Virus genome (UHGV): UHGV-1977856 | Length of the DNA: 11,273 nucleotides | Direction: 5' to 3' (one strand) | DNA from: a virus | Part shown: one piece after another, positions 1 to 11,273 of the stretch | How the letters are laid out: every line of letters begins with the position of its first letter | Position numbering within the stretch: the stretch's first letter is position 1 | Program-made: the position numbers and the translations under genes | The notes under the pieces: model-generated | Told to the model about the DNA's origin: nothing | What the model saw: only the letters and a program-made list of their open reading frames with translations | Databases searched by the model: none

Positions 1-77
1 CAGACACCACTGACCGCGTCATTAATCACGCAATTCCGGCGAGAATGCGGCTATCTGCAAAGTTAAAACTGCATAAA

Positions 78-117
78 AAAATAGAGTCTGTCGACATCCG
101 CCAGACTCTACAGTACA
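78..117 (-). terminator. Rho-independent terminator-like hairpin oriented for the - strand
   Basis: Perfect inverted repeat tagagtctg...cagactcta with an A-run at 78-84 on + (a T-run 3' of the hairpin on the - strand). No T-run follows on the + strand. Lies in the presumed host flank left of the element. Confidence 0.4.
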
Positions 118-386
118 CACAGCAGTGCATCCGCGTCTTAAGTCCGGCATTGTCTCCTCTGCGCCGGTGACTGTGTTATAACGGTTTTAACCTTTAGTTG
201 CCAATTTTCTTCAGTGACAGATTTCACGAAAATATAAGTTACATTATTAATATCGTGATTTTATAAATTAGTGTTTTTTGCTGTTTCATAATGTGCCACG
301 TTGTTCATTATGTTTTTGATTTTTAAGCTCATTGCAATTTTTCTTGTTCCAACTTGTTCCACGTTGTACCCCCTTGTGCAATGATC

Positions 387-411
387 GGTGTAGTTAATGG
401 TGTAGTTAATT
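387..411. repeat. Left terminal direct repeat ggtgtagttaatggtgtagttaatt (tandem 12-mer); candidate integrase arm-type site or att repeat
   Basis: Exact 25-bp match to 11026-11050; extends to 29 bp with one mismatch (ga[t/a]cggtg...). Ends immediately before the int start. Confidence 0.6.
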
Positions 412-1662
412 GTGATGACCGGATTCAAAATTATGAGCAGAGCACTTAACAAACTGAGCGATACACAGCTAAGAAAAATCAACGGCACACCAGCCCCAAA
501 AACCACATTTCTTAATGACGGTGGAAACCTGAGCGTCAGGCATTCCACCAGCGGCTTGTTAACCTGGTATTTCACCTACAGGGCAGGAGCTGGACGCCAG
601 GTATCACCGGAACGCCTGAAGCTGGGAAATTATCCTGATCTGAGCCTGAAAGCAGCCAGGGAAAAAGCGGCACAGTGTCGCGCATGGCTGGCAGAAGGAA
701 AAAATCCACGCCATGAGCTTAATTACTCCATACAGGAAGCACTAAAGCCGGTAACGGTGGGTGATGCGATCAGCTACTGGCTGGAAATGCACGTAAAGGA
801 AAACCGTGTCGATTACGTATGCCTGAAAAGCCGCCTGAATAATCACGTCATACAGCATATTGGCAATATGCCACTGGATAAATGCGAGTTACGTCACTGG
901 CTGGCCTGTTTTGACCGGATACGCAAAAAATCCCCTGTAACGTCTGGTCACATGATGCAGGCGTGTAAACAGGCGCTTAAGTTCTGCCGTAAACGTCGCT
1001 ACGCAGTCAGTAACGTTCTGGATGATCTTAACGTGGTGGACGTTGGCAAAAAACCAGGCATAAGCGAACGCGTGCTGAGCAACAAAGAACTTGGCGAATT
1101 ATTACAGGCGCTGGATAAAAAAATATTCCCGCCCTACTACAGCGCACTAATCCGCCTCCTGATTGTGTTCGGCTGCCGAACCGGAGAACTGAGATTATCG
1201 GAGATCAGGGAGTGGGATTTTAAGGAAATGCTCTGGACAGTACCGAAAGAGCACAGCAAAACGAAGGTCGCCATATTCAGGCCAATACCGGAAAGCATTT
1301 TACCGTTCGTCACGCAGCTGGTGGAGCAGAACAGACACACAGGGCTATTACTCGGGGAACTGAAACAGGAAGCCAGTGTGTCGCAATACGGCAGATTCAT
1401 GCACAAAAAATTAAACCATCCGCACTGGTCACTACACGATATACGGCGCACGTTTACCACGATGCTGAACGATTTAGGCGTGGATCCGCATATTGTCGAA
1501 CAACTCACCGCTCACCAGATGCCAGGGATGCAGCGAGTCTATAACCACTCCCGTTATCTCGATGCGAAACGTAATGCGCTGGACATGTGGACAGAGCGGT
1601 TAGAGATACTGGCGGGTACTCACAAAAACGTAACCACACTGCCAATAGCCAGAGAAATATAA
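412..1662 (+). CDS. int: Tyrosine recombinase / integrase, P4-like family
   Basis: 416-aa ORF. N-terminal arm-binding-like region, and a C-terminal catalytic region (HWSLHDIRRTF ... HSRYLD) consistent with the tyrosine recombinase R..H..R..Y motifs. True start may be ATG 415 or ATG 433 (MSRALNKL...); no strong SD for any. Confidence 0.9.
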   Translation: MMTGFKIMSRALNKLSDTQLRKINGTPAPKTTFLNDGGNLSVRHSTSGLLTWYFTYRAGAGRQVSPERLKLGNYPDLSLKAAREKAAQCRAWLAEGKNPRHELNYSIQEALKPVTVGDAISYWLEMHVKENRVDYVCLKSRLNNHVIQHIGNMPLDKCELRHWLACFDRIRKKSPVTSGHMMQACKQALKFCRKRRYAVSNVLDDLNVVDVGKKPGISERVLSNKELGELLQALDKKIFPPYYSALIRLLIVFGCRTGELRLSEIREWDFKEMLWTVPKEHSKTKVAIFRPIPESILPFVTQLVEQNRHTGLLLGELKQEASVSQYGRFMHKKLNHPHWSLHDIRRTFTTMLNDLGVDPHIVEQLTAHQMPGMQRVYNHSRYLDAKRNALDMWTERLEILAGTHKNVTTLPIAREI

Positions 1663-1687
1663 TTTTTTTTGCGATTTTTTAGAACTG

Positions 1688-1745
1688 ACACAACGTGAAA
1701 CAACGAGACACCACGACGAACAACGGCGAACAATCTGGAACAAAC
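1688..1745 (+). promoter_or_regulatory. 10-bp-phased array of CAACG / GGAACAA motifs downstream of int
   Basis: cacaacgtga aacaacgaga caccacgacg aacaacggcg aacaatctgg aacaaac: core recurs at exactly 10-bp spacing about 6 times. The inverse motif (ccacgttgt, cttgttcc) occurs at 296-304, 343-350, 353-360 and 359-367 upstream of int. Confidence 0.45.
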
Positions 1746-2029
1746 TTGATTAACATCTGACTGACACCCTAAAAAGTTGATTTTCAGTCGTTTTACTGGC
1801 TTTTTGTACATTGGCGAATCACTCTTAAAAACATGTAAAAAAGGCGTAAAAACAGAATTTTATGCCTTTGCACCACAATGAATTAAAAGAGTTTTTATTC
1901 TCATTACCACACTTCTGTAAAATGACCGCCGCCAGTGTTTGCCATTCCATAAACACCCTGACACAATCCGACGCACCACAACACAATAGGACACCAAATA
2001 ACTCTTTAAGAAATATCAAAGGGGGAATT

Positions 2030-2218
2030 GTGTTAAGCACAGATCGCTTTATACGTGAAAAAGAATGTCAGCAACTTACAGGCCTGAGCCGTTCATGTCG
2101 GTACCGCCTGGAAAAAACCGGACAATTCCCATCACGGCGTAAGCTCGGCGGTCGTTCCGTTGGCTGGTCTTTATCCGAAGTTCTGGCATGGAAGGAAAGC
2201 TGTGAGGCAGTTCACTAA
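2030..2218 (+). CDS. alpA: AlpA-family (MerR-like HTH / excisionase-type) transcriptional regulator
   Basis: GTG start at 2030 preceded by SD aagggggaa. 62-aa product VLSTDRFIREKECQQLTGLSRSCRYRLEKTGQFPSRRKLGGRSVGWSLSEVLAWK resembles the AlpA pattern (..G.SR.T.Y......FP.....G.RSVGW...E...W). The N-terminal extension from 1862 in the ORF track looks non-protein-like. Confidence 0.7.
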   Translation: MLSTDRFIREKECQQLTGLSRSCRYRLEKTGQFPSRRKLGGRSVGWSLSEVLAWKESCEAVH

Positions 2219-2270
2219 TCAGGCTGGCGGCACACAGCCGCCACCCATCCACTAATACAGAGATCTAACC

Positions 2271-3461
2271 ATGAATACTGGATATTCTCCCGAACAAGGG
2301 CGGGGCTTCGTTCGTCCTGAAAAACAGAATCTGCAAAATTTTGCCGAAATTATTCCGGTTATTTCCGGCCTTACTGGCGGGAGTGAAACCAATATTGTTA
2401 ACGCCAGAGCGTTGCAGATGTTTGATGATAAAAAGGGAGTAAATTTAACTTACACCCCTGACGGCAATCAGAATATGAGCATTATCTCTGAGTCAGGTTT
2501 CTACAAACTAATAAAAACAAAAAGCGCCCCGTTGCCGGAGCGCCTTTGTGAACAATTAACCTACTGCGCAAAAAATGAATCTGAGCAGTGGGATTATATC
2601 AACCGTGTGGCGAAGCGCCACAATTGCCGGATAACAGGCAAAACAAAGGCCACCCGCTACGGTGGCCCCTCGACACAAGCTACACGTTATCCCCAACGCA
2701 TGAGCATCACCAACAATGCCACATTTGCGGCTGGTGGGCAATGTGATCAGTCAGATTTGGTTCGTTCCAAGGTTTGCAACGAGAGCTTTTTCCTGTGCTC
2801 TTTAAGGAATTTCTCAAGAGCAAAAGCACATGGCGCGAATCTTTCTGATTCATGCTCTATCTTTCTGCGCCGTCTTTTCCGTGCCGGTGATAATGTTTTG
2901 GTCAATTCTTTATCGGTCATTGTGTTGTCCTGCATAGCAATGCGCCGTAATACCTTACACCACGGCGCTGATGGTGATTACTCTGGTTCTTTGGTCTTGC
3001 GACGCTGGAGTTCTTCGCGTGCAACGGTGACAAGCTGCCCGATTTCTTCCGCTGCTTTGATGCCGATTTGTTCGACCTTAGCCAGGGCATCCAGTGACGA
3101 CACAAGGGGATTTTCTCCGCTGCCTTCTGCTTGGCGGCGGGCTATTTCTCCGCGCATGGCGGTTACGATAAATCCGGCATTGCTTTCGCCGTCCAGCTTA
3201 ACGGATTCCATCCCTTGCATAACATCTAGTGGGACTCTGACAGTTGTCAGTTGTGATTTTGCGTTTTTGTTAGCCGTTGCCATTTCTGAAACTCCTAATC
3301 ATCGGTGTGTTTCAGTATACACAAAAAAAGAAATACAAAAAGCCTTGACGTGTGTTTCATGCGCTCATAACATGAAACACACCAAAAGAATTGTTGAAAT
3401 ACAAAGAGCAACGCCCCGCAGTGCCGGAAACACATACGGGGCGTCTAACCACCAACGATAG
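2271..3461 (+). CDS. Uncertain ORF: only the N-terminal ~130 codons look protein-like (weak BRO-N/KilA-N-like ESGFYKLI motif); possible pseudogene or read-through artefact
   Basis: Residues after about 2700 are Ser/Cys/Arg-rich low-complexity and lie exactly antisense to two better-supported - strand genes (2747-2920, 2978-3283). No in-frame stop until 3461. Confidence 0.25.
   Translation: MNTGYSPEQGRGFVRPEKQNLQNFAEIIPVISGLTGGSETNIVNARALQMFDDKKGVNLTYTPDGNQNMSIISESGFYKLIKTKSAPLPERLCEQLTYCAKNESEQWDYINRVAKRHNCRITGKTKATRYGGPSTQATRYPQRMSITNNATFAAGGQCDQSDLVRSKVCNESFFLCSLRNFSRAKAHGANLSDSCSIFLRRLFRAGDNVLVNSLSVIVLSCIAMRRNTLHHGADGDYSGSLVLRRWSSSRATVTSCPISSAALMPICSTLARASSDDTRGFSPLPSAWRRAISPRMAVTINPALLSPSSLTDSIPCITSSGTLTVVSCDFAFLLAVAISETPNHRCVSVYTKKEIQKALTCVSCAHNMKHTKRIVEIQRATPRSAGNTYGASNHQR
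2747..2920 (-). CDS. Small basic hypothetical protein (57 aa, MTDKELTKTLSPARKRRRRKIEHE...)
   Basis: Start taken at the internal ATG 2920, which has an SD (AGGA, 7-nt spacing); the ORF-track start 2935 lacks one. Lies downstream of, and co-oriented with, the RHH gene. Confidence 0.45.
   Translation of the reverse strand: MTDKELTKTLSPARKRRRRKIEHESERFAPCAFALEKFLKEHRKKLSLQTLERTKSD
2978..3283 (-). CDS. Ribbon-helix-helix (CopG/Arc-like) DNA-binding protein; candidate repressor of the element
   Basis: 101 aa with a good SD (ttaGGAGtttcagaaATG). N-terminus fits the RHH fold pattern: beta-strand TTVRVP, helix LDVMQGMESVKL, turn DGESNAG, helix FIVTAMRGEIARRQ. Sits divergent to the rightward operon, next to an inverted-repeat operator. 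Confidence 0.6.
   Translation of the reverse strand: MATANKNAKSQLTTVRVPLDVMQGMESVKLDGESNAGFIVTAMRGEIARRQAEGSGENPLVSSLDALAKVEQIGIKAAEEIGQLVTVAREELQRRKTKEPE
3304..3385. promoter_or_regulatory. Divergent promoter/operator region: rightward sigma70-like promoter overlapped by an 11-bp inverted repeat, plus a third half-site near the RHH gene start
   Basis: TTGACG (3345-3350), 17-bp spacer, TAACAT (3368-3373). Inverted repeat tgtgtttcatg (3351-3361) / catgaaacaca (3371-3381). A further tgtgtttca copy lies at 3307-3315. A leftward -10-like TATACT is the reverse complement of 3316-3321. Confidence 0.55.
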
Positions 3462-3480
3462 CAAGATTATCGAGGCTGCT

Positions 3481-3687
3481 ATGAGAAATCATACCATACA
3501 CCCGCAAGGGCGGGACTCGCACAACCTGAATAAATACATCTGGCGTTTTATCGCCCTGAGTACGGTACAACCGCGCGTGATTACCATTGAGGCCACCAGC
3601 GAACAGGAAGCCCGTCAGCAATCACCGGCTGGCTGCGTGATGGTATTCGCCGCCCGTATTCGTCAGGGGGTGCACCATGTGCAATAA
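3481..3687 (+). CDS. Small hypothetical protein (68 aa); tentatively recalls Icd-like small proteins of P4-type elements
   Basis: ATG 3481 has an SD (cGAGGctgctATG); the ORF-track start 3391 is a TTG without SD. Product MRNHTIHPQGRDSHNLNKYIWRFIALS...ITIEATSEQEARQQ... The family resemblance is from memory only. Its stop overlaps the next gene's start. Confidence 0.5.
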   Translation: MRNHTIHPQGRDSHNLNKYIWRFIALSTVQPRVITIEATSEQEARQQSPAGCVMVFAARIRQGVHHVQ

Positions 3688-3916
3688 CACCCGTCCGGAC
3701 GCAGCCGCCGAAGCAATCAAAACACTGATTGATGCGCTGATTGATATTTCATGCACGGCAGCAACCGCAGAAAAACACATTACCAGAGAGACGGAATATA
3801 CAGGGGCAATAATCCCCCATTCGCTGGCATACGCACAGATTACCGCTGATATGGCACTGAATGAGGCTAAAGCCATCCTGATTGCTGATTGTGAAAATGG
3901 GGGGGGTTATGCGTGA
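3677..3916 (+). CDS. Hypothetical small protein (79 aa)
   Basis: ATG overlaps the upstream stop (cATGTGCAATAA), indicating translational coupling in the operon. No recognisable domain. Confidence 0.5.
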   Translation: MCNNTRPDAAAEAIKTLIDALIDISCTAATAEKHITRETEYTGAIIPHSLAYAQITADMALNEAKAILIADCENGGGYA

Positions 3917-4142
3917 TGATCGTTTTAATGCCCTGAAACAGGAATTTGATGGCGCACCGGAAGATACAGATATTGCGCTGTTATGTGTTGCTGACATGGT
4001 AAAAGCTGCATGTTTTTTACTGGAAACCGCCGAACATTCAGGAACGGGTAGCGATATTCTCAATATTGCGTCGGACTATGCGGAATATGTGGCAGAGGCA
4101 CGTTACAGAAGAAAATTACCGGAGGATGTAAGCCATGCATAA
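3909..4142 (+). CDS. Hypothetical small acidic protein (about 77 aa)
   Basis: ATG 3909 is preceded by a G-run SD and overlaps the upstream stop. The ORF-track start 3882 is TTG. No recognisable domain. Confidence 0.45.
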   Translation: MRDDRFNALKQEFDGAPEDTDIALLCVADMVKAACFLLETAEHSGTGSDILNIASDYAEYVAEARYRRKLPEDVSHA

Positions 4143-4335
4143 TCATGAATCGCACTTACCTGTCGTGCTGAATGTGCCGTCAGATTATACGGGGCGCGTT
4201 TTGATATTCCTGGATAAAGGGAAAGTGAAATCACAATGCCGTCTTAGAAATAATGAGGTTGTTGGTTCTCTGGCTTTTTTTTCTGAAGCCTGTATTCGTA
4301 CCGGAATAAAACCGGAATCACTGACAGGAAAATAA
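4135..4335 (+). CDS. Hypothetical small protein (66 aa)
   Basis: SD ccGGAGGatgtaagccATG; start overlaps the upstream stop by 8 nt. Confidence 0.5.
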   Translation: MHNHESHLPVVLNVPSDYTGRVLIFLDKGKVKSQCRLRNNEVVGSLAFFSEACIRTGIKPESLTGK

Positions 4336-4339
4336 AACC

Positions 4340-4639
4340 ATGAAAAAGAAAATTTCTGGCTTTACTGCCAGCGGCCCCGCTCGGCCTGAAATCCGCCCCG
4401 GCGATATTTTCCGGGATAACTACGGCGGCACGGTAACGATTAAAAGCGTGGCGGGACGGTGCGTTACTTACCGCCGTGATGGGTACGGTTATGACTGCGT
4501 GATGCCTGTTTATCAGTTCCGGCGTGATTTTTCGCTGGTACAGGCCACACCACGCAGACAGCCCACCAGCAACGCAAAGGCACGGGCAAATATTCAGAAA
4601 ATGAAAAACATGATTAACGCATTCAGGGGCACAAAATGA
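4340..4639 (+). CDS. Hypothetical small protein (99 aa)
   Basis: SD acAGGAAaataaaaccATG; its stop overlaps the rep start (ATGA). Confidence 0.5.
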   Translation: MKKKISGFTASGPARPEIRPGDIFRDNYGGTVTIKSVAGRCVTYRRDGYGYDCVMPVYQFRRDFSLVQATPRRQPTSNAKARANIQKMKNMINAFRGTK

Positions 4640-6051
4640 AATTGGCACCGAACTTAAAAAAACAGCCACACGACAAAATGACCGAAGTCATTATTTTTGC
4701 GGGTAGTGATGCCTGGGCGCACGCGAAACAATGGCAGGAACAGGACGGGCGACTTGCTGGCGACAACGTGCCACCTGTATGGCTTGGAGACAGCCAGCTT
4801 GACGAACTGGCAGACCTGAAAATCATCGATGATGGTCGCTATTGTGTCCGGCTGTACAAGGCAGGCCACATCAAGCCGTCAAATATTAATGCCATCGGGC
4901 AAAAGCTGGCGGCGGCAGGTGTACGGGATGCGAATTATTACCCTGAGGGAATGCACAGCCAGAAGCTGGAGAACTGGCACGACTACCTGCAACGGATCCG
5001 CGAACAGACAGAGCGCGGGGAAATACTTACTGACGAGCAATACAGCCAGCGAAAAACCACGCTACCAATGAGCATTGGATCTGCAGGGTACGACACACAG
5101 CTTGATTATGTCGTTAAGGGCGTGATTCCGGCTAATTCATTGTGCAGCACATACGGCGCGAGCGGTTCCTATAAATCGTTCCTCGCGTGTTCCTGGGCGT
5201 GTCATGTTGCCACGGGTCGCCACTGGGGAGGCCGCAGGGTGGCGCATGGTTCGGTGATGTATGTCGTCGGTGAAGGGGGGATAGGTGTCCCCCGTCGTAT
5301 CAAGGCATGGGAAATCGTTAATGATGAACGGGTGGAAAATCTGTACCTGGTAAACCGCCCGATTTTTCCGGCAGTCCCGCTTGATGTCGATGAAATGGTC
5401 ATCGCTTCCCGCCAGGTTGAACGGGAAACGGGTAAACCGGTACGCATGATTATTCTGGATACGCTGGCGCGTTGCTTTGGCGGTAATGATGAAAATGACG
5501 CGCGGGATATGGGGGCGTTTATCCGTGGATGTGACGAACTGAAACGACGCACAGGGGCCACAGTGCTGGTGGTTCACCATTCCGGCAAGGATGAAACAAA
5601 GGGGGCGCGTGGTTCCAGTGCATTTCGTGCATCTCTGGACGCTGAATACCGTATTCGCCGTGAAGGTGCAGACAGTGAAGCCCTGGTTATCTCCTGCACC
5701 AAAATGAAGGACGCGGAGGAACTGAAAGAGGCTGCATACGATTTACGTGTGGTGGAGCTTTTTACCGACACTGACGGGGAGTTAATCACGTCGCTGGTGG
5801 TTGTGGATAAACCGCGCCCACCCGTTGAACTGGAGCGCATCGAGGAAGCCGGGAACAAGACGGAGAATCATGCCGCGCTATGGGGCTGTATCCGTTCACG
5901 CACACAGCGCGGCGATAAATGCACAATTCCGTTGTTGCGTGATGATATGAAAAAGCTGGGGTATGAGATGAAACACTTCCGGCGCTGGCTGTACAAGCTG
6001 GAAGGTGATGGCGTTATTGCTATTGACGGTGATGACGTGTGCCCACTGTAA
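4636..6051 (+). CDS. Replication initiator / helicase with RecA-like (AAA_25, RepA-like) ATPase domain; N-terminal ~160 aa of unknown function
   Basis: 471 aa. P-loop-like GASGSYKS, Walker B-like MIILDTLARCFGG, and a VVHHSGKD motif typical of RepA-like helicases. Followed directly by an iteron array. No primase motifs recognised by eye. Confidence 0.8.
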   Translation: MKLAPNLKKQPHDKMTEVIIFAGSDAWAHAKQWQEQDGRLAGDNVPPVWLGDSQLDELADLKIIDDGRYCVRLYKAGHIKPSNINAIGQKLAAAGVRDANYYPEGMHSQKLENWHDYLQRIREQTERGEILTDEQYSQRKTTLPMSIGSAGYDTQLDYVVKGVIPANSLCSTYGASGSYKSFLACSWACHVATGRHWGGRRVAHGSVMYVVGEGGIGVPRRIKAWEIVNDERVENLYLVNRPIFPAVPLDVDEMVIASRQVERETGKPVRMIILDTLARCFGGNDENDARDMGAFIRGCDELKRRTGATVLVVHHSGKDETKGARGSSAFRASLDAEYRIRREGADSEALVISCTKMKDAEELKEAAYDLRVVELFTDTDGELITSLVVVDKPRPPVELERIEEAGNKTENHAALWGCIRSRTQRGDKCTIPLLRDDMKKLGYEMKHFRRWLYKLEGDGVIAIDGDDVCPL

Positions 6052-6245
6052 AAAGTGGGTAGTAAAAGTGGGGAGTGTGGGGAATTTAACAAAATTGAAA
6101 CGCGATTCCCCACTTTCCCACCTGTATATACCCCAAAAAGTGGGGAATAAAAATACATTGAAAAACATCACGTTAGAATCACAAAAAAAGAAGTGGGGAG
6201 ATGTTGGGTAATTTCAAAAAGTGGGTAGTAAAAGTGGGGAGCAGT
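6052..6245. repeat. Iteron-type replication origin
   Basis: AAGTGGG(G/T)A(G/A) recurs at 6053, 6066, 6077, 6138, 6191, 6219 and 6232, plus one inverted copy (ttccccactt, 6106-6115). A 24-bp block aaaagtgggtagtaaaagtggggag is duplicated at 6051-6075 and 6217-6241, bracketing an AT-rich core (6150-6190). Confidence 0.7.
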
Positions 6246-6250
6246 GAGGA

Positions 6251-6502
6251 ATGACCAGAAAAACCAGAGATAAGACAGCGCCAAAATATCTCGCATTAGA
6301 CATGACAGAGCACGCCTTAAAGGTGGCAATCAGAACGATAGACCGCCACGCTGGGGAAGGATACGCGAAAGCACATCCCGAACTGATAAGCGCATTCATG
6401 ACCACGACGGCGGCAAACTTTGCCACGCTGACAGAACGGGAGATTGCCGAAGCGGAACAGGTGACAACCATCAACGTTAAAACCGGAGAGCAGACAGCAT
6501 GA
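6251..6502 (+). CDS. Hypothetical protein (83 aa)
   Basis: Its stop overlaps the ssb start (ATGA); protein-like composition; no recognisable domain. Confidence 0.5.
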   Translation: MTRKTRDKTAPKYLALDMTEHALKVAIRTIDRHAGEGYAKAHPELISAFMTTTAANFATLTEREIAEAEQVTTINVKTGEQTA

Positions 6503-6921
6503 CAGCACAGATAGCGGCTTACGGGCGGCTGGTGGCTGACCCGCAGTTAAAGACCACCAGCAAAGGGACACAAATGGCGATGGCGAGTATGGCTGTTCCC
6601 CTTCCGTGTAGCCAGGCAGATGACGGAACGGCGACGATGTGGTTATCCGTCCTGGCGTTTGGCAGGCAGGCCGACGCACTGGCAAAGCACCACAAAGGCG
6701 AACTGGTGAGCGTGGCGGGTAACATGCAGGTAAGCCAGTGGACAGGCCAGAACGGCGAAACGCGGCAGGGCTGGCAGGTTATCGCAGACAGCGTAATCAG
6801 TGCCAGAACGGCGCGACCGGGCGGCAAAAAAGGCCAGCAGGGCCAGGCTACTGACGCACTGAACAGGGCAAAACAACAGGCGGGAAATGATGATCCGTAC
6901 GGGGATAACATACCGTTTTAA
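6499..6921 (+). CDS. ssb: Single-stranded DNA-binding protein (SSB family)
   Basis: 140 aa. OB-fold SSB pattern (YGRLVADPQLKTTSKG...MWLSVLAFGRQADALAKHHKGELVSVAGNMQVSQW...QGWQVIADSV), a Gly/Gln-rich linker, and an acidic C-terminal tail ending DDPYGDNIPF (compare the canonical DDDIPF). Confidence 0.8.
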   Translation: MTAQIAAYGRLVADPQLKTTSKGTQMAMASMAVPLPCSQADDGTATMWLSVLAFGRQADALAKHHKGELVSVAGNMQVSQWTGQNGETRQGWQVIADSVISARTARPGGKKGQQGQATDALNRAKQQAGNDDPYGDNIPF

Positions 6922-6935
6922 GCAACGAGTGACAG

Positions 6936-6960
6936 AAGCCGGAACAATCCGGCTTTTTTA
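6936..6960 (+). terminator. Rho-independent terminator after ssb
   Basis: Hairpin agccgg-aacaat-ccggct followed by tttttta, 15 nt after the ssb stop. Confidence 0.7.
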
Positions 6961-7034
6961 CGGGTCCTCCCGATGGAGTGGCCTTGCCACGGGGCGGGAG
7001 CGGCGCGGAAAAAGGCTGGTTTTTGCATTTTCAT
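6954..7034. repeat. Copy A of a duplicated ~80-bp GC-rich element containing a cosN-like motif
   Basis: Near-identical to 9489-9570; differs only in an internal segment (atggagtggcc versus gtgtggtgtcc). Contains ACGGGGCGGGAGCGGCGCGG at 6989-7008. Confidence 0.75.
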
Positions 7035-7345
7035 GGCGGCGGCAGCATGTGTGATAATTTATTGATAATTAAAAATTATTTCTGTTTTTACCTGTACAAT
7101 ATTTTTTTCTCCATGTCATTAGACCAGTTTGCAATTAATTGAAATATATAAATAAATTTGTTTTTCACCTGCCAGATGGAGTTGCCTGTGCAAAATGTGT
7201 TCAGATGGCGGGATATTTATGCCGGATTCTCTCCGGCTTTTTTGTGTCTGAATCTGATCAATCTATTTTTATGATAGAAATATGTTTATCTACCACTTTT
7301 ATCGATCAATAATGCGCGCAGTTTAGTCAGTAAGAGGAAGTTACT

Positions 7346-7555
7346 GTGAATTGTATTAACGACCTGAACACAGGCGAGGTAAAAGGTGGTTCCGTTCATC
7401 TGGATGCGCAGACCGTTATGCGCCTTAAGCAGTACAGGATCGACCACATAAATCATCATCCTGACCAACCATTACCAGGTGTGGCGCAGATTGTCAGACA
7501 CGCAGTTAACGCGTGGCTTGATAAGAATGGTTTTGCATCTGGGGGTGAGCAATGA
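7346..7555 (+). CDS. Hypothetical small protein (69 aa), first gene of the capsid operon
   Basis: GTG start with a strong SD (aagaggaag, about 6-nt spacing); its stop overlaps the protease::MCP start (ATGA). Confidence 0.55.
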   Translation: MNCINDLNTGEVKGGSVHLDAQTVMRLKQYRIDHINHHPDQPLPGVAQIVRHAVNAWLDKNGFASGGEQ

Positions 7556-9465
7556 ATCACTGGTACACCATTAAGGCGGCGGGTGTTCGCGGAGCGGCAG
7601 AAATATCCATCTATGAAGAAATTGGCGGCTTCGGTATCACCGCGAAGCAGTTTGCGGAAGACCTGAAAGCCCTGGGCGATGTCTCACATATCGACCTGCG
7701 GATCCATTCGCCAGGTGGTGACGTGTTTGAAGGCATCGCCATCTATAACCTGTTACGGAATCATCCGGCAGAAATTACGGTTTATATCGATGGTGTTGCG
7801 GCTTCAATGGCTTCGGTTGTCGCAATGGCTGGCGATCGTGTTGTGATGCCGGAAAACGCCATGATGATGATACATAAGCCGTGGGGTATCTCTGGCGGAA
7901 ATGCTGGTGATATGCGTGATTATGCTGATTTGCTGGATAAGGTGGAAACCGTGTTAGTCCCTGCTTATGCCAGAAAAACGGGCAAATCAGCACAGGAAAT
8001 TACCGCCATGCTGGAAGATGAAACCTGGATGGACGGGAAAGAATGCCTTAAGCACGGTTTTGCTGATGAATTGTTGCCATCTGTCACAGCAATGGCGCGA
8101 ATTGAATCGAAACGCACAGGAGATTTTTCACACATGCCGGAAACCATTAAAGGAATGATTACCCCGCCACAGGGAGCAGCCAATATTGCTGGTAATGAAC
8201 AGAAGCGCATCAACGGAATAAGTGAAGTGTTTAGCCTGTTCGGCAGTCGTTACGACGGGATCAAAATGGCGTGCCTGGAAGATGCATCATGTACACCGGA
8301 GATGGCCCGTGAAAAGTTGTTGAACGAGATGGGGCGCGAGTCCACGCCATCCAATAAAAATACCCCGGCTCATATTTATGCCGGTAACGGGAACATAACA
8401 GGCGATGCAATTCGTCAGGGGCTTTATTCCCGTCTCGGGTATGAACGCCCAGAGCGGGGAAATCCTTACGCGATGATGAGCCTTTTTGAAATGGCCCAGG
8501 CATCACTAACGGATCGTGGTATCAGTGTTGGCGGTTTTTTAAATCGCTCGCAGGTCGTTAATGCAGCTTTCACACACAGCAGCAGCGATTTTTCTCACAT
8601 TCTGGCTGGTGGTGCTGAAAAATCAGTACTGAAAGGCTGGCAGGACAGCGGCGAAACGTTCCAGAAATGGACGCGTACCGGATCGCTTTCAAACTTTCAT
8701 GAAGCAAAGCGCGTTGGTCTGAATGGTTTTTCAAAGCTGGATAAAGTACCGGAAGGTGCGGAATATAAATACATCACCACCAGCGATAAAGGTGTACCTA
8801 TTGCGCTGGCCACATACGGTAATATTTTTTCTGTTACCCGTCAGGCCATTATCAACGATGACCTGACCCAGTTAACTACAATCCCCATGGCGATGGGGCG
8901 TGCGGCCGCCAGAACAGTAGGTAATCTGGTTTATCTTCTGTTAACCAGCAACGGCAAATTTACGGATAGTAAAGCGTTATTCCATGCCGATCATAAAAAT
9001 CTTATTGCGAAGGATATGGACATGGAGGGGCTTAACGAAGCCCGTAAGCTGATGCGACTACAGGAGGATGCCAACGGCGACTCCCTGAATATTACCCCCG
9101 CATTTGTCCTGGTCCCCGCCGCGCTGGAGTCTGCCGCACATCGCGCCATTCTGTCATCGTCATCACTCTTTCCGGTTGATGGTGATGGCACTATCAATCA
9201 GAACCCCGGCATCATTAACGTGGTGAAAGATATGGCTGAGGTTATTGTTGAGCCACGTCTTGATAAGAACAATAACAAGGAGTGGTATGTAGCCGCAGCG
9301 AAAGGGATGGACACGATAGAGGTCGCTTATCTTGATGGTATTGATACGCCATATCTTGAGGAGCAGGTGGGCTTTACTGTTGATGGTGTCGCCTGGAAGG
9401 TGCGCATAGATGCAGGTGTCGCGGCCCTCGATTATCGTGGACTACTGAAATCGAACGGAGCATGA
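7552..9465 (+). CDS. Fusion protein: ClpP-like (S14) prohead protease N-terminal domain + HK97-fold / Mu gpT-like major capsid protein C-terminal domain
   Basis: 637 aa. N-terminus carries ClpP motifs (HSPGGDVFEGIAIYNLL...IDGVAASMASVVAMAGDRVVMPENAMMMIHKPWG). C-terminal ~330 aa fit the major-head-subunit pattern (KYITTSDKGVPIALATYGNIFSVTRQAIINDDL...IPMAMGRAAART...ITPAFVLVPAALESAA). Confidence 0.85.
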   Translation: MNHWYTIKAAGVRGAAEISIYEEIGGFGITAKQFAEDLKALGDVSHIDLRIHSPGGDVFEGIAIYNLLRNHPAEITVYIDGVAASMASVVAMAGDRVVMPENAMMMIHKPWGISGGNAGDMRDYADLLDKVETVLVPAYARKTGKSAQEITAMLEDETWMDGKECLKHGFADELLPSVTAMARIESKRTGDFSHMPETIKGMITPPQGAANIAGNEQKRINGISEVFSLFGSRYDGIKMACLEDASCTPEMAREKLLNEMGRESTPSNKNTPAHIYAGNGNITGDAIRQGLYSRLGYERPERGNPYAMMSLFEMAQASLTDRGISVGGFLNRSQVVNAAFTHSSSDFSHILAGGAEKSVLKGWQDSGETFQKWTRTGSLSNFHEAKRVGLNGFSKLDKVPEGAEYKYITTSDKGVPIALATYGNIFSVTRQAIINDDLTQLTTIPMAMGRAAARTVGNLVYLLLTSNGKFTDSKALFHADHKNLIAKDMDMEGLNEARKLMRLQEDANGDSLNITPAFVLVPAALESAAHRAILSSSSLFPVDGDGTINQNPGIINVVKDMAEVIVEPRLDKNNNKEWYVAAAKGMDTIEVAYLDGIDTPYLEEQVGFTVDGVAWKVRIDAGVAALDYRGLLKSNGA

Positions 9466-9472
9466 CAACAAG

Positions 9473-9495
9473 GGCGGCGACAGCCGCCTTTTTTT
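9473..9495 (+). terminator. Rho-independent terminator after the capsid gene; stem overlaps a lambda cohesive-end-like GGGCGGCGAC
   Basis: Hairpin ggcggc-gaca-gccgcc followed by ttttttt, 8 nt after the stop. Confidence 0.65.
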
Positions 9496-9570
9496 ACGGG
9501 TCCTCCCGGTGTGGTGTCCTTGCCACGGGGCGGGAGCGGCGCGGAAAAAGGCTGGTTTTTGCATTTTCAT
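9489..9570. repeat. Copy B of the duplicated ~80-bp GC-rich element containing a cosN-like motif
   Basis: Matches 6954-7034. Contains ACGGGGCGGGAGCGGCGCGG at 9525-9544. Confidence 0.75.
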
Positions 9571-9723
9571 TCGTCATTATCATCTTTCTATCATATTGAA
9601 TATTAAGTGTTTTTATTTTTGGTATGTTAATTTCGCTTATTTTGTGTTCAACATGCAGCGCGTTTTTTGACCTTTTTTGAAAGATATTTGCAAGATGCAT
9701 GTTTAAAACATTCTGGAGCGGGT

Positions 9724-10209
9724 ATGGATCGGGAACTGAAAAATCTGATGCTGAACATTAACCAGCTGGCGGCGATAGCGGGAATATGTCGCCAGACTGC
9801 GGCGGCAAGGCTGAAAAATATCCAGCCAGCCGGAGGACATGACAAGCTGAAACTCTATCGGGTGACTGACATTCTGACCTGTTTTCTTGATCTTCCCGTT
9901 CCGGCATCACTGGAAGAAATGGAGCCACACGACCGTAAGGCCTGGTATCAGTCCGAACGTGAGCGCCTCAAGTTCGAACAGGAAACGGCGCAACTCATAC
10001 CCGCCGATGATGTGCGAAAAGAGATGGCTATATGGGGAGAAATCGTAAGCGAGGAACTGGAAAAACTCCCCAGTATTCTGGCACGTGATGCTGGGCTTAA
10101 ACCGATGGCAGTAAACAGAGTGCAGTCAATTATTGACGATTTGTGTAATCAGATTATCAGCCGGATGGTGAAAAATGACGTAGTGAATGAGGTCGCAAAA
10201 CAGGCATGA
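9724..10209 (+). CDS. Small terminase subunit, lambda Nu1-like (N-terminal winged-HTH); candidate packaging-specificity / redirection protein
   Basis: ATG 9724 has an SD (GGAG, 7-nt spacing); the ORF-track start 9667 is a TTG. The 162-aa product parallels lambda gpNu1 in length and pattern: NINQLAAIAGICRQTAAARL / AGGHDKLKLYRVTDIL versus Nu1 NKKQLADIFGASIRTIQNW / GGGKGNEVLYDSAAVI, and C-terminal EIVSEELEKLPSILARD versus IAGEIASILDGLPLSV (Nu1 recalled from memory). Confidence 0.7.
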   Translation: MDRELKNLMLNINQLAAIAGICRQTAAARLKNIQPAGGHDKLKLYRVTDILTCFLDLPVPASLEEMEPHDRKAWYQSERERLKFEQETAQLIPADDVRKEMAIWGEIVSEELEKLPSILARDAGLKPMAVNRVQSIIDDLCNQIISRMVKNDVVNEVAKQA

Positions 10210-10493
10210 TAATGACCGAATCTGAAATACTGCGATTAATCCGCCGTGCTGGTGGAATCAGCCAGCTGGCTGACGAACATGCCAAGCAGCCGGATACAGT
10301 CACCGCTGAAAATTACGCGCGTGTGGTGGCTGAGGTGATGCACCGTGACGGTATTGAGTTTAACGGCGTGGATATGCGCAATATACGCACCAGAGTTCTG
10401 GAGATGTTGTCATACCGTCGCCGCGTGCAGATGTACCAGGAGAAAGAAAAAATTACGTACCGGTGGAAGAAGCCGGAGCGGTTACGACGTTAA
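10206..10493 (+). CDS. Hypothetical protein (95 aa) translationally coupled to the small terminase
   Basis: ATGA overlap with the TerS stop; protein-like composition; no recognisable domain. It occupies the position where lambda has gene A, but is far too small to be a large terminase. Confidence 0.5.
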   Translation: MIMTESEILRLIRRAGGISQLADEHAKQPDTVTAENYARVVAEVMHRDGIEFNGVDMRNIRTRVLEMLSYRRRVQMYQEKEKITYRWKKPERLRR

Positions 10494-10499
10494 CTTGTG

Positions 10500-10539
10500 G
10501 TGACATACCGTGACGGAGAGTGACACACAGTGACAAAAA
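10500..10539 (+). repeat. Four tandem 10-bp repeats with a GTGAC core
   Basis: gtgacatacc gtgacggaga gtgacacaca gtgacaaaaa, exactly 10-bp period, beginning 7 nt after the stop of the last gene. Confidence 0.55.
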
Positions 10540-11025
10540 AGACGGTATTTAAATCGGGTGGTGTTTAATACCCCCAGGGGGATAGAAATCCCTACACCTC
10601 ATTGCTTATGGGACCGCCCGCCTACCCTTGTTCACATCGCCGCAGGTTCGAAAACTTTTTTTGGGAAGGTGTGCACGGGATTGATAGATGAGGTCTATCT
10701 ATAAAAAATCACAAAATCCGCGCCATTGCTGGATCCGCCAAAAATCCCCCACCTTACGGCAGACAAAGAAAACGCGAATTATGGGCCTGTTGCAGAGAAA
10801 AAAGGTCTCACTAGTTTTGCGCACCCTAGCATCGAGGTTCGTCAGCCTCCCATCAGCAACCAGATAACTAATCTCGCTGGTGGGCATGATGCCGATATGG
10901 GGACTTCCATAACGGTTTATCCGTGATCATCCACCAGCTTCATGGCGGATAGCCGGAAAATGATAACGGTATAGCCCGTCGCTTGTGTCTATTTGTTCCG
11001 CATTGTTGCATACAGTGCACCGAAC

Positions 11026-11050
11026 GGTGTAGTTAATGGTGTAGTTAATT
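11026..11050. repeat. Right terminal direct repeat ggtgtagttaatggtgtagttaatt
   Basis: Exact 25-bp match to 387-411. Confidence 0.6.
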
Positions 11051-11267
11051 TGCGATTTTTAACGTTATTTGCAGCGATGTTTGTTGGTTAAATTCAATAA
11101 GTTATGCGCATTTAATTATAAATATCGTGAATGAATAATCATGCATAAGCATTTTGCTTAAAATATCGGCAATATTTGGAACTTATTACTGGAATTTTGG
11201 GTAATACGTTGTTGGACCGACCCGGTCTGGTTATCATATCGCGCTCTTAATTGCGGGAGGATGTAAC

Positions 11268-11273
11268 ATGAAC
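11268..11273 (+). CDS. Start of an unidentified flanking gene (truncated by the window end)
   Basis: SD gggagg at 11255-11260 followed by ATG at 11268; only two codons are visible. Confidence 0.3.

What the first reader, a model, noticed from the sequence alone, without database searches (positions are those of the whole stretch)
387..411. Identical 25-bp tandem-12-mer repeats bracket the element (second copy at 11026-11050)
ggtgtagttaatggtgtagttaatt occurs exactly twice, about 10.6 kb apart, enclosing every gene of the island; the left copy abuts the int start codon. Two readings: (a) they are the attL/attR direct repeats themselves, or (b) they are integrase arm-type binding sites that sat on either side of the core in attP and were separated by integration, with the true core further out. 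The tandem 12-mer structure favours (b).
Basis: seen in the sequence. Interest (0 to 1): 0.6.

Follow-up and report, generated by a model that had tools for sequence, protein, structure and literature searches.

The report
Integrase arm sites of a phage satellite
The two identical 25-base repeats are not the ends of the island: they lie inside it on either side of the true crossover site and are most likely the docking sites for the N-terminal domain of its integrase, an arrangement already known from satellite phage P4 and one group of related E. coli satellites.

Summary
GGTGTAGTTAATGGTGTAGTTAATT occurs exactly twice (387-411, 11026-11050), with none expected by chance.

The window is an E. 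coli phage-inducible chromosomal island (PICI) inserted between mcaS/abgR and smrA. The empty site in K-12 MG1655 puts the junctions at ATTAT[T/A]AATATCGTGA (243-258 and 11115-11130). The repeats therefore lie inside the element, 128 nt and 64 nt from the core. Reading (a), that they are attL/attR, is refuted. Reading (b), arm-type sites, is supported.

- **Conserved layout:** ten relatives at six other insertion sites keep a tandem 12-mer pair about 46 nt upstream of int and a second pair in the far arm. In the nine of these elements (window included) with a clear core, the two pairs lie 232-233 bp apart in the reconstructed attP.
- **Real attP:** a circular virome contig carries that junction.
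- **Which protein reads them:** in 39 loci the 12-mer variant follows the integrase N-terminal domain (Pfam Arm-DNA-bind_3) without exception. It does not follow AlpA or the integrase core specificity.
- **Precedent:** P4's GenBank record annotates the same layout as "attP arm sequence repeat". Tommasini et al. 2023 described an equivalent doubled motif in helper-embedded PICIs.

This is a new member of a known kind. Binding by the integrase is inferred, not shown.

The parts
387..411 (+). P' arm pair: two tandem 12-mers GGTGTAGTTAAT (387-398, 399-410) plus T. Candidate binding sites for the integrase N-terminal (arm) domain. The pair ends 21 nt upstream of the int ATG.
   Evidence: Exact repeat. 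Lies inside the element by the empty-site comparison. Its position is conserved in all relatives examined.
11026..11050 (+). P arm pair: two tandem 12-mers GGTGTAGTTAAT (11026-11037, 11038-11049) plus T, in the same orientation as the P' pair, 64 nt before the attR core.
243..258 (+). attL core ATTATTAATATCGTGA. The attL/attR identity block within which crossover must have occurred is AATATCGTGA (249-258).
   Evidence: Alignment with the MG1655 empty site. Homology to EcCIDi14-type elements starts at 255. Identity block confirmed.
11115..11130 (+). attR core ATTATAAATATCGTGA (identity block 11121-11130). Element sequence ends at 11130.
344..383 (+). Four 10-bp-phased TTGTNC repeats (TTGTTCCAAC TTGTTCCACG TTGTACCCCC TTGTGCAATG) directly upstream of the P' pair. 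Candidate sites for a second protein, with AlpA acting as excision factor as my guess.
   Evidence: 8 matches versus 0.42 expected. The TTGTT columns are invariant across relatives.
10983..11012 (+). Three 10-bp-phased TTGTNC repeats directly upstream of the P pair, the counterpart of 344-383.
1684..1743 (-). A third array of about six 10-bp-phased TTGTTC-like repeats, on the opposite strand, just after the int stop codon and upstream of alpA.
   Evidence: (I1). Present at the same place in L004-L007.
11092..11104 (+). IHF-consensus-like site ATTCAATAAGTTA (1 mismatch) between the P pair and the core. A candidate only.
   Evidence: matches to this pattern are not enriched in the window. The homologous position in L007 and L051 is a perfect WATCAANNNNTTR.
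433..1662 (+). int: a tyrosine integrase with an N-terminal Arm-DNA-bind_3 domain (residues 8-95) and a C-terminal catalytic domain.
   Evidence: Pfam PF13356 E=2.8e-18 and PF00589 E=7.4e-17. The N-terminus matches PDB 3JTZ/3RMP, 'CP4-like integrase', E=3.6e-4.
2030..2218 (+). alpA: a small helix-turn-helix protein of the Phage_AlpA family, the PICI activator and possibly its excision factor.
   Evidence: Pfam PF05930 E=2.7e-18. RefSeq annotation.

Best explanation
The window holds a roughly 10.9-kb E. coli phage-inducible chromosomal island. It carries the same integrase and AlpA proteins as EcCIDi14, and its integrase is 87% identical to that of EcCICFT073. It is integrated between mcaS and smrA by a P4-family tyrosine integrase. 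Crossover took place in a 10-bp block (AATATCGTGA) within a 16-bp core at 243-258 and 11115-11130. The two 25-mers are internal. When the element excises they come together in attP, 233 bp apart and in the same orientation, in this order: [P pair] - 64 nt - core - 128 nt - [P' pair] - 21 nt - int ATG. Each pair is two 12-bp sites, giving four sites in all, one for each protomer of an integrase tetramer. The most likely mechanism follows the lambda and P4 model. The N-terminal arm-binding domain of each protomer holds a 12-mer while its C-terminal domains bind and cut the core. The bent arms then bridge to the core and assemble the recombination complex. Because the P' pair lies just upstream of int, integrase bound there probably also represses its own promoter, as reported for P4 Int and KplE1 IntS. 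What is shown here: the junctions, the internal position of the repeats, the conserved geometry, a real attP in a related element, and the association of the 12-mer variant with the integrase N-terminal domain. What is inferred: physical binding, the need for the sites in recombination, and autoregulation.
For: (1) Empty site. MG1655 has an intact mcaS-smrA spacer, and the junctions lie 128 nt and 64 nt outside the repeats.
(2) The same Int and AlpA proteins (WP_001352457.1, WP_001352456.1) occur in an element inserted in an ISEc45 transposase gene. There, homology to the window runs from 255 to 11130 and includes both 25-mers.
(3) Relatives with int DNA 70-96% identical sit at other sites: yifB, roxA-phoQ, tqsA, cspD-clpS and rcnR-thiM. 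Each has a tandem 12-mer pair about 46 nt upstream of int and a second pair in the far arm, while the short cores all differ. The pair-to-pair distance in the reconstructed attP is 232-233 bp in the nine elements (the window and eight relatives) where a clear core identity block was found.
(4) A circular virome contig (L051, 119-bp terminal overlap) carries a real attP, pair-core-pair-int, with 233 bp between the pairs. It is collinear with the attP reconstructed in silico from the integrated L007. L089 looks the same.
(5) Association with the integrase. In 39 loci the 12-mer class follows the Int N-terminal class without exception: 24 class A (GGTGTAGTYAAT with ..RHSTSGLL), 13 class B (GGTGTAGTCAYT with ..VKYLTSGKL) and 2 class C (TGTGTGGTCAGT with ..IKHSKGGKL). 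Identical AlpA helix-turn-helix segments occur with both A and B, for example 6 and 6.
(6) A natural chimera. Against the window, L005's Int is 79% identical over the first 100 residues and 98.4% over the rest, and its AlpA is 96.8% identical. It uses the same attB as L004 (class A), yet it has class B 12-mers in both arms. In the P arm, apart from one or two single-base differences just upstream, the A/B difference lies inside the 12-mers, and the 8-10 nt that follow are identical.
(7) Int has the Pfam Arm-DNA-bind_3 domain and matches solved N-terminal domains of CP4-like integrases.
(8) Precedent. The P4 GenBank record annotates 12-bp 'attP arm sequence repeat' features as tandem pairs on both sides of the core, the int-proximal pair 15 nt from the int ATG. 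Tommasini et al. 2023 (PMC10111431) report a doubled 12-bp-period motif in HE-PICIs, 81 bp upstream and 132 bp downstream of the attP centre. In the window the P' pair starts 132 bp from my inferred centre (and the sequence).
(9) EcCICFT073 has the same 24-mer at -46 from int. Fillol-Salom et al. 2018 (PMC6092414) found that AlpA does not control its int promoter.
(10) Integrases about 50% identical in Kosakonia, Raoultella, Phytobacter and Erwinia keep a tandem GTGTA-type 12-mer pair at the same place.
Against: No binding or mutational data exist for this integrase clade, so who reads the 12-mers is inferred. The association is confounded by linkage. The P' pair is about 20-50 nt from the codons of the N-terminal domain, and the P pair is only 233 bp further away in the circular form, so a single recombination block could move all three together. 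The 39 loci are also not phylogenetically independent. Classes A and B differ essentially at one position of the 12-mer (position 11), a narrow basis for a specificity switch. A second set of conserved repeats (TTGTTC, 10-bp phase) lies next to each pair, and which protein binds which set has not been resolved experimentally. No sigma-70-like promoter was detected around the P' pair, so the autoregulation step rests only on analogy with P4 and KplE1.
Confidence: 0.8

Rival explanations
1. The 25-mers are the attL/attR direct repeats themselves, meaning the crossover occurs within them and they mark the ends of the island.
For: They are the longest exact direct repeat in the window and bracket every gene.
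Against: They are absent from the empty attB in MG1655. Host sequence continues to 258 on the left and resumes at 11121-11131 on the right. The same element at a different locus keeps 128 nt and 64 nt of element sequence outside the repeats. A circular relative has both pairs in a single attP, separated by 233 bp, which is impossible if crossover occurred inside them.
Confidence: 0.01
2. The 12-mer pairs are bound by AlpA, as excision factor or transcription activator, or by another accessory protein rather than by the integrase. Tommasini et al. left this option open for HE-PICIs.
For: Excision factors bind direct repeats (abstract of PMC7498355). The authors of PMC10111431 named AlpA as a possible binder. 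The P' pair sits in front of int, and AlpA was once proposed to control int in CP4-57 (cited).
Against: Identical AlpA helix-turn-helix segments are found with different 12-mer classes, while the Int N-terminal class predicts the 12-mer class in 39 of 39 loci. L008 has the AlpA type of L009 and L010 but class A 12-mers, matching its class A Int N-terminus. AlpA does not affect the int promoter of EcCICFT073, which carries the same 24-mer. Excision-factor sites are usually spaced about one helical turn apart; the 12-mers have a 12-bp period, whereas the neighbouring TTGTTC arrays have the 10-bp period.
Confidence: 0.12
3. The pairs are only transcriptional operators, for example for int, and the right-hand copy is a duplication with no role in recombination.
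For: The left pair lies 21-46 nt upstream of the int ATG. Arm sites that overlap integrase promoters act as operators in P4 and KplE1.
Against: The right-hand pair lies after the last gene, where there is nothing obvious to regulate. It keeps a fixed distance from the core (start of pair to start of core block 90-98 bp), and the pair-to-pair spacing of 232-233 bp holds across elements with unrelated cores and 70-100% int DNA identity. That pattern indicates selection on attP geometry. An operator role is compatible with, and does not replace, the arm-site role.
Confidence: 0.05
4. The repeat is a chance match or a dispersed genomic motif with no link to the element.
For: None beyond its short length.
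Against: 0 of 200 shuffles gave even one match. It is present in only 996 of 5426 E. coli genomes and then typically twice. In every locus examined, each copy was found at the same position in an arm of an element with this integrase type.
Confidence: 0.01

Closest known systems
Satellite phage P4 attP (annotated 'attP arm sequence repeat' features in NC_001609; Pierson & Kahn 1987, cited)
   Same: Both have 12-bp repeats as tandem pairs in the same orientation on both sides of a short core. The int-proximal pair lies 15 nt (P4) or 21 nt (window) from the int ATG, and the order is pair-core-pair-int. The integrase belongs to the same Pfam architecture, Arm-DNA-bind_3 plus Phage_integrase. P4 Int represses its own promoter (PMC7286903, citing Piazzolla 2006).
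   Different: The repeat sequence is unrelated (TTGGGGGCATAA-type versus GGTGTAGTTAAT). The integrases are only 23% identical. Pair-to-pair spacing is 209 bp in P4 against 233 bp here. P4 has extra inverted copies at and inside int that the window lacks. P4 targets a tRNA-Leu gene, whereas this element targets an intergenic spacer.
Doubled motif tgTGTATTGCantgTGTATTGCa of helper-embedded PICIs (Tommasini, Mageeney & Williams 2023, PMC10111431)
   Same: Both are tandem 12-bp-period motifs sharing a GTGTA core, with two co-oriented copies per attP. One copy lies 132 +/- 2 bp downstream of the attP centre; the window's P' pair starts 132 bp from my inferred centre. The other lies about 80 bp upstream. 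Both belong to enterobacterial PICIs of the int-alpA type.
   Different: The 3' half of the 12-mer differs (TTGCA versus GTTAAT), and the elements belong to a different integrase clade with different targets. That paper reported the motif as not found in other PICIs and left the binding protein open. Here a variant of the motif is found across the clade that includes EcCICFT073, EcCIDi14 and the capsid-encoding elements such as L006, and it tracks the Int N-terminal domain rather than AlpA.
Arm-type sites of lambda Int and KplE1 IntS (summarised in PMC2951348)
   Same: In both cases a two-domain integrase has arm sites that are unrelated in sequence to the core and lie on both arms of attP. 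The P' sites overlap the integrase promoter region in attL, which gives negative autoregulation in KplE1.
   Different: Lambda has five arm sites in an asymmetric 2+3 arrangement, and its N-terminal domain belongs to a different family. Here the arrangement is a symmetric 2+2 with a strict 12-bp period.
EcCICFT073 and EcCIDi14, the E. coli PICIs of Fillol-Salom et al. 2018 (PMC6092414)
   Same: The window's Int and AlpA are the same proteins as those of the clone D i14 element inserted in an IS110-family transposase gene. EcCICFT073 has an 87% identical Int and the same 24-mer in its P' arm.
   Different: The window's element sits at a different attB (mcaS-smrA). Its packaging module also differs: a ClpP-like protease/capsid fusion plus a DUF1441 protein.

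Membership tests
Arm-type sites of a two-domain (heterobivalent) tyrosine integrase attP | The sites lie inside the mobile element, flank the core on both sides in attP, and are absent from attB. | tested here: met
   Empty-site alignment with MG1655. A real attP in circular contig L051.
Arm-type sites of a two-domain (heterobivalent) tyrosine integrase attP | The cognate integrase carries a separate N-terminal arm-DNA-binding domain. | tested here: met
   Pfam PF13356 Arm-DNA-bind_3, residues 8-95, E=2.8e-18. PDB 3JTZ/3RMP, E=3.6e-4.
Arm-type sites of a two-domain (heterobivalent) tyrosine integrase attP | The site sequence is unrelated to the core-type sites and stays the same when core specificity changes. 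| tested here: met
   The same GGTGTAGTYAAT pairs occur with cores AATATCGTGA, AATAGCGGAT, GGACATATTT and ATGATAGTTAT.
Arm-type sites of a two-domain (heterobivalent) tyrosine integrase attP | The position relative to the core is fixed among relatives. | tested here: met
   Pair-to-pair spacing is 232-233 bp in 9 of 9 elements with a clear core.
Arm-type sites of a two-domain (heterobivalent) tyrosine integrase attP | The site sequence co-varies with the N-terminal domain of the integrase. | tested here: met
   39 of 39 loci fall on the diagonal, and AlpA does not associate. Caveats: physical linkage and shared ancestry.
Arm-type sites of a two-domain (heterobivalent) tyrosine integrase attP | The integrase N-terminal domain binds the sites directly, and the sites are needed for recombination. 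| not testable with these tools
   This needs gel shift, footprinting and att-site mutagenesis.
attL/attR core direct repeats (the crossover identity block) | The repeat is shared with attB and lies at the junction between host and element DNA. | tested here: not met
   The 25-mer is absent from MG1655 attB. The junctions lie 128 nt and 64 nt further out.
P4-type attP layout | Tandem pairs of 12-bp repeats, co-oriented, one pair on each side of the core, with the P' pair next to the int start. | tested here: met
   P4 annotation and sequence: 4151-4174 and 3942-3965, core 4078-4097, int ATG at 3926, compared with the window layout.
HE-PICI doubled motif (Tommasini et al. 2023) | The motif tgTGTATTGCantgTGTATTGCa. 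| tested here: not met
   The window motif is GGTGTAGTTAATGGTGTAGTTAAT. It shares only the GTGTA core and the 12-bp period. The geometry matches but the sequence does not, so this is a sister variant rather than a member.
Excision-factor (RDF, AlpA/Vis/Xis type) binding sites | Direct repeats spaced about one helical turn apart, whose sequence tracks the excision factor. | tested here: not met
   The period is 12 bp, and the 12-mer class is independent of the AlpA type. The adjacent TTGTTC arrays with a 10-bp period fit this description better, but that was not tested.

The most novel reading that the evidence does not exclude
The 12-mer, chiefly its position 11 (A, C/T or G) and position 6, together with the integrase N-terminal domain, may form a small set of mutually exclusive arm-specificity classes that reassort independently of core specificity. 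L005 would be a natural domain-swap chimera of this kind. This would let several related satellites share one cell (up to 7 copies of the 25-mer per genome) without one integrase assembling on another element's arms. It would also give a ready-made natural panel for re-engineering arm specificity in P4-family integrases. In the same model the neighbouring 10-bp-phased TTGTTC arrays would be AlpA sites, found in both arms, upstream of alpA and, in the capsid-encoding relatives, about 7 kb downstream of the int start. That would make AlpA both the excision factor and the activator of the island.
Probability: 0.3. Interest if true: 0.5.

Novelty: new member of a known kind. Interest (0 to 1): 0.3.

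Why it matters
The result fixes the true ends of this island at 243-258 and 11115-11130, and the insertion point 75 bp upstream of the 5' end of the mcaS small-RNA gene. It shows that the tandem 12-mer attP layout is general. That layout was described for P4 in 1987 and for helper-embedded PICIs in 2023. It also holds for the E. coli PICI integrase clade that contains the laboratory model EcCICFT073, and for integrases about 50% identical in other enterobacterial genera. The 2023 paper left open which protein reads the motif. The association data here point to the integrase N-terminal domain rather than AlpA, and they identify natural chimeras that would make the question directly testable. 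For annotation, the lesson is practical: the longest direct repeat bracketing an island of this type is not its att site. None of this is conceptually new.

Tried and rejected
- **tRNA target:** no tRNA or tmRNA gene is in the window, so this is not a tRNA-targeting site like P4's.
- **Promoter scan around the P' pair (150-500):** it found no sigma-70-like promoter and no terminator, so the autoregulation idea has no local sequence support.
- **IHF consensus scan:** 15 matches against 12.9 expected, so it is not informative on its own. Only the site at 11092-11104 is kept, as a candidate, because the homologous position in L007 and L051 is a perfect consensus.
- **Full-length Int against PDB sequences:** no hit at E<=0.001. 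Only the isolated N-terminal 106 residues matched 3JTZ/3RMP and 3JU0.
- **Genome-contig scan with the Int alignment:** only 6 loci came back, and in none was the far arm found within the DNA returned (at most 10 kb downstream), so only their P' arms could be used.
- **IMG/VR contigs:** most start exactly at int, so their P' arm is missing. That left 39 usable loci in all.
- **Automatic core search:** it failed for the ISEc45 insertions (L002, L020) and for L052. For L002 and L020 the attL/attR identity is only about 4 bp (GTGA), and the d=216 reported for them is spurious.
- **Locating EcCICFT073:** two 45-kb fetches of CFT073 missed it before it was found at roxA-phoQ.
- **Literature search for GGTGTAGTTAAT:** it returned only unrelated papers.
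- **Not attempted:** structure prediction of the Int N-terminal domain bound to DNA.

Full report
**1. The observation**

GGTGTAGTTAATGGTGTAGTTAATT is present exactly twice, at 387-411 and 11026-11050, both on the + strand. There is no further match at up to 3 mismatches, and none of 200 dinucleotide-preserving shuffles gave a match. The identity is 26 bp, because the preceding C is shared. Each copy is a perfect tandem of the 12-mer GGTGTAGTTAAT. The window contains exactly four perfect 12-mers and no copy with 1 or 2 mismatches.

The 25-mers are the 3' ends of a longer imperfect direct repeat, 343-411 versus 10982-11050 (69 nt, 77% identical). The statement that the left copy abuts the int start holds only for the mechanical GTG ORF start at 412. 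The RefSeq start, which lines up with the annotated int start in relatives, is the ATG at 433, 21 nt downstream.

**2. What the window is**

The window is 100% identical to the chromosome of E. coli strain PI7. It covers the following, in order:
- the end of abgR and the McaS small-RNA gene (73-168, minus strand; Rfam 117.6 bits);
- an island encoding a tyrosine integrase, AlpA, an Icd-like protein, a DUF4222 protein, a RepA-type helicase, SSB, a ClpP-like protease/major-capsid fusion and a DUF1441 protein;
- the start of smrA.

The Int and AlpA proteins are the same RefSeq proteins as those of an element in strain clone D i14 that interrupts an IS110-family (ISEc45) transposase gene. Tommasini et al. 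2023 name that element PICI EcCIDi14 (PMC10111431). The island is therefore an E. coli phage-inducible chromosomal island.

**3. Where the element really ends**

MG1655 has an uninterrupted mcaS-smrA spacer. Aligning it with both ends of the window shows two things:
- Host sequence runs through ...ACATTATTAATATCGTGA on the left, ending at 258.
- Host sequence resumes within ...ATTATAAATATCGTGAATGAATAA on the right.

The core is ATTAT[T/A]AATATCGTGA, at 243-258 and 11115-11130. The single mismatch (T at 248, A at 11120) confines the crossover to the 10-bp block AATATCGTGA.

There is independent confirmation. EcCIDi14-type elements at the ISEc45 site are homologous to the window from 255 to 11130 only, and this stretch includes both 25-mers.

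The 25-mers therefore lie inside the element, 128 nt to the right of the attL core and 64 nt to the left of the attR core. Reading (a) is refuted.

In the reconstructed attP the core reads TAATTATAAA-TATCGTGA-TTTTATAAATTA. This is an imperfect inverted repeat around a short spacer, as expected for core-type sites. That last point is read from the sequence and was not tested.

**4. Conservation of the layout**

I fetched relatives from complete E. coli genomes with int DNA identity of 96.5%, 90.8%, 84%, 81.5%, 79%, 70% and 69.5%. They are inserted at yifB (two elements), roxA-phoQ, tqsA, cspD-clpS and rcnR-thiM (two elements).

Every one has a tandem 12-mer pair about 46 nt upstream of the int start and a second, co-oriented pair in the far arm. 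The short attL/attR identity blocks all differ: AATAGCGGAT, GGACATATTT, ATAACAGCA, ATGATAGTTAT and AGAAATACCCGTAT.

The distance from the start of the P pair to the start of the P' pair in the reconstructed attP is 233 or 232 bp in all nine elements, the window included, where a clear core block was found.

Integrases only about 50% identical, from Kosakonia, Raoultella, Phytobacter and Erwinia, also have a tandem 12-mer pair at the same place, 46-57 nt before the start of the tblastn match to Int. Their sequences are KGTGTAGTCAGT, CGGTGTATCAAY and SGTGTATCACAA.

The model PICI EcCICFT073, located here at roxA-phoQ in CFT073, has GGTGTAGTTAATGGTGTAGTTAAT at -46 from int and GGTGTAGTTAATGGTGTAGTCAAT in its right arm.

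**5. A real attP**

An IMG/VR contig (L051, 11,098 bp with a 119-bp terminal overlap, hence circular) reads pair-core-pair-int, with 233 bp between the pairs. It aligns end to end with the attP obtained by joining attR and attL of the integrated relative L007 at its core. L089 shows the same continuity. In this family the two repeats do meet around the core in the excised form.

**6. Not a dispersed motif**

A 30-nt query centred on the 25-mer hits 996 of 5426 complete E. coli genomes, 2166 places in all, with a median of 2 per genome, always in unannotated intergenic DNA. That fits one pair per element.

**7. Which protein reads the 12-mers**

Int has an N-terminal Arm-DNA-bind_3 domain (PF13356, E=2.8e-18). 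That region matches the solved N-terminal domains of CP4-like integrases (3JTZ/3RMP, E=3.6e-4).

Three 12-mer classes were seen among E. coli relatives:

| Class | 12-mer | Int N-terminal signature |
|---|---|---|
| A | GGTGTAGTYAAT | ..RHSTSGLL |
| B | GGTGTAGTCAYT | ..VKYLTSGKL |
| C | TGTGTGGTCAGT | ..IKHSKGGKL |

In 39 loci with at least one readable pair, taken from E. coli genomes, one Shigella genome and IMG/VR, the 12-mer class matches the Int N-terminal class without exception (24 A, 13 B, 2 C). Identical AlpA helix-turn-helix segments occur with both A and B, for example 6 and 6.

Three comparisons are the most telling:
- L005, measured against the window, has an Int that is 79% identical over the first 100 residues and 98.4% over the rest, and an AlpA that is 96.8% identical. 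It uses the same attB as L004, a class A element, yet it has class B 12-mers in both arms.
- L006 and L007 have nearly identical AlpA proteins but different Int N-termini and different 12-mers.
- L008 has the AlpA type of L009 and L010 but a class A Int N-terminus and class A 12-mers.

In the P arm the A/B difference falls inside the 12-mers. In the L006/L007 pair the aligned upstream flank has only a few scattered single-base differences, none within about 35 nt of the 12-mers. In L004/L005 the upstream flank has two single-base differences a few nucleotides before the 12-mers. In both pairs the 8-10 nt that follow are identical.

Published experiments on EcCICFT073 show that int and alpA are both required for transfer. 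They also show that AlpA expression triggers int-dependent excision and replication, and that AlpA does not control the int promoter (PMC6092414).

There are three caveats:
- The P' pair is physically adjacent to the N-terminal codons, and the P pair is only 233 bp away in the circular form, so linkage contributes to the association.
- The loci are not independent.
- Classes A and B differ mainly at one position.

**8. Mechanism proposed**

On excision, the P arm (10982-11114) and the P' arm (259-432) join at the core. Four integrase protomers each place an N-terminal domain on one 12-mer and their C-terminal domains on the core sites of the partner duplexes. Bending of the arms allows this bridging; a candidate IHF site lies at 11092-11104. 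The 12-bp period puts the two sites of a pair on nearly the same face of the helix.

Because the P' pair lies 21-46 nt upstream of int, bound integrase probably also represses its own gene. This has been reported for P4 Int (PMC7286903, citing Piazzolla 2006) and shown for KplE1 IntS (PMC2951348). That step is inferred. No promoter-like site was found here.

**9. The second repeat class**

Directly upstream of each pair lie 10-bp-phased TTGTNC repeats (344-383 and 10983-11012). A third array lies inverted at 1684-1743, between int and alpA. In the capsid-encoding relatives a fourth array lies about 7 kb downstream of the int start, in the middle of the element. The TTGTT columns are invariant across all the relatives aligned.

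Excision factors characteristically bind direct repeats one helical turn apart (abstract of PMC7498355). AlpA-driven excision occurs without control of the int promoter. AlpA is therefore my candidate for these arrays. This was not tested.

**10. Comparison with what is known**

The P4 GenBank record annotates 12-bp "attP arm sequence repeat" features as tandem pairs at 4151-4174 and 3942-3965. These flank the core at 4078-4097, and the int ATG is at 3926. The order and orientation are the same as here. The differences are a 209-bp pair-to-pair spacing, an unrelated repeat sequence (TTGGGGGCATAA-type) and an integrase only 23% identical.

Tommasini, Mageeney and Williams 2023 reported a doubled motif, tgTGTATTGCantgTGTATTGCa, in helper-embedded PICIs. 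It lies 81 +/- 2 bp upstream and 132 +/- 2 bp downstream of the attP centre. They suggested either integrase arm domains or AlpA as the binder, and stated that the motif was not found in other PICIs. The window's P' pair starts 132 bp from my inferred centre, and its 12-mer shares the GTGTA core.

The window is therefore a sister variant of a known architecture. What this analysis adds is that the layout extends across the clade containing EcCICFT073 and EcCIDi14, that the spacing is invariant, and that the motif tracks the Int N-terminal domain rather than AlpA. The motif itself was not found in the searchable literature.

**11. Verdict**

Reading (b) is supported and reading (a) refuted. This is a new member of a known kind, of modest interest.

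Noticed in passing
window 73-168 (minus strand), with the core at 243-258: The left flank carries the McaS/IsrA small-RNA gene (Rfam RF00115, 117.6 bits). The island is inserted 75 bp upstream of the 5' end of mcaS and 137 bp upstream of the smrA start codon. It therefore splits the divergent mcaS-smrA control region and could alter regulation of either gene.
   Followed up: partly
window 6954-7034 and 9490-9570: An 81-nt direct repeat, 95% identical, lies just before and just after the protease/capsid fusion gene. On the + strand each copy folds into a long hairpin followed by a U-run (-45 and -46 kcal/mol, z -2.0 and -3.4). This looks like a terminator or an antitermination target bracketing the capsid gene. 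No Rfam family matched at gathering score.
   Followed up: partly
window 6050-6241: Iteron-like repeats lie in the spacer after the RepA-type helicase gene. AAAAAGTGGGTAGTAAAAGTGGGGAG occurs twice exactly, with related copies and an inverted GGGGAAT pair (D2, D15, I3). This is probably the island's replication origin.
   Followed up: no
window 344-383, 10983-11012, 1684-1743 (minus strand); L004-L009 at about +7000 to +7600 from the int start: 10-bp-phased TTGTTC arrays occur in both att arms, between int and alpA, and in the middle of the capsid-encoding relatives. They are conserved across both AlpA types. I suspect AlpA binding sites, which would give AlpA a dual excision-factor and activator role.
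   Followed up: partly
L005 (NZ_AP041814.1), int at 15000-16229: This is a natural chimeric integrase. Its N-terminal 100 residues are 79% identical to the window's Int and the rest 98.4%. The 12-mers in both arms have switched from GTTAAT to GTCAYT, while the attB (yifB) and AlpA type are the same as in its class A neighbour L004.
   Followed up: yes
L051 (IMGVR_UViG_3300045988_152974) and L089 (IMGVR_UViG_3300019373_000108): These virome contigs of related islands carry an attP junction. L051 has a 119-bp terminal overlap. Both therefore appear to have been sequenced as excised or packaged molecules.
   Followed up: partly
L002 (clone D i14) 3001-3004 and 13850-13853; also L020: The same integrase inserted its element into an ISEc45 (IS110-family) transposase gene. 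There attL and attR share only about 4 bp (GTGA) with each other. This is a secondary site with poor overlap identity but a similarly palindromic context.
   Followed up: partly
Hit H70, NZ_CP159641.1 150868-151040: One genome has only the first 173 nt of int (99.4% identical) lying next to smrA. This appears to be a decayed remnant of an island at this same site.
   Followed up: no
window 7552-9465 and 9724-10209: The packaging module is minimal: one 637-aa ClpP-like protease/major-capsid fusion and a DUF1441 protein, which is annotated as terminase small subunit in relatives. Close relatives with the same integration module carry instead either a capsid plus decoration-protein set or a full capsid-portal-terminase set. 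This shows free reassortment of integration and packaging modules.
   Followed up: no

What the first reader, a model, noticed from the sequence alone, without database searches (positions are those of the whole stretch)
1688..1745. 10-bp-phased CAACG/GGAACAA array downstream of int, with inverted copies upstream of int
About six motif copies at exactly one helical turn spacing follow the int stop. The reverse-complement motifs (ccacgttgt at 296-304 and 359-367; cttgttcc at 343-350 and 353-360) lie in the int upstream region. Phased arrays on one DNA face are typical of arm-type integrase sites or Xis/AlpA-type recombination directionality factor binding. Their placement on both sides of int, just before alpA, suggests control of int expression or excision.
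Basis: seen in the sequence. Interest (0 to 1): 0.5.

Follow-up and report, generated by a model that had tools for sequence, protein, structure and literature searches.

The report
Phased AlpA-type operator arrays in PICI
Six short DNA motifs spaced exactly one helical turn apart, between the integrase and alpA genes of an E. coli phage satellite, match arrays in both arms of the satellite's attachment site; they are most likely where its small excision and activator protein AlpA binds, an ordinary kind of element whose location had not been mapped for these satellites.

Summary
Six units of rACAAC at exact 10-bp spacing lie at 1687-1746; 0 of 200 shuffles gave a run of 5 or more.

The window is a capsid-forming PICI satellite inserted between mcaS and smrA. 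The K-12 empty site puts its ends at about 261 and 11131.

The "upstream inverted copies" are part of the P' arm of attP. A third array lies in the P arm at 10980-11019. Each arm array abuts a doubled 12-mer, GGTGTAGTTAAT x2.

The doubled 12-mer changes together with the Int N-terminal arm-binding domain. It has the same layout as the annotated P4 arm repeats, so it is the likely Int arm site. The phased motif does not change with Int.

The array is conserved in PICIs at five chromosomal sites, including EcCICFT073 and an EcCIEDL933-type island. The ACAA core is nearly invariant, the spacers drift, and indels come in 10-bp steps.

AlpA folds like wHTH excisionases. The published AlpA-responsive PalpA fragment contains the whole array.

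Best reading (about 0.6): these are AlpA operator arrays of a dual-purpose directionality factor, as with Apl, Cox, Vis and RdfS. No binding data exist and the controlled promoter is unmapped. It is a new member of a known kind, of moderate interest.

The parts
243..260 (.). attL core identity block ATTATTAATATCGTGA. The crossover lies within about 249-260. The left end of the island is at about 261.
   Evidence: The K-12 empty site reads acattattaatatcgtga|atgaataatcatg. Direct repeat D8 pairs 243-266 with 11115-11138.
268..307 (-). Core-proximal phased array in the P' arm (weak; TGAACAACGT GGCACATTAT GAAACAGCAA AAAACACTAA on the minus strand).
   Evidence: It was not used to train the PWM. 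Its 4-unit phased score is 17.3 against a null 95th percentile of 11.4. The region is conserved in related islands.
341..380 (-). Distal P' arm phased array, four 10-bp units (plus strand: CTTGTTCCAA CTTGTTCCAC GTTGTACCCC CTTGTGCAAT). It abuts the doubled 12-mer.
   Evidence: It is conserved in all related islands, and L010 lacks exactly one 10-bp unit.
387..410 (+). Doubled 12-mer GGTGTAGTTAAT x2: likely Int arm-type sites (P' arm).
   Evidence: only four exact copies in the window, 2 + 2. The TTAAT and TCACT variants follow the Int N-terminal type, not AlpA. The layout matches the annotated P4 arm repeats and the HE-PICI doubled motif.
433..1662 (+). int: tyrosine integrase with an N-terminal Arm-DNA-bind_3 domain.
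   Evidence: Pfam PF13356 at 2.8e-18 and PF00589 at 7.4e-17. RefSeq annotation.
1687..1746 (+). Array A, the finding: six 10-bp units with core ACAA(C), inverted relative to the arm arrays.
   Evidence: Conserved across islands. Phase-specific conservation.
1840..1869 (+). Conserved A/U-rich hairpin followed by UUUG: a possible int terminator or insulator between array A and alpA.
   Evidence: RNA fold -13.2 kcal/mol, z = -3.5. The stem keeps pairing through G-U, G-C and A-U changes among islands.
1939..1967 (+). Predicted alpA promoter (TTGCCA, 17 nt, TG-n-CACAAT).
   Evidence: Consensus scan only. TTTGCCA is invariant in the alignment. Not mapped experimentally.
1960..1999 (+). Array B: four weak phased units (GACACAATCC GACGCACCAC AACACAATAG GACACCAAAT) overlapping the predicted -10 and the 5' leader of alpA.
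   Evidence: It was not used to train the PWM. Phased score 12.2 against a null 95th percentile of 11.4. CAAY recurs at 10-bp spacing in relatives.
2030..2218 (+). alpA: a 62-aa Phage_AlpA winged-helix protein, the candidate binder.
   Evidence: PF05930 at 2.7e-18. Model pLDDT 88. Best folds are the GIsul2 excisionase, RdfS, Pukovnik Xis and TorI. It is 90-100% identical among the ten islands compared.
10980..11019 (-). P arm phased array (plus strand: CTTGTGTCTA TTTGTTCCGC ATTGTTGCAT), three units, abutting the doubled 12-mer.
   Evidence: (D3).
11026..11049 (+). Doubled 12-mer GGTGTAGTTAAT x2 (P arm).
   Evidence: In L008 the P-arm copy carries the same TCACT variant as its P' copy.
11092..11104 (+). 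IHF-like site ATTCAATAAGTTA (one mismatch to WATCAANNNNTTR) between the doubled 12-mer and the core.
   Evidence: Read from the sequence. Relatives have perfect matches such as AATCAATGGCTTG. This is inference, not tested.
11115..11131 (.). attR core identity block ATTATAAATATCGTGA; right end of the island.

Best explanation
The 10-bp-phased ACAA(C) units are operator arrays for AlpA, the island's own small winged-helix protein. AlpA would act as a dual-purpose recombination directionality factor (RDF) and regulator.

AlpA monomers would bind head to tail on one face of the DNA and bend it. This would happen at three places: the P arm, the P' arm (in both cases directly beside the doubled 12-mers that Int's arm-binding domain recognises), and in inverted orientation between int and alpA. 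The arm arrays would help Int assemble the excisive complex. Array A, together with the weak array B over the predicted promoter, would be the cis element for the known AlpA autoactivation of alpA.

Shown here: the arrays exist, are non-random, are conserved with core-specific selection, share one motif, and sit in those positions. AlpA has an excisionase fold. The published AlpA-responsive fragment contains the array.

Inferred: that AlpA is the binder, and how binding about 215-250 bp upstream of the predicted -35 changes transcription.
For: 1. Statistics. The run of six has no equal in 200 shuffles. A phased PWM scan of the 11.3-kb window finds clusters only in the integration module: 1687-1746, 1960-1999, 341-380, 268-307 and 10980-11019.

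2. Conservation. The array is present in islands at five chromosomal sites with 74-93% DNA identity. It is also present in all IMG/VR relatives with Int at least 83% identical.

3. Selection. Mean column entropy is 0.0-0.14 bit at the ACAA core and 0.4-0.7 bit in the spacers. Indels keep the phase: L142 gains 10 bp, and the P' arm of L010 loses 10 bp.

4. attP architecture. Each arm array directly abuts a doubled 12-mer. The 12-mer variant follows the Int N-terminal type. L005 has an Int C-terminal part like the window's and the same AlpA as L006, but the other N-terminal type and the other 12-mer variant. The phased motif is unchanged between these types.

5. Protein. AlpA belongs to PF05930. 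Its model best matches the GIsul2 excisionase (TM 0.85), RdfS, Pukovnik Xis and TorI.

6. Literature on RDFs. RDFs bind tandem repeats one turn apart. Apl has seven operators at pR-pL and five at attP. Vis and TorI bind within att near the int promoter (PMC7498355). RdfS binds 40 bp directly upstream of an IntS arm site and also at its own promoter (PMC11963761).

7. Literature on AlpA. In EcCICFT073, whose AlpA is 97% identical to this one, AlpA activates PalpA and its overexpression causes int-dependent excision without changing Pint (PMC6092414). The PalpA reporter primers map from the int 3' end to alpA codon 19, so that fragment holds the whole array. In PICMI, AlpA is sufficient for excision without transcriptional effects (PMC10803314).

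8. P4. The only genome-wide run of four phased units lies next to the int-proximal doubled arm repeats.
Against: There are no binding data for any PICI AlpA in the papers I could search.

Array A lies about 215-250 bp upstream of the predicted alpA -35, which is far for a conventional activator. The promoter itself is only a consensus match.

There is no clean covariation with AlpA. Relatives whose AlpA recognition helix differs (the ITSISRTSAW type against the LTGLSRSCRY type) still carry YGTTY-type phased units upstream of int.

In the L162 family the array just after int has a different motif (AATATCG x4) from its arms (TTGTTCG), and the window-trained PWM finds no strong inverted array there.

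Relatives with Int about 50% identical lack array A and carry an overlapping gene (iolg-like) in its place.

Arrays in both arms are unusual for a factor that sets directionality. As I recall it, lambda Xis sites lie in one arm only.

AlpA did not affect the published Pint reporter, although arrays lie upstream of int. I could not map that reporter's primers in CFT073.
Confidence: 0.6

Rival explanations
1. The phased units are Int arm-type sites. The integrase N-terminal domain binds them, as at lambda P'1-P'3, and array A is an extra Int-binding cluster that lets Int regulate alpA or loop the int gene.
For: Int carries an Arm-DNA-bind_3 domain. From my own knowledge, lambda arm sites P'1-P'3 are also about 10-bp-spaced direct repeats. 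The arrays flank the core in both arms in direct orientation. The YGTTY motif persists widely across this integrase clade.
Against: The element that changes together with the Int N-terminal domain is the doubled 12-mer, not the phased motif. P4 annotates the equivalent doubled 12-mers as its attP arm repeats, and HE-PICIs have an analogous doubled motif. Array A is about 1.43 kb from the core, outside any usual arm. One small domain is unlikely to recognise two unrelated motifs.
Confidence: 0.13
2. Another protein binds the arrays: a helper-phage product (for example a phage Xis-type excisionase or the still unidentified inducer of alpA) or a host nucleoid protein. Array A is then the sensor through which the helper switches on alpA.
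For: alpA expression is induced by helper phages through a factor that was unknown in 2018, and I found no later identification. Excisionases of the same fold cross-act between a PICI and its helper (PMC11773190). The array lies in the helper-responsive reporter fragment. The motif hardly changes between AlpA clades.
Against: The same motif sits beside Int arm sites in both att arms, which points to a factor dedicated to this element's own recombination. AlpA alone, with no phage, gives both autoactivation and excision. Helpers as different as lambda, phi80 and HK106 would all need a protein with the same specificity.
Confidence: 0.13
3. No dedicated protein is involved. The phased AA-rich units make intrinsically curved DNA (or an RNA-level element in the int 3' UTR) that modulates transcription or termination.
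For: AA dinucleotides recur in helical phase. Array A lies between the int stop codon and a conserved hairpin, so it is probably transcribed with int.
Against: The C within ACAA is as conserved as the A residues (entropy 0.08-0.14 bit), which curvature alone does not require. The same motif occurs in the opposite orientation in regions with a different transcriptional context, which argues against an RNA element. Unit number changes in 10-bp steps.
Confidence: 0.06

Closest known systems
Coliphage 186 Apl and P2 Cox operator arrays (dual-purpose RDF and regulator)
   Same: Short direct repeats 10-11 bp apart, in one array at attP and a second, larger array at a promoter region far from att (Apl: five at attP, seven at pR-pL). 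[quoted passage not shown]
   Different: Apl and Cox are not Phage_AlpA proteins, and they repress face-to-face promoters. Here the reported effect of AlpA on its own promoter is activation. Arrays are in both att arms, and the second array is inverted and about 215-250 bp upstream of the predicted promoter.
Satellite phage P4 Vis and the P4 attP
   Same: Vis is the AlpA homologue of P4 and acts as both excisionase and regulator. P4 attP has doubled 12-bp arm repeats on both sides of the core, with the int-proximal pair preceded by four 10-bp-phased units. This is the same module order as here.
   Different: The motifs differ (TGGGGGCAT doublets and TCCG-type units). vis is not adjacent to int. 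I could not read the Vis footprints, because the primary papers are not in the library. Published work contrasts Vis (excision) with PICI AlpA (induction).
RdfS of ICEMlSymR7A (winged-helix RDF filament)
   Same: The fold is similar to the AlpA model. RdfS binds about 40 bp directly upstream of an Int arm site in attP and also its own promoter, so it couples excision with rdfS and intS expression.
   Different: RdfS has an extra N-terminal helix and no recognisable consensus motif. It represses its own promoter, whereas AlpA activates PalpA.
Doubled motif tgTGTATTGCa x2 of helper-embedded PICIs (Mageeney et al. 2023, PMC10111431)
   Same: A tandem 12-bp doublet occurs once in each attP arm in the same orientation, at fixed distances from the core (-81 and +132). 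Here the doublets start about 100 bp before and about 132 bp after the core centre.
   Different: That paper reports the motif as unique to HE-PICIs and does not describe flanking 10-bp-phased arrays or any array between int and alpA. Here the doublet sequence is GGTGTAGTTAAT, and it is not the subject of the finding.
Lambda Xis sites X1-X1.5-X2
   Same: Head-to-tail winged-helix monomers bind sites one turn apart next to an Int arm site and bend the DNA.
   Different: There are three sites, in one arm only as I recall, and no second array at a promoter.

Membership tests
RDF (excisionase) operator array | Three or more direct repeats spaced one helical turn (10-11 bp) apart | tested here: met
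   Six units in exact 10-bp register at 1687-1746; 0 of 200 shuffles reach five. Four units at 341-380 and three at 10980-11019.
RDF (excisionase) operator array | Sites lie within an att arm next to Int arm-type sites | tested here: inconclusive
   Met for the arm arrays, which abut the doubled 12-mers at 387-410 and 11026-11049. Not met for array A itself, which is about 1.43 kb from the core. Array A fits only the second, promoter-associated array of dual-purpose RDFs.
RDF (excisionase) operator array | A cognate small winged-helix or HTH RDF is encoded by the element | tested here: met
   AlpA matches PF05930. The model has pLDDT 88 and best matches the GIsul2 excisionase (TM 0.85), RdfS, Pukovnik Xis and TorI.
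RDF (excisionase) operator array | The RDF binds the repeats cooperatively and bends the DNA | not testable with these tools
   This needs EMSA, footprinting or ChIP. No such data for a PICI AlpA were found in the library.
RDF (excisionase) operator array | The motif changes together with the RDF across related elements | tested here: inconclusive
   L025 has a different recognition helix (CRMHRYN) and GTAYA units. However, the ITSISRTSAW-type AlpA clade still has YGTTY units, and the L162 family has an AATATCG array after int.
Int arm-type sites of heterobivalent tyrosine integrases | The integrase has an N-terminal arm-binding domain | tested here: met
   PF13356 Arm-DNA-bind_3, residues 8-95, E = 2.8e-18.
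Int arm-type sites of heterobivalent tyrosine integrases | The site sequence follows the variant of the Int arm-binding domain | tested here: not met
   The phased motif is the same in islands with either Int N-terminal type. The doubled 12-mer (TTAAT or TCACT) follows the N-terminal type, including in the mosaic L005.
Int arm-type sites of heterobivalent tyrosine integrases | Sites lie within roughly 150 bp of the core on either side | tested here: not met
   Array A starts about 1.43 kb from the core (243-260). The arm arrays do meet this feature.
Replication-origin iterons | Repeats next to the replication gene and an AT-rich region | tested here: not met
   Array A lies between int and alpA. 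Separate iteron-like repeats, AAAAAGTGGGTAGTAAAAGTGGGGAG, lie at 6050-6241, just after the AAA_25 helicase gene.
Pseudomonas aeruginosa AlpA / ABE (Q-like antiterminator) | A Q-like protein whose HTH residues are about 128-142, and a single 6-bp ABE between -35 and -10 | tested here: not met
   The protein here has 62 aa and an excisionase fold. The P. aeruginosa protein is larger, Q-like, and binds one GGGACG element (PMC9371919). Only the name is shared.

The most novel reading that the evidence does not exclude
Array A is not only an autoregulatory site. It is the cis sensor through which the helper phage induces the satellite. A helper-encoded winged-helix excisionase, which has the same fold as AlpA and is already known to cross-act between a PICI and its helper, would nucleate on the six phased sites and switch on alpA. 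The island would then read 'my helper is excising' directly. A related version: an AlpA filament bridges the inverted array A and the P' arm arrays and loops out the 1.3-kb int gene during excision.
Probability: 0.08. Interest if true: 0.75.

Novelty: new member of a known kind. Interest (0 to 1): 0.42.

Why it matters
Gram-negative PICIs and capsid-forming PICIs are widespread satellites that move virulence and defence genes. AlpA is their master switch, but the papers I could search define neither where AlpA binds nor how helper phages turn alpA on.

The same arrays are present in both laboratory models, EcCICFT073 and an EcCIEDL933-type island. They therefore give a concrete, mutable candidate operator. 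They also give a full attP map: core, IHF-like site, doubled Int arm sites, and phased arrays.

This makes three things directly testable with existing reporters and strains: AlpA binding, autoactivation, and the RDF role in excision. The 12-mer and Int N-terminal module swap also gives a handle on how this integrase clade keeps its arm recognition while changing target sites.

Tried and rejected
1. att site. I first took GGTGTAGTTAAT x2 (387-410 and 11026-11049) for the att core. The K-12 empty site showed that the real junctions are at about 260 and 11131, so these repeats are internal arm elements.

2. tRNA target. There is none in the window. The only Rfam hit is the flanking McaS sRNA.

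3. Pseudomonas AlpA/ABE antitermination as a model. Rejected: that protein is unrelated and Q-like.

4. Origin iterons. Rejected on position; separate iteron-like repeats follow the helicase gene.

5. The L018 relative. It has a GTCAGGA x4 array after int, and I tried to recover its att arms. The ten IMG/VR contigs matching the pattern encode no Int or AlpA relative, so this was a dead end.

6. Covariation of the phased motif with AlpA across distant relatives. Inconclusive.

7. Promoter mapping from consensus scans. The only result is a weak TTGCCA-17-CACAAT candidate for alpA; no convincing int promoter and no promoter next to array A.

8. The published Pint reporter primers. No exact match in the CFT073 stretch I fetched.

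9. The AlpA homologue search returned only 19 proteins because the query is short.

Full report
**What the window is**

The window runs from the end of abgR and the McaS sRNA (73-168, minus strand) to the start of smrA. It carries an inserted island of about 10.9 kb. The E. coli K-12 empty site reads acattattaatatcgtga|atgaataatcatg. This places the junctions at about 260/261 and 11131. The att identity block ATTAT(T/A)AATATCGTGA lies at 243-260 and 11115-11131 (repeat D8).

The island encodes these products:
- int, 433-1662 (Arm-DNA-bind_3 plus Phage_integrase)
- alpA, 2030-2218 (PF05930)
- a DUF4222 protein
- an AAA_25 helicase
- SSB
- a ClpP-protease/major-capsid fusion
- a DUF1441 protein

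That is a capsid-forming PICI-type phage satellite. There is no tRNA gene.

**The observation**

Positions 1687-1746 read GACACAACGT GAAACAACGA GACACCACGA CGAACAACGG CGAACAATCT GGAACAAACT. These are six units in exact 10-bp register.
- Tandem Repeats Finder calls period 10 here.
- A run of six 5-mers with at most one mismatch at period 10 is the longest in the window. In 200 dinucleotide-preserving shuffles the longest run never exceeded four.
They form a four-unit 10-bp array on the other strand at 341-380.
- The motif is not enriched overall. The signal is the phased clustering.

Segment 343-411 is repeated at 10982-11050 (69 nt, 77% identity, D3). Both copies lie inside the island. Each consists of 3-4 phased TTGT(TC) units followed by an exact tandem doublet, GGTGTAGTTAAT x2. 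The window holds only four exact copies of that 12-mer, two in each place.

After circularisation, attP reads in this order:
1. phased units, 10980-11019
2. doublet, 11026-11049
3. IHF-like site, 11092-11104
4. core
5. weak phased units, 268-307
6. phased units, 341-380
7. doublet, 387-410
8. int

I trained a position weight matrix on the obvious units and scored sets of four sites 10 bp apart. It found clusters above the shuffle 95th percentile (11.4) only in this module. The three training arrays scored highest, as expected. Two independent clusters also passed: 268-307 (score 17.3) and 1960-1999 (score 12.2). The second overlaps the predicted alpA promoter.

**Comparative evidence**

The int 3' end to alpA region occurs in 893 of 5426 complete E. 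coli genomes, at 74-100% identity. I fetched islands from five chromosomal sites:
- abgR-smrA
- ygaZ-proX
- roxA-phoQ
- the ilv leader region
- tqsA

The set includes CFT073, and therefore EcCICFT073. Its Int and AlpA accessions are identical to those of L004. It also includes an O157:H7 island of the EcCIEDL933 type.

All of them carry the phased array after int, the same P' arm, and, where the right end was captured, the same P arm. Fifty-one distinct post-int sequences from IMG/VR extend this result.

Across the distinct array variants, mean column entropy is 0.0-0.14 bit at the four ACAA positions and 0.4-0.7 bit in the spacers. Indels keep the register. L142 gains one 10-bp unit. The P' arm of L010 lacks one 10-bp unit. 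A 10-bp deletion in the EcCIEDL933-type leader puts the next ACAAT unit at the -10 position. This is phase-specific, base-specific purifying selection, so the array is a functional DNA element.

**Who binds what**

The doublet comes in two variants, ...GTTAAT and ...GTCACT.
- These follow two variants of the first 100 residues of Int.
- L005 has an Int C-terminal part 98% identical to the window's and an AlpA identical to that of L006. Yet it carries the other N-terminal type and the other doublet.
- In L008 the distant P-arm doublet carries the same variant as its P' doublet.
- P4, whose Int has the same arm-binding domain, is annotated with doubled 12-bp 'attP arm sequence repeats' on both sides of its core.
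- Helper-embedded PICIs have a differently spelled doublet at -81 and +132 (PMC10111431).

The doublets are therefore the likely Int arm sites.

The phased units do not change with the Int N-terminal type. AlpA is 90-100% identical in the ten islands compared. It is the only conserved small DNA-binding protein of the integration module. Its AlphaFold model (pLDDT 88) best matches the GIsul2 excisionase (TM 0.85, 38% identity), RdfS, Pukovnik Xis and TorI.

**Fit to established knowledge**

- RDFs bind head to tail on tandem repeats one turn apart and bend DNA.
- Some RDFs also regulate promoters away from att through similar arrays. Apl has five operators at attP and seven at pR-pL. Cox and Vis are further examples (PMC7498355).
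- RdfS binds 40 bp directly upstream of an IntS arm site and also binds its own promoter (PMC11963761).
- In EcCICFT073, AlpA activates PalpA, does not change Pint, and when overexpressed causes int-dependent excision and replication (PMC6092414).
- The primers of that PalpA reporter map from 33 bp before the int stop codon to alpA codon 19. The AlpA-responsive fragment therefore contains the whole array.
- In PICMI satellites, AlpA is sufficient for excision without transcriptional effects (PMC10803314).
- In P4, the only genome-wide run of four 10-bp-phased units lies beside the int-proximal doublet. This is where the AlpA homologue Vis is reported to act.

**Mechanism proposed**

AlpA monomers polymerise on the phased units. 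At the arm arrays this shapes the arms next to arm-bound Int and promotes excision. At array A, and at array B over the promoter, it mediates autoactivation of alpA.

Shown: the anatomy, the statistics, the conservation, the fold, and the fact that the array lies inside the responsive fragment.

Inferred: the identity of the binder and the way transcription is affected.

**Weak points**

- No binding data exist.
- The alpA promoter is only a consensus match (TTGCCA-17-CACAAT at 1939-1967). Array A lies about 215-250 bp upstream of it.
- A conserved hairpin at 1840-1869 (z = -3.5) lies between array A and alpA. Its role is unknown.
- Covariation with AlpA is inconclusive.
- The L162 family has an AATATCG x4 array after int, but its arms carry TTGTTCG.
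- Relatives with Int about 50% identical replace array A with an overlapping iolg-like gene.
- Arrays in both arms are atypical for a directionality factor.

**Rivals**

- Int arm sites (0.13). Disfavoured by the covariation result and by the 1.43-kb distance from the core.
- A helper-phage or host protein (0.13). Not excluded, because the inducer of alpA is unknown and excisionases cross-act.
- Curvature or an RNA element without a dedicated protein (0.06). Disfavoured by the conserved C in the core and by the motif occurring in both orientations.

**Comparison and novelty**

This works like the Apl, Cox, Vis and RdfS class of dual-purpose RDF operators. It is best filed as a new member of that kind, in Gram-negative PICIs.

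The Pseudomonas 'AlpA' antiterminator is unrelated. I found no paper that describes these phased arrays or an AlpA operator in PICIs.

Interest is moderate. A specialist would not be surprised, but the arrays give a precise, testable handle on AlpA binding and PICI induction in the two model islands.

Noticed in passing
window 387-410 and 11026-11049; Int residues 1-100 (433-732); loci L005-L008: The doubled 12-mer and the first 100 or so residues of Int are exchanged together as one module. L005 pairs a window-type Int C-terminal part (98% identical) with the other N-terminal type and the GTCACT doublet. This suggests recombination that keeps arm site and arm-binding domain matched while target sites change.
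   Followed up: partly
window 6050-6075, 6135-6160, 6216-6241: Iteron-like repeats AAAAAGTGGGTAGTAAAAGTGGGGAG (two exact copies and one degenerate) lie immediately downstream of the AAA_25 helicase gene (4636-6051). This is probably the island's replication origin.
   Followed up: no
window 10499-10538; L008 about 20825-20880: A second 10-bp-phased array with a different motif (GTGAC x4; x5 in L008) follows the last small ORF. It is shared only with the island that has the same ClpP-capsid/DUF1441 packaging module. Islands with other packaging modules have different repeats there (TTGATATTTTCG). It may be a packaging or terminase-recognition site.
   Followed up: partly
window 6954-7034 and 9490-9570: Two copies of an 81-nt segment are 95% identical. 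One lies upstream of the capsid-fusion gene region and one upstream of the DUF1441 gene. On the minus strand each begins with ATG and a short ORF. Function unknown.
   Followed up: no
window 1840-1869: An A/U-rich hairpin (GGCGUAAAA...UUUUAUGCC, then UUUG) is conserved between array A and alpA. Pairing is kept through G-U, G-C and A-U changes among islands. It may be the int terminator or an insulator that keeps alpA silent.
   Followed up: partly
window 2271-3461: A 396-aa ORF directly after alpA has no Pfam match. RefSeq does not annotate it in the identical island (L001), where only a minus-strand YlcI/YnfO gene is called at 2978-3283. Relatives carry truncated 'hypothetical' pseudogenes here.
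   Followed up: no
L173 (phage P4) 3942-3965, 3972-4006, 4151-4174: P4 attP has the same module order as this PICI: four 10-bp-phased units, then a doubled 12-bp arm repeat, then int, with a second doublet in the other arm. The shared design spans P4-like satellites and PICIs.
   Followed up: partly
L162/L164 (IMG/VR) about 40-80 nt after the int stop; L018 1413-1450: Relatives carry phased arrays with other motifs just after int: AATATCG x4 (Int 76% identical) and GTCAGGA x4 (Int 62% identical). L164 appears to hold an intact attP, with a P-arm doublet upstream of the P' arm.
   Followed up: partly
L012, L013, L016, L017, L020-L038: between int and alpA: Most relatives with Int about 50% identical have a 255-300-aa gene overlapping the int stop codon (ATGA or TGA overlap), like the iolg gene that PICMI needs for excision. 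The E. coli family lacks it and has the non-coding region with array A instead.
   Followed up: no
window 73-168 (minus strand): The McaS/IsrA sRNA gene (Rfam, 117.6 bits) lies about 90 bp from the island's left junction. The island is inserted between mcaS and smrA.
   Followed up: no

What the first reader, a model, noticed from the sequence alone, without database searches (positions are those of the whole stretch)
2747..3385. Candidate genetic switch: divergent RHH regulator with an inverted-repeat operator overlapping the rightward promoter
The - strand 101-aa protein has an RHH fold signature and a strong SD. Its upstream region holds three copies of the half-site tgtgtttca: two as an 11-bp inverted repeat inside the -35/-10 spacer of a rightward sigma70-like promoter (TTGACG-17-TAACAT), and one near the RHH gene's own start. 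This resembles the divergent master-repressor arrangement of satellites (Stl-like) and could be the element's induction switch and the point where a helper phage acts. The co-transcribed 57-aa basic protein is uncharacterised.
Basis: partly seen in the sequence, partly recalled or inferred. Interest (0 to 1): 0.6.

Follow-up and report, generated by a model that had tools for sequence, protein, structure and literature searches.

The report
RHH repressor switch of phage satellite
A small leftward gene in this E. coli phage-satellite island encodes a ribbon-helix-helix DNA-binding protein whose repeated binding sites sit on the two back-to-back promoters beside it; the same unstudied module is present in the model satellite EcCICFT073, for which no repressor has been described.

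Summary
The window is a complete ~10.8 kb PICI-type satellite island of E. coli. The 101-aa minus-strand gene (2978-3283) is real (dN/dS 0.02-0.15), belongs to NCBIfam YlcI/YnfO, and its model gives a ribbon-helix-helix (RHH) N-domain plus one long C-terminal helix. No Pfam RHH model hits it.

h3 abuts the -35 of the rightward promoter (TTGACG-17-TAACAT). h4 and h1 each start at the last base of a -10 and cover a start site.

Across 9 specificity variants from several genera the sites keep their positions, but their sequence changes in concert with the RHH beta-strand. It does not change with the Icd-like protein, AlpA, integrase, replicase, the 57-aa protein or the RHH C-terminus.

Most likely this is an autoregulated repressor of the Icd-like/replication operon, built as an exchangeable immunity cassette like P22 Mnt. 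The module is also in EcCICFT073 and, unannotated, in an island at the pepT-roxA site of O157:H7. Whether a helper phage acts here is unshown; published data place helper input at alpA.

The parts
2978..3283 (-). Gene for the 101-aa RHH regulator (YlcI/YnfO family): predicted beta-strand about residues 11-17, helices 19-28 and 35-54, and a long C-terminal helix 59-98.
3292..3296 (-). Shine-Dalgarno AGGAG of the RHH gene, 8 nt before the ATG.
   Evidence: Read from the sequence.
2747..2920 (-). 57-aa basic protein gene downstream of the RHH gene (62 aa if started at 2935). Function unknown.
   Evidence: ORF; phrog_21027 E=2e-14. 51 homologues, all Escherichia or Shigella, with in-frame indels and a conserved core ERFAPCAFALEKFLKE. 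It lies directly downstream of the RHH gene in loci of four 101-aa variants (A, D, E) plus CFT073 (G) and the O157 Arc-like RHH, with almost unchanged sequence, so it does not set site specificity.
2645..2670 (-). Intrinsic-terminator-like hairpin ending the leftward RHH-57aa unit.
   Evidence: 10-pair stem followed by a T-rich tail.
2520..2547 (-). Second leftward terminator-like hairpin. No comparably strong rightward terminator-like site was found in the same scan.
   Evidence: 12-pair stem followed by a T run. The only + strand candidates in 1650-2800 lie inside the alpA-like coding region (2145-2166) and have short stems.
3306..3314 (+). Site h1, TGTGTTTCA. It abuts the leftward -10 and covers the predicted leftward start site.
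   Evidence: Conserved position (-39/-40 from the -35) with variant-specific sequence in variants A, B and C, and degenerate in E; read by eye in G and I.
3314..3319 (-). Predicted -10 of the leftward promoter P_L (TATACT). No good -35.
   Evidence: Read. A -10-like hexamer sits at this position in every variant (TATACT, TATAAT, TATATT, TATTTT, TAATGT, TATTGT). The consensus scan did not call it.
3329..3337 (-). Site h2, a degenerate copy (TGTATTTCT on the minus strand) over the place where the P_L -35 would lie.
   Evidence: Present at -17/-16 in the long-form variants A, B, C and E with the variant's own sequence.
3345..3373 (+). Rightward promoter P_R: TTGACG (3345-3350), 17-nt spacer, TAACAT (3368-3373).
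   Evidence: The -35 is TTGAC in 17 of 19 aligned intergenic regions, with TTAAC and TTGAA in the other two. It is TTGACG-17-TATAGT in EcCICFT073.
3351..3359 (+). Site h3, TGTGTTTCA, immediately after the -35 and inside the spacer.
3373..3381 (-). Site h4 (TGAAACACA on the plus strand). It starts at the last base of the -10 and covers the predicted start site.
3395..3403 (-). Possible fifth site in phase (TGTATTTCA, 1 mismatch). It is at best weakly matched in other loci.
3411..3472 (+). Structured leader of the rightward operon: hairpin 3411-3444, invariant TCTAACCA 3444-3451, and hairpin 3456-3472 next to the SD (GAGG 3472-3475). It lies beside the switch and its role is unknown.
   Evidence: 96.4% of cells paired, 7 of 12 pairs with compensatory changes, 0 of 500 shuffles, slid controls 29-45%. 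No Rfam family.
3481..3687 (+). First gene of the regulated operon, the Icd-like protein. It is followed by small ORFs, DUF4222 and the RepA-type helicase (4636-6051).
   Evidence: NF033153 67.3 bits; annotation.

Best explanation
The 101-aa protein is an RHH DNA-binding protein. As dimers it occupies an array of 9-bp sites (general form TG-N5-CA; here TGTGTTTCA) laid over two back-to-back promoters.

At P_R, one site fills the spacer next to the -35 and one covers the -10 edge and the start site. Occupancy should therefore exclude RNA polymerase and keep the Icd-like/replication operon of the satellite silent. At P_L, sites h1 and h2 hold the same positions relative to the leftward -10, so the protein should limit its own synthesis.

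The long C-terminal helix probably joins dimers bound two helical turns apart (about 22 bp).

The N-terminal DNA-reading part of the gene and the operator/promoter block are inherited and exchanged as one cassette, giving at least 9 specificities. This is the behaviour of an immunity module.

Shown: the gene is real, the fold is RHH, the site array is non-random and positioned on the promoters, and site sequence co-varies with the beta-strand only.

Inferred: actual binding, repression, autoregulation and oligomerisation.

Not known: how repression is lifted. The two candidate routes are (1) rightward transcription driven by AlpA that enters across and antisense to the RHH gene, and (2) an antirepressor protein acting on the RHH.
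For: - Real gene: dN/dS 0.02-0.15.
- Non-random repeats: 0 of 20,000 shuffles. Exact copies occur nowhere else in the window.
- Geometry: site centres are 22-23 bp apart. Positions -39/-40, -17, +6 and +28 from the -35 are kept in variants A, B and C; E has only a degenerate first site. Within variant A from E. coli, Xenorhabdus, Photorhabdus and Serratia, the sites are conserved while the spacer between h3 and h4 is variable.
- Concerted change: the sites of one locus resemble each other (7.0 of 9) more than sites of other variants (5.3 of 9), Mann-Whitney p=3e-12.
- Variant table (beta-strand, then site): QLTTVRV TGTGTTTCA; QSLTARI TGTAAGACA; KQISIRI TGTGATTCA; QQLNARF TGGTATTCA; QALKARV TGGGCCACA; QTVAARV TGTTCAACA; QKLQARA TGGAATCCA.
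- Specificity follows the RHH N-terminus only. The window, L014, L015 and L016 have Icd-like proteins 87-90% identical and RHH C-termini 83-91% identical, but three different operators. L014 and L019 have identical RHH N-termini and the same operator type, but Icd-like proteins only 43% identical and different replicases. The window and L014 have identical Int and AlpA protein accessions.
- The slot is general. All 5 islands chosen without regard to the RHH carry a leftward RHH gene facing Icd-like.
Against: - No binding or expression data exist.
- No Pfam RHH model hits the protein. hhalign against P22 Mnt (sequence supplied from memory) gives probability 1%.
- The model is a monomer at pLDDT 77.6 built from a shallow alignment; the dimer and any tetramer are assumed.
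- The gene's N-terminus lies about 20 bp from the operator, so part of the co-variation could reflect physical linkage within one recombination block. The concerted change of several separate sites within the block argues against linkage alone.
- P_L has no recognisable -35 and was not called by the scan.
- Variants D and F use a different site form and orientation, and short-form variant H uses spacings of 16 and 25 bp, so the '22-bp tetramer' picture is not universal.
- The window protein has Leu at position 19, where 90% or more of homologues have His.
- AlpA over-expression alone induces EcCICFT073 (PMC6092414), so any repression by the RHH can be overridden.
Confidence: 0.7

Rival explanations
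1. Stl-like master switch. The RHH is the direct sensor of the helper phage: a helper protein binds it (for example at the conserved C-terminal helix), releases it from DNA, and this is what induces the island.
For: The gene is divergent from the replication operon, as stl is in SaPIs. The C-terminal half is conserved across specificity variants (60-96%), so a common partner is conceivable. No repressor has been described for Gram-negative PICIs (PMC6092414).
Against: In EcCICFT073, which has the same module, helper phages act by raising alpA transcription, alpA deletion blocks induction, and AlpA alone suffices for excision and replication. The short 59-aa forms lack the C-terminal helix altogether. 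No partner has been identified.
Confidence: 0.2
2. Toxin-antitoxin module. The RHH protein is an antitoxin with an N-terminal DNA-binding domain, the 57-aa basic protein is its toxin, and the repeats only autoregulate the pair.
Against: The 57-aa protein matches no toxin or defence family. My pattern search did not find it in the Xenorhabdus, Photorhabdus, Serratia and Klebsiella-type loci or in several E. coli loci that keep the RHH and its operators. In L016 a 57-aa leftward ORF lies about 500 bp from the RHH gene; it was not examined. Two of the sites sit on the core of the rightward promoter, not only on the RHH's own promoter.
Confidence: 0.07
3. The repeats belong to something other than the RHH: replication iterons, or sites for AlpA, integrase, the Icd-like protein (PHROG label 'transcriptional repressor') or the 57-aa protein.
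For: A 22-bp periodicity is typical of iterons. phrog_6196 and phrog_1743 label Icd-like proteins as repressors.
Against: The same operator variant occurs with different replicases: variant B with RepA helicase, a DNA primase family protein and AAA_25; variant D with RepA helicase and D5_N/DUF5906. Different operators occur with near-identical Icd-like proteins and with identical AlpA and Int. The 57-aa protein is nearly invariant across five operator types.
Confidence: 0.05

Closest known systems
Mnt (and Arc) repressors of the immI region of Salmonella phage P22
   Same: Small RHH proteins. Mnt has an N-terminal RHH domain and a C-terminal helical oligomerisation domain, is transcribed divergently from the promoter it represses, and has its operator over that promoter (established knowledge). 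The protein here has the same domain order and the same divergent layout.
   Different: No detectable sequence relationship (hhalign probability 1%, against an Mnt sequence supplied from memory). Here there are four to five sites spaced about 22 bp over two promoters instead of one operator. The regulated operon encodes Icd-like and replication functions of a satellite, not an antirepressor. No Arc-type second repressor was found: the first rightward gene does not co-vary with the operator.
Omega repressor of plasmid pSM19035 and related RHH regulators (CopG, ParG)
   Same: RHH dimers bind arrays of short repeats that can be in direct or inverted orientation over promoters (established knowledge). 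Here the site orientation differs between variants: -> <- -> <- in A-C and E, -> -> <- <- in D and F, and direct repeats in G.
   Different: Omega sites are contiguous 7-bp heptads. Here 9-bp sites lie two helical turns apart. The context is a phage satellite, not plasmid copy control or partition.
Stl/Rpr master repressors of SaPIs and other Gram-positive PICIs
   Same: A leftward regulator gene facing the rightward replication operon of a phage-inducible island (PMC6092414).
   Different: Stl proteins are helix-turn-helix repressors (from general knowledge) released by helper phage proteins (PMC6092414). Here the fold is RHH and no inducer is known. In the E. coli model island the helper signal goes through alpA.
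Immunity cassettes of lambdoid phages (repressor DNA-binding domain plus operators exchanged as a unit)
   Same: The mosaic boundary falls inside the regulator gene and beyond the operators, so the DNA-reading part and its sites travel together, giving many specificities on otherwise similar backbones.
   Different: Different fold, a much smaller cassette (about 200 bp), and no identified counter-repressor.
P1 immI (c4 RNA - icd - ant) and P4 CI RNA immunity
   Same: An Icd-like gene preceded by a structured leader at the head of an early operon.
   Different: The Rfam models, which include C4 and isrK, do not match. The loop of the leader hairpin does not co-vary with the operator and has no evident target near the Icd-like ribosome-binding site. 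Control here appears to be by a protein.

Membership tests
Ribbon-helix-helix (MetJ/Arc/CopG) superfamily | N-terminal beta-strand followed by two helices (beta-alpha-alpha), matching solved RHH domains | tested here: met
Ribbon-helix-helix (MetJ/Arc/CopG) superfamily | Match to a curated RHH sequence model (Pfam RHH_1, Arc, CopG and similar) | tested here: not met
   No such hit at E<=1. Only PSK_trans_fac, at E=0.02 for the window protein and 0.0011 at best among 31 members, all below the cut-off.
Ribbon-helix-helix (MetJ/Arc/CopG) superfamily | Intertwined dimer whose paired beta-strands read the major groove of repeated sites | not testable with these tools
   Only a monomer could be modelled. 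Indirect support: site sequence co-varies with residues 11-17.
NCBIfam NF041551 YlcI/YnfO family | Score above the curated cut-off of the family model | tested here: met
   63.2 bits against 30, residues 9-50. RefSeq uses the same name.
P22 Mnt-type repressor | Sequence homology to Mnt | tested here: not met
   hhalign probability 1.1%, 14 aligned columns. The Mnt sequence was supplied from memory.
P22 Mnt-type repressor | RHH domain plus a C-terminal helical domain that makes tetramers | tested here: inconclusive
   A long helix 59-98 is predicted with pLDDT above 90 for residues 71-90; the oligomeric state is unknown. There is an invariant I73-G74 and a weak helix-hairpin-helix-like match to Hef (E=0.0037), but no Pfam HhH hit. 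Short 59-aa relatives lack this part.
SaPI Stl / PICI master repressor | Regulator gene divergent from the replication operon of a phage-inducible island | tested here: met
SaPI Stl / PICI master repressor | Repression lifted by direct binding of a helper phage protein | not testable with these tools
   No data. Published EcCICFT073 results point to alpA as the helper-responsive step.
Type II toxin-antitoxin (RHH antitoxin) | Cognate toxin gene in the same operon, conserved with the antitoxin | tested here: not met
   The downstream 57-aa protein has no toxin or defence family hit and was not found in many loci that keep the RHH.
Replication iterons | Repeat sequence specific to the cognate initiator | tested here: not met
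   The same repeats occur with different replicase families, and different repeats occur with the same family.
Gram-negative PICI (EcCICFT073 type) | Gene order int - alpA - variable zone - replication genes - late/packaging genes, in a ~10-20 kb island at a chromosomal site | tested here: met
   The same module order is in EcCICFT073. This matches the four-zone scheme of PMC10111431. Mobilisation by a helper was not tested.

The most novel reading that the evidence does not exclude
The leftward RHH gene and its operator array are the so far missing maintenance/immunity repressor of Gram-negative PICIs, including EcCICFT073 and the island at the pepT-roxA site of O157:H7 (the cf-PICI EcCIEDL933 type, judged only by location). 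It was overlooked because these islands were described as transcribed only rightward and because annotation often calls a long antisense ORF instead. AlpA, or the Ant/Bro/Rha-type proteins encoded between alpA and the RHH, would induce the island by overriding it. The nine or more operator specificities would define immunity groups among co-resident satellites.
Probability: 0.35. Interest if true: 0.75.

Novelty: new member of a known kind. Interest (0 to 1): 0.6.

Why it matters
For Gram-negative PICIs the literature held here says that a global repressor is 'unclear', that the islands are 'transcribed unidirectionally and rightward', and that the difference from Gram-positive islands 'is a mystery' (PMC6092414). 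I found no paper that assigns a function to YlcI/YnfO proteins.

This analysis identifies a concrete candidate repressor, its sites and its target promoter, and shows the module in the model island EcCICFT073. The question therefore becomes directly testable with one deletion, one reporter and one gel shift.

The natural set of matched beta-strand/operator pairs is also a ready-made table for studying RHH DNA recognition, and a source of small orthogonal repressors.

Separately, the work flags a recurrent annotation error: long antisense ORFs that mask the regulator gene.

Tried and rejected
- Pfam search for RHH_1/Arc/CopG: no hit for the window protein or for 31 family members.
- Sequence search of the PDB: only a weak helix-hairpin-helix-like hit to Hef, E=0.0037. 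This is not backed by Pfam or by the AF2 model, so it is left unexplained.
- hhalign against P22 Mnt and against the O157 Arc-like ORF: not significant.
- tblastn of the RHH against 50,697 phage records: no match. blastn of the region against phages: one 73-nt hit only.
- PADLOC defence models: no hit for the RHH, the 57-aa protein or Icd-like.
- Rfam on the whole window and, at a lax threshold, on 3340-3700: nothing relevant; no C4 or isrK.
- The idea that the leader hairpin loop (GGAAACACA, 3426-3434) is a further operator copy or an antisense partner of the operator: rejected. The loop sequence does not follow the operator variant; for example, variant B loci carry two unrelated loops.
- The idea that the Icd-like protein is a Cro-like counter-repressor: rejected for lack of co-variation.
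- Iterons and AlpA/Int sites: rejected.
- A first shuffle test counting overlapping 9-mers was inflated by the A-runs (111 of 20,000). It was redone with non-overlapping copies.
- One literature search was too loosely specified and returned nothing useful.
- A dimer or DNA complex could not be modelled with the tools available.
Full report
**Context.** The window is essentially one whole genomic island. It is 100% identical to E. coli PI7 between abgR/mcaS and smrA. The gene order is:
- integrase, 412-1662
- AlpA-type HTH, ending at 2218
- a Bro-N remnant
- two leftward small genes
- then, rightward: Icd-like, four small ORFs, DUF4222, a RepA-type helicase, SSB, a ClpP-protease/major-capsid fusion, and a small-terminase-like DUF1441 protein

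This is the organisation of Gram-negative phage-inducible chromosomal islands (PICIs), described as four zones in PMC10111431. The model island EcCICFT073 has the same order. DNA similar to 2700-3700 occurs in 1,756 of 5,426 complete E. coli genomes, and 304 of them hold at least 80% of it.

**Observation.**
- The 101-aa ORF lies at 2978-3283(-), with AGGAG 8 nt before the ATG.
- TGTGTTTCA occurs exactly three times in the window, at 3306, 3351 and, inverted, 3373.
- TTGACG-17-TAACAT at 3345-3373 is the only sigma70-like match in the neighbourhood.
- Three non-overlapping copies of one 10-mer in the 197-bp intergenic region were reached in 0 of 20,000 dinucleotide-preserving shuffles.

Two corrections apply. 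Only the left arm of the inverted repeat is in the spacer; the right arm begins at the last base of the -10 and covers the start region. The three copies are also part of a longer in-phase series, with centres at 3310, 3333, 3355, 3377 and 3399. This series includes a 2-mismatch copy at 3329-3337 and a 1-mismatch copy at 3395-3403.

**The protein.**
- NCBIfam places residues 9-50 in the YlcI/YnfO family, at 63 bits against a cut-off of 30.
- An AlphaFold2 model from 31 homologues has an extended N-terminus, helices 19-28 and 35-54, and a long helix 59-98.
- The gene is under strong purifying selection in this frame, with dN/dS 0.02-0.15. The 396-aa plus-strand ORF lying antisense to it (2271-3461) is therefore best read as spurious beyond its Bro-N remnant.
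- The 216 homologues that carry an organism name are nearly all from Enterobacterales. None is found in 50,697 phage records.
- In the alignment, residues 1-35 are a mosaic of discrete variants, whereas residues 55-98 are conserved.

**The operator.** I fetched related loci from genomes of other genera, from E. coli genomes and from contigs that encode particular protein variants. The intergenic regions align without gaps when anchored on the -35.
- In variants A, B and C, 9-bp sites lie at -39/-40, -17, +6 and +28 from the start of the -35. Each variant has its own sequence: TGTGTTTCA, TGTAAGACA and TGTGATTCA. Variant E has TGGTATTCA at -17, +6 and +28, and only a degenerate copy at the first position.
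- The promoter elements between the sites stay the same: TTGAC, the leftward TATAC(T), and the A-tracts.
- Within variant A, from E. coli, Xenorhabdus, Photorhabdus and Serratia, the sites are conserved while the 13 nt between h3 and h4 vary.
- Variants D and F use a GTGTGTA-type site in a -> -> <- <- arrangement.
- EcCICFT073 (variant G) has GTGGGCCACACC twice, 22 bp apart, in TTGACG-17-TATAGT, plus a related copy next to the leftward -10.
- Two further short-form variants have TGTTCAACA and TGGAATCCA, which are themselves palindromes.
- Seven variants fit TG-N5-CA. That fit, the palindromic cases and the invariant Arg16 suggest that each 9-bp element binds one symmetric dimer. The variable inner bases would then be read by the variable strand residues (12 and 14 by the alternation rule). 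This last step is inference.

**What sets the specificity?**
- The sites of one locus resemble each other (7.0 of 9) more than sites of other variants (5.3 of 9; p=3e-12).
- Site sequence follows the RHH N-terminus and nothing else.
  - The window (A), L014 (D) and L015/L016 (B) have Icd-like proteins 87-90% identical and RHH C-termini 83-91% identical, but different operators.
  - L014 and L019 share an identical RHH N-terminus and the same operator type, while their Icd-like proteins are only 43% identical and their replicase families differ.
  - The window and L014 even carry the same integrase and AlpA accessions.
  - The 57-aa protein is nearly unchanged across five operator types.
- This excludes iterons and excludes AlpA, Int, Icd-like and the 57-aa protein as the readers of these sites.
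- One caveat remains. The strand-coding part of the gene lies only about 20 bp from the operator, so linkage contributes to the association. The simultaneous change of several separate sites, with unchanged promoter hexamers between them, is what points to a shared reader.

**Mechanism.**
- At P_R, h3 abuts the -35 and h4 begins at the last base of the -10.
- On the other strand, h1 begins at the last base of a conserved -10-like hexamer (TATACT, 3314-3319), and h2 lies where a -35 would be.
- Occupancy would therefore block both promoters: repression of the Icd-like/replication operon and negative autoregulation.
- The leftward unit ends at terminator-like hairpins at 2645-2670 and 2520-2547.
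- The long C-terminal helix is a plausible bridge between dimers two turns apart, as in P22 Mnt, but this is not shown. The 59-aa relatives lack it.

**Induction is the open part.** The published work on EcCICFT073 (PMC6092414) shows three things. Helper phages raise alpA transcription. alpA deletion abolishes induction. AlpA expression alone causes excision and uncontrolled replication. The RHH is therefore unlikely to be the primary helper sensor. Two routes are compatible with the anatomy:
- Rightward transcription from alpA could run antisense through the RHH gene into the operon. The scan of 1650-2800 found no strong rightward terminator-like site; the only + strand candidates lie inside the alpA-like gene.
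- A protein antagonist could act on the RHH. Related islands encode AntA/AntB, Rha or Bro proteins between alpA and the RHH. The window keeps only a Bro-N remnant.

**Generality and novelty.** All five islands picked without reference to the RHH carry a leftward RHH gene facing Icd-like. These were EcCICFT073, an island at the pepT-roxA site of O157:H7, and three islands matched only through their Icd-like gene. In the O157:H7 island the gene is an unannotated 63-aa Arc/HicB-like ORF (phrog_228 'Arc-like repressor', E=5e-7), hidden under an annotated 247-aa antisense ORF.

The literature held here does not describe this regulator.
- The cf-PICI preprint does not mention a repressor.
- A 2026 survey lists YlcI/YnfO only as a 'prophage-associated protein'.

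As a mechanism this is an ordinary kind of thing: an RHH repressor on divergent promoters, closest in design to P22 Mnt, with omega-like tolerance of site orientation. As a component of these satellites it appears to be undescribed, and it bears on a stated open question.

**The 57-aa protein.** It is a real but unexplained gene. It has 51 homologues confined to Escherichia and Shigella, in-frame indels in its basic N-terminus, and a conserved core ERFAPCAFALEKFLKE with an invariant Cys. It matches no family. My pattern search did not find it in many loci that keep the switch, so a toxin-antitoxin reading is unlikely.

**Verdict.** The regulator/operator reading is well supported by comparative evidence. 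The Stl-like helper-sensing reading is unproven and somewhat disfavoured.

Noticed in passing
window 3411-3472: The leader of the rightward operon is a conserved structured RNA: a bipartite hairpin at 3411-3444, an invariant TCTAACCA at 3444-3451, and a second hairpin at 3456-3472 next to or containing the SD. Across 14 loci 96% of cells are paired, 7 of 12 pairs show compensatory changes, and 0 of 500 shuffles reach this. It matches no Rfam family, including C4 and isrK. Its function is unknown; a hairpin followed by a boxA-like element, as in rrn antiterminators, is only a guess.
   Followed up: partly
window 2271-3461 (+); L014 2501-3484; L028 3807-4550: A long plus-strand ORF runs antisense across both leftward genes. 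RefSeq annotates such antisense ORFs in other strains (a 327-aa 'Icd-like' protein in TW10828 and a 247-aa hypothetical protein in O157:H7) in place of the RHH gene. This is a probable recurrent annotation error.
   Followed up: partly
L028 4250-4441 (-), intergenic 4430-4490: The O157:H7 island at the pepT-roxA site has an unannotated 63-aa Arc/HicB-like ORF (TTG start as listed) in the same slot, followed by the same 57-aa gene. Two copies of GTGGTCACCT lie 39 bp apart, the first directly after a TTGACA.
   Followed up: partly
L030 10243-10853 (NC_004431 1380242-1380852): The model island EcCICFT073 carries a 59-aa short form of the RHH (no C-terminal helix), the 57-aa gene, and a P_R with two GTGGGCCACACC sites 22 bp apart.
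   Followed up: yes
window 7346-7555 (+) versus 7286-7468 (-): A 69-aa plus-strand ORF overlapping the capsid gene start matches phrog_4934 (E=2e-30). The minus-strand ORF that RefSeq annotates here matches nothing. By eye the 69-aa protein also looks like strand-helix-helix; this was not tested.
   Followed up: partly
window 73-168 (-): The McaS/IsrA sRNA gene (117.6 bits) lies at the left edge. The island is inserted between abgR/mcaS and smrA, not at a tRNA gene.
   Followed up: no
window 1690-1745: A run of short GAACAA/ACAACG-type repeats lies just downstream of the integrase gene and upstream of the alpA-like gene. They could be arm-type or AlpA sites.
   Followed up: no
window 2978-3283 (-), residues 19 and 73-74: The window protein has Leu19 where 90% or more of homologues have His. 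I73-G74 are invariant inside the predicted long helix, and residues 45-86 weakly resemble the helix-hairpin-helix of Hef (PDB 1x2i, E=0.0037). No Pfam HhH model hits.
   Followed up: partly
window 2942-2968: A perfect 7-bp inverted repeat (GCGCCGT ... ACGGCGC) lies between the RHH stop codon and the 57-aa ORF start. It was read from the sequence and may be an mRNA processing or stability element.
   Followed up: no
L031 675-1475, L032 268-1068, L033 560-1529: Related islands encode AntA/AntB or Rha antirepressor-type proteins between alpA and the RHH gene, convergent with it. The window has only an 83-aa Bro-N remnant at 2271-2520.
   Followed up: no
L009 and L010 (same Xenorhabdus vietnamensis contig): Two copies of the RHH/operator module with the same variant-A type of site lie within about 5 kb of each other on one contig. 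Co-resident copies therefore do not always differ in specificity.
   Followed up: no

What the first reader, a model, noticed from the sequence alone, without database searches (positions are those of the whole stretch)
3481..4639. Five translationally coupled small ORFs of unknown function between the switch and rep
Genes of 66-99 aa at 3481-3687, 3677-3916, 3909-4142, 4135-4335 and 4340-4639 overlap start-to-stop (ATGA or 8-nt overlaps) and read into rep. None has a domain I can assign with confidence; the first only tentatively recalls Icd-like proteins. In satellites this position often holds helper-interference factors, anti-defence proteins or other accessory cargo. These are the best candidates in the window for an uncharacterised function.
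Basis: inference. Interest (0 to 1): 0.55.

Follow-up and report, generated by a model that had tools for sequence, protein, structure and literature searches.

The report
Satellite early operon with slippery gene junction
The five small genes are the real, conserved front end of the replication operon of an E. coli phage satellite; two belong to known families, and the second and third meet at a run of eight Gs whose length varies in nature and makes them either two proteins or one fused protein.

Summary
The five ORFs exist exactly as described and match RefSeq annotation. They are not all unknown. ORF1 is an Icd-like protein (P1 cell-division-inhibitor family). ORF5 is a DUF4222 protein, 67% identical over its full length to RgdR, a characterised EHEC regulator. 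ORF4 is a minority allele in a replaceable gene slot.

The main new result concerns ORF2 and ORF3. They meet at a G8 run (3899-3906). In relatives this run ranges from G6 to G12:
- G7 and G10 give one fused protein of 154-155 aa.
- G8, G9 and G11 give two proteins, the second restarting at an ATG two bases after the run.
- In-frame lengths make up only 21-56% of sequences across three collections.

Both halves stay intact and under purifying selection in either state. Distant relatives carry the halves as separate genes.

The best reading is a frameshift-tolerant junction between two coupled genes inside the early operon of an EcCICFT073-type PICI. The biochemical function of ORF2, ORF3 and ORF4 remains unknown. 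A positionally equivalent operon in ECOR61 was reported to cause phage-triggered growth arrest.

Interest is moderate: a new variant of known phenomena.

The parts
2978..3283 (-). Divergent YlcI/YnfO-family gene on the other side of the switch
   Evidence: NCBIfam NF041551 at 63 bits against a cut-off of 30. phrog_6522 at E 1e-63. Annotated in RefSeq. A homologue sits in the same divergent position in the distant island L095.
3345..3373 (+). Sigma-70-like promoter for the small-ORF/rep operon (TTGACG, 17 nt, TAACAT)
   Evidence: Consensus scan. This is a pattern match only, and the number of matches in the region is no higher than in shuffled sequence.
3305..3434 (.). Four copies of the half-site GTGTGTTTCA/TGAAACACAC, including a palindrome (3350-3383) that spans the -10 hexamer; a likely operator
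   Evidence: the repeat finder families D3, D4, I1, I3 and I6. The operator role is inferred.
3481..3687 (+). ORF1, an Icd-like protein (68 aa) and first gene of the operon
   Evidence: NF033153 at E 8.8e-19. phrog_6196 at E 3.6e-45. 35% identity to P1 Icd over 43 aa, pairwise E 5e-6. 53% identity to Sakai ECs1577.
3677..3916 (+). ORF2, the 'N' gene (79 aa in this G8 allele, ending ...ENGGGYA); predicted helical hairpin
   Evidence: phrog_5146 at E 2e-27, and the N half of phrog_2512. This exact protein is seen on 126 contigs. The AF2 model of the fused form has helices 9-37 and 47-73.
3899..3906 (+). G8 homopolymer at the ORF2/ORF3 junction. It encodes the Gly linker in fused alleles and serves as the Shine-Dalgarno-like element for the ATG at 3909 in split alleles
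   Evidence: The only G or C run of 7 or more in the window. G7 in relative L002 gives one 154-aa ORF in otherwise near-identical DNA.
3909..4142 (+). ORF3, the 'C' gene (77 aa); predicted three-helix unit
   Evidence: phrog_24341 at E 4e-36, and the C half of phrog_2512. This exact protein is seen on 91 contigs. Stand-alone homologues of 75-77 aa begin at the same Met. In L095 the C-like gene follows the Icd-like gene directly.
4135..4335 (+). ORF4 (66 aa, phrog_340), a minority allele of a variable slot; contains a T8 run at 4275-4282
   Evidence: phrog_340 at E 2e-18. Only 33 protein clusters, all Escherichia or Enterobacteriaceae. Present in 5 of 90 related loci; most of the others carry an unrelated 77-aa protein in the same slot. 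A 38%-identical homologue sits in the same slot in L095.
4340..4639 (+). ORF5, a DUF4222/RgdR-family protein (99 aa) whose stop overlaps the rep start codon (ATGA)
4636..6051 (+). RepA-family helicase (rep), the last gene of the coupled chain
   Evidence: PF13481 AAA_25 at E 3e-44. phrog_2850 at E 4e-251. RefSeq name 'helicase RepA family protein'. Iterons lie just 3' of it at 6050-6241.

Best explanation
The five ORFs are the promoter-proximal part of the early/replication operon of an EcCICFT073-type phage-inducible chromosomal island (PICI). The island is about 10.7 kb and is inserted between mcaS/abgR and smrA.

The operon starts at a promoter overlapped by an operator-like palindrome. It faces a divergent YlcI/YnfO-like gene. 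It is read as a translationally coupled chain: Icd-like, N, C, ORF4, RgdR-like, then RepA.

Shown here:
- ORF1 belongs to the P1 Icd family.
- ORF5 is a close homologue of RgdR. Its predicted fold is a Tudor/SH3-like barrel plus a basic helix.
- These two genes frame a set of replaceable small-gene slots.
- ORF2 (N) and ORF3 (C) are two genes whose boundary is a slippage-prone poly-G run. Run lengths of 3n+1 fuse them into one 154-155-aa helical protein. Other lengths leave two proteins.
- Both states are common in nature, and both halves stay intact and constrained in either state.

Inferred:
- In split alleles the C protein is still made, because the G run acts as a ribosome-binding site for the ATG two bases downstream.
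- The junction is therefore frameshift-tolerant and drifts in length with little or no selection on frame.
- N and C fold independently or act together.
- On induction, the Icd-like protein arrests host division while the island replicates.
- The RgdR-like protein is a small nucleic-acid- or polymerase-associated cofactor tied to the replication gene.
- N, C and ORF4 are exchangeable modules that probably bind a phage or host partner.
For: Identity and context:
- The 1,401-base query (window 3300-4700) is 100% identical to two RefSeq genomes; in PI7 the island genes lie between abgR and smrA.
- The island has att repeats at 343-411 and 10982-11050, and iterons 3' of rep.
- int and alpA are present.

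Conserved frame:
- Among 90 related loci, Icd-like is present in 89, N in 90, C in 89, DUF4222 in 81 and RepA in 80. Window-type ORF4 is present in only 5.
- The slot between C and DUF4222 is almost always 200-245 nt. It usually holds an unrelated 77-aa protein.
- Sakai Sp7 and the distant island L095 have the same layout with other rep types.

Poly-G junction:
- The window and L002 differ only by G8 versus G7 plus one SNP. L002 then has a single 154-aa ORF.
- Fused proteins fall into two main groups: 60 of the 120 best clusters are 154 aa, typically with junction GG-V (G7), and 50 are 155 aa, typically with junction GGG-V (G10).
- IMG/VR tract spectrum: G7 23, G8 34, G9 18, G10 4, G11 2, plus 9 interrupted tracts.
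- Metagenome spectrum: G7 10, G8 27, G9 12.
- RefSeq complete genomes, evenly spaced sample: G6 1, G7 27, G8 14, G9 6, G10 2, G11 1. One-gene versus two-gene annotation tracks the frame in all 51 rows with an annotated gene; a 52nd row had no annotated feature.
- Exact-protein counts: the G8 form is on 126 contigs, and the fused G7 form on 193.
- 7 of 11 repeated flank haplotypes carry more than one tract length.
- After collapsing by haplotype, 21 of 80 are in frame, not different from one third (p = 0.19).
- Both half-ORFs are open in nearly all loci in every phase.
- dN/dS is the same for in-frame and out-of-frame alleles (C half 0.28 versus 0.27).
- The Met after the tract is present in all 120 fused proteins.
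- Distant relatives encode N and C separately, without a poly-G run.
Against: - No expression data exist. Translation of C in split alleles and use of the G run as a ribosome-binding site are inferred from sequence alone.
- One set of 22 RefSeq genomes with the same alignment identity to the query are all G7. Switching is therefore not fast within that lineage, and G7 could be favoured there.
- L095 has a C-like gene without an N gene, and N and C allele types recombine freely. An obligate N:C complex is therefore not supported.
- The fused-protein model is only of moderate confidence (pLDDT 71, pTM 0.53) and has no structural neighbours.
- The promoter match is no better than expected by chance.
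- The functions of Icd-like and RgdR-like proteins in a PICI have not been tested. PHROG labels ORF1's family 'transcriptional repressor', which conflicts with the Icd name.
Confidence: 0.6

Rival explanations
1. The window's ORF2 and ORF3 are a frameshift-inactivated pseudogene. The true gene is the fused 154-aa form, and the split alleles are decaying nulls of a dispensable gene.
For: A single +1 G separates the window from an intact 154-aa ORF. Fused proteins are abundant and diverse. Rare alleles restore the frame by another route, for example ...GGG-MRDDR, which is G8 plus loss of a T. The fused form is the most common in the RefSeq complete-genome sample.
Against: - Out-of-frame lengths are the majority in two of three collections, and G8 is the modal length.
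- Truncated C halves are rare in every phase.
- dN/dS of the C half is 0.27 among out-of-frame alleles and 0.28 among in-frame alleles.
- The restart ATG and the upstream G run are always present.
- Distant relatives have separate N and C genes.
- Nine interrupted tracts, such as GGGGGTGG, are all out of frame with intact halves.
Confidence: 0.1
2. The poly-G run is an adaptive contingency (phase-variation) switch. Fused and split forms have different activities, for example a different phage or helper specificity or an on/off state of an interference function, and selection maintains the hypermutable run.
For: The G run persists across about 70 flank haplotypes despite 25-50% synonymous divergence. 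Length changes recur on identical backgrounds. All frames are common. N and C alleles are mosaic and fairly fast-evolving (N half dN/dS 0.49), as expected for genes in conflict with phages.
Against: The phase frequencies fit neutral drift (p = 0.19 against one third). The length spectrum is unimodal around G8 with no three-base periodicity. A set of 22 RefSeq genomes with the same alignment identity to the query are uniformly G7. Runs of 7-9 G in mismatch-repair-proficient E. coli are mutational warm spots rather than classical high-rate switches (general knowledge). No phenotype is known.
Confidence: 0.12
3. The tract-length differences are homopolymer sequencing or assembly errors, and only one state exists in nature.
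For: Homopolymers are error-prone on some platforms. Identical flanks with different run lengths are what such errors would produce.
Against: The same spectrum appears in three independent collections: genome-derived viral contigs, short-read metagenome assemblies and finished RefSeq genomes, including reference-grade strains such as NCTC86 and FDAARGOS_1249. Error rates of 40-80% would be required. Interrupted tracts created by substitutions are also out of frame. The exact G8-form protein occurs on 126 contigs.
Confidence: 0.03
4. The cassette is an abortive-infection or superinfection-exclusion module. The Icd-like protein is a growth-arrest effector, and the variable middle genes (N, C, ORF4) sense or gate particular phage triggers.
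For: - Silas et al. report that in ECOR61 a phage accessory gene (orf24) triggers cell death.
- That phenotype needs an Icd-like gene and five linked genes including a primase. Suppressor insertions fell in the Icd-like gene and the two small genes next to it.
- Those three genes have the same sizes (192, 186 nt) and overlaps (1 nt, 8 nt) as Sakai ECs1579, ECs1578 and ECs1577.
- The ECOR61 system therefore appears to be the equivalent early operon of an Sp7-type island.
- The window's operon has the same six-gene architecture and homologous first, fifth and sixth positions.
Against: The window's middle genes are not homologous to ECs1578-1580. No PADLOC defence model matches any of the proteins. 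The ECOR61 phenotype could be a side effect of inducing island replication, since AlpA-driven EcCICFT073 replication also impairs growth (PMC6092414). The equivalence of ECOR61 and Sp7 is inferred from coordinates, not from sequence.
Confidence: 0.25

Closest known systems
Early operon of E. coli PICIs and cf-PICIs (EcCICFT073; CP-933C/OI-51, which is Sakai Sp7)
   Same: The order is the same: int, alpA, a divergent switch, a run of overlapping small ORFs, a DUF4222 gene overlapping the replication gene, a small hypothetical gene (86% identical), SSB, and then capsid-related genes. The Icd-like gene is 53% identical and the RgdR-like gene 67% identical to the Sp7 genes. Flockhart et al. list CFT073 c1493 as an RgdR orthologue.
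   Different: The middle genes (N, C, ORF4) are unrelated to ECs1578-1580. Rep is a RepA-type helicase rather than a primase. The morphogenesis module is limited to a protease/capsid fusion and a DUF1441 protein rather than a full cf-PICI set.
RgdR (ECs1581), the DUF4222 regulator of LEE type III secretion and motility in EHEC O157:H7
   Same: Both are 99 aa, with 67% identity and no gaps. Both match the same Pfam domain. Both lie immediately upstream of, and overlap, the island's replication gene.
   Different: Residues 20-22 are PGD here, not the RGD motif that gave RgdR its name. PGD is the consensus among close homologues. Regulatory activity on host genes was not tested. The Tudor-like fold assignment is new and is only a prediction.
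Phage P1 Icd (inhibitor of cell division) in the c4-icd-ant immunity operon
   Same: ORF1 has a family-level HMM match above the cut-off and 35% identity over the 43-aa core. Both are short first ORFs that overlap the next gene (ATGA in P1; 11 nt here).
   Different: No c4-type antisense RNA is detected upstream. The downstream gene is not an antirepressor. BLAST against phage genomes does not reach P1. Division inhibition was not tested.
Homopolymer (simple-sequence-repeat) phase variation and tract-mediated gene fusion or splitting, as in Neisseria, Helicobacter, Campylobacter and Bordetella contingency loci
   Same: A G run of 7 or more inside coding sequence shows recurrent length changes on identical backgrounds and shifts the reading frame.
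   Different: The outcome is not on/off. An in-frame ATG with the G run as its ribosome-binding site lies directly downstream, so the alternatives are one fused protein or two proteins. Frame frequencies look neutral. The host is E. coli, where repeat-based switching is uncommon (general knowledge). I found no description of this locus in the searched literature.
ECOR61 prophage-encoded programmed-cell-death system (Silas et al., bioRxiv 10.1101/2023.04.06.535777)
   Same: An Icd-like first gene is followed by overlapping small genes and a replication gene, six linked genes in all.
   Different: By gene sizes and overlaps, its middle genes match ECs1578 and ECs1579, not N, C or ORF4. [quoted passage not shown] No trigger is known for the window's cassette.

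Membership tests
Icd-like protein family (NCBIfam NF033153; prototype P1 Icd) | HMM match above the curated cut-off | tested here: met
   67.3 bits against a cut-off of 25, E 8.8e-19, covering model positions 1-48 of 48.
Icd-like protein family (NCBIfam NF033153; prototype P1 Icd) | Direct similarity to P1 Icd | tested here: met
   35% identity over 43 aa, pairwise E 5e-6. The similarity is weak: tblastn against all phage records did not retrieve P1.
Icd-like protein family (NCBIfam NF033153; prototype P1 Icd) | c4-type antisense RNA and its target sites upstream, as in the P1 immI operon | tested here: not met
   A permissive Rfam scan of the whole window gave only McaS and one spurious hit.
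Icd-like protein family (NCBIfam NF033153; prototype P1 Icd) | Inhibits host cell division when expressed | not testable with these tools
   Needs expression and microscopy.
DUF4222 / RgdR family | Pfam PF13973 match above the gathering score | tested here: met
   86.1 bits against 27, covering model positions 1-53 of 53.
DUF4222 / RgdR family | Full-length similarity to ECs1581 (99 aa) | tested here: met
   66 of 99 residues identical, no gaps, E 4e-48.
DUF4222 / RgdR family | RGD tripeptide at residues 20-22 | tested here: not met
   The window protein has PGD, and P20 is the consensus of 43 close homologues. The source paper shows that residue 20 modulates activity but is not strictly required.
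DUF4222 / RgdR family | Activates LEE1 and represses motility | not testable with these tools
   Needs reporter and motility assays.
Gram-negative PICI (EcCICFT073 type) | Integrase, AlpA, own replication gene with iterons immediately 3' of it, flanking att repeats, size of about 10-15 kb, no lysis or tail genes | tested here: met
   int at 412-1662 and an AlpA domain. RepA at 4636-6051, with iterons at 6050-6241. A 69-nt direct repeat at 343-411 and 10982-11050. RefSeq gene content.
Gram-negative PICI (EcCICFT073 type) | Induction, replication and packaging depend on a helper phage | not testable with these tools
   Needs experiments.
Simple-sequence-repeat contingency (phase-variable) locus | Homopolymer in coding sequence with length polymorphism on otherwise identical backgrounds | tested here: met
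   G6 to G12 observed. 7 of 11 repeated haplotypes carry more than one length.
Simple-sequence-repeat contingency (phase-variable) locus | Out-of-frame lengths switch the gene off | tested here: not met
   The downstream half keeps its own ATG and a Shine-Dalgarno-like G run. It stays open and under the same constraint. Stand-alone homologues exist. Expression itself was not measured.
Simple-sequence-repeat contingency (phase-variable) locus | High reversible switching rate within a clone | not testable with these tools
   One hint against: 22 RefSeq genomes with the same alignment identity to the query are all G7.
ECOR61 Icd-like programmed-cell-death system | Icd-like gene plus linked small genes and a replication gene in one operon | tested here: met
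   Six consecutive genes from 3481 to 6051, compared.
ECOR61 Icd-like programmed-cell-death system | Homologous middle genes (61-aa and 63-aa proteins) | tested here: not met
   No BLASTP similarity between ORF2-4 and ECs1578-1580, which are taken as the ECOR61 equivalents on the basis of size and overlap.
ECOR61 Icd-like programmed-cell-death system | Growth arrest triggered by a phage accessory protein | not testable with these tools
   Needs experiments.

The most novel reading that the evidence does not exclude
The Icd-like-to-rep operons of E. coli PICIs are phage-triggered growth-arrest (abortive-infection) devices. The replaceable middle genes (N, C, ORF4 and their alternatives) set which phage signal is sensed. 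The poly-G junction is a maintained contingency switch that alternates the N/C sensor between a two-protein form and a single-chain form with different specificity or activity.
Probability: 0.1. Interest if true: 0.7.

Novelty: new variant of a known kind. Interest (0 to 1): 0.45.

Why it matters
1. A block labelled 'unknown small ORFs' becomes an ordered picture: two conserved framing genes (Icd-like and RgdR-like) around exchangeable slots. This tells PICI researchers which genes are backbone and which are variable.

2. It links RgdR, known only as an EHEC virulence regulator, to its native setting as the gene coupled to the replication gene of PICIs. It also offers a testable fold hypothesis: a Tudor-like barrel of the kind that docks on RNA polymerase in UvrD, PcrA and CarD.

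3. The poly-G junction is a natural within-species polymorphism between two genes and one fused gene. It argues that the N and C proteins tolerate covalent linkage. It also cautions annotators that about half of these loci will appear frameshifted without being dead.

4. The architectural match to the ECOR61 cell-death system suggests that such operons could be scored as candidate anti-phage modules.

Tried and rejected
- **Internal duplication.** I tested whether the N and C halves are paralogues, which would make the fusion a pseudo-dimer. hhalign of the two half-alignments gave probability 0.2%, so this was rejected.
- **c4/IsrK-type antisense RNA upstream of the Icd-like gene.** No Rfam hit.
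- **Sequence search of solved structures.** Nothing significant for ORF1, the fused N/C protein, ORF4 or ORF5: the only matches (fused N/C to designed helical proteins) had E-values of 0.09 or worse.
- **Fold search of the fused N/C model.** The PDB and viral (BFVD) libraries returned only generic helical bundles with E above 1.
- **PADLOC defence models.** No hits for any cassette protein.
- **DNA and protein searches of phage genomes.** One marginal hit only. The cassette belongs to chromosomal islands, not to sequenced phages.
- **The 162-aa and 185-aa 'Icd-like/ash' proteins listed in ORF4's 90% cluster.** On inspection they are unrelated tandem Icd-like proteins, so this is a clustering artefact.
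- **Co-variation of N and C allele types as evidence of interaction.** All combinations occur, so this is uninformative.
Full report
**1. Observation**

The window holds five consecutive plus-strand ORFs at 3481-3687, 3677-3916, 3909-4142, 4135-4335 and 4340-4639. They encode 68, 79, 77, 66 and 99 aa.

Two RefSeq E. coli chromosomes (strains PI7 and 24AR0357) are 100% identical over the 1,401-base query (window 3300-4700). PGAP annotates the same five CDS there.

The junctions are:
- an 11-nt overlap between ORF1 and ORF2;
- 8-nt overlaps between ORF2 and ORF3 and between ORF3 and ORF4;
- a 4-nt spacer between ORF4 and ORF5;
- an ATGA overlap between ORF5 and rep.

Every start codon has a purine-rich Shine-Dalgarno-like element upstream. 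All five proteins match PHROG families, with E-values from 2e-18 to 3.6e-45.

**2. Context**

The window is an island of about 10.7 kb.
- It is bounded by a 69-nt direct repeat at 343-411 and 10982-11050.
- It lies next to the chromosomal sRNA gene mcaS (73-168), between abgR and smrA.
- Its genes are int, alpA, a divergent YlcI/YnfO-family gene, the five ORFs, a RepA-family helicase followed by iterons (6050-6241), a small hypothetical gene, SSB, a ClpP-protease/major-capsid fusion and a DUF1441 protein.

This is the organisation of Gram-negative PICIs of the EcCICFT073 type. In those elements AlpA is a helper-induced activator, and the origin lies 3' of the replication gene (PMC6092414).

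The switch region has a sigma-70-like promoter at 3345-3373 (this match is no better than chance). Four copies of the half-site GTGTGTTTCA are present, two of them forming a palindrome across the -10 hexamer.

**3. ORF1**

- NCBIfam's Icd-like model matches at 67 bits against a cut-off of 25.
- A pairwise comparison with P1 Icd gives 35% identity over the 43-aa core (E 5e-6).
- In P1, icd is likewise a short leading ORF that overlaps the next gene.
- No c4-type RNA precedes ORF1.

**4. ORF5**

- It matches Pfam DUF4222 at 86 bits against 27.
- It is 67% identical, without gaps, to ECs1581/RgdR.
- RgdR is a 99-aa protein that activates LEE1, represses motility and binds DNA non-specifically (PMC3378721).
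- In Sakai, rgdR occupies the same position as ORF5. It follows a run of overlapping small ORFs that begins with an Icd-like gene (53% identical to ORF1). It overlaps the primase start codon.
- The window protein has PGD where RgdR has RGD.
- The AlphaFold model (pLDDT about 90 over residues 20-70) is a five-strand barrel followed by a basic helix.

**5. ORF2 and ORF3**

A close relative (L002) has one 154-aa gene where the window has two. Their DNA differs by one SNP and by G7 versus G8 at window 3899-3906.

Among the 120 best clusters of the fused protein, 60 are 154 aa, typically with junction ENGG-VMRDDR (G7), and 50 are 155 aa, typically with junction ENGGG-V (G10). A few are longer.

I scanned public collections for the exact flanks with a variable gap. 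The tract-length counts were:

| Collection | G6 | G7 | G8 | G9 | G10 | G11 | Other |
|---|---|---|---|---|---|---|---|
| IMG/VR (90 loci) | – | 23 | 34 | 18 | 4 | 2 | 9 interrupted tracts, all out of frame |
| Metagenome contigs (53) | – | 10 | 27 | 12 | 1 | – | 3 interrupted tracts, all out of frame |
| RefSeq complete genomes (evenly spaced 60 of 268) | 1 | 27 | 14 | 6 | 2 | 1 | 1 of another length |

In the RefSeq sample, tract length was inferred from the aligned length. One-gene versus two-gene annotation followed the frame in all 51 rows with an annotated gene; one further full-length row had no annotated feature.

Further evidence:
- Exact-sequence look-ups found the window's G8-form ORF2 on 126 contigs, the G9 form on 19 or more, and the L002 fused protein on 193.
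- 86 loci with full flanks give 69 flank haplotypes. Of the 11 seen more than once, 7 carry more than one tract length.
- After collapsing by haplotype, 21 of 80 are in frame, not different from one third (p = 0.19).
- Both half-ORFs remain open in nearly all loci in every phase.
- dN/dS is 0.49 for the N half and 0.27 for the C half, and is the same for in-frame and out-of-frame alleles.
- The Met that follows the tract is present in every fused protein. It is the initiator of stand-alone C-type proteins in distant relatives.
- In those distant relatives, N-type proteins end without any poly-G.
- One distant island (L095) has the order Icd-like, C-like (ATGA overlap, ordinary AGGAG site), ORF4-like, DUF4222, primase, with no N gene.

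Conclusion: N and C are ancestrally separate, coupled genes. In the E. coli lineage their boundary is a slippage-prone G run that encodes a Gly linker when in frame. When out of frame, by inference, it serves as the ribosome-binding site for the ATG two bases downstream.

Sequencing error cannot explain out-of-frame fractions of 42-79% across three kinds of data. Pseudogenisation does not fit the intact and equally constrained halves. An adaptive switch is not excluded, but neutral drift fits the frequencies.

The fused protein is predicted to be all-helical: two long helices, a linker, then three helices (pLDDT 71). It has no significant structural or sequence neighbours. The two halves are not detectably homologous to each other.

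**6. ORF4**

- phrog_340 is the only family match.
- Homologues are few and confined to Escherichia and Enterobacteriaceae, although one variant occurs on at least 1,000 contigs.
- Among the 90 N/C loci, only 5 carry it.
- The slot between C and DUF4222 is nearly always 200-245 nt. It usually holds an unrelated 77-aa helical protein.
- L095 has a 38%-identical ORF4-like gene in the same slot.
- ORF4 also contains a T8 run (4275-4282). Truncated 57-aa and 50-aa variants diverge at that point.

**7. Function**

Shown: family membership of ORF1 and ORF5; a conserved frame with variable middle slots; and the fuse/split polymorphism.

Inferred: co-transcription with rep, translational coupling, division arrest by ORF1, and a cofactor role for ORF5.

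A relevant precedent comes from Silas et al. They found that in ECOR61 a phage accessory gene triggers cell death. The phenotype needs an Icd-like gene plus five linked genes including a primase.

The three genes hit by suppressor insertions have the sizes and overlaps of Sakai ECs1579, ECs1578 and ECs1577. That system therefore appears to be the equivalent operon of an Sp7-type island. This equivalence is my inference from coordinates.

The window's cassette shares the architecture and the framing genes, but not the middle genes. No PADLOC model matches any of its proteins.

**8. Verdict**

The cassette is a member of a known element type with two nameable genes. The poly-G junction that converts two coupled genes into one is, as far as the searched literature shows, undescribed. 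It is a new variant of homopolymer-driven variation and is of moderate interest.

Noticed in passing
window 73-168 (-): A full-length McaS/IsrA sRNA gene (117.6 bits, E 5e-22) lies in the chromosomal flank. The island's left att repeat starts about 175 nt away, so the island sits immediately beside mcaS.
   Followed up: partly
window 343-411 and 10982-11050: A 69-nt direct repeat (77% identical overall, with an exact 3' core CGGTGTAGTTAATGGTGTAGTTAATT) brackets the island. These are probably attL and attR, giving an element of about 10.7 kb.
   Followed up: partly
window 6050-6075, 6135-6160, 6216-6241: Three spaced copies of AAAAAGTGGGTAGTAAAAGTGGGGAG lie immediately 3' of rep. They are likely replication-origin iterons, as described for PICIs.
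   Followed up: no
window 6954-7034 and 9490-9570: An 81-nt direct repeat (95% identical) lies just downstream of the SSB gene and again just downstream of the protease/capsid fusion gene. Its function is unknown; it could be a terminator, a regulatory site or a packaging-related site.
   Followed up: no
window 4275-4282: There is a T8 run inside ORF4. Public homologues include 57-aa and 50-aa truncated forms that diverge exactly at this point. This is a second homopolymer-linked length polymorphism in the cassette, at lower frequency than the poly-G one.
   Followed up: partly
window 7552-9465 and 9724-10209: The island carries a ClpP-like prohead protease fused to a major capsid protein, plus a DUF1441 protein, but no portal or large terminase. 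This partial morphogenesis module resembles the capsid homologue c1499 of EcCICFT073, for which no phenotype was found.
   Followed up: no
window 2271-3461 (+): A 396-aa ORF runs antisense to the YlcI-like gene and is not annotated in RefSeq. Its N-terminus resembles the annotated Sakai protein ECs1576, which is therefore probably a spurious call. The first 130 or so codons may be a remnant of a real gene.
   Followed up: no
protein P0244: A 135-aa protein in which the Icd-like gene is fused in frame to an N-type gene. Adjacent overlapping genes in these cassettes can therefore fuse at other junctions too.
   Followed up: no
L093:27501-30733 (Sakai Sp7) versus ECOR61 contig QOYT01000045.1:8940-9675: The three suppressor-hit genes of the ECOR61 cell-death system have the same lengths and overlaps as ECs1579, ECs1578 and ECs1577. 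The published 'novel prophage superinfection-exclusion system' thus looks like the early operon of a cf-PICI-type island that also encodes RgdR.
   Followed up: partly
L002:7324-9072 versus window 4636-6051: Islands that are about 98% identical from the switch through most of the DUF4222 gene (query bases 1-1240 of 1401) carry different replication genes (a DUF5906 primase versus a RepA helicase). The rep module is therefore swapped at the DUF4222/rep boundary.
   Followed up: no

What the first reader, a model, noticed from the sequence alone, without database searches (positions are those of the whole stretch)
6052..6245. Iteron origin directly downstream of the helicase gene
At least eight AAGTGGG(G/T)A copies (one inverted) and a duplicated 24-bp block flank an AT-rich core. 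This arrangement is typical of a rep-adjacent ori in plasmids and satellites. No primase is recognisable in this window; only a RepA-like helicase and an SSB.
Basis: seen in the sequence. Interest (0 to 1): 0.45.

Follow-up and report, generated by a model that had tools for sequence, protein, structure and literature searches.

The report
Replication origin of a phage satellite
The repeat-filled gap after the helicase gene is very probably the replication origin of a small E. coli chromosomal island that parasitises phages (a PICI); this kind of origin is already described, so this is a well-supported but ordinary example.

Summary
The 199-bp gap 6052-6250 between the rep stop codon and the next gene holds 7 exact AGTGGGKA copies (6 direct, 1 inverted; 0.49 expected in the whole window). 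It also holds 4 degenerate copies, a perfect 26-bp duplicated block (6050-6075 / 6216-6241) and a 78% AT spacer (6148-6187).

The window is an integrated 10.6-kb PICI-type phage satellite in the E. coli chromosome, not a plasmid. Its genes are int, alpA, DUF4222, rep, ori, orf83, ssb, protease-capsid fusion and terS.

[quoted passage not shown] is the published PICI origin layout. It was shown to be functional for EcCICFT073.

Across 83 relatives from Enterobacterales the layout is conserved while the iteron sequence changes. That sequence covaries with one residue (K-x-F) in the C-terminal winged helix of Rep. Compared with EcCICFT073, the helicase, winged helix and iterons are swapped together as one cassette.

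- The most conserved feature is a divergent iteron pair around a TATATA box (6105-6148).
- The Rep N-terminus has a TOPRIM (DnaG-primase-like) fold that seems to lack the catalytic acidic residues and is not the iteron reader.

Verdict: new member of a known kind, modest interest.

The parts
4636..6051 (+). rep: a 471-aa initiator-helicase. It has a TOPRIM-like N-domain (aa 1-134), an SF4/RecA-type RepA-family ATPase core (AAA_25, aa 152-320) and a C-terminal winged helix (about aa 410-471).
5863..6048 (+). Rep C-terminal winged-helix domain, the proposed iteron reader. K446-H447-F448 sits at the start of the third helix.
6050..6250 (.). Proposed replication origin of the island, filling the whole rep-orf83 intergenic region.
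   Evidence: establish the repeats. The layout is conserved in relatives. The position is equivalent to the tested EcCICFT073 ori.
6053..6083 (+). Left iteron set: AAGTGGGTA (6053-6061), AAGTGGGGA (6066-6074) and the degenerate GTGTGGGGA (6075-6083). The GTGGG cores are spaced 13 and 9 bp apart.
6105..6148 (.). Divergent iteron pair. The inverted AAGTGGGGA is at 6107-6115 (-), with a degenerate second inverted copy at 6115-6123. The direct AAGTGGGGA is at 6138-6146 (+). The perfect 12-nt arms flank a loop containing TATATA (6125-6130). This is the proposed nucleus for melting and helicase loading.
   Evidence: repeat I2. An equivalent perfect inverted pair of at least 8 nt, with a TATA-containing loop of 16-26 nt, lies 39-66 nt after the rep stop in 63 of 83 related loci.
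6148..6187 (.). AT-rich spacer (78% AT, A-rich on the + strand), a candidate DNA-unwinding region.
   Evidence: The equivalent spacer is at least 70% AT in 42 of 63 relatives, but at least 10 relatives have a GC-richer type instead.
6191..6250 (+). Right iteron set: AAGTGGGGA (6191-6199), a weak TTGGGTA (about 6203-6209), AAGTGGGTA (6219-6227), AAGTGGGGA (6232-6240) and the degenerate CAGTGAGGA (6242-6250). The last copy abuts the orf83 ATG at 6251 and overlaps its likely Shine-Dalgarno sequence.
6251..6502 (+). orf83 (phrog_1231, function unknown), the first gene after the origin. It is conserved next to unrelated origins.
   Evidence: It is 83% identical to the gene after the EcCICFT073 ori.
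6499..6921 (+). ssb, a satellite-encoded single-strand DNA-binding protein that is part of the replication module.
   Evidence: Pfam SSB at E 4e-16 and NCBIfam TIGR00621.

Best explanation
**What it is.** The region 6050-6250 is the vegetative replication origin of a PICI-type phage satellite of about 10.6 kb. The island is integrated between abgR and smrA in E. coli.

**Proposed mechanism.**
1. A helper phage switches on the rightward alpA operon, and Rep (4636-6051) is made.
2. The C-terminal winged helix of Rep reads the 9-bp iterons AAGTGGG(G/T)A. Residue H447, in the K-H-F motif at the start of the recognition helix, contacts the fourth base of GTG-G.
3. Rep occupies the left set (3 sites), the right set (4-5 sites) and the divergent pair that brackets TATATA.
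4. The DNA melts at the TATATA box and/or the adjacent 78% AT spacer.
5. The SF4 RepA/DnaB-like ring of Rep loads itself onto single-stranded DNA without a separate loader.
6. The satellite SSB coats the unwound strands.
7. Priming and synthesis are left to host enzymes. The TOPRIM-like N-domain of Rep appears to lack the catalytic acidic residues.

**What is shown.** The repeats, their statistics and their conserved layout. The covariation of iteron sequence with Rep. The cassette swap. The domain folds. Positional equivalence to a tested origin.

**What is inferred.** Binding, the site of melting, self-loading and the source of primers.
For: **1. The repeats are real and confined to this gap**.

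**2. The context is a PICI.**
- The genes are int, alpA, an icd-like gene, DUF4222, rep, orf83, ssb, protease-capsid fusion and DUF1441 terS.
- att-like direct repeats lie at 343-411 and 10982-11050.
- The sequence is 100% identical to E. coli PI7 between abgR and smrA.

**3. The layout is published.** PICI origins lie immediately 3' of rep and have two iteron sets flanking an AT-rich region. The EcCICFT073 rep-ori pair drove plasmid maintenance, and deleting rep or ori abolished or reduced it (PMC6092414). In SaPIs a C-terminal winged helix of Rep reads the iterons, and opposite-facing iterons flank the AT region (PMC9371898).

**4. The layout is conserved in relatives.**
- 69 of 78 usable loci from Enterobacterales carry at least 4 iteron copies within 300 nt after the rep stop.
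- 63 of 83 loci have the divergent pair around TATATA at a fixed distance.
- The order of elements is the same in all inspected loci.

**5. Iteron sequence covaries with the Rep K-x-F motif**.
- KHF goes with GTGGG.
- KNF goes with GTGAGG.
- KSF goes with GTGCGG.
- KKF goes with GTGGGGG.

A prediction made from this was met. The O157:H7 Rep is 92% identical over the last 78 aa but has KNF, and its origin has GTGAGG iterons. KHF and KHL relatives keep GTGGG. The Enterobacter KGF relative has GTGCG.

**6. The cassette moves as a unit.** Against EcCICFT073, DNA homology stops at window 4989 (Rep codon about 118) and resumes at 6294 (orf83 codon 15). The helicase core, winged helix and iterons are replaced together by D5_N + DUF5906 + Pox_D5 and TGTCTACC/GGTAGAYA iterons.

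**7. Iterons follow Rep, not the packaging genes.** L083 has the same iterons as the window but a different terS and capsid module.

**8. Rep has the parts needed.** These are an SF4 helicase core and a C-terminal winged helix.
Against: - Nothing here shows binding, melting or replication directly.
- The full-length Rep model is poor (mean pLDDT 61.7). Only the N- and C-terminal domains are reliable.
- The covariation is partly confounded by phylogeny. All but a few KNF/GAGGA cases are Xenorhabdus.
- The Salmonella KNF locus L089 has a mixed GTGAGG, GTGGGG and ATGGGTA array plus a second partial array, so the one-residue code is not clean.
- The AT-rich spacer is not universal. At least 10 relatives have a GC-richer spacer there.
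- The least stable DNA of the window lies outside the proposed origin, at 7050-7140.
- No recognisable active primase is present, so the priming step is open.
Confidence: 0.85

Rival explanations
1. The repeats are mainly an operator array. A regulator (Rep itself or another island protein) binds them to control transcription or translation of the downstream orf83-ssb-capsid-terS genes. The region would not be an origin.
For: The array fills the intergenic region directly upstream of orf83. The last degenerate copy (6242-6250) abuts the ATG at 6251 and overlaps the likely ribosome-binding site. In many iteron plasmids the iterons double as autoregulatory sites (general knowledge).
Against: No sigma-70-like promoter or terminator is found in 5900-6400. 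orf83 is 83% identical downstream of the EcCICFT073 origin, which has unrelated repeats, so the repeats are not tied to that gene. The repeats covary with the Rep winged helix and move with the helicase cassette. The equivalent EcCICFT073 region was needed for replication. A secondary regulatory role is not excluded.
Confidence: 0.07
2. The repeats are a packaging recognition site (cosB or pac-like) bound by the small terminase or an Rpp-type protein of the satellite.
For: Terminase-binding sites are also short repeats. E. coli PICIs carry their own cos sites with divergent cosB (PMC6739421). The window encodes a DUF1441 small terminase at 9667-10209.
Against: The iteron class follows Rep, not the packaging module. 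L083 has the same iterons with a different terS and capsid, and L084 has the same capsid type with altered iterons. A better cos candidate exists elsewhere: the duplicated 81-nt element at 6954-7034 and 9490-9570 matches the ends of lambdoid phage genomes.
Confidence: 0.03
3. The array is a decayed or non-functional remnant. The repeats persist by descent in a defective island and no longer fire as an origin.
For: Some relatives are clearly degraded. L085 has a truncated array followed by pseudogenes. No helper phage for this island is known.
Against: In the window all genes of the module are intact ORFs, and the two 26-bp blocks are 100% identical. The architecture is kept across genera while the iteron sequence co-changes with Rep, which indicates selection. 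A full-length array is present in 326 of 5426 E. coli genomes.
Confidence: 0.05

Closest known systems
EcCICFT073 ori / Pri-Rep (Gram-negative PICI; Fillol-Salom et al. 2018, PMC6092414)
   Same: The element type and synteny match: int, alpA, DUF4222, rep, ori, orf of about 85 aa, ssb, capsid genes. The origin lies immediately 3' of rep, with iteron sets and oppositely oriented iterons around AT-rich DNA. The Rep N-terminal 131 aa are 62% identical, orf83 is 83% identical, and an AAAAATAC(A/T)T stretch is shared in the AT-rich part.
   Different: The helicase is of another superfamily: D5_N + DUF5906 (SF3) + Pox_D5, against SF4 RepA-type + winged helix here. The iterons are unrelated: TGTCTACC/GGTAGAYA against AAGTGGGKA. 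The intergenic region is longer, 288 against 199 bp.
SaPI origins and Rep proteins (SaPIbov1, SaPI1, SaPI5; Ubeda et al. 2007, Qiao et al. 2022, PMC9371898)
   Same: The logic is the same. A self-loading initiator-helicase reads short iterons with a C-terminal winged helix. The origin sits directly after rep, with iterons on both sides of AT-rich DNA and at least one pair in opposite orientation.
   Different: SaPI Reps are AAA+ helicases related to MCM and SF3 that translocate 3'-5'. The Rep here has a RecA-type SF4 core. SaPI iterons are 5-6 bp; here they are 9 bp. The hosts are Gram-positive and the regulation differs (Stl against AlpA).
RSF1010 / IncQ RepA helicase with oriV
   Different: In IncQ plasmids, origin recognition (RepC) and priming (RepB') are done by separate proteins, and RepA has no DNA-reading domain (established knowledge). 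Here the helicase carries its own winged helix and a TOPRIM-like N-domain, and no RepC or RepB' homologue is in the window. The origin is not found on genuine plasmids.
T7 gp4 / Twinkle primase-helicases
   Different: There is no zinc-binding domain. The canonical TOPRIM Glu and DxD are not evident in the sequence. A C-terminal origin-binding winged helix is added. T7 gp4 does not recognise an iteron origin.
Classical iteron plasmids (pSC101, F, R6K, RK2; Rep_3-type initiators)
   Same: Repeated initiator-binding sites lie next to an AT-rich unwinding region, adjacent to the rep gene.
   Different: Those initiators are winged-helix dimers without helicase activity. Their iterons are 17-22 bp, and DnaA boxes and host DnaB/DnaC loading are required (established knowledge). 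Here there is no Rep_3 domain, no DnaA box in the origin, the iterons are 9 bp and the element is chromosomal.

Membership tests
PICI-type replication origin (SaPI / Gram-negative PICI ori) | Lies immediately 3' of the gene for the replication initiator-helicase | tested here: met
   The rep stop TAA is at 6049-6051. The first iteron starts at 6053, and the 26-bp block starts at 6050, overlapping the stop. The same holds in relatives.
PICI-type replication origin (SaPI / Gram-negative PICI ori) | [quoted passage not shown] | tested here: met
   The left set is 6053-6083, followed by the central pair at 6107-6146. The right set is 6191-6250. The 78% AT spacer is 6148-6187 and the TATATA box is 6125-6130.
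PICI-type replication origin (SaPI / Gram-negative PICI ori) | Iterons in opposite orientation on the two sides of the melting region | tested here: met
   A perfect 12-nt inverted pair (6105-6116 / 6137-6148) lies around TATATA (I2). It is conserved in 63 of 83 relatives. The larger AT spacer, however, is flanked by iterons of the same orientation.
PICI-type replication origin (SaPI / Gram-negative PICI ori) | Host element is a PICI: int, alpA-type regulator, rep, capsid-morphogenesis gene, terS, about 10 kb, unidirectional, own att site | tested here: met
   Searches identify the genes. att-like repeats lie 10,639 bp apart. The criteria are those of PMC6092414 and PMC10085698.
PICI-type replication origin (SaPI / Gram-negative PICI ori) | Cognate Rep binds the iterons, and rep+ori supports autonomous replication | not testable with these tools
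   Support is indirect only: covariation of iteron class with the Rep winged-helix motif and the cassette swap.
Classical iteron-plasmid origin (Rep_3 initiators) | Rep_3-type winged-helix initiator without helicase, DnaA boxes in the origin, residence on plasmids | tested here: not met
   The only Pfam hit on Rep is AAA_25. There is no DnaA box at up to 2 mismatches in 6085-6250 and no relaxed box either. There are 442 chromosomal places and 0 plasmid places in E. coli genomes. Two dubious PLSDB records are the only plasmid matches.
IncQ (RSF1010) replicon | Three-protein system: RepA helicase, RepB' primase and RepC iteron-binding initiator | tested here: not met
   Only the RepA-like core is present. 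No RepB' or RepC-like protein is found among the window ORFs.
T7 gp4 / Twinkle primase-helicase | TOPRIM-fold domain N-terminal to an SF4 helicase | tested here: met
T7 gp4 / Twinkle primase-helicase | Catalytic TOPRIM residues (Glu after strand 1, DxD after strand 3) and a zinc-binding domain | tested here: inconclusive
   By sequence, strand 1 (18-22) is followed by A22-G23-S24-D25 and strand 3 (70-75) by A76-G77-H-I. There is no E or DxD there, and no Cys-rich segment in aa 1-17. I had no residue-level structural alignment and no activity assay.
P4 alpha / EcCICFT073 Pri-Rep family (D5_N + SF3 helicase + Pox_D5) | D5_N, SF3 (DUF5906) and Pox_D5 domains | tested here: not met
   These domains are present in CFT073 Pri-Rep and absent from the window Rep. 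Only aa 1-131 align.

The most novel reading that the evidence does not exclude
This Rep may define a distinct class of self-loading initiator-helicase. It would be an SF4 (RepA/DnaB/T7 gp4-like) ring with a degenerate TOPRIM N-domain and its own C-terminal origin-reading winged helix. It would be functionally parallel to, but not homologous with, the AAA+/SF3 Reps characterised in SaPIs and EcCICFT073. Two further properties would follow. A single residue at the start of the recognition helix (H, N, S/G or K at position 447) would set the iteron specificity, giving naturally orthogonal Rep-ori pairs. Loading would be nucleated at the conserved divergent iteron pair around TATATA rather than in the large AT-rich spacer.
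Probability: 0.4. Interest if true: 0.5.

Novelty: new member of a known kind. Interest (0 to 1): 0.3.

Why it matters
For annotation, this fixes the origin and the replication module of a satellite family present in hundreds of E. coli genomes and in many other Enterobacterales. It also shows that the 'helicase RepA family protein' and 'DNA primase' labels hide an initiator.

For mechanism, the natural series of Rep/iteron variants suggests a compact recognition rule. Within nearly identical proteins, GTG-G, GTG-A and GTG-C iterons go with H, N and S/G. The rule is directly testable by swap experiments. It could also provide orthogonal origin-initiator pairs for engineered PICI 'drones'.

An SF4 helicase that reads its own origin would be a useful comparison to the SF3/MCM-like SaPI Reps. 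It bears on how a ring helicase loads without a loader.

None of this changes the basic picture. Iteron origins directly after rep are the published hallmark of PICIs.

Tried and rejected
- **Pfam on the isolated domains.** The N-terminal 146 aa and C-terminal 102 aa gave nothing significant at E up to 10. NCBIfam gave only weak RadA matches for Rep.
- **PDB sequence search with the C-terminal profile.** A profile of 14 C-terminal domains found nothing significant. The best meaningful-looking match was to a transcription-regulator winged HTH at E 0.77.
- **Homologue search with the N-domain alone.** It returned only E. coli and Shigella fragments and deletion fusions labelled 'DNA primase, partial'. 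These served as alignment rows but said nothing about other domain contexts.
- **DnaA-dependent origin.** Rejected. There is no DnaA box in the origin, no IHF consensus and no GATC site. One perfect TTATCCACA lies inside rep at 5802-5810, but I could not separate it from coding constraint.
- **Promoter or terminator in the gap.** None was found.
- **Known RNA in the gap.** None. Rfam finds only McaS at 73-168, outside the island.
- **Plasmid origin.** Rejected.
- **A strict one-residue code.** Weakened by Salmonella L089, which has KNF with mixed iterons.
- **Literature.** The cf-PICI and SatelliteFinder papers contain no description of this Rep type or its iterons in the text I could search. 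Figure 2a of PMC6092414 lists iteron sequences of several E. coli PICIs but figures are not held, so I cannot exclude that this iteron is already shown there.

Full report
**1. The observation**

The gap between the stop codon of the 471-aa ORF (TAA at 6049-6051) and the next start codon (ATG at 6251) is packed with one short motif.

- The exact pattern AGTGGGKA occurs seven times in the whole 11.3-kb window. All seven lie between 6054 and 6240: six direct and one inverted at 6107-6114. Shuffles give 0.49 expected, and none of 200 reaches seven.
- Allowing one mismatch on the 9-mer adds nothing inside the region.
- Allowing two mismatches with a GTG core adds 6075-6083, 6115-6123 (inverted), 6242-6250 and a non-conserved site inside rep at 6040-6048.
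- The 5-mer core GTGGG is about 40-fold enriched here (9 against 0.22 expected).

- The 'duplicated 24-bp block' is a perfect 26-bp duplication at 6050-6075 and 6216-6241.
- The 'AT-rich core' is real. 6148-6187 is 78% AT and contains the least stable 30-mer of the neighbourhood.

**2. The context**

The window is 100% identical to the chromosome of E. coli strain PI7. There the segment sits between abgR and smrA.

Its genes, all rightward, are:
- a tyrosine integrase (412-1662)
- an AlpA regulator
- an Icd-like gene
- a DUF4222 gene
- the RepA-family helicase (4636-6051)
- orf83
- SSB
- a ClpP-protease/major-capsid fusion (7552-9465)
- a DUF1441 small terminase

att-like direct repeats lie at 343-411 and 10982-11050. 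This matches the published definition of a Gram-negative PICI: int, alpA, primase-replicase, a capsid gene, terS, about 10 kb, unidirectional (PMC6092414; PMC10085698).

The origin sequence occurs in 374 of 5426 complete E. coli genomes. It is always chromosomal and always next to a 'helicase RepA family protein'. It occurs on no convincing plasmid.

**3. Comparison with what is published**

Fillol-Salom et al. state that the region immediately 3' of rep is the PICI origin. It always has two iteron sets flanking an AT-rich region. For EcCICFT073, rep plus ori drives plasmid maintenance, and mutating either impairs it. [quoted passage not shown] The layout in the window fits this description point by point.

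**4. Relatives**

Rep homologues are abundant in Enterobacterales (2921 hits). I fetched 80 loci from one genome per species and several E. coli, Salmonella and Enterobacter loci.

In 69 of 78 usable loci, at least four iteron copies lie within 300 nt after the rep stop. The order of elements is the same everywhere I looked:
1. two or three direct iterons abutting or overlapping the stop codon
2. about 20-25 nt of spacer
3. one inverted iteron
4. a (T)GTATATA box
5. one direct iteron
6. a spacer of 45-65 nt ending in an A-run
7. three or four direct iterons

A perfect inverted pair of at least 8 nt with a TATA-containing loop of 16-26 nt sits 39-66 nt after the stop in 63 of 83 loci. The larger spacer is at least 70% AT in 42 of 63 loci. 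In at least ten loci it is replaced by a GC-richer type. The divergent pair around TATATA is therefore the most conserved feature of this origin family.

**5. Who reads the iterons**

The iteron sequence differs between lineages:
- GTGGGKA
- GTGAGGA
- GTGGGGGA
- GTGCGGC
- GTGGGGGC

It covaries with a K-x-F-x-R-W motif near the Rep C-terminus:
- KHF with GTGGG
- KNF with GTGAGG
- KSF with GTGCGG
- KKF with GTGGGGG

I then used this as a prediction.
- The O157:H7 Rep is 92% identical to the window protein over the last 78 residues but carries KNF. Its origin indeed has GTGAGG iterons.
- Two other E. coli elements with KHF and KHL keep GTGGG.
- An Enterobacter Rep with KGF has GTGCG.
- One Salmonella locus with KNF has a mixed array, so the rule is not perfect.

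- Cdt1
- the MCM C-terminus
- ORC/Cdc6

Asn pairing with adenine and His or Lys with guanine are common contacts in protein-DNA complexes (general knowledge). That fits direct read-out by this residue, but it remains an inference.

**6. The cassette swap**

The experimentally studied EcCICFT073 lies in the same synteny.
- Its Pri-Rep shares only the first 131 residues with the window Rep, at 62% identity.
- The rest is D5_N + DUF5906 + Pox_D5, a different helicase superfamily.
- Its origin uses unrelated TGTCTACC/GGTAGAYA iterons.
- The gene after the origin is 83% identical to orf83.

At the DNA level, homology covers window 4324-4989 and 6294-6827 only. The helicase core, winged helix and iterons are therefore exchanged as one unit. 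This is what a cognate initiator-origin pair predicts. It argues against the N-domain as the iteron reader and against the repeats being operators tied to orf83.

The iteron class is also independent of the packaging module. L083 has the same iterons with a different capsid and terS.

**7. The Rep protein**

- The N-terminal 134 residues have no Pfam match. They fold confidently on their own (pLDDT 90.6).
- The sequence shows no Glu after the first strand, no DxD after the third, and no zinc-binding segment.
- The domain order is thus that of T7 gp4 and Twinkle plus an origin-binding winged helix, probably with an inactive primase domain.
- The priming step is open. Host DnaG is the simplest candidate.

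**8. Mechanism proposed**

Rep binds the iterons through its winged helix. It assembles on the divergent pair and the flanking sets, opens the TATATA box and/or the adjacent AT-rich spacer, and loads its own SF4 ring. The satellite SSB covers the single strands, and host enzymes prime and elongate.

Shown here: the anatomy, its conservation, the covariation, the cassette behaviour and the domain folds. Inferred: binding, the melting site, self-loading and priming.

**9. Rivals**

- **An operator array for the downstream operon.** Possible as a secondary role, since the last copy overlaps the ribosome-binding site. It does not explain the covariation with Rep or the cassette swap, and no promoter is detected.
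- **A packaging site.** Unlikely, because the repeats do not follow terS. A better cos candidate is the 81-nt duplicate at 6954-7034 and 9490-9570, which matches lambdoid phage genome ends. EcCICFT073 is known to carry two cos sites.
- **A dead remnant.** Unlikely for this copy, because all parts are intact and the architecture is under selection across genera.

**10. Verdict**

Its interpretation is supported, once 'plasmid or satellite' is narrowed to a PICI-type phage satellite and the binding domain is moved from the N- to the C-terminus.

The feature is a new member of a known kind. Beyond the textbook picture, three things may be worth a short experimental follow-up: the conserved divergent iteron pair around TATATA, the apparent one-residue specificity rule, and the fact that an SF4 helicase rather than an SF3/MCM-like one carries the origin-reading winged helix.

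Noticed in passing
window 6954-7034 and 9490-9570: An 81-nt direct repeat (95% identical). One copy follows ssb and the other follows the protease-capsid gene. The region around the first copy matches the genome ends of lambdoid phages mEp460, HannyBb, cdtI and Tritos. EcCICFT073 is reported to carry two cos sites, so these may be cos1/cos2-like packaging sites.
   Followed up: partly
window 343-411 and 10982-11050: att-like direct repeats of 69 nt (77% identical). The last 26 nt, CGGTGTAGTTAATGGTGTAGTTAATT, are identical in both copies. They bound an island of about 10.6 kb between abgR and smrA.
   Followed up: partly
window 5802-5810 (- strand): A single perfect DnaA box, TTATCCACA, inside the rep coding sequence about 250 nt upstream of the origin. 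It is the only perfect match in the window. It overlaps the conserved codons V-D-K, so I could not separate coding constraint from a DNA-level function.
   Followed up: no
L087 (EcCICFT073 ori) about 12180-12205; L002, L033, L041, L044, L045, L079, L088 spacers: A conserved motif, CTGAAA(C/G)CCnCGyCATTACTGG, occupies the origin spacer in at least 10 relatives. It also occurs in the EcCICFT073 origin, whose helicase and iterons are unrelated. It is absent from the window. It may be a shared host-factor or priming site, but it is unexplained.
   Followed up: partly
L003 (Xenorhabdus beddingii) about 5250-5360; L089 (Salmonella) about 3120-3300: Second, tandem origin-like arrays lie directly after the first one. 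In L003 the second array uses a different iteron class, GTGGGGA after GTGAGGA. In L089 the first array is a mixture of classes. This suggests recombination between origins of different specificity.
   Followed up: no
window 4636-5037 (Rep aa 1-134): The N-terminal domain is shared between two unrelated helicase types: SF4 here and SF3/D5 in EcCICFT073 (62% identity). It has a TOPRIM-like fold. Many database entries for it are truncated fragments or fusions to SSB or PerC labelled 'DNA primase, partial', pointing to frequent deletions across the origin region.
   Followed up: partly
window 73-168 (- strand): The McaS/IsrA small RNA gene (Rfam RF00115, 117.6 bits) lies just outside the left end of the island, next to abgR.
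   Followed up: no
L085 (E. coli Ec-042-T5-ESBL) 2652-3090: A relative in which the origin is cut after the central iteron, and the downstream orf and ssb are annotated as pseudogene fragments. It is an example of a decayed replication module.
   Followed up: no

What the first reader, a model, noticed from the sequence alone, without database searches (positions are those of the whole stretch)
6954..7034. An ~80-bp GC-rich element is duplicated, placing a second cosN-like motif upstream of the capsid operon
Copy A (6954-7034) and copy B (9489-9570) are near-identical, each directly after a rho-independent terminator and before an AT-rich leader of a morphogenesis operon. Both contain ACGGGGCGGGAGCGGCGCGG and a potential stem (ctcccg ... 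cgggag enclosing gtggc-ctt-gccac in copy A). Copy A has no cosB-like sequence downstream. Possible roles: a secondary or decoy terminase cut site, a cosQ-like termination signal (a cut at A after initiation at B would package about 8.3 kb rather than about 10.9 kb), a shared regulatory or structured-RNA element, or a module-junction recombination scar. The internal differences (atggagtggcc versus gtgtggtgtcc) deserve a check for compensatory base pairing.
Basis: seen in the sequence. Interest (0 to 1): 0.7.

Follow-up and report, generated by a model that had tools for sequence, protein, structure and literature searches.

The report
Two packaging (cos) sites in a satellite
The repeated 81-base element is the DNA-packaging cut site (cos) of lambda-like phages, present twice in a small E. 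coli phage satellite: once with a recognition flank copied from one group of helper phages, and once with a private flank next to the satellite's own small terminase gene, so the satellite probably has two routes into phage particles.

Summary
The repeat is real: 6954-7034 and 9490-9570 match at 77 of 81 bases. The window is a 10,872-bp phage satellite of the EcCICFT073 (PICI) family, inserted between abgR and smrA of E. coli.

The repeat aligns base for base with the lambda cos site. It holds cosQ (GGGTCCT), then 23 nt to the nick, then cosN with a predicted 12-nt end GGGCGGGAGCGG. The GenBank records of phages cdtI and Tritos begin at exactly that base.

The 165 nt after copy A are 91% identical to the cosB of cdtI, Tritos and HannyBb, as far as the first 8 codons of their terS. 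Copy B is followed by a different cosB, seen full-length almost only in satellites, and then by the satellite's own terS.

The repeat ends at bp 43, just before the position of lambda R3, where small-terminase-specific DNA would begin. There is no RNA covariation and no genome-wide (REP-like) spread.

Best reading, which is inferred: one large-terminase core serves two small-terminase specificities, giving two packaging routes.

Two cos sites are already published for EcCICFT073, in a different arrangement. This is a new variant of a known kind, of moderate interest.

The parts
243..266 (+). attL. The 24-nt imperfect repeat is shared with attR, which gives an island of 10,872 bp.
   Evidence: The empty site in strain YD786 aligns to window 1-266 and 11115-11273 with a 24-nt overlap. 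Repeat family D11.
6938..6959 (+). Terminator-like hairpin and T6 after the SSB gene. The T-run is the first 6 nt of copy A.
   Evidence: Read. The same hairpin and T-run precede the A-position cos in all related satellites.
6954..7034 (+). Copy A of the 81-nt repeat: the cos core shared by all small-terminase types (cosQ to bp 43 right of the nick).
6962..6968 (+). cosQ of cos-A (GGGTCCT), 23 nt before the predicted nick, the same spacing as in lambda.
   Evidence: The definition of cosQ as this heptamer is from my own knowledge of the Feiss laboratory's work.
6990..7005 (.). cosN of cos-A. The predicted 12-nt cohesive end GGGCGGGAGCGG is 6992-7003.
   Evidence: Alignment to the lambda end junction. 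The cdtI and Tritos records start at the homologous base, and cdtI ends ...CCACG.
7035..7175 (+). cosB of cos-A, cdtI type. The lambda R3-equivalent position (bp 50-65) is 7041-7056. An exact match to the reverse IHF consensus, TAATTTATTGATA, lies at 7055-7067.
   Evidence: 91% identity to cdtI, Tritos and HannyBb bp 41-208. In the same flank cluster as 25 phage-context cos sites, counting cdtI and Tritos. Present in 766 of 5426 E. coli genomes.
7176..7243 (+). Remnant of a cdtI-type terS. The first 8 codons run to 7199, then the sequence diverges. A terminator-like hairpin follows at 7221-7237 with a T-run.
   Evidence: The same junction is found in most related clade-1 satellites.
7346..7555 (+). 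69-aa protein of unknown function (phrog_4934), the first gene of the capsid operon.
   Evidence: It is kept at 37-41% amino-acid identity in the diverged satellite clade.
7552..9465 (+). ClpP-like prohead protease fused to the major capsid protein (637 aa).
   Evidence: About 57% identical to the helper-type phage fusion protein.
9473..9495 (+). Terminator-like hairpin and T7 after the capsid gene. All but the first T of the T-run (9490-9495) form the start of copy B.
9490..9570 (+). Copy B of the 81-nt repeat (cos core).
9498..9504 (+). cosQ of cos-B (GGGTCCT).
9526..9541 (.). cosN of cos-B. The predicted cohesive end is 9528-9539 and is identical to that of cos-A.
9571..9723 (+). cosB of cos-B, satellite-specific type. 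Conserved blocks lie at the positions of lambda R3 (9570-9588), R2 in inverted orientation (GGTATGTTAAT, 9621-9631) and R1 (GTTCAACAT, 9647-9655).
   Evidence: Collinear with phage cos-to-terS, but only 70-75% identical to any phage. Found at full length in 195 E. coli genomes, close to the 184 that hold the whole module. Conserved blocks in 21 distinct sites.
9724..10209 (+). Satellite small terminase (DUF1441, 161 aa).
11115..11138 (+). attR.

Best explanation
Each copy is a complete lambda-type cos site of a phage satellite.

The 81-nt repeat is the part of cos read by the large terminase (TerL). It runs from cosQ through cosN to about 43 bp to the right of the nick, and it is common to several lambdoid phage lineages whose TerL nuclease domains are nearly identical. 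Where the repeat ends, DNA specific for the small terminase (TerS) begins, and it differs between the two copies.

- cos-A carries the cosB of cdtI/Tritos-type phages. A helper of that type should therefore recognise the satellite with its own TerS.
- cos-B carries a private cosB next to the satellite's own terS. This TerS presumably recruits a helper's TerL to the satellite and not to the phage, as Rpp or SaPI TerS do in other islands.

The satellite thus has two independent ways to start packaging, which probably widens its helper range.

Both sites also carry cosQ and cosN in the same orientation and have identical 12-nt ends. Either could therefore also end a packaging run. Which pairs of sites bound a packaged molecule will depend on head filling.

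Shown: the homology, the positions, the flank types, and conservation across the family. Inferred: cutting at these bases, which TerS binds which cosB, and the benefit to the satellite.
For: - The repeat aligns with the lambda junction ...TTTACGGGTCCT-23 nt-ACG|GGGCGG...CGCGG.
- In phages the element lies between Rz and terS. The cdtI and Tritos records begin at the predicted bp 1, and cdtI ends at ...CCACG.
- The cos-A flank is 91% identical to cdtI/Tritos cosB. That flank type includes 27 satellite A-position sites and 25 phage-context sites, counting cdtI and Tritos themselves. It occurs in 766 of 5426 E. coli genomes; in the sampled rows the lower-identity matches (90-95% band, 672 records) lie at the start of a DUF1441 terS gene.
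- The cos-B flank type has 33 sites, all in satellites and all followed by the satellite terS. No phage is more than 75% identical to it. Its conserved blocks sit at the R3, R2 (inverted) and R1 positions.
- Satellite TerS is 64-71% identical to mEp460/606R10 TerS and 33% identical to cdtI TerS. cdtI and 606R10 TerL are 88% identical overall and nearly identical from residue 380 onward.
- The cosA-p69-capsid-cosB module is found in 184 complete E. coli genomes. It is also found in satellites with unrelated integrase and primase modules.
- A diverged clade (capsid 62% identical) also has a cos on both sides of the capsid gene, with other cosB types.
- The cos-A cosB is more conserved (94-98%) than third codon positions of the adjacent capsid gene (86-87%).
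- Precedent: both cos sites of the related island EcCICFT073 work in transfer assays (PMC6092414, PMC6739421).
Against: - There are no particle-end data for this satellite or for these phages in what I could read. I could not check whether the cdtI and Tritos record starts were mapped physically.
- Which helper's TerL works with the satellite TerS is unknown. The C-terminal, TerL-binding part of the satellite TerS differs from all the phage TerS proteins compared.
- In EcCICFT073, deleting cos2 raised transfer (PMC6092414). A second cos is therefore not necessarily beneficial.
- The high conservation of the cos-A flank could reflect recent recombination with phages rather than selection.
- An internal cos in direct orientation could cause unproductive cutting.
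Confidence: 0.6

Rival explanations
1. cos-A is an unused relic. The capsid cassette was acquired from, or through recombination with, a cdtI-like phage at its cos. The site is carried along without being cut, and only cos-B with the satellite TerS matters.
For: A truncated cdtI-type terS start follows cos-A with the same junction in most related clade-1 satellites, which points to one ancestral recombination event. A capsid-less relative, L015, has a single cos. A third clade (capsid 71-80% identical) has only the cos after the capsid gene.
Against: cosQ, cosN and the whole cosB are intact and more conserved than neighbouring synonymous sites. In a diverged clade the A-position cos has been replaced by another cosB type rather than lost. 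The two cores are kept alike within elements. Both sites work in EcCICFT073 (PMC6092414).
Confidence: 0.15
2. cos-A acts mainly in termination, sizing or interference. It could be an extra cosQ-cosN stop that yields 8.3-kb capsid-less genomes or gives more length choices for filling large heads. It could also be a decoy that soaks up helper terminase.
For: Both sites have cosQ and cosN in direct orientation with identical 12-nt ends. B to A is 8,336 bp, 77% of the unit. L015 has exactly the hybrid cos (A left half, B right half) expected from a B-start, A-stop molecule that circularised.
Against: A stop signal needs no cosB, yet a full phage-identical cosB is kept. L015 can equally be explained by homologous recombination between the 81-nt repeats, or as the ancestral form. 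By my own knowledge of lambda, a cos met before the head is nearly full is poorly cut.
Confidence: 0.15
3. The repeat is a structured RNA or a shared transcriptional control element of the two morphogenesis operons.
For: Each copy folds somewhat better than shuffled sequence (z -2.8 and -2.6) and sits after a terminator.
Against: There is no covariation in 21 aligned sites: 4 double changes, within the range of the shuffled and slid controls, and many changes break pairs. There is no relevant Rfam match. The same sequence in phages lies at the cos position with no terminator before it. cos-A is bracketed by terminator-like hairpins on both sides, so it is poorly placed to be an operon leader.
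Confidence: 0.04
4. It is a REP-like chromosomal repeat.
For: It is GC-rich, partly palindromic and intergenic.
Against: At megablast sensitivity it is found in only 258 of 5426 genomes, at 1-5 places each. Every site examined is a phage cos position or lies in a satellite.
Confidence: 0.01

Closest known systems
EcCICFT073 cos1 and cos2 (E. coli PICI; Fillol-Salom et al. 2018 ISME J, PMC6092414; 2019 Mol Cell, PMC6739421)
   Same: It has the same island backbone: int, alpA, ylcI, icd-like, DUF4222, primase, SSB, a small ORF, capsid gene(s), a packaging-specificity gene, and a 93-95 aa ORF. It has two cos sites with phage-like cosQ and cosN and two different cosB regions. One cos sits directly upstream of the island's packaging-specificity gene and follows a terminator T-run.
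   Different: The EcCICFT073 sites are inverted, about 0.75 kb apart, and flank rppA, with none upstream of the capsid gene. Here they are direct repeats 2.5 kb apart that flank the capsid operon. The cohesive end differs: GGGCGGGAGCGG here, the lambda GGGCGGCGACCT there. The specificity gene here is a full DUF1441 TerS, not Rpp; RppA has no homologue in the window. The capsid gene here is a protease-capsid fusion.
Phage lambda cos (cosQ-cosN-cosB; reviewed in PMC9026076)
   Same: The cosQ heptamer is identical, the cosQ-to-nick spacing is the same 23 nt, ACG|GGGCGG and CGCGG flank the nicks, cosB follows at the R3 position, and terS comes next.
   Different: The cohesive-end sequence differs in 5 of its last 6 positions. 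8 of 16 cosN positions are symmetric, against 10 of 16 in lambda (my count from the sequences). The R sequences differ. The site is present twice in one small replicon.
Helper-cos mimicry by satellites (P4 with P2; SaPIbov5 with cos phages; cited in bioRxiv 10.1101/2022.09.08.507074 and PMC5052747)
   Same: cos-A looks like a copy of a helper's own cos, so the helper terminase can package the satellite without any satellite factor.
   Different: Those satellites rely on one helper-type cos. Here a second, private cos with its own TerS is added. Two putative cos sites are mentioned for SaPIbov4 (PMC6092414).
SaPI TerS and Rpp redirection of packaging
   Same: An island-encoded DNA-recognition subunit paired with an island-specific site next to its gene.
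   Different: SaPI TerS works with pac (headful) sites. Rpp must pair with the phage TerS. Here the protein is a full-length cos-type TerS, and its dependence on a phage TerS is unknown.
cf-PICI (capsid-forming PICIs)
   Same: The satellite encodes its own capsid protein and a TerS.
   Different: No TerL, portal, HNH or head-tail connector genes are present. It cannot build and fill capsids without a helper's TerL and portal.

Membership tests
lambda-type cos site | cosN: a nicking site homologous to lambda cosN, with nicks 12 nt apart. | tested here: met
   Sequence level only. The alignment with the lambda end junction places ACG|GGGCGGGAGCGG|CGCGG in register. The cdtI and Tritos records start at that base.
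lambda-type cos site | cosQ upstream of cosN at the lambda spacing. | tested here: met
   GGGTCCT lies at 6962-6968 and 9498-9504, and these are the only two in the window. It is 23 nt from the nick, as in lambda.
lambda-type cos site | cosB (small-terminase binding sites and an IHF site) to the right of cosN, leading into terS. | tested here: met
   cos-B is collinear with phage cos-to-terS and has conserved blocks at the R3, R2 and R1 positions. cos-A is 91% identical to the cdtI/Tritos cosB but is followed only by a terS remnant. Protein binding was not tested.
lambda-type cos site | Cut by terminase to give the ends of virion DNA. | not testable with these tools
   No particle-end data were available. 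The metagenome contig L136 is the integrated form.
Gram-negative PICI (EcCICFT073 type) | int, alpA, a primase/replication gene with an adjacent iteron origin, about 10-12 kb, its own att site, and no full set of virion genes. | tested here: met
   Iterons lie at 6050-6241. The island is 10,872 bp between abgR and smrA. Gene order matches EcCICFT073.
Gram-negative PICI (EcCICFT073 type) | Induced and mobilised by a helper phage. | not testable with these tools
Rpp-type packaging redirection | An rpp gene next to the island cos. | tested here: not met
   tblastn of EcCICFT073 RppA against the window finds nothing better than E = 2. The gene after cos-B is a DUF1441 TerS.
cf-PICI | Own TerL, portal, HNH and head-tail connectors. 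| tested here: not met
   Pfam and PHROG scans of the large ORFs and some small ones found no such genes.
Rfam RNA families or a structured RNA | A match to a curated model, or covariation supporting a fold. | tested here: not met
   The only credible Rfam match is McaS, in the host flank. Covariation is not above the controls.
REP/BIME-like chromosomal repeat | Many dispersed copies outside mobile elements. | tested here: not met
   1-5 places per genome in 258 of 5426 genomes. All contexts examined are phage cos sites or satellites.

The most novel reading that the evidence does not exclude
The cos cores act as joints as well as packaging signals. Both sites share one large-terminase core and identical 12-nt ends in direct orientation. 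Terminase could therefore start at cos-B and stop at cos-A, releasing an 8.3-kb molecule that circularises into a capsid-less satellite with one hybrid cos, which is exactly the structure of L015. More generally, cutting and rejoining at cosN, or recombination within the core, would let satellites and phages swap or drop cosB, terS, rpp and capsid cassettes. L071 has a crossover inside cosN, and other elements carry two or three cos sites with different cosB types. Stacked cos sites would then be both a multi-helper passport and the mechanism of module shuffling in this family.
Probability: 0.2. Interest if true: 0.65.

Novelty: new variant of a known kind. Interest (0 to 1): 0.45.

Why it matters
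Fillol-Salom et al. (2019, PMC6739421) left open why some PICIs carry two different cos sites. In this island the two sites can be told apart by sequence alone. They share one core. One has a flank copied from a common prophage lineage, found in 14% of complete E. coli genomes. The other has a private flank paired with the island's own small terminase.

This yields a simple prediction: each cos serves a different helper or a different mode. It can be tested with the plasmid-transfer and deletion assays already used for EcCICFT073. If it holds, the cosB types carried by an island would predict its helper range, which bears on how such islands spread.

Tried and rejected
- **Rfam scan of the whole window.** It found only McaS, in the host flank, plus one chance hit.
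- **RNA folding and covariation.** I folded both strands of both copies and counted pairs on 21 aligned sites. Stability was modest and covariation was not above the controls. The RNA idea was dropped.
- **Small ORF on the minus strand of the repeat.** The four differences between the copies give two amino-acid changes and one silent change, and the ORFs run into unrelated flanks. I did not pursue it (read).
- **Exact-pattern scan of species-representative genomes.** It gave only 2 hits, too few to be useful.
- **Physical ends.** The LR595868 record starts 5 nt before the predicted nick and lacks 3 nt of cosN, so it is not reliable evidence. The mEp460 and Ayreon records were opened at terS by their authors (PMC5764929). 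The cdtI paper is not held. The metagenome contig L136 is the integrated island.
- **The 69-aa protein.** I looked for homology between it and the phage W-like adaptor protein and found none.
- **Candidate helper in strain PI7.** The cos-A flank has a second place in PI7.

Full report
**Observation.** The window holds one long direct repeat, 6954-7034 and 9490-9570, 81 nt with 77 identical bases, 2536 bp apart. Each copy begins in the T-run of a GC-rich hairpin that follows a stop codon: SSB at 6921 and the capsid gene at 9465.

**What the window is.** It matches E. coli strain PI7 at 100% identity. Comparison with an empty site shows a 10,872-bp island between abgR and smrA, with a 24-nt att repeat at 243-266 and 11115-11138. 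The island encodes the following, in order:
- an integrase and AlpA;
- small regulators and a DUF4222 protein;
- a primase/helicase followed by iterons, then SSB;
- copy A;
- a 69-aa protein and a ClpP-protease::major-capsid fusion;
- copy B;
- a DUF1441 small terminase (TerS) and a 95-aa protein.

There is no large terminase (TerL), portal or tail gene. Gene order and several proteins match EcCICFT073, the model Gram-negative PICI. The island is therefore a phage satellite of that family with a different capsid and packaging module.

**What the repeat is.** In phage genomes the element lies between the lysis genes and terS (mEp460, 606R10, Stx phages and others). Aligned to the joined ends of lambda it matches in register:
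- lambda: TTTACGGGTCCT, 23 nt, ACG|GGGCGGCGACCT|CGCGG
- the repeat: TTTACGGGTCCT, 23 nt, ACG|GGGCGGGAGCGG|CGCGG.

GGGTCCT is the lambda cosQ heptamer (from my own knowledge). It occurs only twice in the window, once in each copy. The records of phages cdtI and Tritos begin at GGGCGGGAGCGT, and cdtI ends at ...CCACG, which is exactly the homologous nick position. I could not verify that those ends were mapped physically. The repeat therefore spans cosQ, cosN and about 30 further conserved bp. The predicted cohesive ends are 6992-7003 and 9528-9539 and are identical in the two copies.

**The flanks.**
- cos-A: the 165 nt after copy A (7035-7199) are 91% identical to bp 41-208 of cdtI, Tritos and HannyBb. 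That is their whole cosB and the first 8 codons of terS, after which the satellite diverges into a terminator-like hairpin.
- cos-B: the 153 nt after copy B are collinear with the cos-to-terS interval of mEp460/606R10-type phages but only 70-75% identical to any of them. They lead into the satellite terS.
- TerS: the satellite TerS is 64-71% identical to those phages' TerS and 33% identical to cdtI TerS.
- TerL: cdtI and 606R10 TerL are 88% identical and almost identical from residue 380 onward.

This fits a shared cosQ/cosN core with different cosB regions. The repeat stops at bp 43, just before the position where lambda R3 lies (bp 50-65; PMC9026076).

**Family survey.** I collected 249 cos sites from fetched prophage and satellite loci and clustered their bp 41-175 flanks.
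- The cdtI type holds 27 satellite A-position sites and 25 phage-context sites (counting cdtI and Tritos).
- The cos-B type holds 33 sites. All are in satellites and all are followed by the satellite terS.
- The mEp460/606R10 type holds 85 sites, all in phages.

In complete E. coli genomes:
- the whole cosA-capsid-cosB module is in 184 of 5426 genomes;
- the cos-A flank is in 766, and in the sampled rows the lower-identity matches lie at the start of a prophage DUF1441 terS;
- the full cos-B flank is in 195.

A diverged clade (capsid 62% identical, no TerS or Rpp) also has a cos on each side of the capsid gene, with other cosB types. A third clade has only the downstream site. Other relatives carry three cos sites, or an A-position cos with an mEp460-type cosB.

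Within single elements the two cores share private variants. In this window both have the extra T in CCTTGCC. In L071 both have TTACC. The core of one position often matches the other position of another element best. The cores are therefore kept alike or exchanged.

The cos-A cosB is more conserved between satellites (94-98%) than third codon positions of the adjacent capsid gene (86-87%).

**Alternatives.** There is no relevant Rfam match. The folds are only modestly stable (z about -2.7). On 21 aligned sites the proposed helices show four double changes, within the controls, and many changes that break pairs. These include the T-C mismatch created by the differences between copies A and B. 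The element is not dispersed in the chromosome.

**Mechanism (inferred).** Established lambda biology (PMC9026076) says that initiation needs cosN and cosB, and termination needs cosQ and cosN. On that basis both sites are competent for both steps. A cdtI-type helper should start at cos-A with its own TerS. The satellite TerS should start at cos-B using a helper's TerL, which would favour the island over the phage.

Packaging runs rightward, so:
- from B the next sites come at 8,336 bp (A) and 10,872 bp (B);
- from A they come at 2,536 bp (B) and 10,872 bp (A).

Which site is cut should depend on head filling. Four units, 43.5 kb, would fill a helper-sized head of 44-47 kb. Whether the satellite capsid protein makes small heads is unknown.

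A natural relative, L015, lacks the capsid cassette and has one cos with an A-type left half and a B-type right half. That is the product expected from a B-start, A-stop molecule. Recombination between the repeats, or an ancestral state, would explain it equally well.

**Known and new.** Two functional cos sites with different cosB regions were reported for EcCICFT073, and the reason for having two was left open (PMC6092414, PMC6739421). In CFT073 the two sites are inverted and flank rppA. Three features appear to be new here:
- the direct arrangement around the capsid operon;
- the pairing of one phage-identical cosB with one private cosB plus a full TerS;
- the fact that the repeat boundary marks the switch from TerL-specific to TerS-specific DNA.

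I rate it a new variant of a known kind.

**Caveats.** No cutting, binding or transfer was tested. The helper is not identified. Mosaic recombination with phages could mimic selection on cos-A.

Noticed in passing
L005 6712-19423 (E. coli EBJ001); also L011, L026, L204, L194: Satellites of this family are inserted inside the large terminase gene (terL) of mEp460/606R10-like prophages. The N- and C-terminal terL fragments flank the island, which lies in the same orientation as the prophage cos. The prophage can regain terL only if the island excises. I found no paper describing this in one search.
   Followed up: partly
L015 6300-6520: This relative has the same backbone but no 69-aa gene and no capsid gene. 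It has a single cos between SSB and terS, with an A-type left half and a B-type right half.
   Followed up: yes
L071 9016-9064 and 9891-9963 (also L137, L138): This satellite has three cos sites. The one after the capsid gene is a hybrid whose sequence switches inside cosN to a lambda/EcCICFT073-like right half (GGGCGGCAGACG CGCGGGTTTTCGCTATTTATGAG). An inverted, complete mEp460-type cos follows it.
   Followed up: partly
L135 about 18150-18310, minus strand (EcCICFT073 cos2), compared with L029, L111, L122: The cosB of EcCICFT073 cos2 is of the same type as the cos of three prophage contigs that continue into a terL gene. The shared blocks are CCATGTCCGG and AACCGGACATG. The published papers state that no phage cosB was recognised in that island.
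   Followed up: partly
window 6050-6241: Three copies of a 26-nt iteron (AAAAAGTGGGTAGTAAAAGTGGGGAG) and a 29-nt inverted repeat lie directly after the primase/helicase gene. This is probably the island's replication origin.
   Followed up: no
window 343-411 and 10982-11050: A 69-nt repeat (77% identity) lies just inside attL and attR and ends in tandem GGTGTAGTTAAT. These are probably integrase arm-type or excisionase binding sites.
   Followed up: no
window 73-168 (-): The McaS/IsrA sRNA gene (Rfam, 117.6 bits) lies in the host flank, about 75 nt from attL. The island therefore sits just upstream of this sRNA gene.
   Followed up: no
window 6938-6959 and 7221-7243: cos-A is bracketed by terminator-like hairpins on both sides. 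In the satellites and in EcCICFT073 cos1 a terminator T-run abuts cosQ, whereas the phages have no terminator there.
   Followed up: partly
NZ_CP074033.1 (strain PI7), location not found: The cos-A flank has a second place in the PI7 chromosome. This may be a resident cdtI-type prophage that could act as helper.
   Followed up: no
L009 4825-4864: A contig binned as a Veillonella parvula MAG carries the E. coli-type cos core. It is probably mis-binned enterobacterial phage or satellite DNA.
   Followed up: no

What the first reader, a model, noticed from the sequence alone, without database searches (positions are those of the whole stretch)
9472..9620. Lambda-like cos site (cosN + cosB) immediately upstream of the Nu1-like small terminase
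Three segments resemble the phage lambda cos region as I recall it, in the same order and at a similar distance from the terminase gene: GGGCGGCGAC (9472-9481, the first 10 nt of the lambda cohesive end), ACGGGGCGG-N6-CGCGG (9525-9544, 15/20 against the lambda cos junction ACGGGGCGGCGACCTCGCGG), and ttcgtcat / ttaagtgtttttattt (9570-9618, against lambda TTCGTCATAACTTAATGTTTTTATTT). This predicts packaging by a lambdoid helper large terminase cutting a cosN-like site, with specificity set by the island's own small terminase. Which of the two cosN-like motifs is cut is unresolved.
Basis: partly seen in the sequence, partly recalled or inferred. Interest (0 to 1): 0.75.

Follow-up and report, generated by a model that had tools for sequence, protein, structure and literature searches.

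The report
Lambda-type cos sites on a phage satellite
The flagged stretch is a genuine lambda-type DNA-packaging (cos) site on a small E. coli phage satellite, placed just upstream of the satellite's own small-terminase gene; a second complete cos site lies 2.5 kb upstream, and the whole arrangement is a variant of what is already known for such satellites.

Summary
The window is a ~10.6 kb phage-inducible chromosomal island (PICI) of the published EcCIDI14 type.

**What holds up.** Positions 9493-9723 are homologous to lambdoid cos:
- cosQ: TTTACGGGTCCT, 9493-9504
- cosN: ACG|GGGCGGGAGCGG|CGCGG, 9525-9544
- cosB: runs to the terS ATG at 9724

The cosQ-to-nick spacing equals lambda's (35 nt). 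Two phage records, cdtI and Tritos, end in ...CCACG and start with GGGCGGGAGCG. That places the cut after 9527.

**What does not.**
- The "Nu1-like" gene belongs to Pfam DUF1441, not Phage_Nu1. It is still 68% identical to the small terminase that sits before a gpA-type large terminase in phi458/mEp460 phages.

A second full cos lies at 6957-7199. It shares cosQ and cosN, but its cosB is ~91% identical to cdtI/Tritos phages.

**Comparative evidence.**
- Across 86 loci, cosB class tracks the TerS N-terminal class one to one.
- Sister islands sit inside the terL gene of such prophages.

**Verdict.** Interpretation supported by comparison only; function is untested. This is a new variant of the known cos-PICI kind, with TerS in place of Rpp. 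Moderate interest.

The parts
9470..9495 (+). Intrinsic terminator after the protease-capsid gene: stem 9470-9478 / 9483-9491, loop GACA 9479-9482, then a T-run.
   Evidence: Hairpin found. RNAfold gives -16.2 kcal/mol. In relatives the loop varies while the stem is kept, and other islands have a different hairpin at this place.
9490..9570 (+). Copy 2 of the 81-nt direct repeat. It spans the T-run, cosQ, cosN and the first ~26 bp of cosB.
   Evidence: 95% identical to 6954-7034.
9493..9510 (+). cosQ homologue of cos-2 (TTTACGGGTCCTCCCGGT).
   Evidence: The first 12 nt are identical to lambda TTTACGGGTCCT, and it starts 35 nt before the nick, as in lambda. This block is conserved in all aligned phage and island cos sites.
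9525..9544 (+). cosN of cos-2: ACG|GGGCGGGAGCGG|CGCGG. Predicted top-strand nick after 9527 and bottom-strand nick between 9539 and 9540, giving a 12-nt 5' overhang GGGCGGGAGCGG.
   Evidence: 15/20 identical to lambda cosN. Phage records cdtI (NC_009514) and Tritos (OV696610) end in ...CCACG and begin with GGGCGGGAGCGT. The mEp460_4F5 record opens 5 nt upstream of this point. The nick positions themselves are inferred by homology.
9545..9723 (+). cosB of cos-2 (class B2). It holds a class-specific segment at the lambda R3-equivalent position (9570-9593), an A/T tract TTAAGTGTTTTTATTTTT (9603-9620) and the palindrome ATGTTTAAAACAT (9699-9711).
   Evidence: 76-79% identical to the region upstream of terS in phi458/mEp460-type phages. 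Class B2 co-occurs only with TerS N-terminal class N2. No IHF consensus with 1 mismatch or fewer. No repeated R sequences were found, only weak inverted repeats.
9724..10209 (+). Island small-terminase homologue (161 aa, DUF1441).
   Evidence: Pfam DUF1441 at 6e-36 and PHROG 141 'terminase small subunit' at 2e-57. 68% identical to phi458 TerS. Residues 1-94 are identical to the TerS of phage locus L055; the C-terminal half is island-specific.
6938..6959 (+). Intrinsic terminator after the ssb-like gene (GCCGG-AACAAT-CCGGC, then T6). Its T-run runs into cos-1.
   Evidence: RNAfold gives -17.4 kcal/mol for 6922-6962; sequence.
6957..7008 (+). cosQ and cosN of cos-1 (cosQ 6957-6974, cosN 6989-7008). 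Predicted nick after 6991, with the same overhang GGGCGGGAGCGG.
   Evidence: The lambda-derived pattern matches with 0 mismatches. This is part of the 81-nt repeat.
7009..7199 (+). cosB of cos-1 (class B1). It has a perfect IHF consensus on the bottom strand at 7055-7067. It ends with the first ~24 nt of a phage terS (7176-7199), after which homology stops.
   Evidence: 90-92% identical to bp 1-208 of phages Tritos and cdtI, and to HannyBb and prophage L008, up to their terS start. IHF scan.
7221..7246 (+). Terminator-like hairpin directly after the truncated cos-1 / terS remnant.
7552..9465 (+). ClpP-like prohead protease / major capsid protein fusion gene. It lies between the two cos sites.
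   Evidence: Pfam CLP_protease plus Phage_capsid_4. Annotated as a fusion protein in RefSeq.

Best explanation
**Element.** The window carries a ~10.6 kb Gram-negative PICI, a phage satellite.

**cos-2.** Positions 9493-9723 are its main packaging site, a lambda-type cos. In the model:
1. After a lambdoid helper induces the island and it replicates, the helper's gpA-family large terminase nicks cosN after 9527 on the top strand and between 9539 and 9540 on the bottom strand.
2. This leaves 12-nt 5' cohesive ends, GGGCGGGAGCGG.
3. DNA is packaged rightwards, terS first. Packaging ends at a later cosQ-cosN once a phage-sized head is nearly full. About four island units would fit.

**Site choice.** cosB and the N-terminal winged-helix domain of the island's own DUF1441 small terminase appear to set which site is used. 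The two form one exchangeable module.

**cos-1.** The second site (6957-7199) has the same cosQ and cosN. Its cosB is that of cdtI/Tritos-class phages. It probably lets that class of helper package the island with the helper's own TerS.

**Shown versus inferred.**
- Shown: sequence homology, record ends of related phages, fixed geometry, module co-variation, and the prophage context of sister islands.
- Inferred: the actual cutting, the direction of packaging, the TerS-cosB contact, the TerS-TerL contact, and any use of cos-1.
For: 1. cosQ and cosN match lambda at identical spacing.
2. Phage records cdtI and Tritos end in ...CCACG and start with GGGCGGGAGCGT. This is the position homologous to lambda ACG|GGGCGG.
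3. In 86 terS loci the site lies 185-197 nt before the terS ATG. In lambda the distance is 190 nt.
4. The phages that share this cos have TerL with GpA_ATPase and GpA_nuclease domains.
5. The island TerS is 68% identical to phi458 TerS. Residues 1-94 are identical to the TerS of phage locus L055, whose cosB is also island-type.
6. Four TerS N-terminal classes pair one to one with four cosB classes. The C-terminal class is uncoupled from both.
7. cos-2 is present in every island variant. cos-1 is present in only some.
8. Islands whose TerS is 97-99% identical are inserted after codon 325 of terL in phi458-like prophages. This matches the helper-embedded PICIs described in PMC10111431.
9. Precedent: EcCICFT073 has two functional lambda-type cos sites, one directly upstream of its specificity gene rppA (PMC6092414, PMC6739421).
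Against: - There are no experimental data for this island or its subfamily. [quoted passage not shown]
- cosB-TerS co-variation could reflect physical linkage alone, because cosB abuts the 5' end of terS.
- No repeated R sequences were found in cosB-2, and it lacks an IHF consensus.
- The island TerS has a diverged C-terminal half and lacks the acidic tail of the phage proteins. Binding to helper TerL is therefore not assured.
- I could not confirm that the cdtI and Tritos record ends were determined experimentally. The papers are not held.
Confidence: 0.72

Rival explanations
1. Only cos-2 matters. On this reading cos-1 is a passive scar of the recombination that brought in the capsid module from a cdtI-like phage, and it plays no role in transfer.
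For: - cos-1 is absent from many sister islands, both those with and those without the capsid gene.
- It ends in a truncated phage terS start followed by a terminator. That looks like a deletion product.
- It is no better conserved among islands than its neighbours: 84-100% for cos-1, against 90-100% for the capsid gene.
- In EcCICFT073 one of the two cos sites is dispensable (PMC6092414).
Against: - cosQ, cosN, the IHF consensus and the whole cosB are intact and ~91% identical to live phages.
- An intact cosQ-cosN would be cut at termination by any compatible terminase, so it cannot be fully inert.
- It is retained in most of the capsid-bearing islands sampled.
Confidence: 0.35
2. The island's DUF1441 protein does not work as a stand-alone small terminase. 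Instead, like Rpp, it would form mixed oligomers with the helper's TerS. That would divert the helper terminase to the island cosB and block phage packaging.
For: - The central segment RKAWYQSERERLKFEQETAQLIPA is identical in the island and all phage classes. The C-terminal half is island-specific and lacks the phages' acidic tail.
- The gene occupies the same slot as rppA in EcCICFT073, between the capsid module and a shared last gene that is 75% identical.
- Island C-terminal class C2 was never seen next to a terL.
Against: - It is full length (161 aa against 163-164 aa) and 55-68% identical to the phage TerS throughout.
- It shows no sequence similarity to RppA or RppC.
- Nothing tested here speaks to oligomer formation.
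Confidence: 0.25
3. The repeated 81-nt element is not a packaging site. It would be a transcription element or an inert relic, for example part of the terminators it abuts or a late-operon RNA signal.
For: - Both copies begin in the T-run of a terminator.
- No function has been shown.
Against: - The element is homologous to lambda cosQ and cosN.
- Related phage records break exactly inside it.
- It keeps a fixed distance to terS in 86 loci.
- There is no Rfam match. The only hit nearby is a human lncRNA model at 26 bits, below its 50-bit threshold.
Confidence: 0.05
4. The first motif (GGGCGGCGAC, 9472-9481) is the cosN that is cut.
For: It is an exact match to the first 10 nt of the lambda cohesive end. 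The expected count is 0.01 per window.
Against: - It forms the stem and loop of a terminator hairpin.
- Its last bases vary in relatives (GAC, GAT, TAT, GAA).
- Sister islands have a different hairpin at this place.
- It has no cosQ upstream and no CGCGG flank.
Confidence: 0.02

Closest known systems
EcCICFT073 cos1/cos2 with RppA (Fillol-Salom et al. 2018, PMC6092414; 2019, PMC6739421; Murialdo & Feiss 2022, PMC9026076)
   Same: - An E. coli PICI of the same backbone: int, alpA-like gene, DUF4222 gene, replication gene, ssb, capsid module, packaging cassette, and a shared last gene that is 75% identical.
- Lambda-type cosQ and cosN, with one cos directly upstream of the packaging-specificity gene.
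- Two cos sites per island.
   Different: - EcCICFT073 has the exact lambda overhang GGGCGGCGACCT. Its two sites are inverted and flank rppA. Its cosB matches no phage, and specificity comes from Rpp bound to the helper's TerS.
- This island has the overhang GGGCGGGAGCGG and two direct copies 2536 bp apart that flank the capsid gene.
- Both of its cosB types are shared with real phages.
- It has a full-length TerS homologue in place of Rpp.
cos of lambdoid phages with DUF1441 TerS and gpA-type TerL (mEp460, phi458, cdtI, Tritos, Ayreon, HannyBb; Gifsy-like head genes)
   Same: - Same cosQ, the same or nearly the same cosN, and the same distance to terS.
- cosB-2 is ~78% identical to phi458/mEp460. 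cosB-1 is ~91% identical to cdtI/Tritos.
   Different: - The island has no terL, portal or tail genes.
- Its TerS C-terminal half is island-specific.
- It carries two cosB classes on one small replicon.
Phage lambda cos (cosQ-cosN-cosB, Nu1/gpA)
   Same: - cosQ core, the left half of cosN, the CGCGG flank, and the A/T tract at bp 82-91.
- 35-nt spacing from cosQ to the nick, and ~190 nt from the nick to terS.
   Different: - 5 of the 12 overhang bases differ.
- No lambda R sequences are present.
- The TerS belongs to Pfam DUF1441, not Phage_Nu1.
SaPI-type satellites with their own TerS (pac), and SaPIbov5 with the helper's cos
   Same: - A satellite-encoded TerS homologue paired with the helper TerL (as in pac SaPIs).
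- A copy of a helper-type cos on the satellite (as in SaPIbov5). Both are described in PMC6092414.
   Different: - Here both strategies occur on one Gram-negative island, in a cos system rather than a headful one.

Membership tests
Lambda-type cos site (gpA-terminase phages) | cosN: a partly symmetric site that yields 12-nt 5' cohesive ends, with conserved flanking bases | tested here: met
   ACG|GGGCGGGAGCGG|CGCGG is 15/20 identical to lambda. The same sequence lies at the ends of the phage records cdtI and Tritos. Cutting itself was not tested.
Lambda-type cos site (gpA-terminase phages) | cosQ about 30-35 bp upstream of the top-strand nick | tested here: met
   TTTACGGGTCCT starts 35 nt before the predicted nick in lambda and in both window copies.
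Lambda-type cos site (gpA-terminase phages) | [quoted passage not shown] | tested here: inconclusive
   - A class-specific segment sits at the R3-equivalent position and co-varies with the TerS N-terminus.
- No repeated R sequences were found.
- The IHF consensus is perfect in cos-1 (7055-7067) but absent from cos-2.
Lambda-type cos site (gpA-terminase phages) | Cohesive ends at this site in packaged DNA | not testable with these tools
   Needs particle DNA.
Phage_Nu1 small terminase (PF07471) | Match to the Nu1 family profile | tested here: not met
   - Pfam gives only DUF1441 (6e-36), while lambda Nu1 hits Phage_Nu1 at 2.5e-100.
- There is no PDB sequence hit to Nu1.
- hhalign aligns only residues 9-53 with Nu1 residues 2-48, at probability 14%.
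Phage_Nu1 small terminase (PF07471) | N-terminal winged helix-turn-helix DNA-binding domain | tested here: inconclusive
   - The AF2 model (pLDDT 79.6) shows strand, two helices, a beta-hairpin and a helix in residues 9-55.
- Foldseek finds nothing at E < 0.1. The top hits are MerR-type domains and 6hn7_B from the RppC-lambda TerS complex entry, at probability 0.9.
Small terminase of DUF1441/gpA-type lambdoid phages | Homologue of the gene directly upstream of gpA-type terL | tested here: met
   68% identical to phi458 TerS, which abuts a TerL with GpA_ATPase and GpA_nuclease domains. PHROG 141 'terminase small subunit' at 2e-57.
Gram-negative PICI | ~10 kb island with int, alpA, a replication gene with ori repeats, few late genes, and specific att sites | tested here: met
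   - Integrase, AlpA, DUF4222, AAA_25 replication protein and SSB.
- Iteron-like repeats at 6050-6241, and att repeats at 343-411 / 10982-11050.
- The att core is identical to that of EcCIDI14 in Table S1 of PMC6092414.
Rpp-type cos PICI | Encodes an Rpp protein | tested here: not met
   No similarity to the RppC chains in PDB or to RppA.
Capsid-forming PICI (cf-PICI) | Own terL, portal and head-tail connector genes | tested here: not met
   The only late genes are a protease-capsid fusion, a 69-aa ORF, terS and a 95-aa ORF.
Helper-embedded PICI (PMC10111431) | Integrated inside a late gene of the helper prophage | tested here: not met
   The window copy lies next to the McaS sRNA gene, with no prophage genes in the flanks. 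Sister islands are inside terL.

The most novel reading that the evidence does not exclude
The island may be a dual-specificity packaging parasite with two routes into phage heads.
- cos-1 would mimic the cos of one helper class (cdtI/Tritos) and need no island protein.
- cos-2 would work with an island TerS that keeps a phage-type DNA-binding domain but has an island-specific C-terminal half. That half would have evolved either to co-opt any gpA-type TerL or to poison the helper's TerS, an Rpp-like hijacker derived from TerS itself.

The cosB + TerS N-terminal unit would then be an exchangeable specificity cassette, traded between phages and satellites.
Probability: 0.3. Interest if true: 0.6.

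Novelty: new variant of a known kind. Interest (0 to 1): 0.4.

Why it matters
Packaging of Gram-negative PICIs has been worked out only for the Rpp type (EcCICFT073). TerS-encoding E. coli PICIs were catalogued, but no helper or packaging site was reported for them in the papers I could read.

This locus supplies testable predictions:
- the exact cut site and cohesive end;
- candidate helpers (phi458/mEp460 class and cdtI/Tritos class);
- a modular cosB + TerS N-terminus unit.

These would allow a direct test of how satellites match or escape helper packaging specificity. Some candidate helpers carry toxin or effector genes, so mobilisation of these islands bears on gene flow in pathogenic E. 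coli.

It does not change the general picture. It fills in a subfamily.

Tried and rejected
- **Direct alignment to lambda alone.** z = 4.6 and 2.5, too weak by itself, so I bridged through intermediate phages.
- **Literature search for the overhang GGGCGGGAGCGG.** It returned only unrelated G-quadruplex and cloning papers.
- **Key papers not held.** Asakura 2007 (cdtI phage) and Vahanian 2017 (natural history of cosN) are not in the library, and no paper mentions phage Tritos. I therefore could not confirm that those record ends were measured.
- **Rfam.** Nothing relevant. A 26-bit hit to a human lncRNA model across 9342-9646 is below threshold and taken as chance.
- **PDB sequence search and Foldseek with the TerS.** No significant match.
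- **Genome-contig scan.** Only 5 loci. The IMG/VR scan was the useful one.
- **First fixed-spacing pattern.** I mis-specified it by one base and it found nothing. Corrected.
- **Search for R-type repeats in cosB.** No convincing family.
- **CFT073 region 1395-1440 kb.** This was the wrong locus, a lambdoid prophage. EcCICFT073 is at 1377.7-1389.2 kb.
- **The 69-aa ORF.** No similarity to the phage gpW-position gene or to the equivalent EcCICFT073 ORF.

Full report
**Context**

The window holds an integrase-bearing island of about 10.6 kb. Its genes, in order:
- tyrosine integrase (412-1662)
- AlpA-family regulator (1862-2218)
- DUF4222 protein
- AAA_25 replication protein (4636-6051), followed by iteron-like repeats
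- SSB (6499-6921)
- a 69-aa ORF
- ClpP-protease / major-capsid fusion (7552-9465)
- a DUF1441 protein (9724-10209)
- a 95-aa ORF

It is flanked by direct repeats at 343-411 and 10982-11050. Their last 26 nt, CGGTGTAGTTAATGGTGTAGTTAATT, equal the att core listed for PICI EcCIDI14 (Table S1 of PMC6092414). The gene order parallels the model PICI EcCICFT073, and the last gene is 75% identical. A 100% identical copy is in E. coli PI7. In total 175 of 5426 complete E. coli genomes carry at least 80% of the 6900-10600 segment.

**The observation**

The first, GGGCGGCGAC (9472-9481), is an exact 10-mer of the lambda cohesive end; 0.01 are expected per window. It nonetheless forms the stem and loop of a hairpin, AAGGGCGGC-GACA-GCCGCCTTT, followed by a T-run. 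This is the terminator of the capsid gene, at -16.2 kcal/mol. In sister islands the loop reads GATA, TATA or GAAA while the stem is kept. Islands without the capsid gene have a different hairpin at the same place. It has neither a cosQ upstream nor the CGCGG flank. I reject it as cosN.

The second and third strings belong to a true cos homologue. Lambda's right end reads ...TTTACGGGTCCTTTCCGGTGATCCGACAGGTTACG, and its left end starts GGGCGGCGACCTCGCGG. The window reads TTTACGGGTCCTCCCGGTGTGGTGTCCTTGCCACG GGGCGGGAGCGGCGCGG.

- The 12-nt cosQ core is identical.
- The cosQ-to-nick distance is 35 nt in both.
- The 9 nt around the top-strand nick and the 5 nt after the overhang are identical.
- GTTTTTATTT lies at bp 82-91 in both.

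A pattern made of the 27 shared bases at lambda's spacing matches the window twice with no mismatch. None was expected in 200 shuffles, although I chose the pattern after seeing both sequences. Pairwise alignment with lambda alone is only modest (z = 4.6). The link is made through intermediates:
- 9491-9730 is 76-79% identical to the region upstream of terS in phi458, vB_EcoS-569R4, PhiR47_1 and mEp460, with E down to 2e-47.
- A multiple alignment of island, phage, lambda, a 21-like CFT073 prophage and both EcCICFT073 cos sites shows two near-invariant blocks. These are GGGTCCT..CC.G and ACGGGGCGG...C..CGCG.

**Where it is cut**

Two phage records, cdtI (NC_009514/AB285204) and Tritos (OV696610, deposited as linear), end in ...GCCTGCCACG. 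They start with GGGCGGGAGCGTCGCGGAAAAAGG. This is exactly the position homologous to lambda ACG|GGGCGG. A third record (mEp460_4F5) is opened 5 nt upstream and has a 3-nt discrepancy inside the overhang, as expected near a physical end.

By homology the window's top-strand nick falls after 9527 and the bottom-strand nick between 9539 and 9540. The overhang is GGGCGGGAGCGG, 7/12 identical to lambda. I could not read the cdtI paper or find one for Tritos, so whether those ends were measured is unverified.

**The small terminase**

The gene at 9724 is Pfam DUF1441, not Phage_Nu1. It is also PHROG 141, "terminase small subunit". It is 68% identical to the phi458/mEp460 protein that directly precedes a 700-aa TerL with GpA_ATPase and GpA_nuclease domains.

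Resemblance to Nu1 is confined to the N-terminal winged helix:
- hhalign pairs residues 9-53 with Nu1 residues 2-48, at probability 14%.
- An AF2 model (pLDDT 79.6) has the expected topology of strand, two helices, a beta-hairpin wing and a helix.
- Foldseek gives only non-significant MerR-type hits, plus a chain of the RppC-lambda TerS complex entry.

It is not an Rpp.

Positions 9490-9570 are one copy of an 81-nt direct repeat. The other copy is 6954-7034, 95% identical. The upstream copy also starts in a terminator T-run, the one after ssb.

Beyond the repeat the two copies diverge:
- 6992-7199 is 90-92% identical to bp 1-208 of Tritos and cdtI, and to HannyBb and an EPEC-type prophage. This covers their whole cosB up to and including the first codons of their terS.
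- Homology then stops, and a terminator-like hairpin follows at 7221-7246.
- This cos-1 has a perfect IHF consensus on the bottom strand at 7055-7067, bp 64-76 from the nick. The position and strand match cdtI and phi458 and are comparable to lambda I1 at bp 79-91.
- cos-2 has no match with 1 mismatch or fewer.

**Comparative survey**

I examined 86 loci with DUF1441 terS, drawn from 80 IMG/VR contigs plus genome and phage loci.

- A cosQ-cosN always lies at a fixed distance upstream of the terS ATG: 196-197 nt in island-type loci and 183-187 nt in the phi458- and L066-type phage loci.
- TerS N-terminal sequences fall into four classes and cosB sequences into four classes. The two pair one to one:

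| TerS N-terminal class | cosB class | Found in |
|---|---|---|
| N0 | B0 | phi458/mEp460 |
| N1 | B1 | cdtI/Tritos |
| N2 | B2 | islands plus three phages |
| N3 | B3 | a large prophage group |

- The C-terminal class is uncoupled from these. The phage-type C-terminus occurs with N0, N2 and N3. An island-specific C-terminus occurs only with N2 and never next to a terL.
- Phage locus L055 makes the modularity explicit. Its TerS is identical to the window's over residues 1-94 and identical to phi458's from residue 95 on. Its cosB is island-type, and a 700-aa TerL follows.

The class-specific DNA lies at bp ~43-68, the position of lambda R3 (PMC9026076). This fits a cosB-plus-DNA-binding-domain specificity module. 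The caveat is that the two are physically adjacent, so linkage alone would also keep them together.

**Variation among islands, and helpers**

Sister islands come in three forms: ssb-cos-terS, capsid plus one cos, and capsid plus two cos (L009). cos-2 is universal and cos-1 is accessory.

At least nine islands whose TerS is 97-99% identical are followed by the 3' part of terL (codons 326 onward) of a phi458-like prophage. This is the helper-embedded PICI configuration described in PMC10111431. It ties the island family physically to prophages that use the same cosQ and cosN and a gpA-type terminase.

**Mechanism proposed**

- The helper's gpA-type TerL nicks cosN of cos-2.
- The island TerS, through its N-terminal domain, selects cosB-2.
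- Packaging runs rightwards, as in lambda, and ends at a later cosQ-cosN when the head is nearly full.
- Four units make 42.6 kb, within the range of 42-47 kb helpers. This is arithmetic plus the known length dependence of lambda cos cleavage, so it is an inference.
- cos-1 would let class-N1 helpers package the island with their own TerS.
- Because both sites give the same cohesive end, any pair of cuts yields a molecule that can circularise.

The open point is how the island TerS, with its diverged C-terminal half and no acidic tail, engages TerL. An Rpp-like mixed oligomer with the helper TerS is a live alternative. The central segment RKAWYQSERERLKFEQETAQLIPA is invariant across the N0, N2 and N3 classes and the islands.

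**Comparison with the known, and novelty**

Lambda-type cos sites on E. coli PICIs, and even two per island, are established for EcCICFT073. There cos1 works with RppA bound to the helper TerS (PMC6092414, PMC6739421, PMC9026076). In that island:
- the overhang is exactly lambda's;
- the two sites are inverted and flank rppA;
- cosB matches no phage.

TerS-encoding E. coli PICIs were noted, but they were not mobilised and their packaging sites were not described in what I could read. The present case differs in several ways:
- a TerS homologue instead of Rpp;
- the cosN variant of the DUF1441/gpA phage group;
- both cosB types shared with real phages;
- direct rather than inverted duplication.

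I therefore rate it a new variant of a known kind, of moderate interest.

Noticed in passing
window 73-168 (- strand): Full-length McaS/IsrA sRNA gene (117.6 bits, E 5e-22), just left of the island. It marks the chromosomal insertion locus.
   Followed up: no
window 243-266 / 11115-11138 and 343-411 / 10982-11050: Two nested pairs of direct repeats. The inner pair ends in the EcCIDI14 att core. The outer pair matches the att core listed for EcCIEC2733.1 (ACATTATTAATATCGTGA, lysR-smrA site). This suggests two PICI att sites, or a former tandem or nested occupancy, at this locus.
   Followed up: partly
window 6050-6241: Iteron-like repeats (AAAAAGTGGGTAGTAAAAGTGGGGAG twice exactly, plus degenerate copies and an inverted repeat) just downstream of the replication gene. 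This is the likely island origin of replication.
   Followed up: no
window 7552-9465: The island carries a ClpP-protease / major-capsid fusion gene of the type found in its putative helpers (~64-69% DNA identity to the phage genes in L015-L017), but no portal or terL. Whether it redirects capsid size is unknown. The equivalent capsid gene of EcCICFT073 was dispensable for transfer (PMC6092414).
   Followed up: partly
L022-L024, L039, L040, L045, L047, L052, L054 (IMG/VR loci): Islands with TerS 97-99% identical are followed by the 3' part of terL (codons 326 onward) of phi458-like prophages, so they are embedded in the helper's terL. In L022 the island's left part appears to be deleted: phage terS and terL codons 1-65 abut the island's ssb.
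   Followed up: partly
L055-L057 (IMG/VR loci): Three phage loci have a mosaic TerS: an island-type N-terminal half and cosB joined to a phage-type C-terminal half. This is evidence of recombination inside terS between satellites and phages.
   Followed up: partly
window 10206-10493: A 95-aa ORF that overlaps the terS stop codon. It is 75% identical to the last gene of EcCICFT073 (PHROG 1561, unknown function), a conserved PICI gene next to the packaging cassette.
   Followed up: partly
L036, L037, L041, L047, L050 (about 2960-3776): Some sister islands have ~0.8 kb of extra sequence, including a ~213-aa ORF seen in L047, between the capsid gene and cos-2. It was not identified.
   Followed up: no
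window 2271-3461 and 2747-3283: The long + strand ORF (396 aa) has no family hit and low-complexity composition, and it overlaps several - strand ORFs. The true genes of the regulatory region between alpA and the replication module were not resolved.
   Followed up: no

What the first reader, a model, noticed from the sequence alone, without database searches (positions are those of the whole stretch)
10500..10539. Four exactly phased GTGAC decamers right after the packaging module
gtgacatacc gtgacggaga gtgacacaca gtgacaaaaa begins 7 nt after the last gene. The 10-bp register suggests a protein-binding array on one helix face. Candidates are small-terminase or host-factor binding, a cosQ-like or packaging-termination element, or a regulator site. 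It opens a ~530-bp non-coding region running to the right arm repeat.
Basis: seen in the sequence. Interest (0 to 1): 0.5.

Follow-up and report, generated by a model that had tools for sequence, protein, structure and literature searches.

The report
Phased GTGAC iteron-like array in satellite
A phage-parasitising island of E. coli carries four GTGAC motifs spaced exactly one DNA turn apart just after its last gene; they are probably not a packaging signal but look like the origin repeats bound by the replication initiator of common E. coli prophages, so the island may recruit or soak up that phage protein.

Summary
The array is real: four GTGAC cores with exact 10-bp spacing at 10500-10539, starting 7 nt after the stop codon of the last gene (0 of 200 shuffles). 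The window is an EcCICFT073-type PICI satellite. The array is a separable accessory module. Relatives carry 4 or 5 copies, and losses of whole units keep the register. It occurs behind four different packaging-specificity genes (DUF1441 TerS, another TerS-like gene, Rpp, TerL) and before at least three cos types. It is absent from close homologues and from EcCICFT073 itself. The satellite's TerS has its own phage-type cos directly upstream of its gene. A TerS, cosB or cosQ role is therefore not supported. A context-free scan showed that phased GTGAC decamers are mostly origin iterons inside phage replisome-organiser (O-like) genes. That initiator is present in 38% of complete E. coli genomes but in 44 of 60 array-bearing chromosomes; a control initiator was found in 8 of 60. 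The satellite encodes no such protein, and its own origin uses different iterons. Best reading (about 0.35): an ectopic iteron cluster that binds a helper prophage's initiator, as a hijack or a decoy. Binding is untested, and one known helper lacks this initiator.

The parts
10500..10539 (+). Array of four GTGAC cores at exact 10-bp spacing (spacers ATACC, GGAGA, ACACA, AAAAA). Relatives have a fifth unit, GTGACAACCA.
10535..10554 (+). Conserved A/T-rich right flank AAAAAAGACGGTATTTAAAT. The AAAAAGACGGT part follows the array in every allele.
10556..10575 (+). GC-stem hairpin GGGTGGTGTTTAATACCCCC. In the L037 subgroup it is followed by T8 and forms an intrinsic terminator; there is no T-tract in this window.
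10571..10581 (.). Palindrome CCCCCAGGGGG, present just upstream of every cos type in the family.
10577..10687 (+). HK97-like cos-like stretch. It matches the DNA immediately upstream of terS (after the HNH and lysis genes) in phages PhiR49_2, 689R5, 640R1, 606R7, 813R8 and mEp235.
10206..10493 (+). Last gene: 95-aa protein (phrog_1561, no Pfam family). It is the only constant neighbour of the array. Only its last ~25 codons are linked to array presence.
9667..10209 (+). DUF1441 (Nu1-like) small terminase, about 71% nucleotide identity to the terS of mEp460 and phi458.
9490..9666 (+). phi458-type cos region (cosN-like CACGGGGCGGGAGCGGCGCGG plus the segment up to terS), at least 80% identical to the DNA upstream of terS in phi458. 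This is the likely site of action of the satellite's own TerS.
6050..6245 (.). The satellite's own replication origin: at least 8 AAAGTGGGGA iterons in both orientations around A/T-rich DNA, directly after the pri/rep stop codon. It shows that the GTGAC array is not the Rep origin.
11025..11050 (+). Right copy of the 26-bp terminal direct repeat CGGTGTAGTTAATGGTGTAGTTAATT (left copy at 386-411). The array lies 485 bp inside it.

Best explanation
The array is a cluster of iteron-type protein-binding sites, with one monomer per GTGAC and all sites on the same helix face. It copies the core and phasing of the origin iterons recognised by the N-terminal domain of a very common class of lambdoid replisome-organiser (O-like, DnaT-domain) initiators. 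The satellite encodes no such protein. The proposed binder is therefore supplied in trans by a co-resident helper prophage, for example 689R5-like phages, which also share the satellite's HK97-type cos. Binding would either load the helper's replication machinery onto satellite DNA (an accessory origin) or titrate the initiator away from the helper origin (a decoy that causes interference). What is shown: the anatomy of the array, its modularity, its independence from the terminase and cos type, the identity of GTGAC decamer arrays as origin iterons in phages, and the genome-level co-occurrence. What is inferred: that the initiator binds this array, and what follows from that binding.
For: (1) In a context-free scan of viral contigs for GTGAC-N5 x4, at least 68 of 120 loci placed the array inside an initiator gene. 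The array lies on the strand opposite the GTGAC reading (read as GTCAC, encoding VT/SH linker codons). In 22 loci a ~445-aa DnaB-like ORF lies just downstream on the same strand, which is the lambda O/ori arrangement. (2) E. coli phage 689R5 has two such arrays (x4 and x5, spacing 10-11 bp) inside its O gene, and the same phage carries the cos type found in the window. Phages 640R1, 606R7 and 813R8 have the same initiator N-terminal half and the same cos type. (3) GTGAC arrays are often iteron-like, meaning all three spacers differ: 74 of 120, versus 3 of 54 and 25 of 80 for same-composition control pentamers. (4) The initiator's N-terminal half is in 2078 of 5426 complete E. coli genomes. Among the 60 listed array-bearing chromosomes, 44 also carry it, or about 29 of 43 after collapsing clones. 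The base rate is 33-38%, the odds ratio is 5.8 and p ranges from 1e-4 to 1e-10. An unrelated common prophage initiator is found in only 8 of 60 against a 28% base rate. (5) No window ORF is homologous to the initiator, and the satellite's own origin uses different iterons. (6) The array is independent of the integrase, regulators, replicase, capsid genes, terminase-specificity gene and cos type. (7) The same interval in related satellites also holds a second origin-like structure that is not cognate to their Rep. (8) According to the abstracts listed, ectopic lambda ori copies or replication-region plasmids inhibit the cognate phages (PMC4488673, PMC3349717). This is a laboratory precedent for the decoy variant.
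Against: Only the 5-bp core and the phasing are shared. The base before the core is mostly C in phage iterons and mostly A in the satellite. There is no obvious DNA-unwinding element arranged as in the phage origins. The one satellite whose helper is known, because it is embedded in that prophage's gpA gene (L007 in strain AREA_492), has a helper with a different initiator (TTGACCC iterons at a 15-bp period) and no GTGAC array. PhiR49_2, the closest cos match, and phi458, the closest terS match, have no GTGAC arrays. The co-occurrence may reflect a shared helper through the cos type rather than the array itself: array-less satellites with the same cos type were too few to test (6 of 10). Phylogenetic non-independence was corrected only crudely. 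About a quarter to a third of array-bearing chromosomes (16 of 60; 14 of 43 after collapsing clones) lack the initiator. No binding data exist.
Confidence: 0.35

Rival explanations
1. The array is an architectural accessory of the right-end cos region. An unidentified host or helper protein polymerises on it and bends or stiffens the DNA upstream of the cos-like site, doing the job that IHF-type sites do in array-less relatives.
For: The array always lies between the last gene and a cos-like sequence. Of the array-less alleles, 15 of 25 have a perfect IHF core consensus (YAANNNNTTGATW) starting at the stop codon, against 0 of 16 array alleles; the background is 2 matches per 22.5 kb. EcCICFT073 has 3-4 such units at this position. 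The two elements are therefore mutually exclusive occupants of the same position.
Against: The distance to the cos-like sequence ranges from under 10 bp to about 390 bp, and in L037 a terminator and an origin-like element lie in between. The array is independent of cos type. It is dispensable in close relatives, and some have the cos directly after the gene (L014, L018, L063). The array is not intrinsically curved (24 degrees, equal to shuffles). In HK97, TerS binds +15 to +29 downstream of the cut (PMC11331095). No binder is known.
Confidence: 0.2
2. The array is the operator or loading site for the 95-aa protein encoded immediately upstream.
For: The ~94-aa gene is the only satellite gene always found next to the array, at 7 to 115 bp. 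Its C-terminus is very basic. Its last ~25 codons are co-inherited with the array.
Against: More than half of the homologous genes have no array (30 without, 22 with). The N-terminal and central parts are mosaic across array-positive and array-negative loci, so only local linkage is seen. The final residues are identical in both classes. The AlphaFold model is of low confidence (pLDDT 61), all-helical, and shows no recognisable DNA-binding fold. There is no Pfam or PDB relative.
Confidence: 0.12
3. The array works at the RNA level, as a 3'-UTR element or 3'-UTR-derived small RNA carrying repeated GUGAC.
For: The array starts 7 nt after the stop codon. In the L037 subgroup it is followed within about 30 nt by a canonical hairpin plus U8 terminator preceded by an A/U-rich stretch.
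Against: There is no Rfam match. The fold energy is not better than shuffles (z = -1.7 and -0.4). The terminator T-tract is absent in the window and in most alleles. In L108 the array is 115 bp past the stop codon. Exact 10-nt phasing and replacement by IHF-type DNA sites point to a DNA-level role.
Confidence: 0.08
4. The array is a binding site for the Nu1-like small terminase (cosB-like) or a cosQ-like packaging-termination element.
For: It lies next to the packaging genes and upstream of a cos-like site.
Against: The array occurs with four different specificity genes, including Rpp and TerL. No GTGAC array exists in phi458, the phage with the closest DUF1441 terS. The satellite has a phi458-type cos directly upstream of its terS. 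The array is absent from BH100, whose terS and 95-aa genes are 93% identical. It is absent from transferable EcCICFT073.
Confidence: 0.05
5. The array has no function. It is a slippage-generated or recombination-derived remnant that hitch-hikes at a recombination junction at the end of the last gene.
For: It has a narrow distribution (97 of 5426 genomes). It sits at a mosaic junction. Units are gained and lost.
Against: The spacers are all different while the cores are identical, which does not fit recent slippage. The array is retained across satellites that differ in almost every other module and across 13 alleles. Its co-occurrence with one specific initiator is non-random.
Confidence: 0.1

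Closest known systems
Origin iterons inside lambdoid initiator genes (lambda O/ori arrangement; here the replisome-organiser / DnaT-domain initiator class of E. coli prophages such as 689R5)
   Same: Four to six direct repeats with a GTGAC core at 10-11 bp phasing and divergent spacers. Copy number is similar.
   Different: The satellite's array is intergenic and lies 3' of an unrelated gene. It is not inside an initiator gene, no cognate initiator is encoded in cis, the flanking bases differ, and there is no obvious unwinding element.
Ectopic-origin interference (plasmids carrying lambda ori or replication-region DNA that inhibit cognate phages: PMC4488673, PMC3349717; lactococcal 'Per' origin decoys, recalled from memory)
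   Same: Initiator-binding repeats placed outside the phage compete for its replication factors. This is the proposed decoy variant.
   Different: Those are laboratory constructs or plasmid-borne whole origins. Here a natural satellite would carry the repeats. No interference has been measured.
cos region of EcCICFT073-type PICIs (Fillol-Salom 2018 and 2019, PMC6092414 and PMC6739421; Murialdo and Feiss 2022, PMC9026076)
   Same: Same element family and gene order (capsid, TerS- or Rpp-like gene, ~94-aa last gene, cos, att), with more than one cos site per island.
   Different: EcCICFT073 has no GTGAC array. The position is occupied by TAACCNGTTGAT + hairpin units. The proposed Rpp/TerS site (R3-PICI) lies downstream of cosN, not upstream.
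Phage P4 crr (a second cis-acting cluster of alpha-protein iterons about 4.5 kb from ori; recalled from memory)
   Same: A satellite carries an iteron cluster several kb away from its origin.
   Different: P4 crr carries the same iterons as the P4 origin and is bound by P4's own alpha protein. Here the array differs from the satellite's own iterons (AAAGTGGGGA).
Phased short-motif packaging sites (P1 pac TGATCA/G hexamers, SPP1 pacL boxes; recalled from memory)
   Same: Short motifs repeated at about one helical turn and bound by a terminase subunit.
   Different: Those sites co-vary with their terminase and flank the cleavage site. This array does neither.

Membership tests
Origin iterons of the GTGAC-type replisome-organiser initiator | At least 4 direct repeats with a GTGAC core at 10-11 bp phasing and non-identical spacers | tested here: met
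Origin iterons of the GTGAC-type replisome-organiser initiator | Located inside, or directly next to, the cognate initiator gene | tested here: not met
   The array is intergenic after an unrelated 95-aa gene, and no initiator homologue is found in the window (hmmsearch).
Origin iterons of the GTGAC-type replisome-organiser initiator | An adjacent DNA-unwinding (A/T- or pyrimidine-rich) tract arranged as in the phage origins | tested here: inconclusive
   A 20-bp stretch that is 75% A/T lies on the 3' side (10535-10554). In the phage arrays the tract lies on the 5' side in the GTGAC orientation.
Origin iterons of the GTGAC-type replisome-organiser initiator | Bound by the initiator's N-terminal domain | not testable with these tools
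   Only indirect evidence: co-occurrence in 44 of 60 chromosomes against a 33-38% base rate.
lambda-type cosB (TerS R sites) | Lies between cosN and the terS gene, and co-varies with TerS specificity | tested here: not met
   The array is 3' of terS and occurs with four different specificity genes. A phage-type cos sits upstream of terS.
cosQ-type termination element | A single short element at a fixed short distance upstream of cosN, present wherever that cos is used | tested here: not met
   The distance is variable (under 10 to about 390 bp). The array is absent in L014, L018 and L063, which have the same cos type.
The satellite's own replication origin (PICI ori) | Iterons immediately 3' of the pri/rep gene, flanking A/T-rich DNA | tested here: not met
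   The own origin is at 6050-6245 with AAAGTGGGGA iterons.
Intrinsic terminator / 3'-UTR small RNA | A GC hairpin followed by a U-tract, and a stable conserved fold | tested here: not met
   No T-tract in the window, z = -1.7 and no Rfam hit. The feature is met only in the L037 subgroup.
EcCICFT073-type PICI (context of the array) | Integrase, AlpA, pri/rep with adjacent origin, partial morphogenesis genes, cos site(s) and flanking direct repeats, about 11 kb in size | tested here: met

The most novel reading that the evidence does not exclude
A phage satellite carries a cluster of its helper's origin iterons, with no cognate initiator gene. It uses the cluster to capture the helper prophage's replisome organiser, either to fire an extra helper-dependent origin or to starve the helper's origin. 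This would be piracy or interference at the level of replication initiation, as an exchangeable module placed next to cos.
Probability: 0.3. Interest if true: 0.75.

Novelty: new variant of a known kind. Interest (0 to 1): 0.55.

Why it matters
Known satellite piracy in E. coli acts on packaging (Rpp, cos mimicry) and on capsid size. If satellites also carry exchangeable copies of helper origin repeats, replication initiation becomes another point of conflict between helper and satellite. It would also help to explain helper range and interference. Phased short-core arrays would then be a computable marker for matching satellites to helpers. The phage side is useful on its own: GTGAC decamers inside the initiator gene mark the origin of a replication module present in 38% of complete E. 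coli genomes.

Tried and rejected
- **TerS/cosB or cosQ role:** rejected on comparative grounds.
- **The satellite's own Rep origin:** rejected; the real origin is at 6050-6245 with other iterons.
- **RNA element:** no Rfam hit, no significant fold, and a terminator only in one subgroup.
- **Promoter:** none found at the array.
- **Intrinsic curvature:** none in a wedge model whose parameters were recalled from memory; the A-tract control gave 120 degrees.
- **Excisionase or integrase arm sites:** considered because lambda Int arm sites contain GTCAC (from memory). Rejected because the array lies 150-500 bp from att at variable distance and occurs with different integrases.
- **MatP/matS (GTGACRNYGTCAC, from memory):** rejected because the repeats are direct, not inverted.
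- **PhoB/OmpR-type boxes:** the spacing and the spacers do not fit (from memory, not tested).
- **Structure of the 95-aa protein:** the model is too poor for a fold search.
- **Cross-species sampling:** only one extra locus, so the family is essentially E. coli/Shigella.
- **Cut site from mEp235 record ends:** that record starts at the terS ATG, so it gives no information.
- **Second iteron structure (GCGGGTTAY):** no match in phages or plasmids.
- **Helper-embedded satellite test:** it went against the favoured hypothesis.
- **Control with array-less satellites of the same cos type:** underpowered, n = 10.

Full report
**1. Observation**

Window 10500-10539 reads GTGACATACC GTGACGGAGA GTGACACACA GTGACAAAAA. 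It starts 7 nt after the TAA stop codon (10491-10493) of a 95-aa ORF. Three GTGAC at 10-bp spacing matched only here, and 0 of 200 dinucleotide-preserving shuffles gave a match. The pentamer itself is not enriched in the window (20 found, 18 expected). The stretch from 10494 to the 26-bp terminal direct repeat (11025-11050, identical to 386-411) is 531 bp.

**2. Context**

The window is an E. coli PICI-type satellite. Its genes are:
- an integrase (412-1662) and AlpA (1862-2218);
- a DUF4222 gene and an AAA_25 primase/helicase (4636-6051);
- an SSB gene;
- a ClpP-protease/major-capsid fusion (7552-9465);
- a DUF1441 (Nu1-like) small terminase (9667-10209);
- the 95-aa gene, phrog_1561.

Its own origin lies directly after the rep gene at about 6050-6245: at least 8 AAAGTGGGGA iterons in both orientations around A/T-rich DNA. 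The experimentally studied EcCICFT073 has the same layout and ends with a 93-aa homologue of the last gene.

Downstream of the array, 10577-10687 matches the DNA immediately upstream of terS in HK97-like phages, after their HNH and lysis genes. These phages are PhiR49_2, 689R5, 640R1, 606R7, 813R8 and mEp235. This stretch is therefore a cos-like site in the same orientation as in the phages. By alignment with PhiR49_2, the array lies roughly 100-150 bp upstream of the probable cut. This position is an inference. In HK97, TerS binds +15 to +29 on the other side of the cut (PMC11331095).

The satellite also has a phi458-type cos directly upstream of its own terS (9490-9666). This segment is at least 80% identical to the DNA upstream of terS in phi458 and contains the cosN-like motif CACGGGGCGGGAGCGGCGCGG. 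A second copy of the 81-bp core, 95% identical, lies at 6954-7034.

**3. Comparative anatomy of the array**

Thirteen distinct alleles were collected from E. coli genomes and IMG/VR contigs.
- Most alleles have five units, with spacers ATACC, GGAGA, AACCA, ACACA and AAAAA.
- The window lacks the AACCA unit, L047 lacks the ACACA unit, and the L108 group lacks the first unit. These are three independent whole-unit losses, and each preserves the 10-bp register.
- L007 has one 9-bp unit.
- Point changes fall about 6:1 in spacers versus cores. This is only suggestive (binomial p about 0.06).
- Every allele is followed by AAAAAGACGGT.

The array is linked to one allele of the last few codons of the ~94-aa gene (...CGACGTTAA). 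In L108, however, it lies 115 bp beyond the stop codon. It is therefore a separable module.

Among 52 scorable homologues of the gene, 22 have the array and 30 do not. The N-terminal and central parts of the protein are mosaic across both classes. Only the last ~25 codons track the array, which indicates physical linkage rather than co-evolution.

**4. What the array is not**

*Not a terminase-specific site.*
- It occurs behind a DUF1441 TerS (the window), a different TerS-like gene (L002), an RppC homologue (L006; PDB 6hlk, E = 2e-33) and a TerL (L037, L108).
- It precedes at least three different cos-like sequences, at distances from under 10 bp to about 390 bp.
- BH100, whose terS and 95-aa genes are 93% identical, lacks it.
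- L014, L018 and L063 have the same HK97-like cos directly after the gene, with no array.
- EcCICFT073, which is transferred by lambda and phi80, lacks it.
- Phage phi458, which has the closest DUF1441 terS, has no GTGAC array anywhere.

*Not the satellite's own Rep origin*.

*Not a recognisable RNA element.* There is no Rfam match. The fold z-scores are -1.7 and -0.4. Only the L037 subgroup has a T8 tract after the hairpin.

*Not a promoter*.

*Not intrinsically curved.* A wedge model gave 24 degrees, the same as shuffles, while an A-tract control gave 120 degrees. The model parameters were recalled from memory.

*The 95-aa protein.* It has no Pfam or PDB relative. Its AlphaFold model is weak (pLDDT 61) and all-helical.

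**5. What phased GTGAC arrays are elsewhere**

I scanned IMG/VR for GTGAC-N5 x4 without regard to context.
- At least 68 of these arrays lie inside a replication-initiator-like gene, on the strand opposite the GTGAC reading. Read as GTCAC, they encode VT/SH-rich linker segments.
- In 22 loci a ~445-aa DnaB-like ORF lies just downstream on the same strand.
- The E. coli representative has a C-terminal DnaT domain, and RefSeq calls it 'phage replisome organizer'.

This is the lambda O/ori arrangement, known from established work. Phage 689R5 has two arrays in its O gene, at 9804-9839 (x4) and 10064-10109 (x5). The second lies next to a pyrimidine-rich tract. The N-terminal half of the protein travels with the arrays, independently of the C-terminal half.

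Same-composition control pentamers gave fewer loci and mostly simple tandem repeats. GATGC gave 54 loci, of which 3 had three different spacers. TGGAC gave 91 loci, and 25 of the 80 scored had three different spacers. For GTGAC the figure was 74 of 120.

**6. Link between the satellite and that initiator**

No window ORF resembles the initiator, so any such binder would have to act in trans. The phages that share the satellite's HK97-type cos (689R5, 640R1, 606R7, 813R8) are the same phages that carry this initiator's N-terminal half.

The initiator is in 2078 of 5426 complete E. coli genomes (38%). The array is in 97 genomes, with one copy in each listed chromosome.

I used a chimeric probe that joined a 143-bp array part to a 100-bp initiator part.
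- 44 of the 60 listed array-bearing chromosomes also hold the initiator. After collapsing obvious clones this is about 29 of 43.
- The base rate is 33-38%. The odds ratio is 5.8, and binomial p ranges from 1e-4 to 1e-10.
- A control probe for an unrelated common prophage initiator found it in 8 of 60, against a 28% base rate. Prophage load therefore does not explain the result.

There are several caveats.
- Array-less satellites with the same cos type are rare: 10 chromosomes, 6 of them with the initiator. I cannot separate an array-specific association from one caused by sharing a helper.
- De-replication was done by eye.
- The one satellite with a known helper, L007, which is embedded in a prophage gpA gene, has a helper with a different initiator (TTGACCC iterons at a 15-bp period) and no GTGAC array.
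- PhiR49_2 and phi458 also lack GTGAC arrays.

**7. Mechanism proposed**

The best-supported reading (confidence about 0.35) is that the array is an iteron-type binding cluster for the replisome organiser of co-resident helper prophages. It would act either as a helper-dependent accessory origin or as a decoy that titrates the initiator.

According to the abstracts listed, ectopic lambda ori copies or replication-region plasmids inhibit the cognate phages (PMC4488673, PMC3349717). This is a laboratory precedent for the decoy variant.

The interval between the last gene and cos also holds a second origin-like structure in L001 and L037: GCGGGTTAY x3, an A/T-rich stretch, then TAACCCGC x3. It is not cognate to those satellites' own Rep origin (CTGTCTACC iterons). 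This fits the idea that the interval collects replication-type cis elements, but the element has no phage or plasmid match.

The main rival (about 0.2) is an architectural role upstream of cos. Of the array-less alleles, 15 of 25 carry a perfect IHF core consensus beginning at the stop codon, against 0 of 16 array alleles. EcCICFT073 has 3-4 such units. The two elements therefore alternate at the same position. Against this rival are the variable distance to cos and the fact that the array is dispensable. Other rivals and their weights are listed separately.

**8. Comparison with known systems, and novelty**

The array works like an origin iteron cluster, but it is not a member of that class in the strict sense. 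It is not in or beside an initiator gene, no cognate initiator is encoded in cis, and binding is untested. It fails the defining features of cosB, cosQ, the PICI origin and a terminator. The PICI papers and the one full-text GTGAC/iteron search consulted here describe no such array. I rate it a new variant of a known kind, with moderate interest. Binding and deletion experiments, and a stratified co-occurrence analysis, would settle it.

Noticed in passing
window 6954-7034 and 9490-9570 (the latter extends to terS at 9667): Two 81-bp copies, 95% identical, of a lambda-like cosN core (CACGGGGCGGGAGCGGCGCGGAAAAAGGC). The second continues, at 80% identity or more, into the DNA that lies upstream of terS in phage phi458. 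Together with the HK97-like site at 10577-10687, the island has three cos-like sites of two types. EcCICFT073 is reported to have two cos sites.
   Followed up: partly
window, whole length (for example 10248, 10876 on + and 10931 on -): There are 14 Chi octamers (8 GCTGGTGG, 6 CCACCAGC) in 11.3 kb. About 0.3 would be expected at random, and about 2.5 at the E. coli genome average (the latter figure is from memory). Correctly oriented Chi sites lie within 300-400 bp on either side of the putative right-end cos cut.
   Followed up: no
L342 23650-23830 (EcCICFT073); L023, L036, L043, L061, L108 just after the ~94-aa gene: Array-less alleles carry 1-4 units of TAACCNGTTGAT(A/T), which is a perfect IHF core consensus; the first unit uses the stop codon. 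Each unit is followed by a small hairpin, and often by a Chi site. Counts are 15 of 25 array-less alleles versus 0 of 16 array alleles.
   Followed up: partly
L037 3040-3192; L001 4426-4578: A second origin-like structure (GCGGGTTAY x3, an A/T-rich stretch, then TAACCCGC x3 inverted) lies between the last gene and cos in 9 of 41 related loci, independently of the array. It is not cognate to those satellites' own Rep origin (CTGTCTACC iterons after the primase gene, L340 6480-6720). It has no BLAST match in the phage or plasmid collections.
   Followed up: partly
L188 (phage 689R5) 9804-9839 and 10064-10109: The O-like initiator gene contains two GTGAC/GTCAC arrays. One lies within the part that encodes the N-terminal DNA-binding half, and the other in the linker next to a pyrimidine-rich tract. 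The N-terminal half together with the arrays recombines independently of the C-terminal DnaT-domain half.
   Followed up: partly
L193 28407-29369 (prophage that hosts the embedded satellite in strain AREA_492): A different initiator carries TTGACCC repeats at a 15-bp period inside its own gene (encoding DPxxVDPSN repeats). This is another example of origin iterons embedded in an initiator linker.
   Followed up: no
L069, L080, L101, L103, L137, L159, L163, L181, L184: In a high-GC prophage family, a near-perfect tandem repeat GTGAC(AAACG/ATTCA) of 4-7 or more units sits between the terL stop codon and the portal start codon. Copy number is variable, as in a VNTR. It is unrelated to the satellite array.
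   Followed up: partly
window 10571-10581; L342 about 23828-23840; L006, L007, L037 at equivalent positions: A palindrome CCCCC(N1-2)GGGGG is conserved immediately upstream of each of the different cos-like types. It may be a shared recognition element, such as a cosQ-equivalent.
   Followed up: no
window 340-411 versus 10990-11050: Beyond the exact 26-bp repeat, the DNA to the left of both copies is about 70% similar (TTGTTCC... motifs). The left flank of the window may therefore be the remnant of the right end of another, related island integrated in tandem.
   Followed up: no
L007 / L193 (E. coli AREA_492, NZ_CP123335.1 about 2825300-2836700): An array-bearing satellite is inserted inside the terminase gpA gene of a lambdoid prophage. 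This helper-embedded configuration has been described for some PICIs (PMC10111431).
   Followed up: partly
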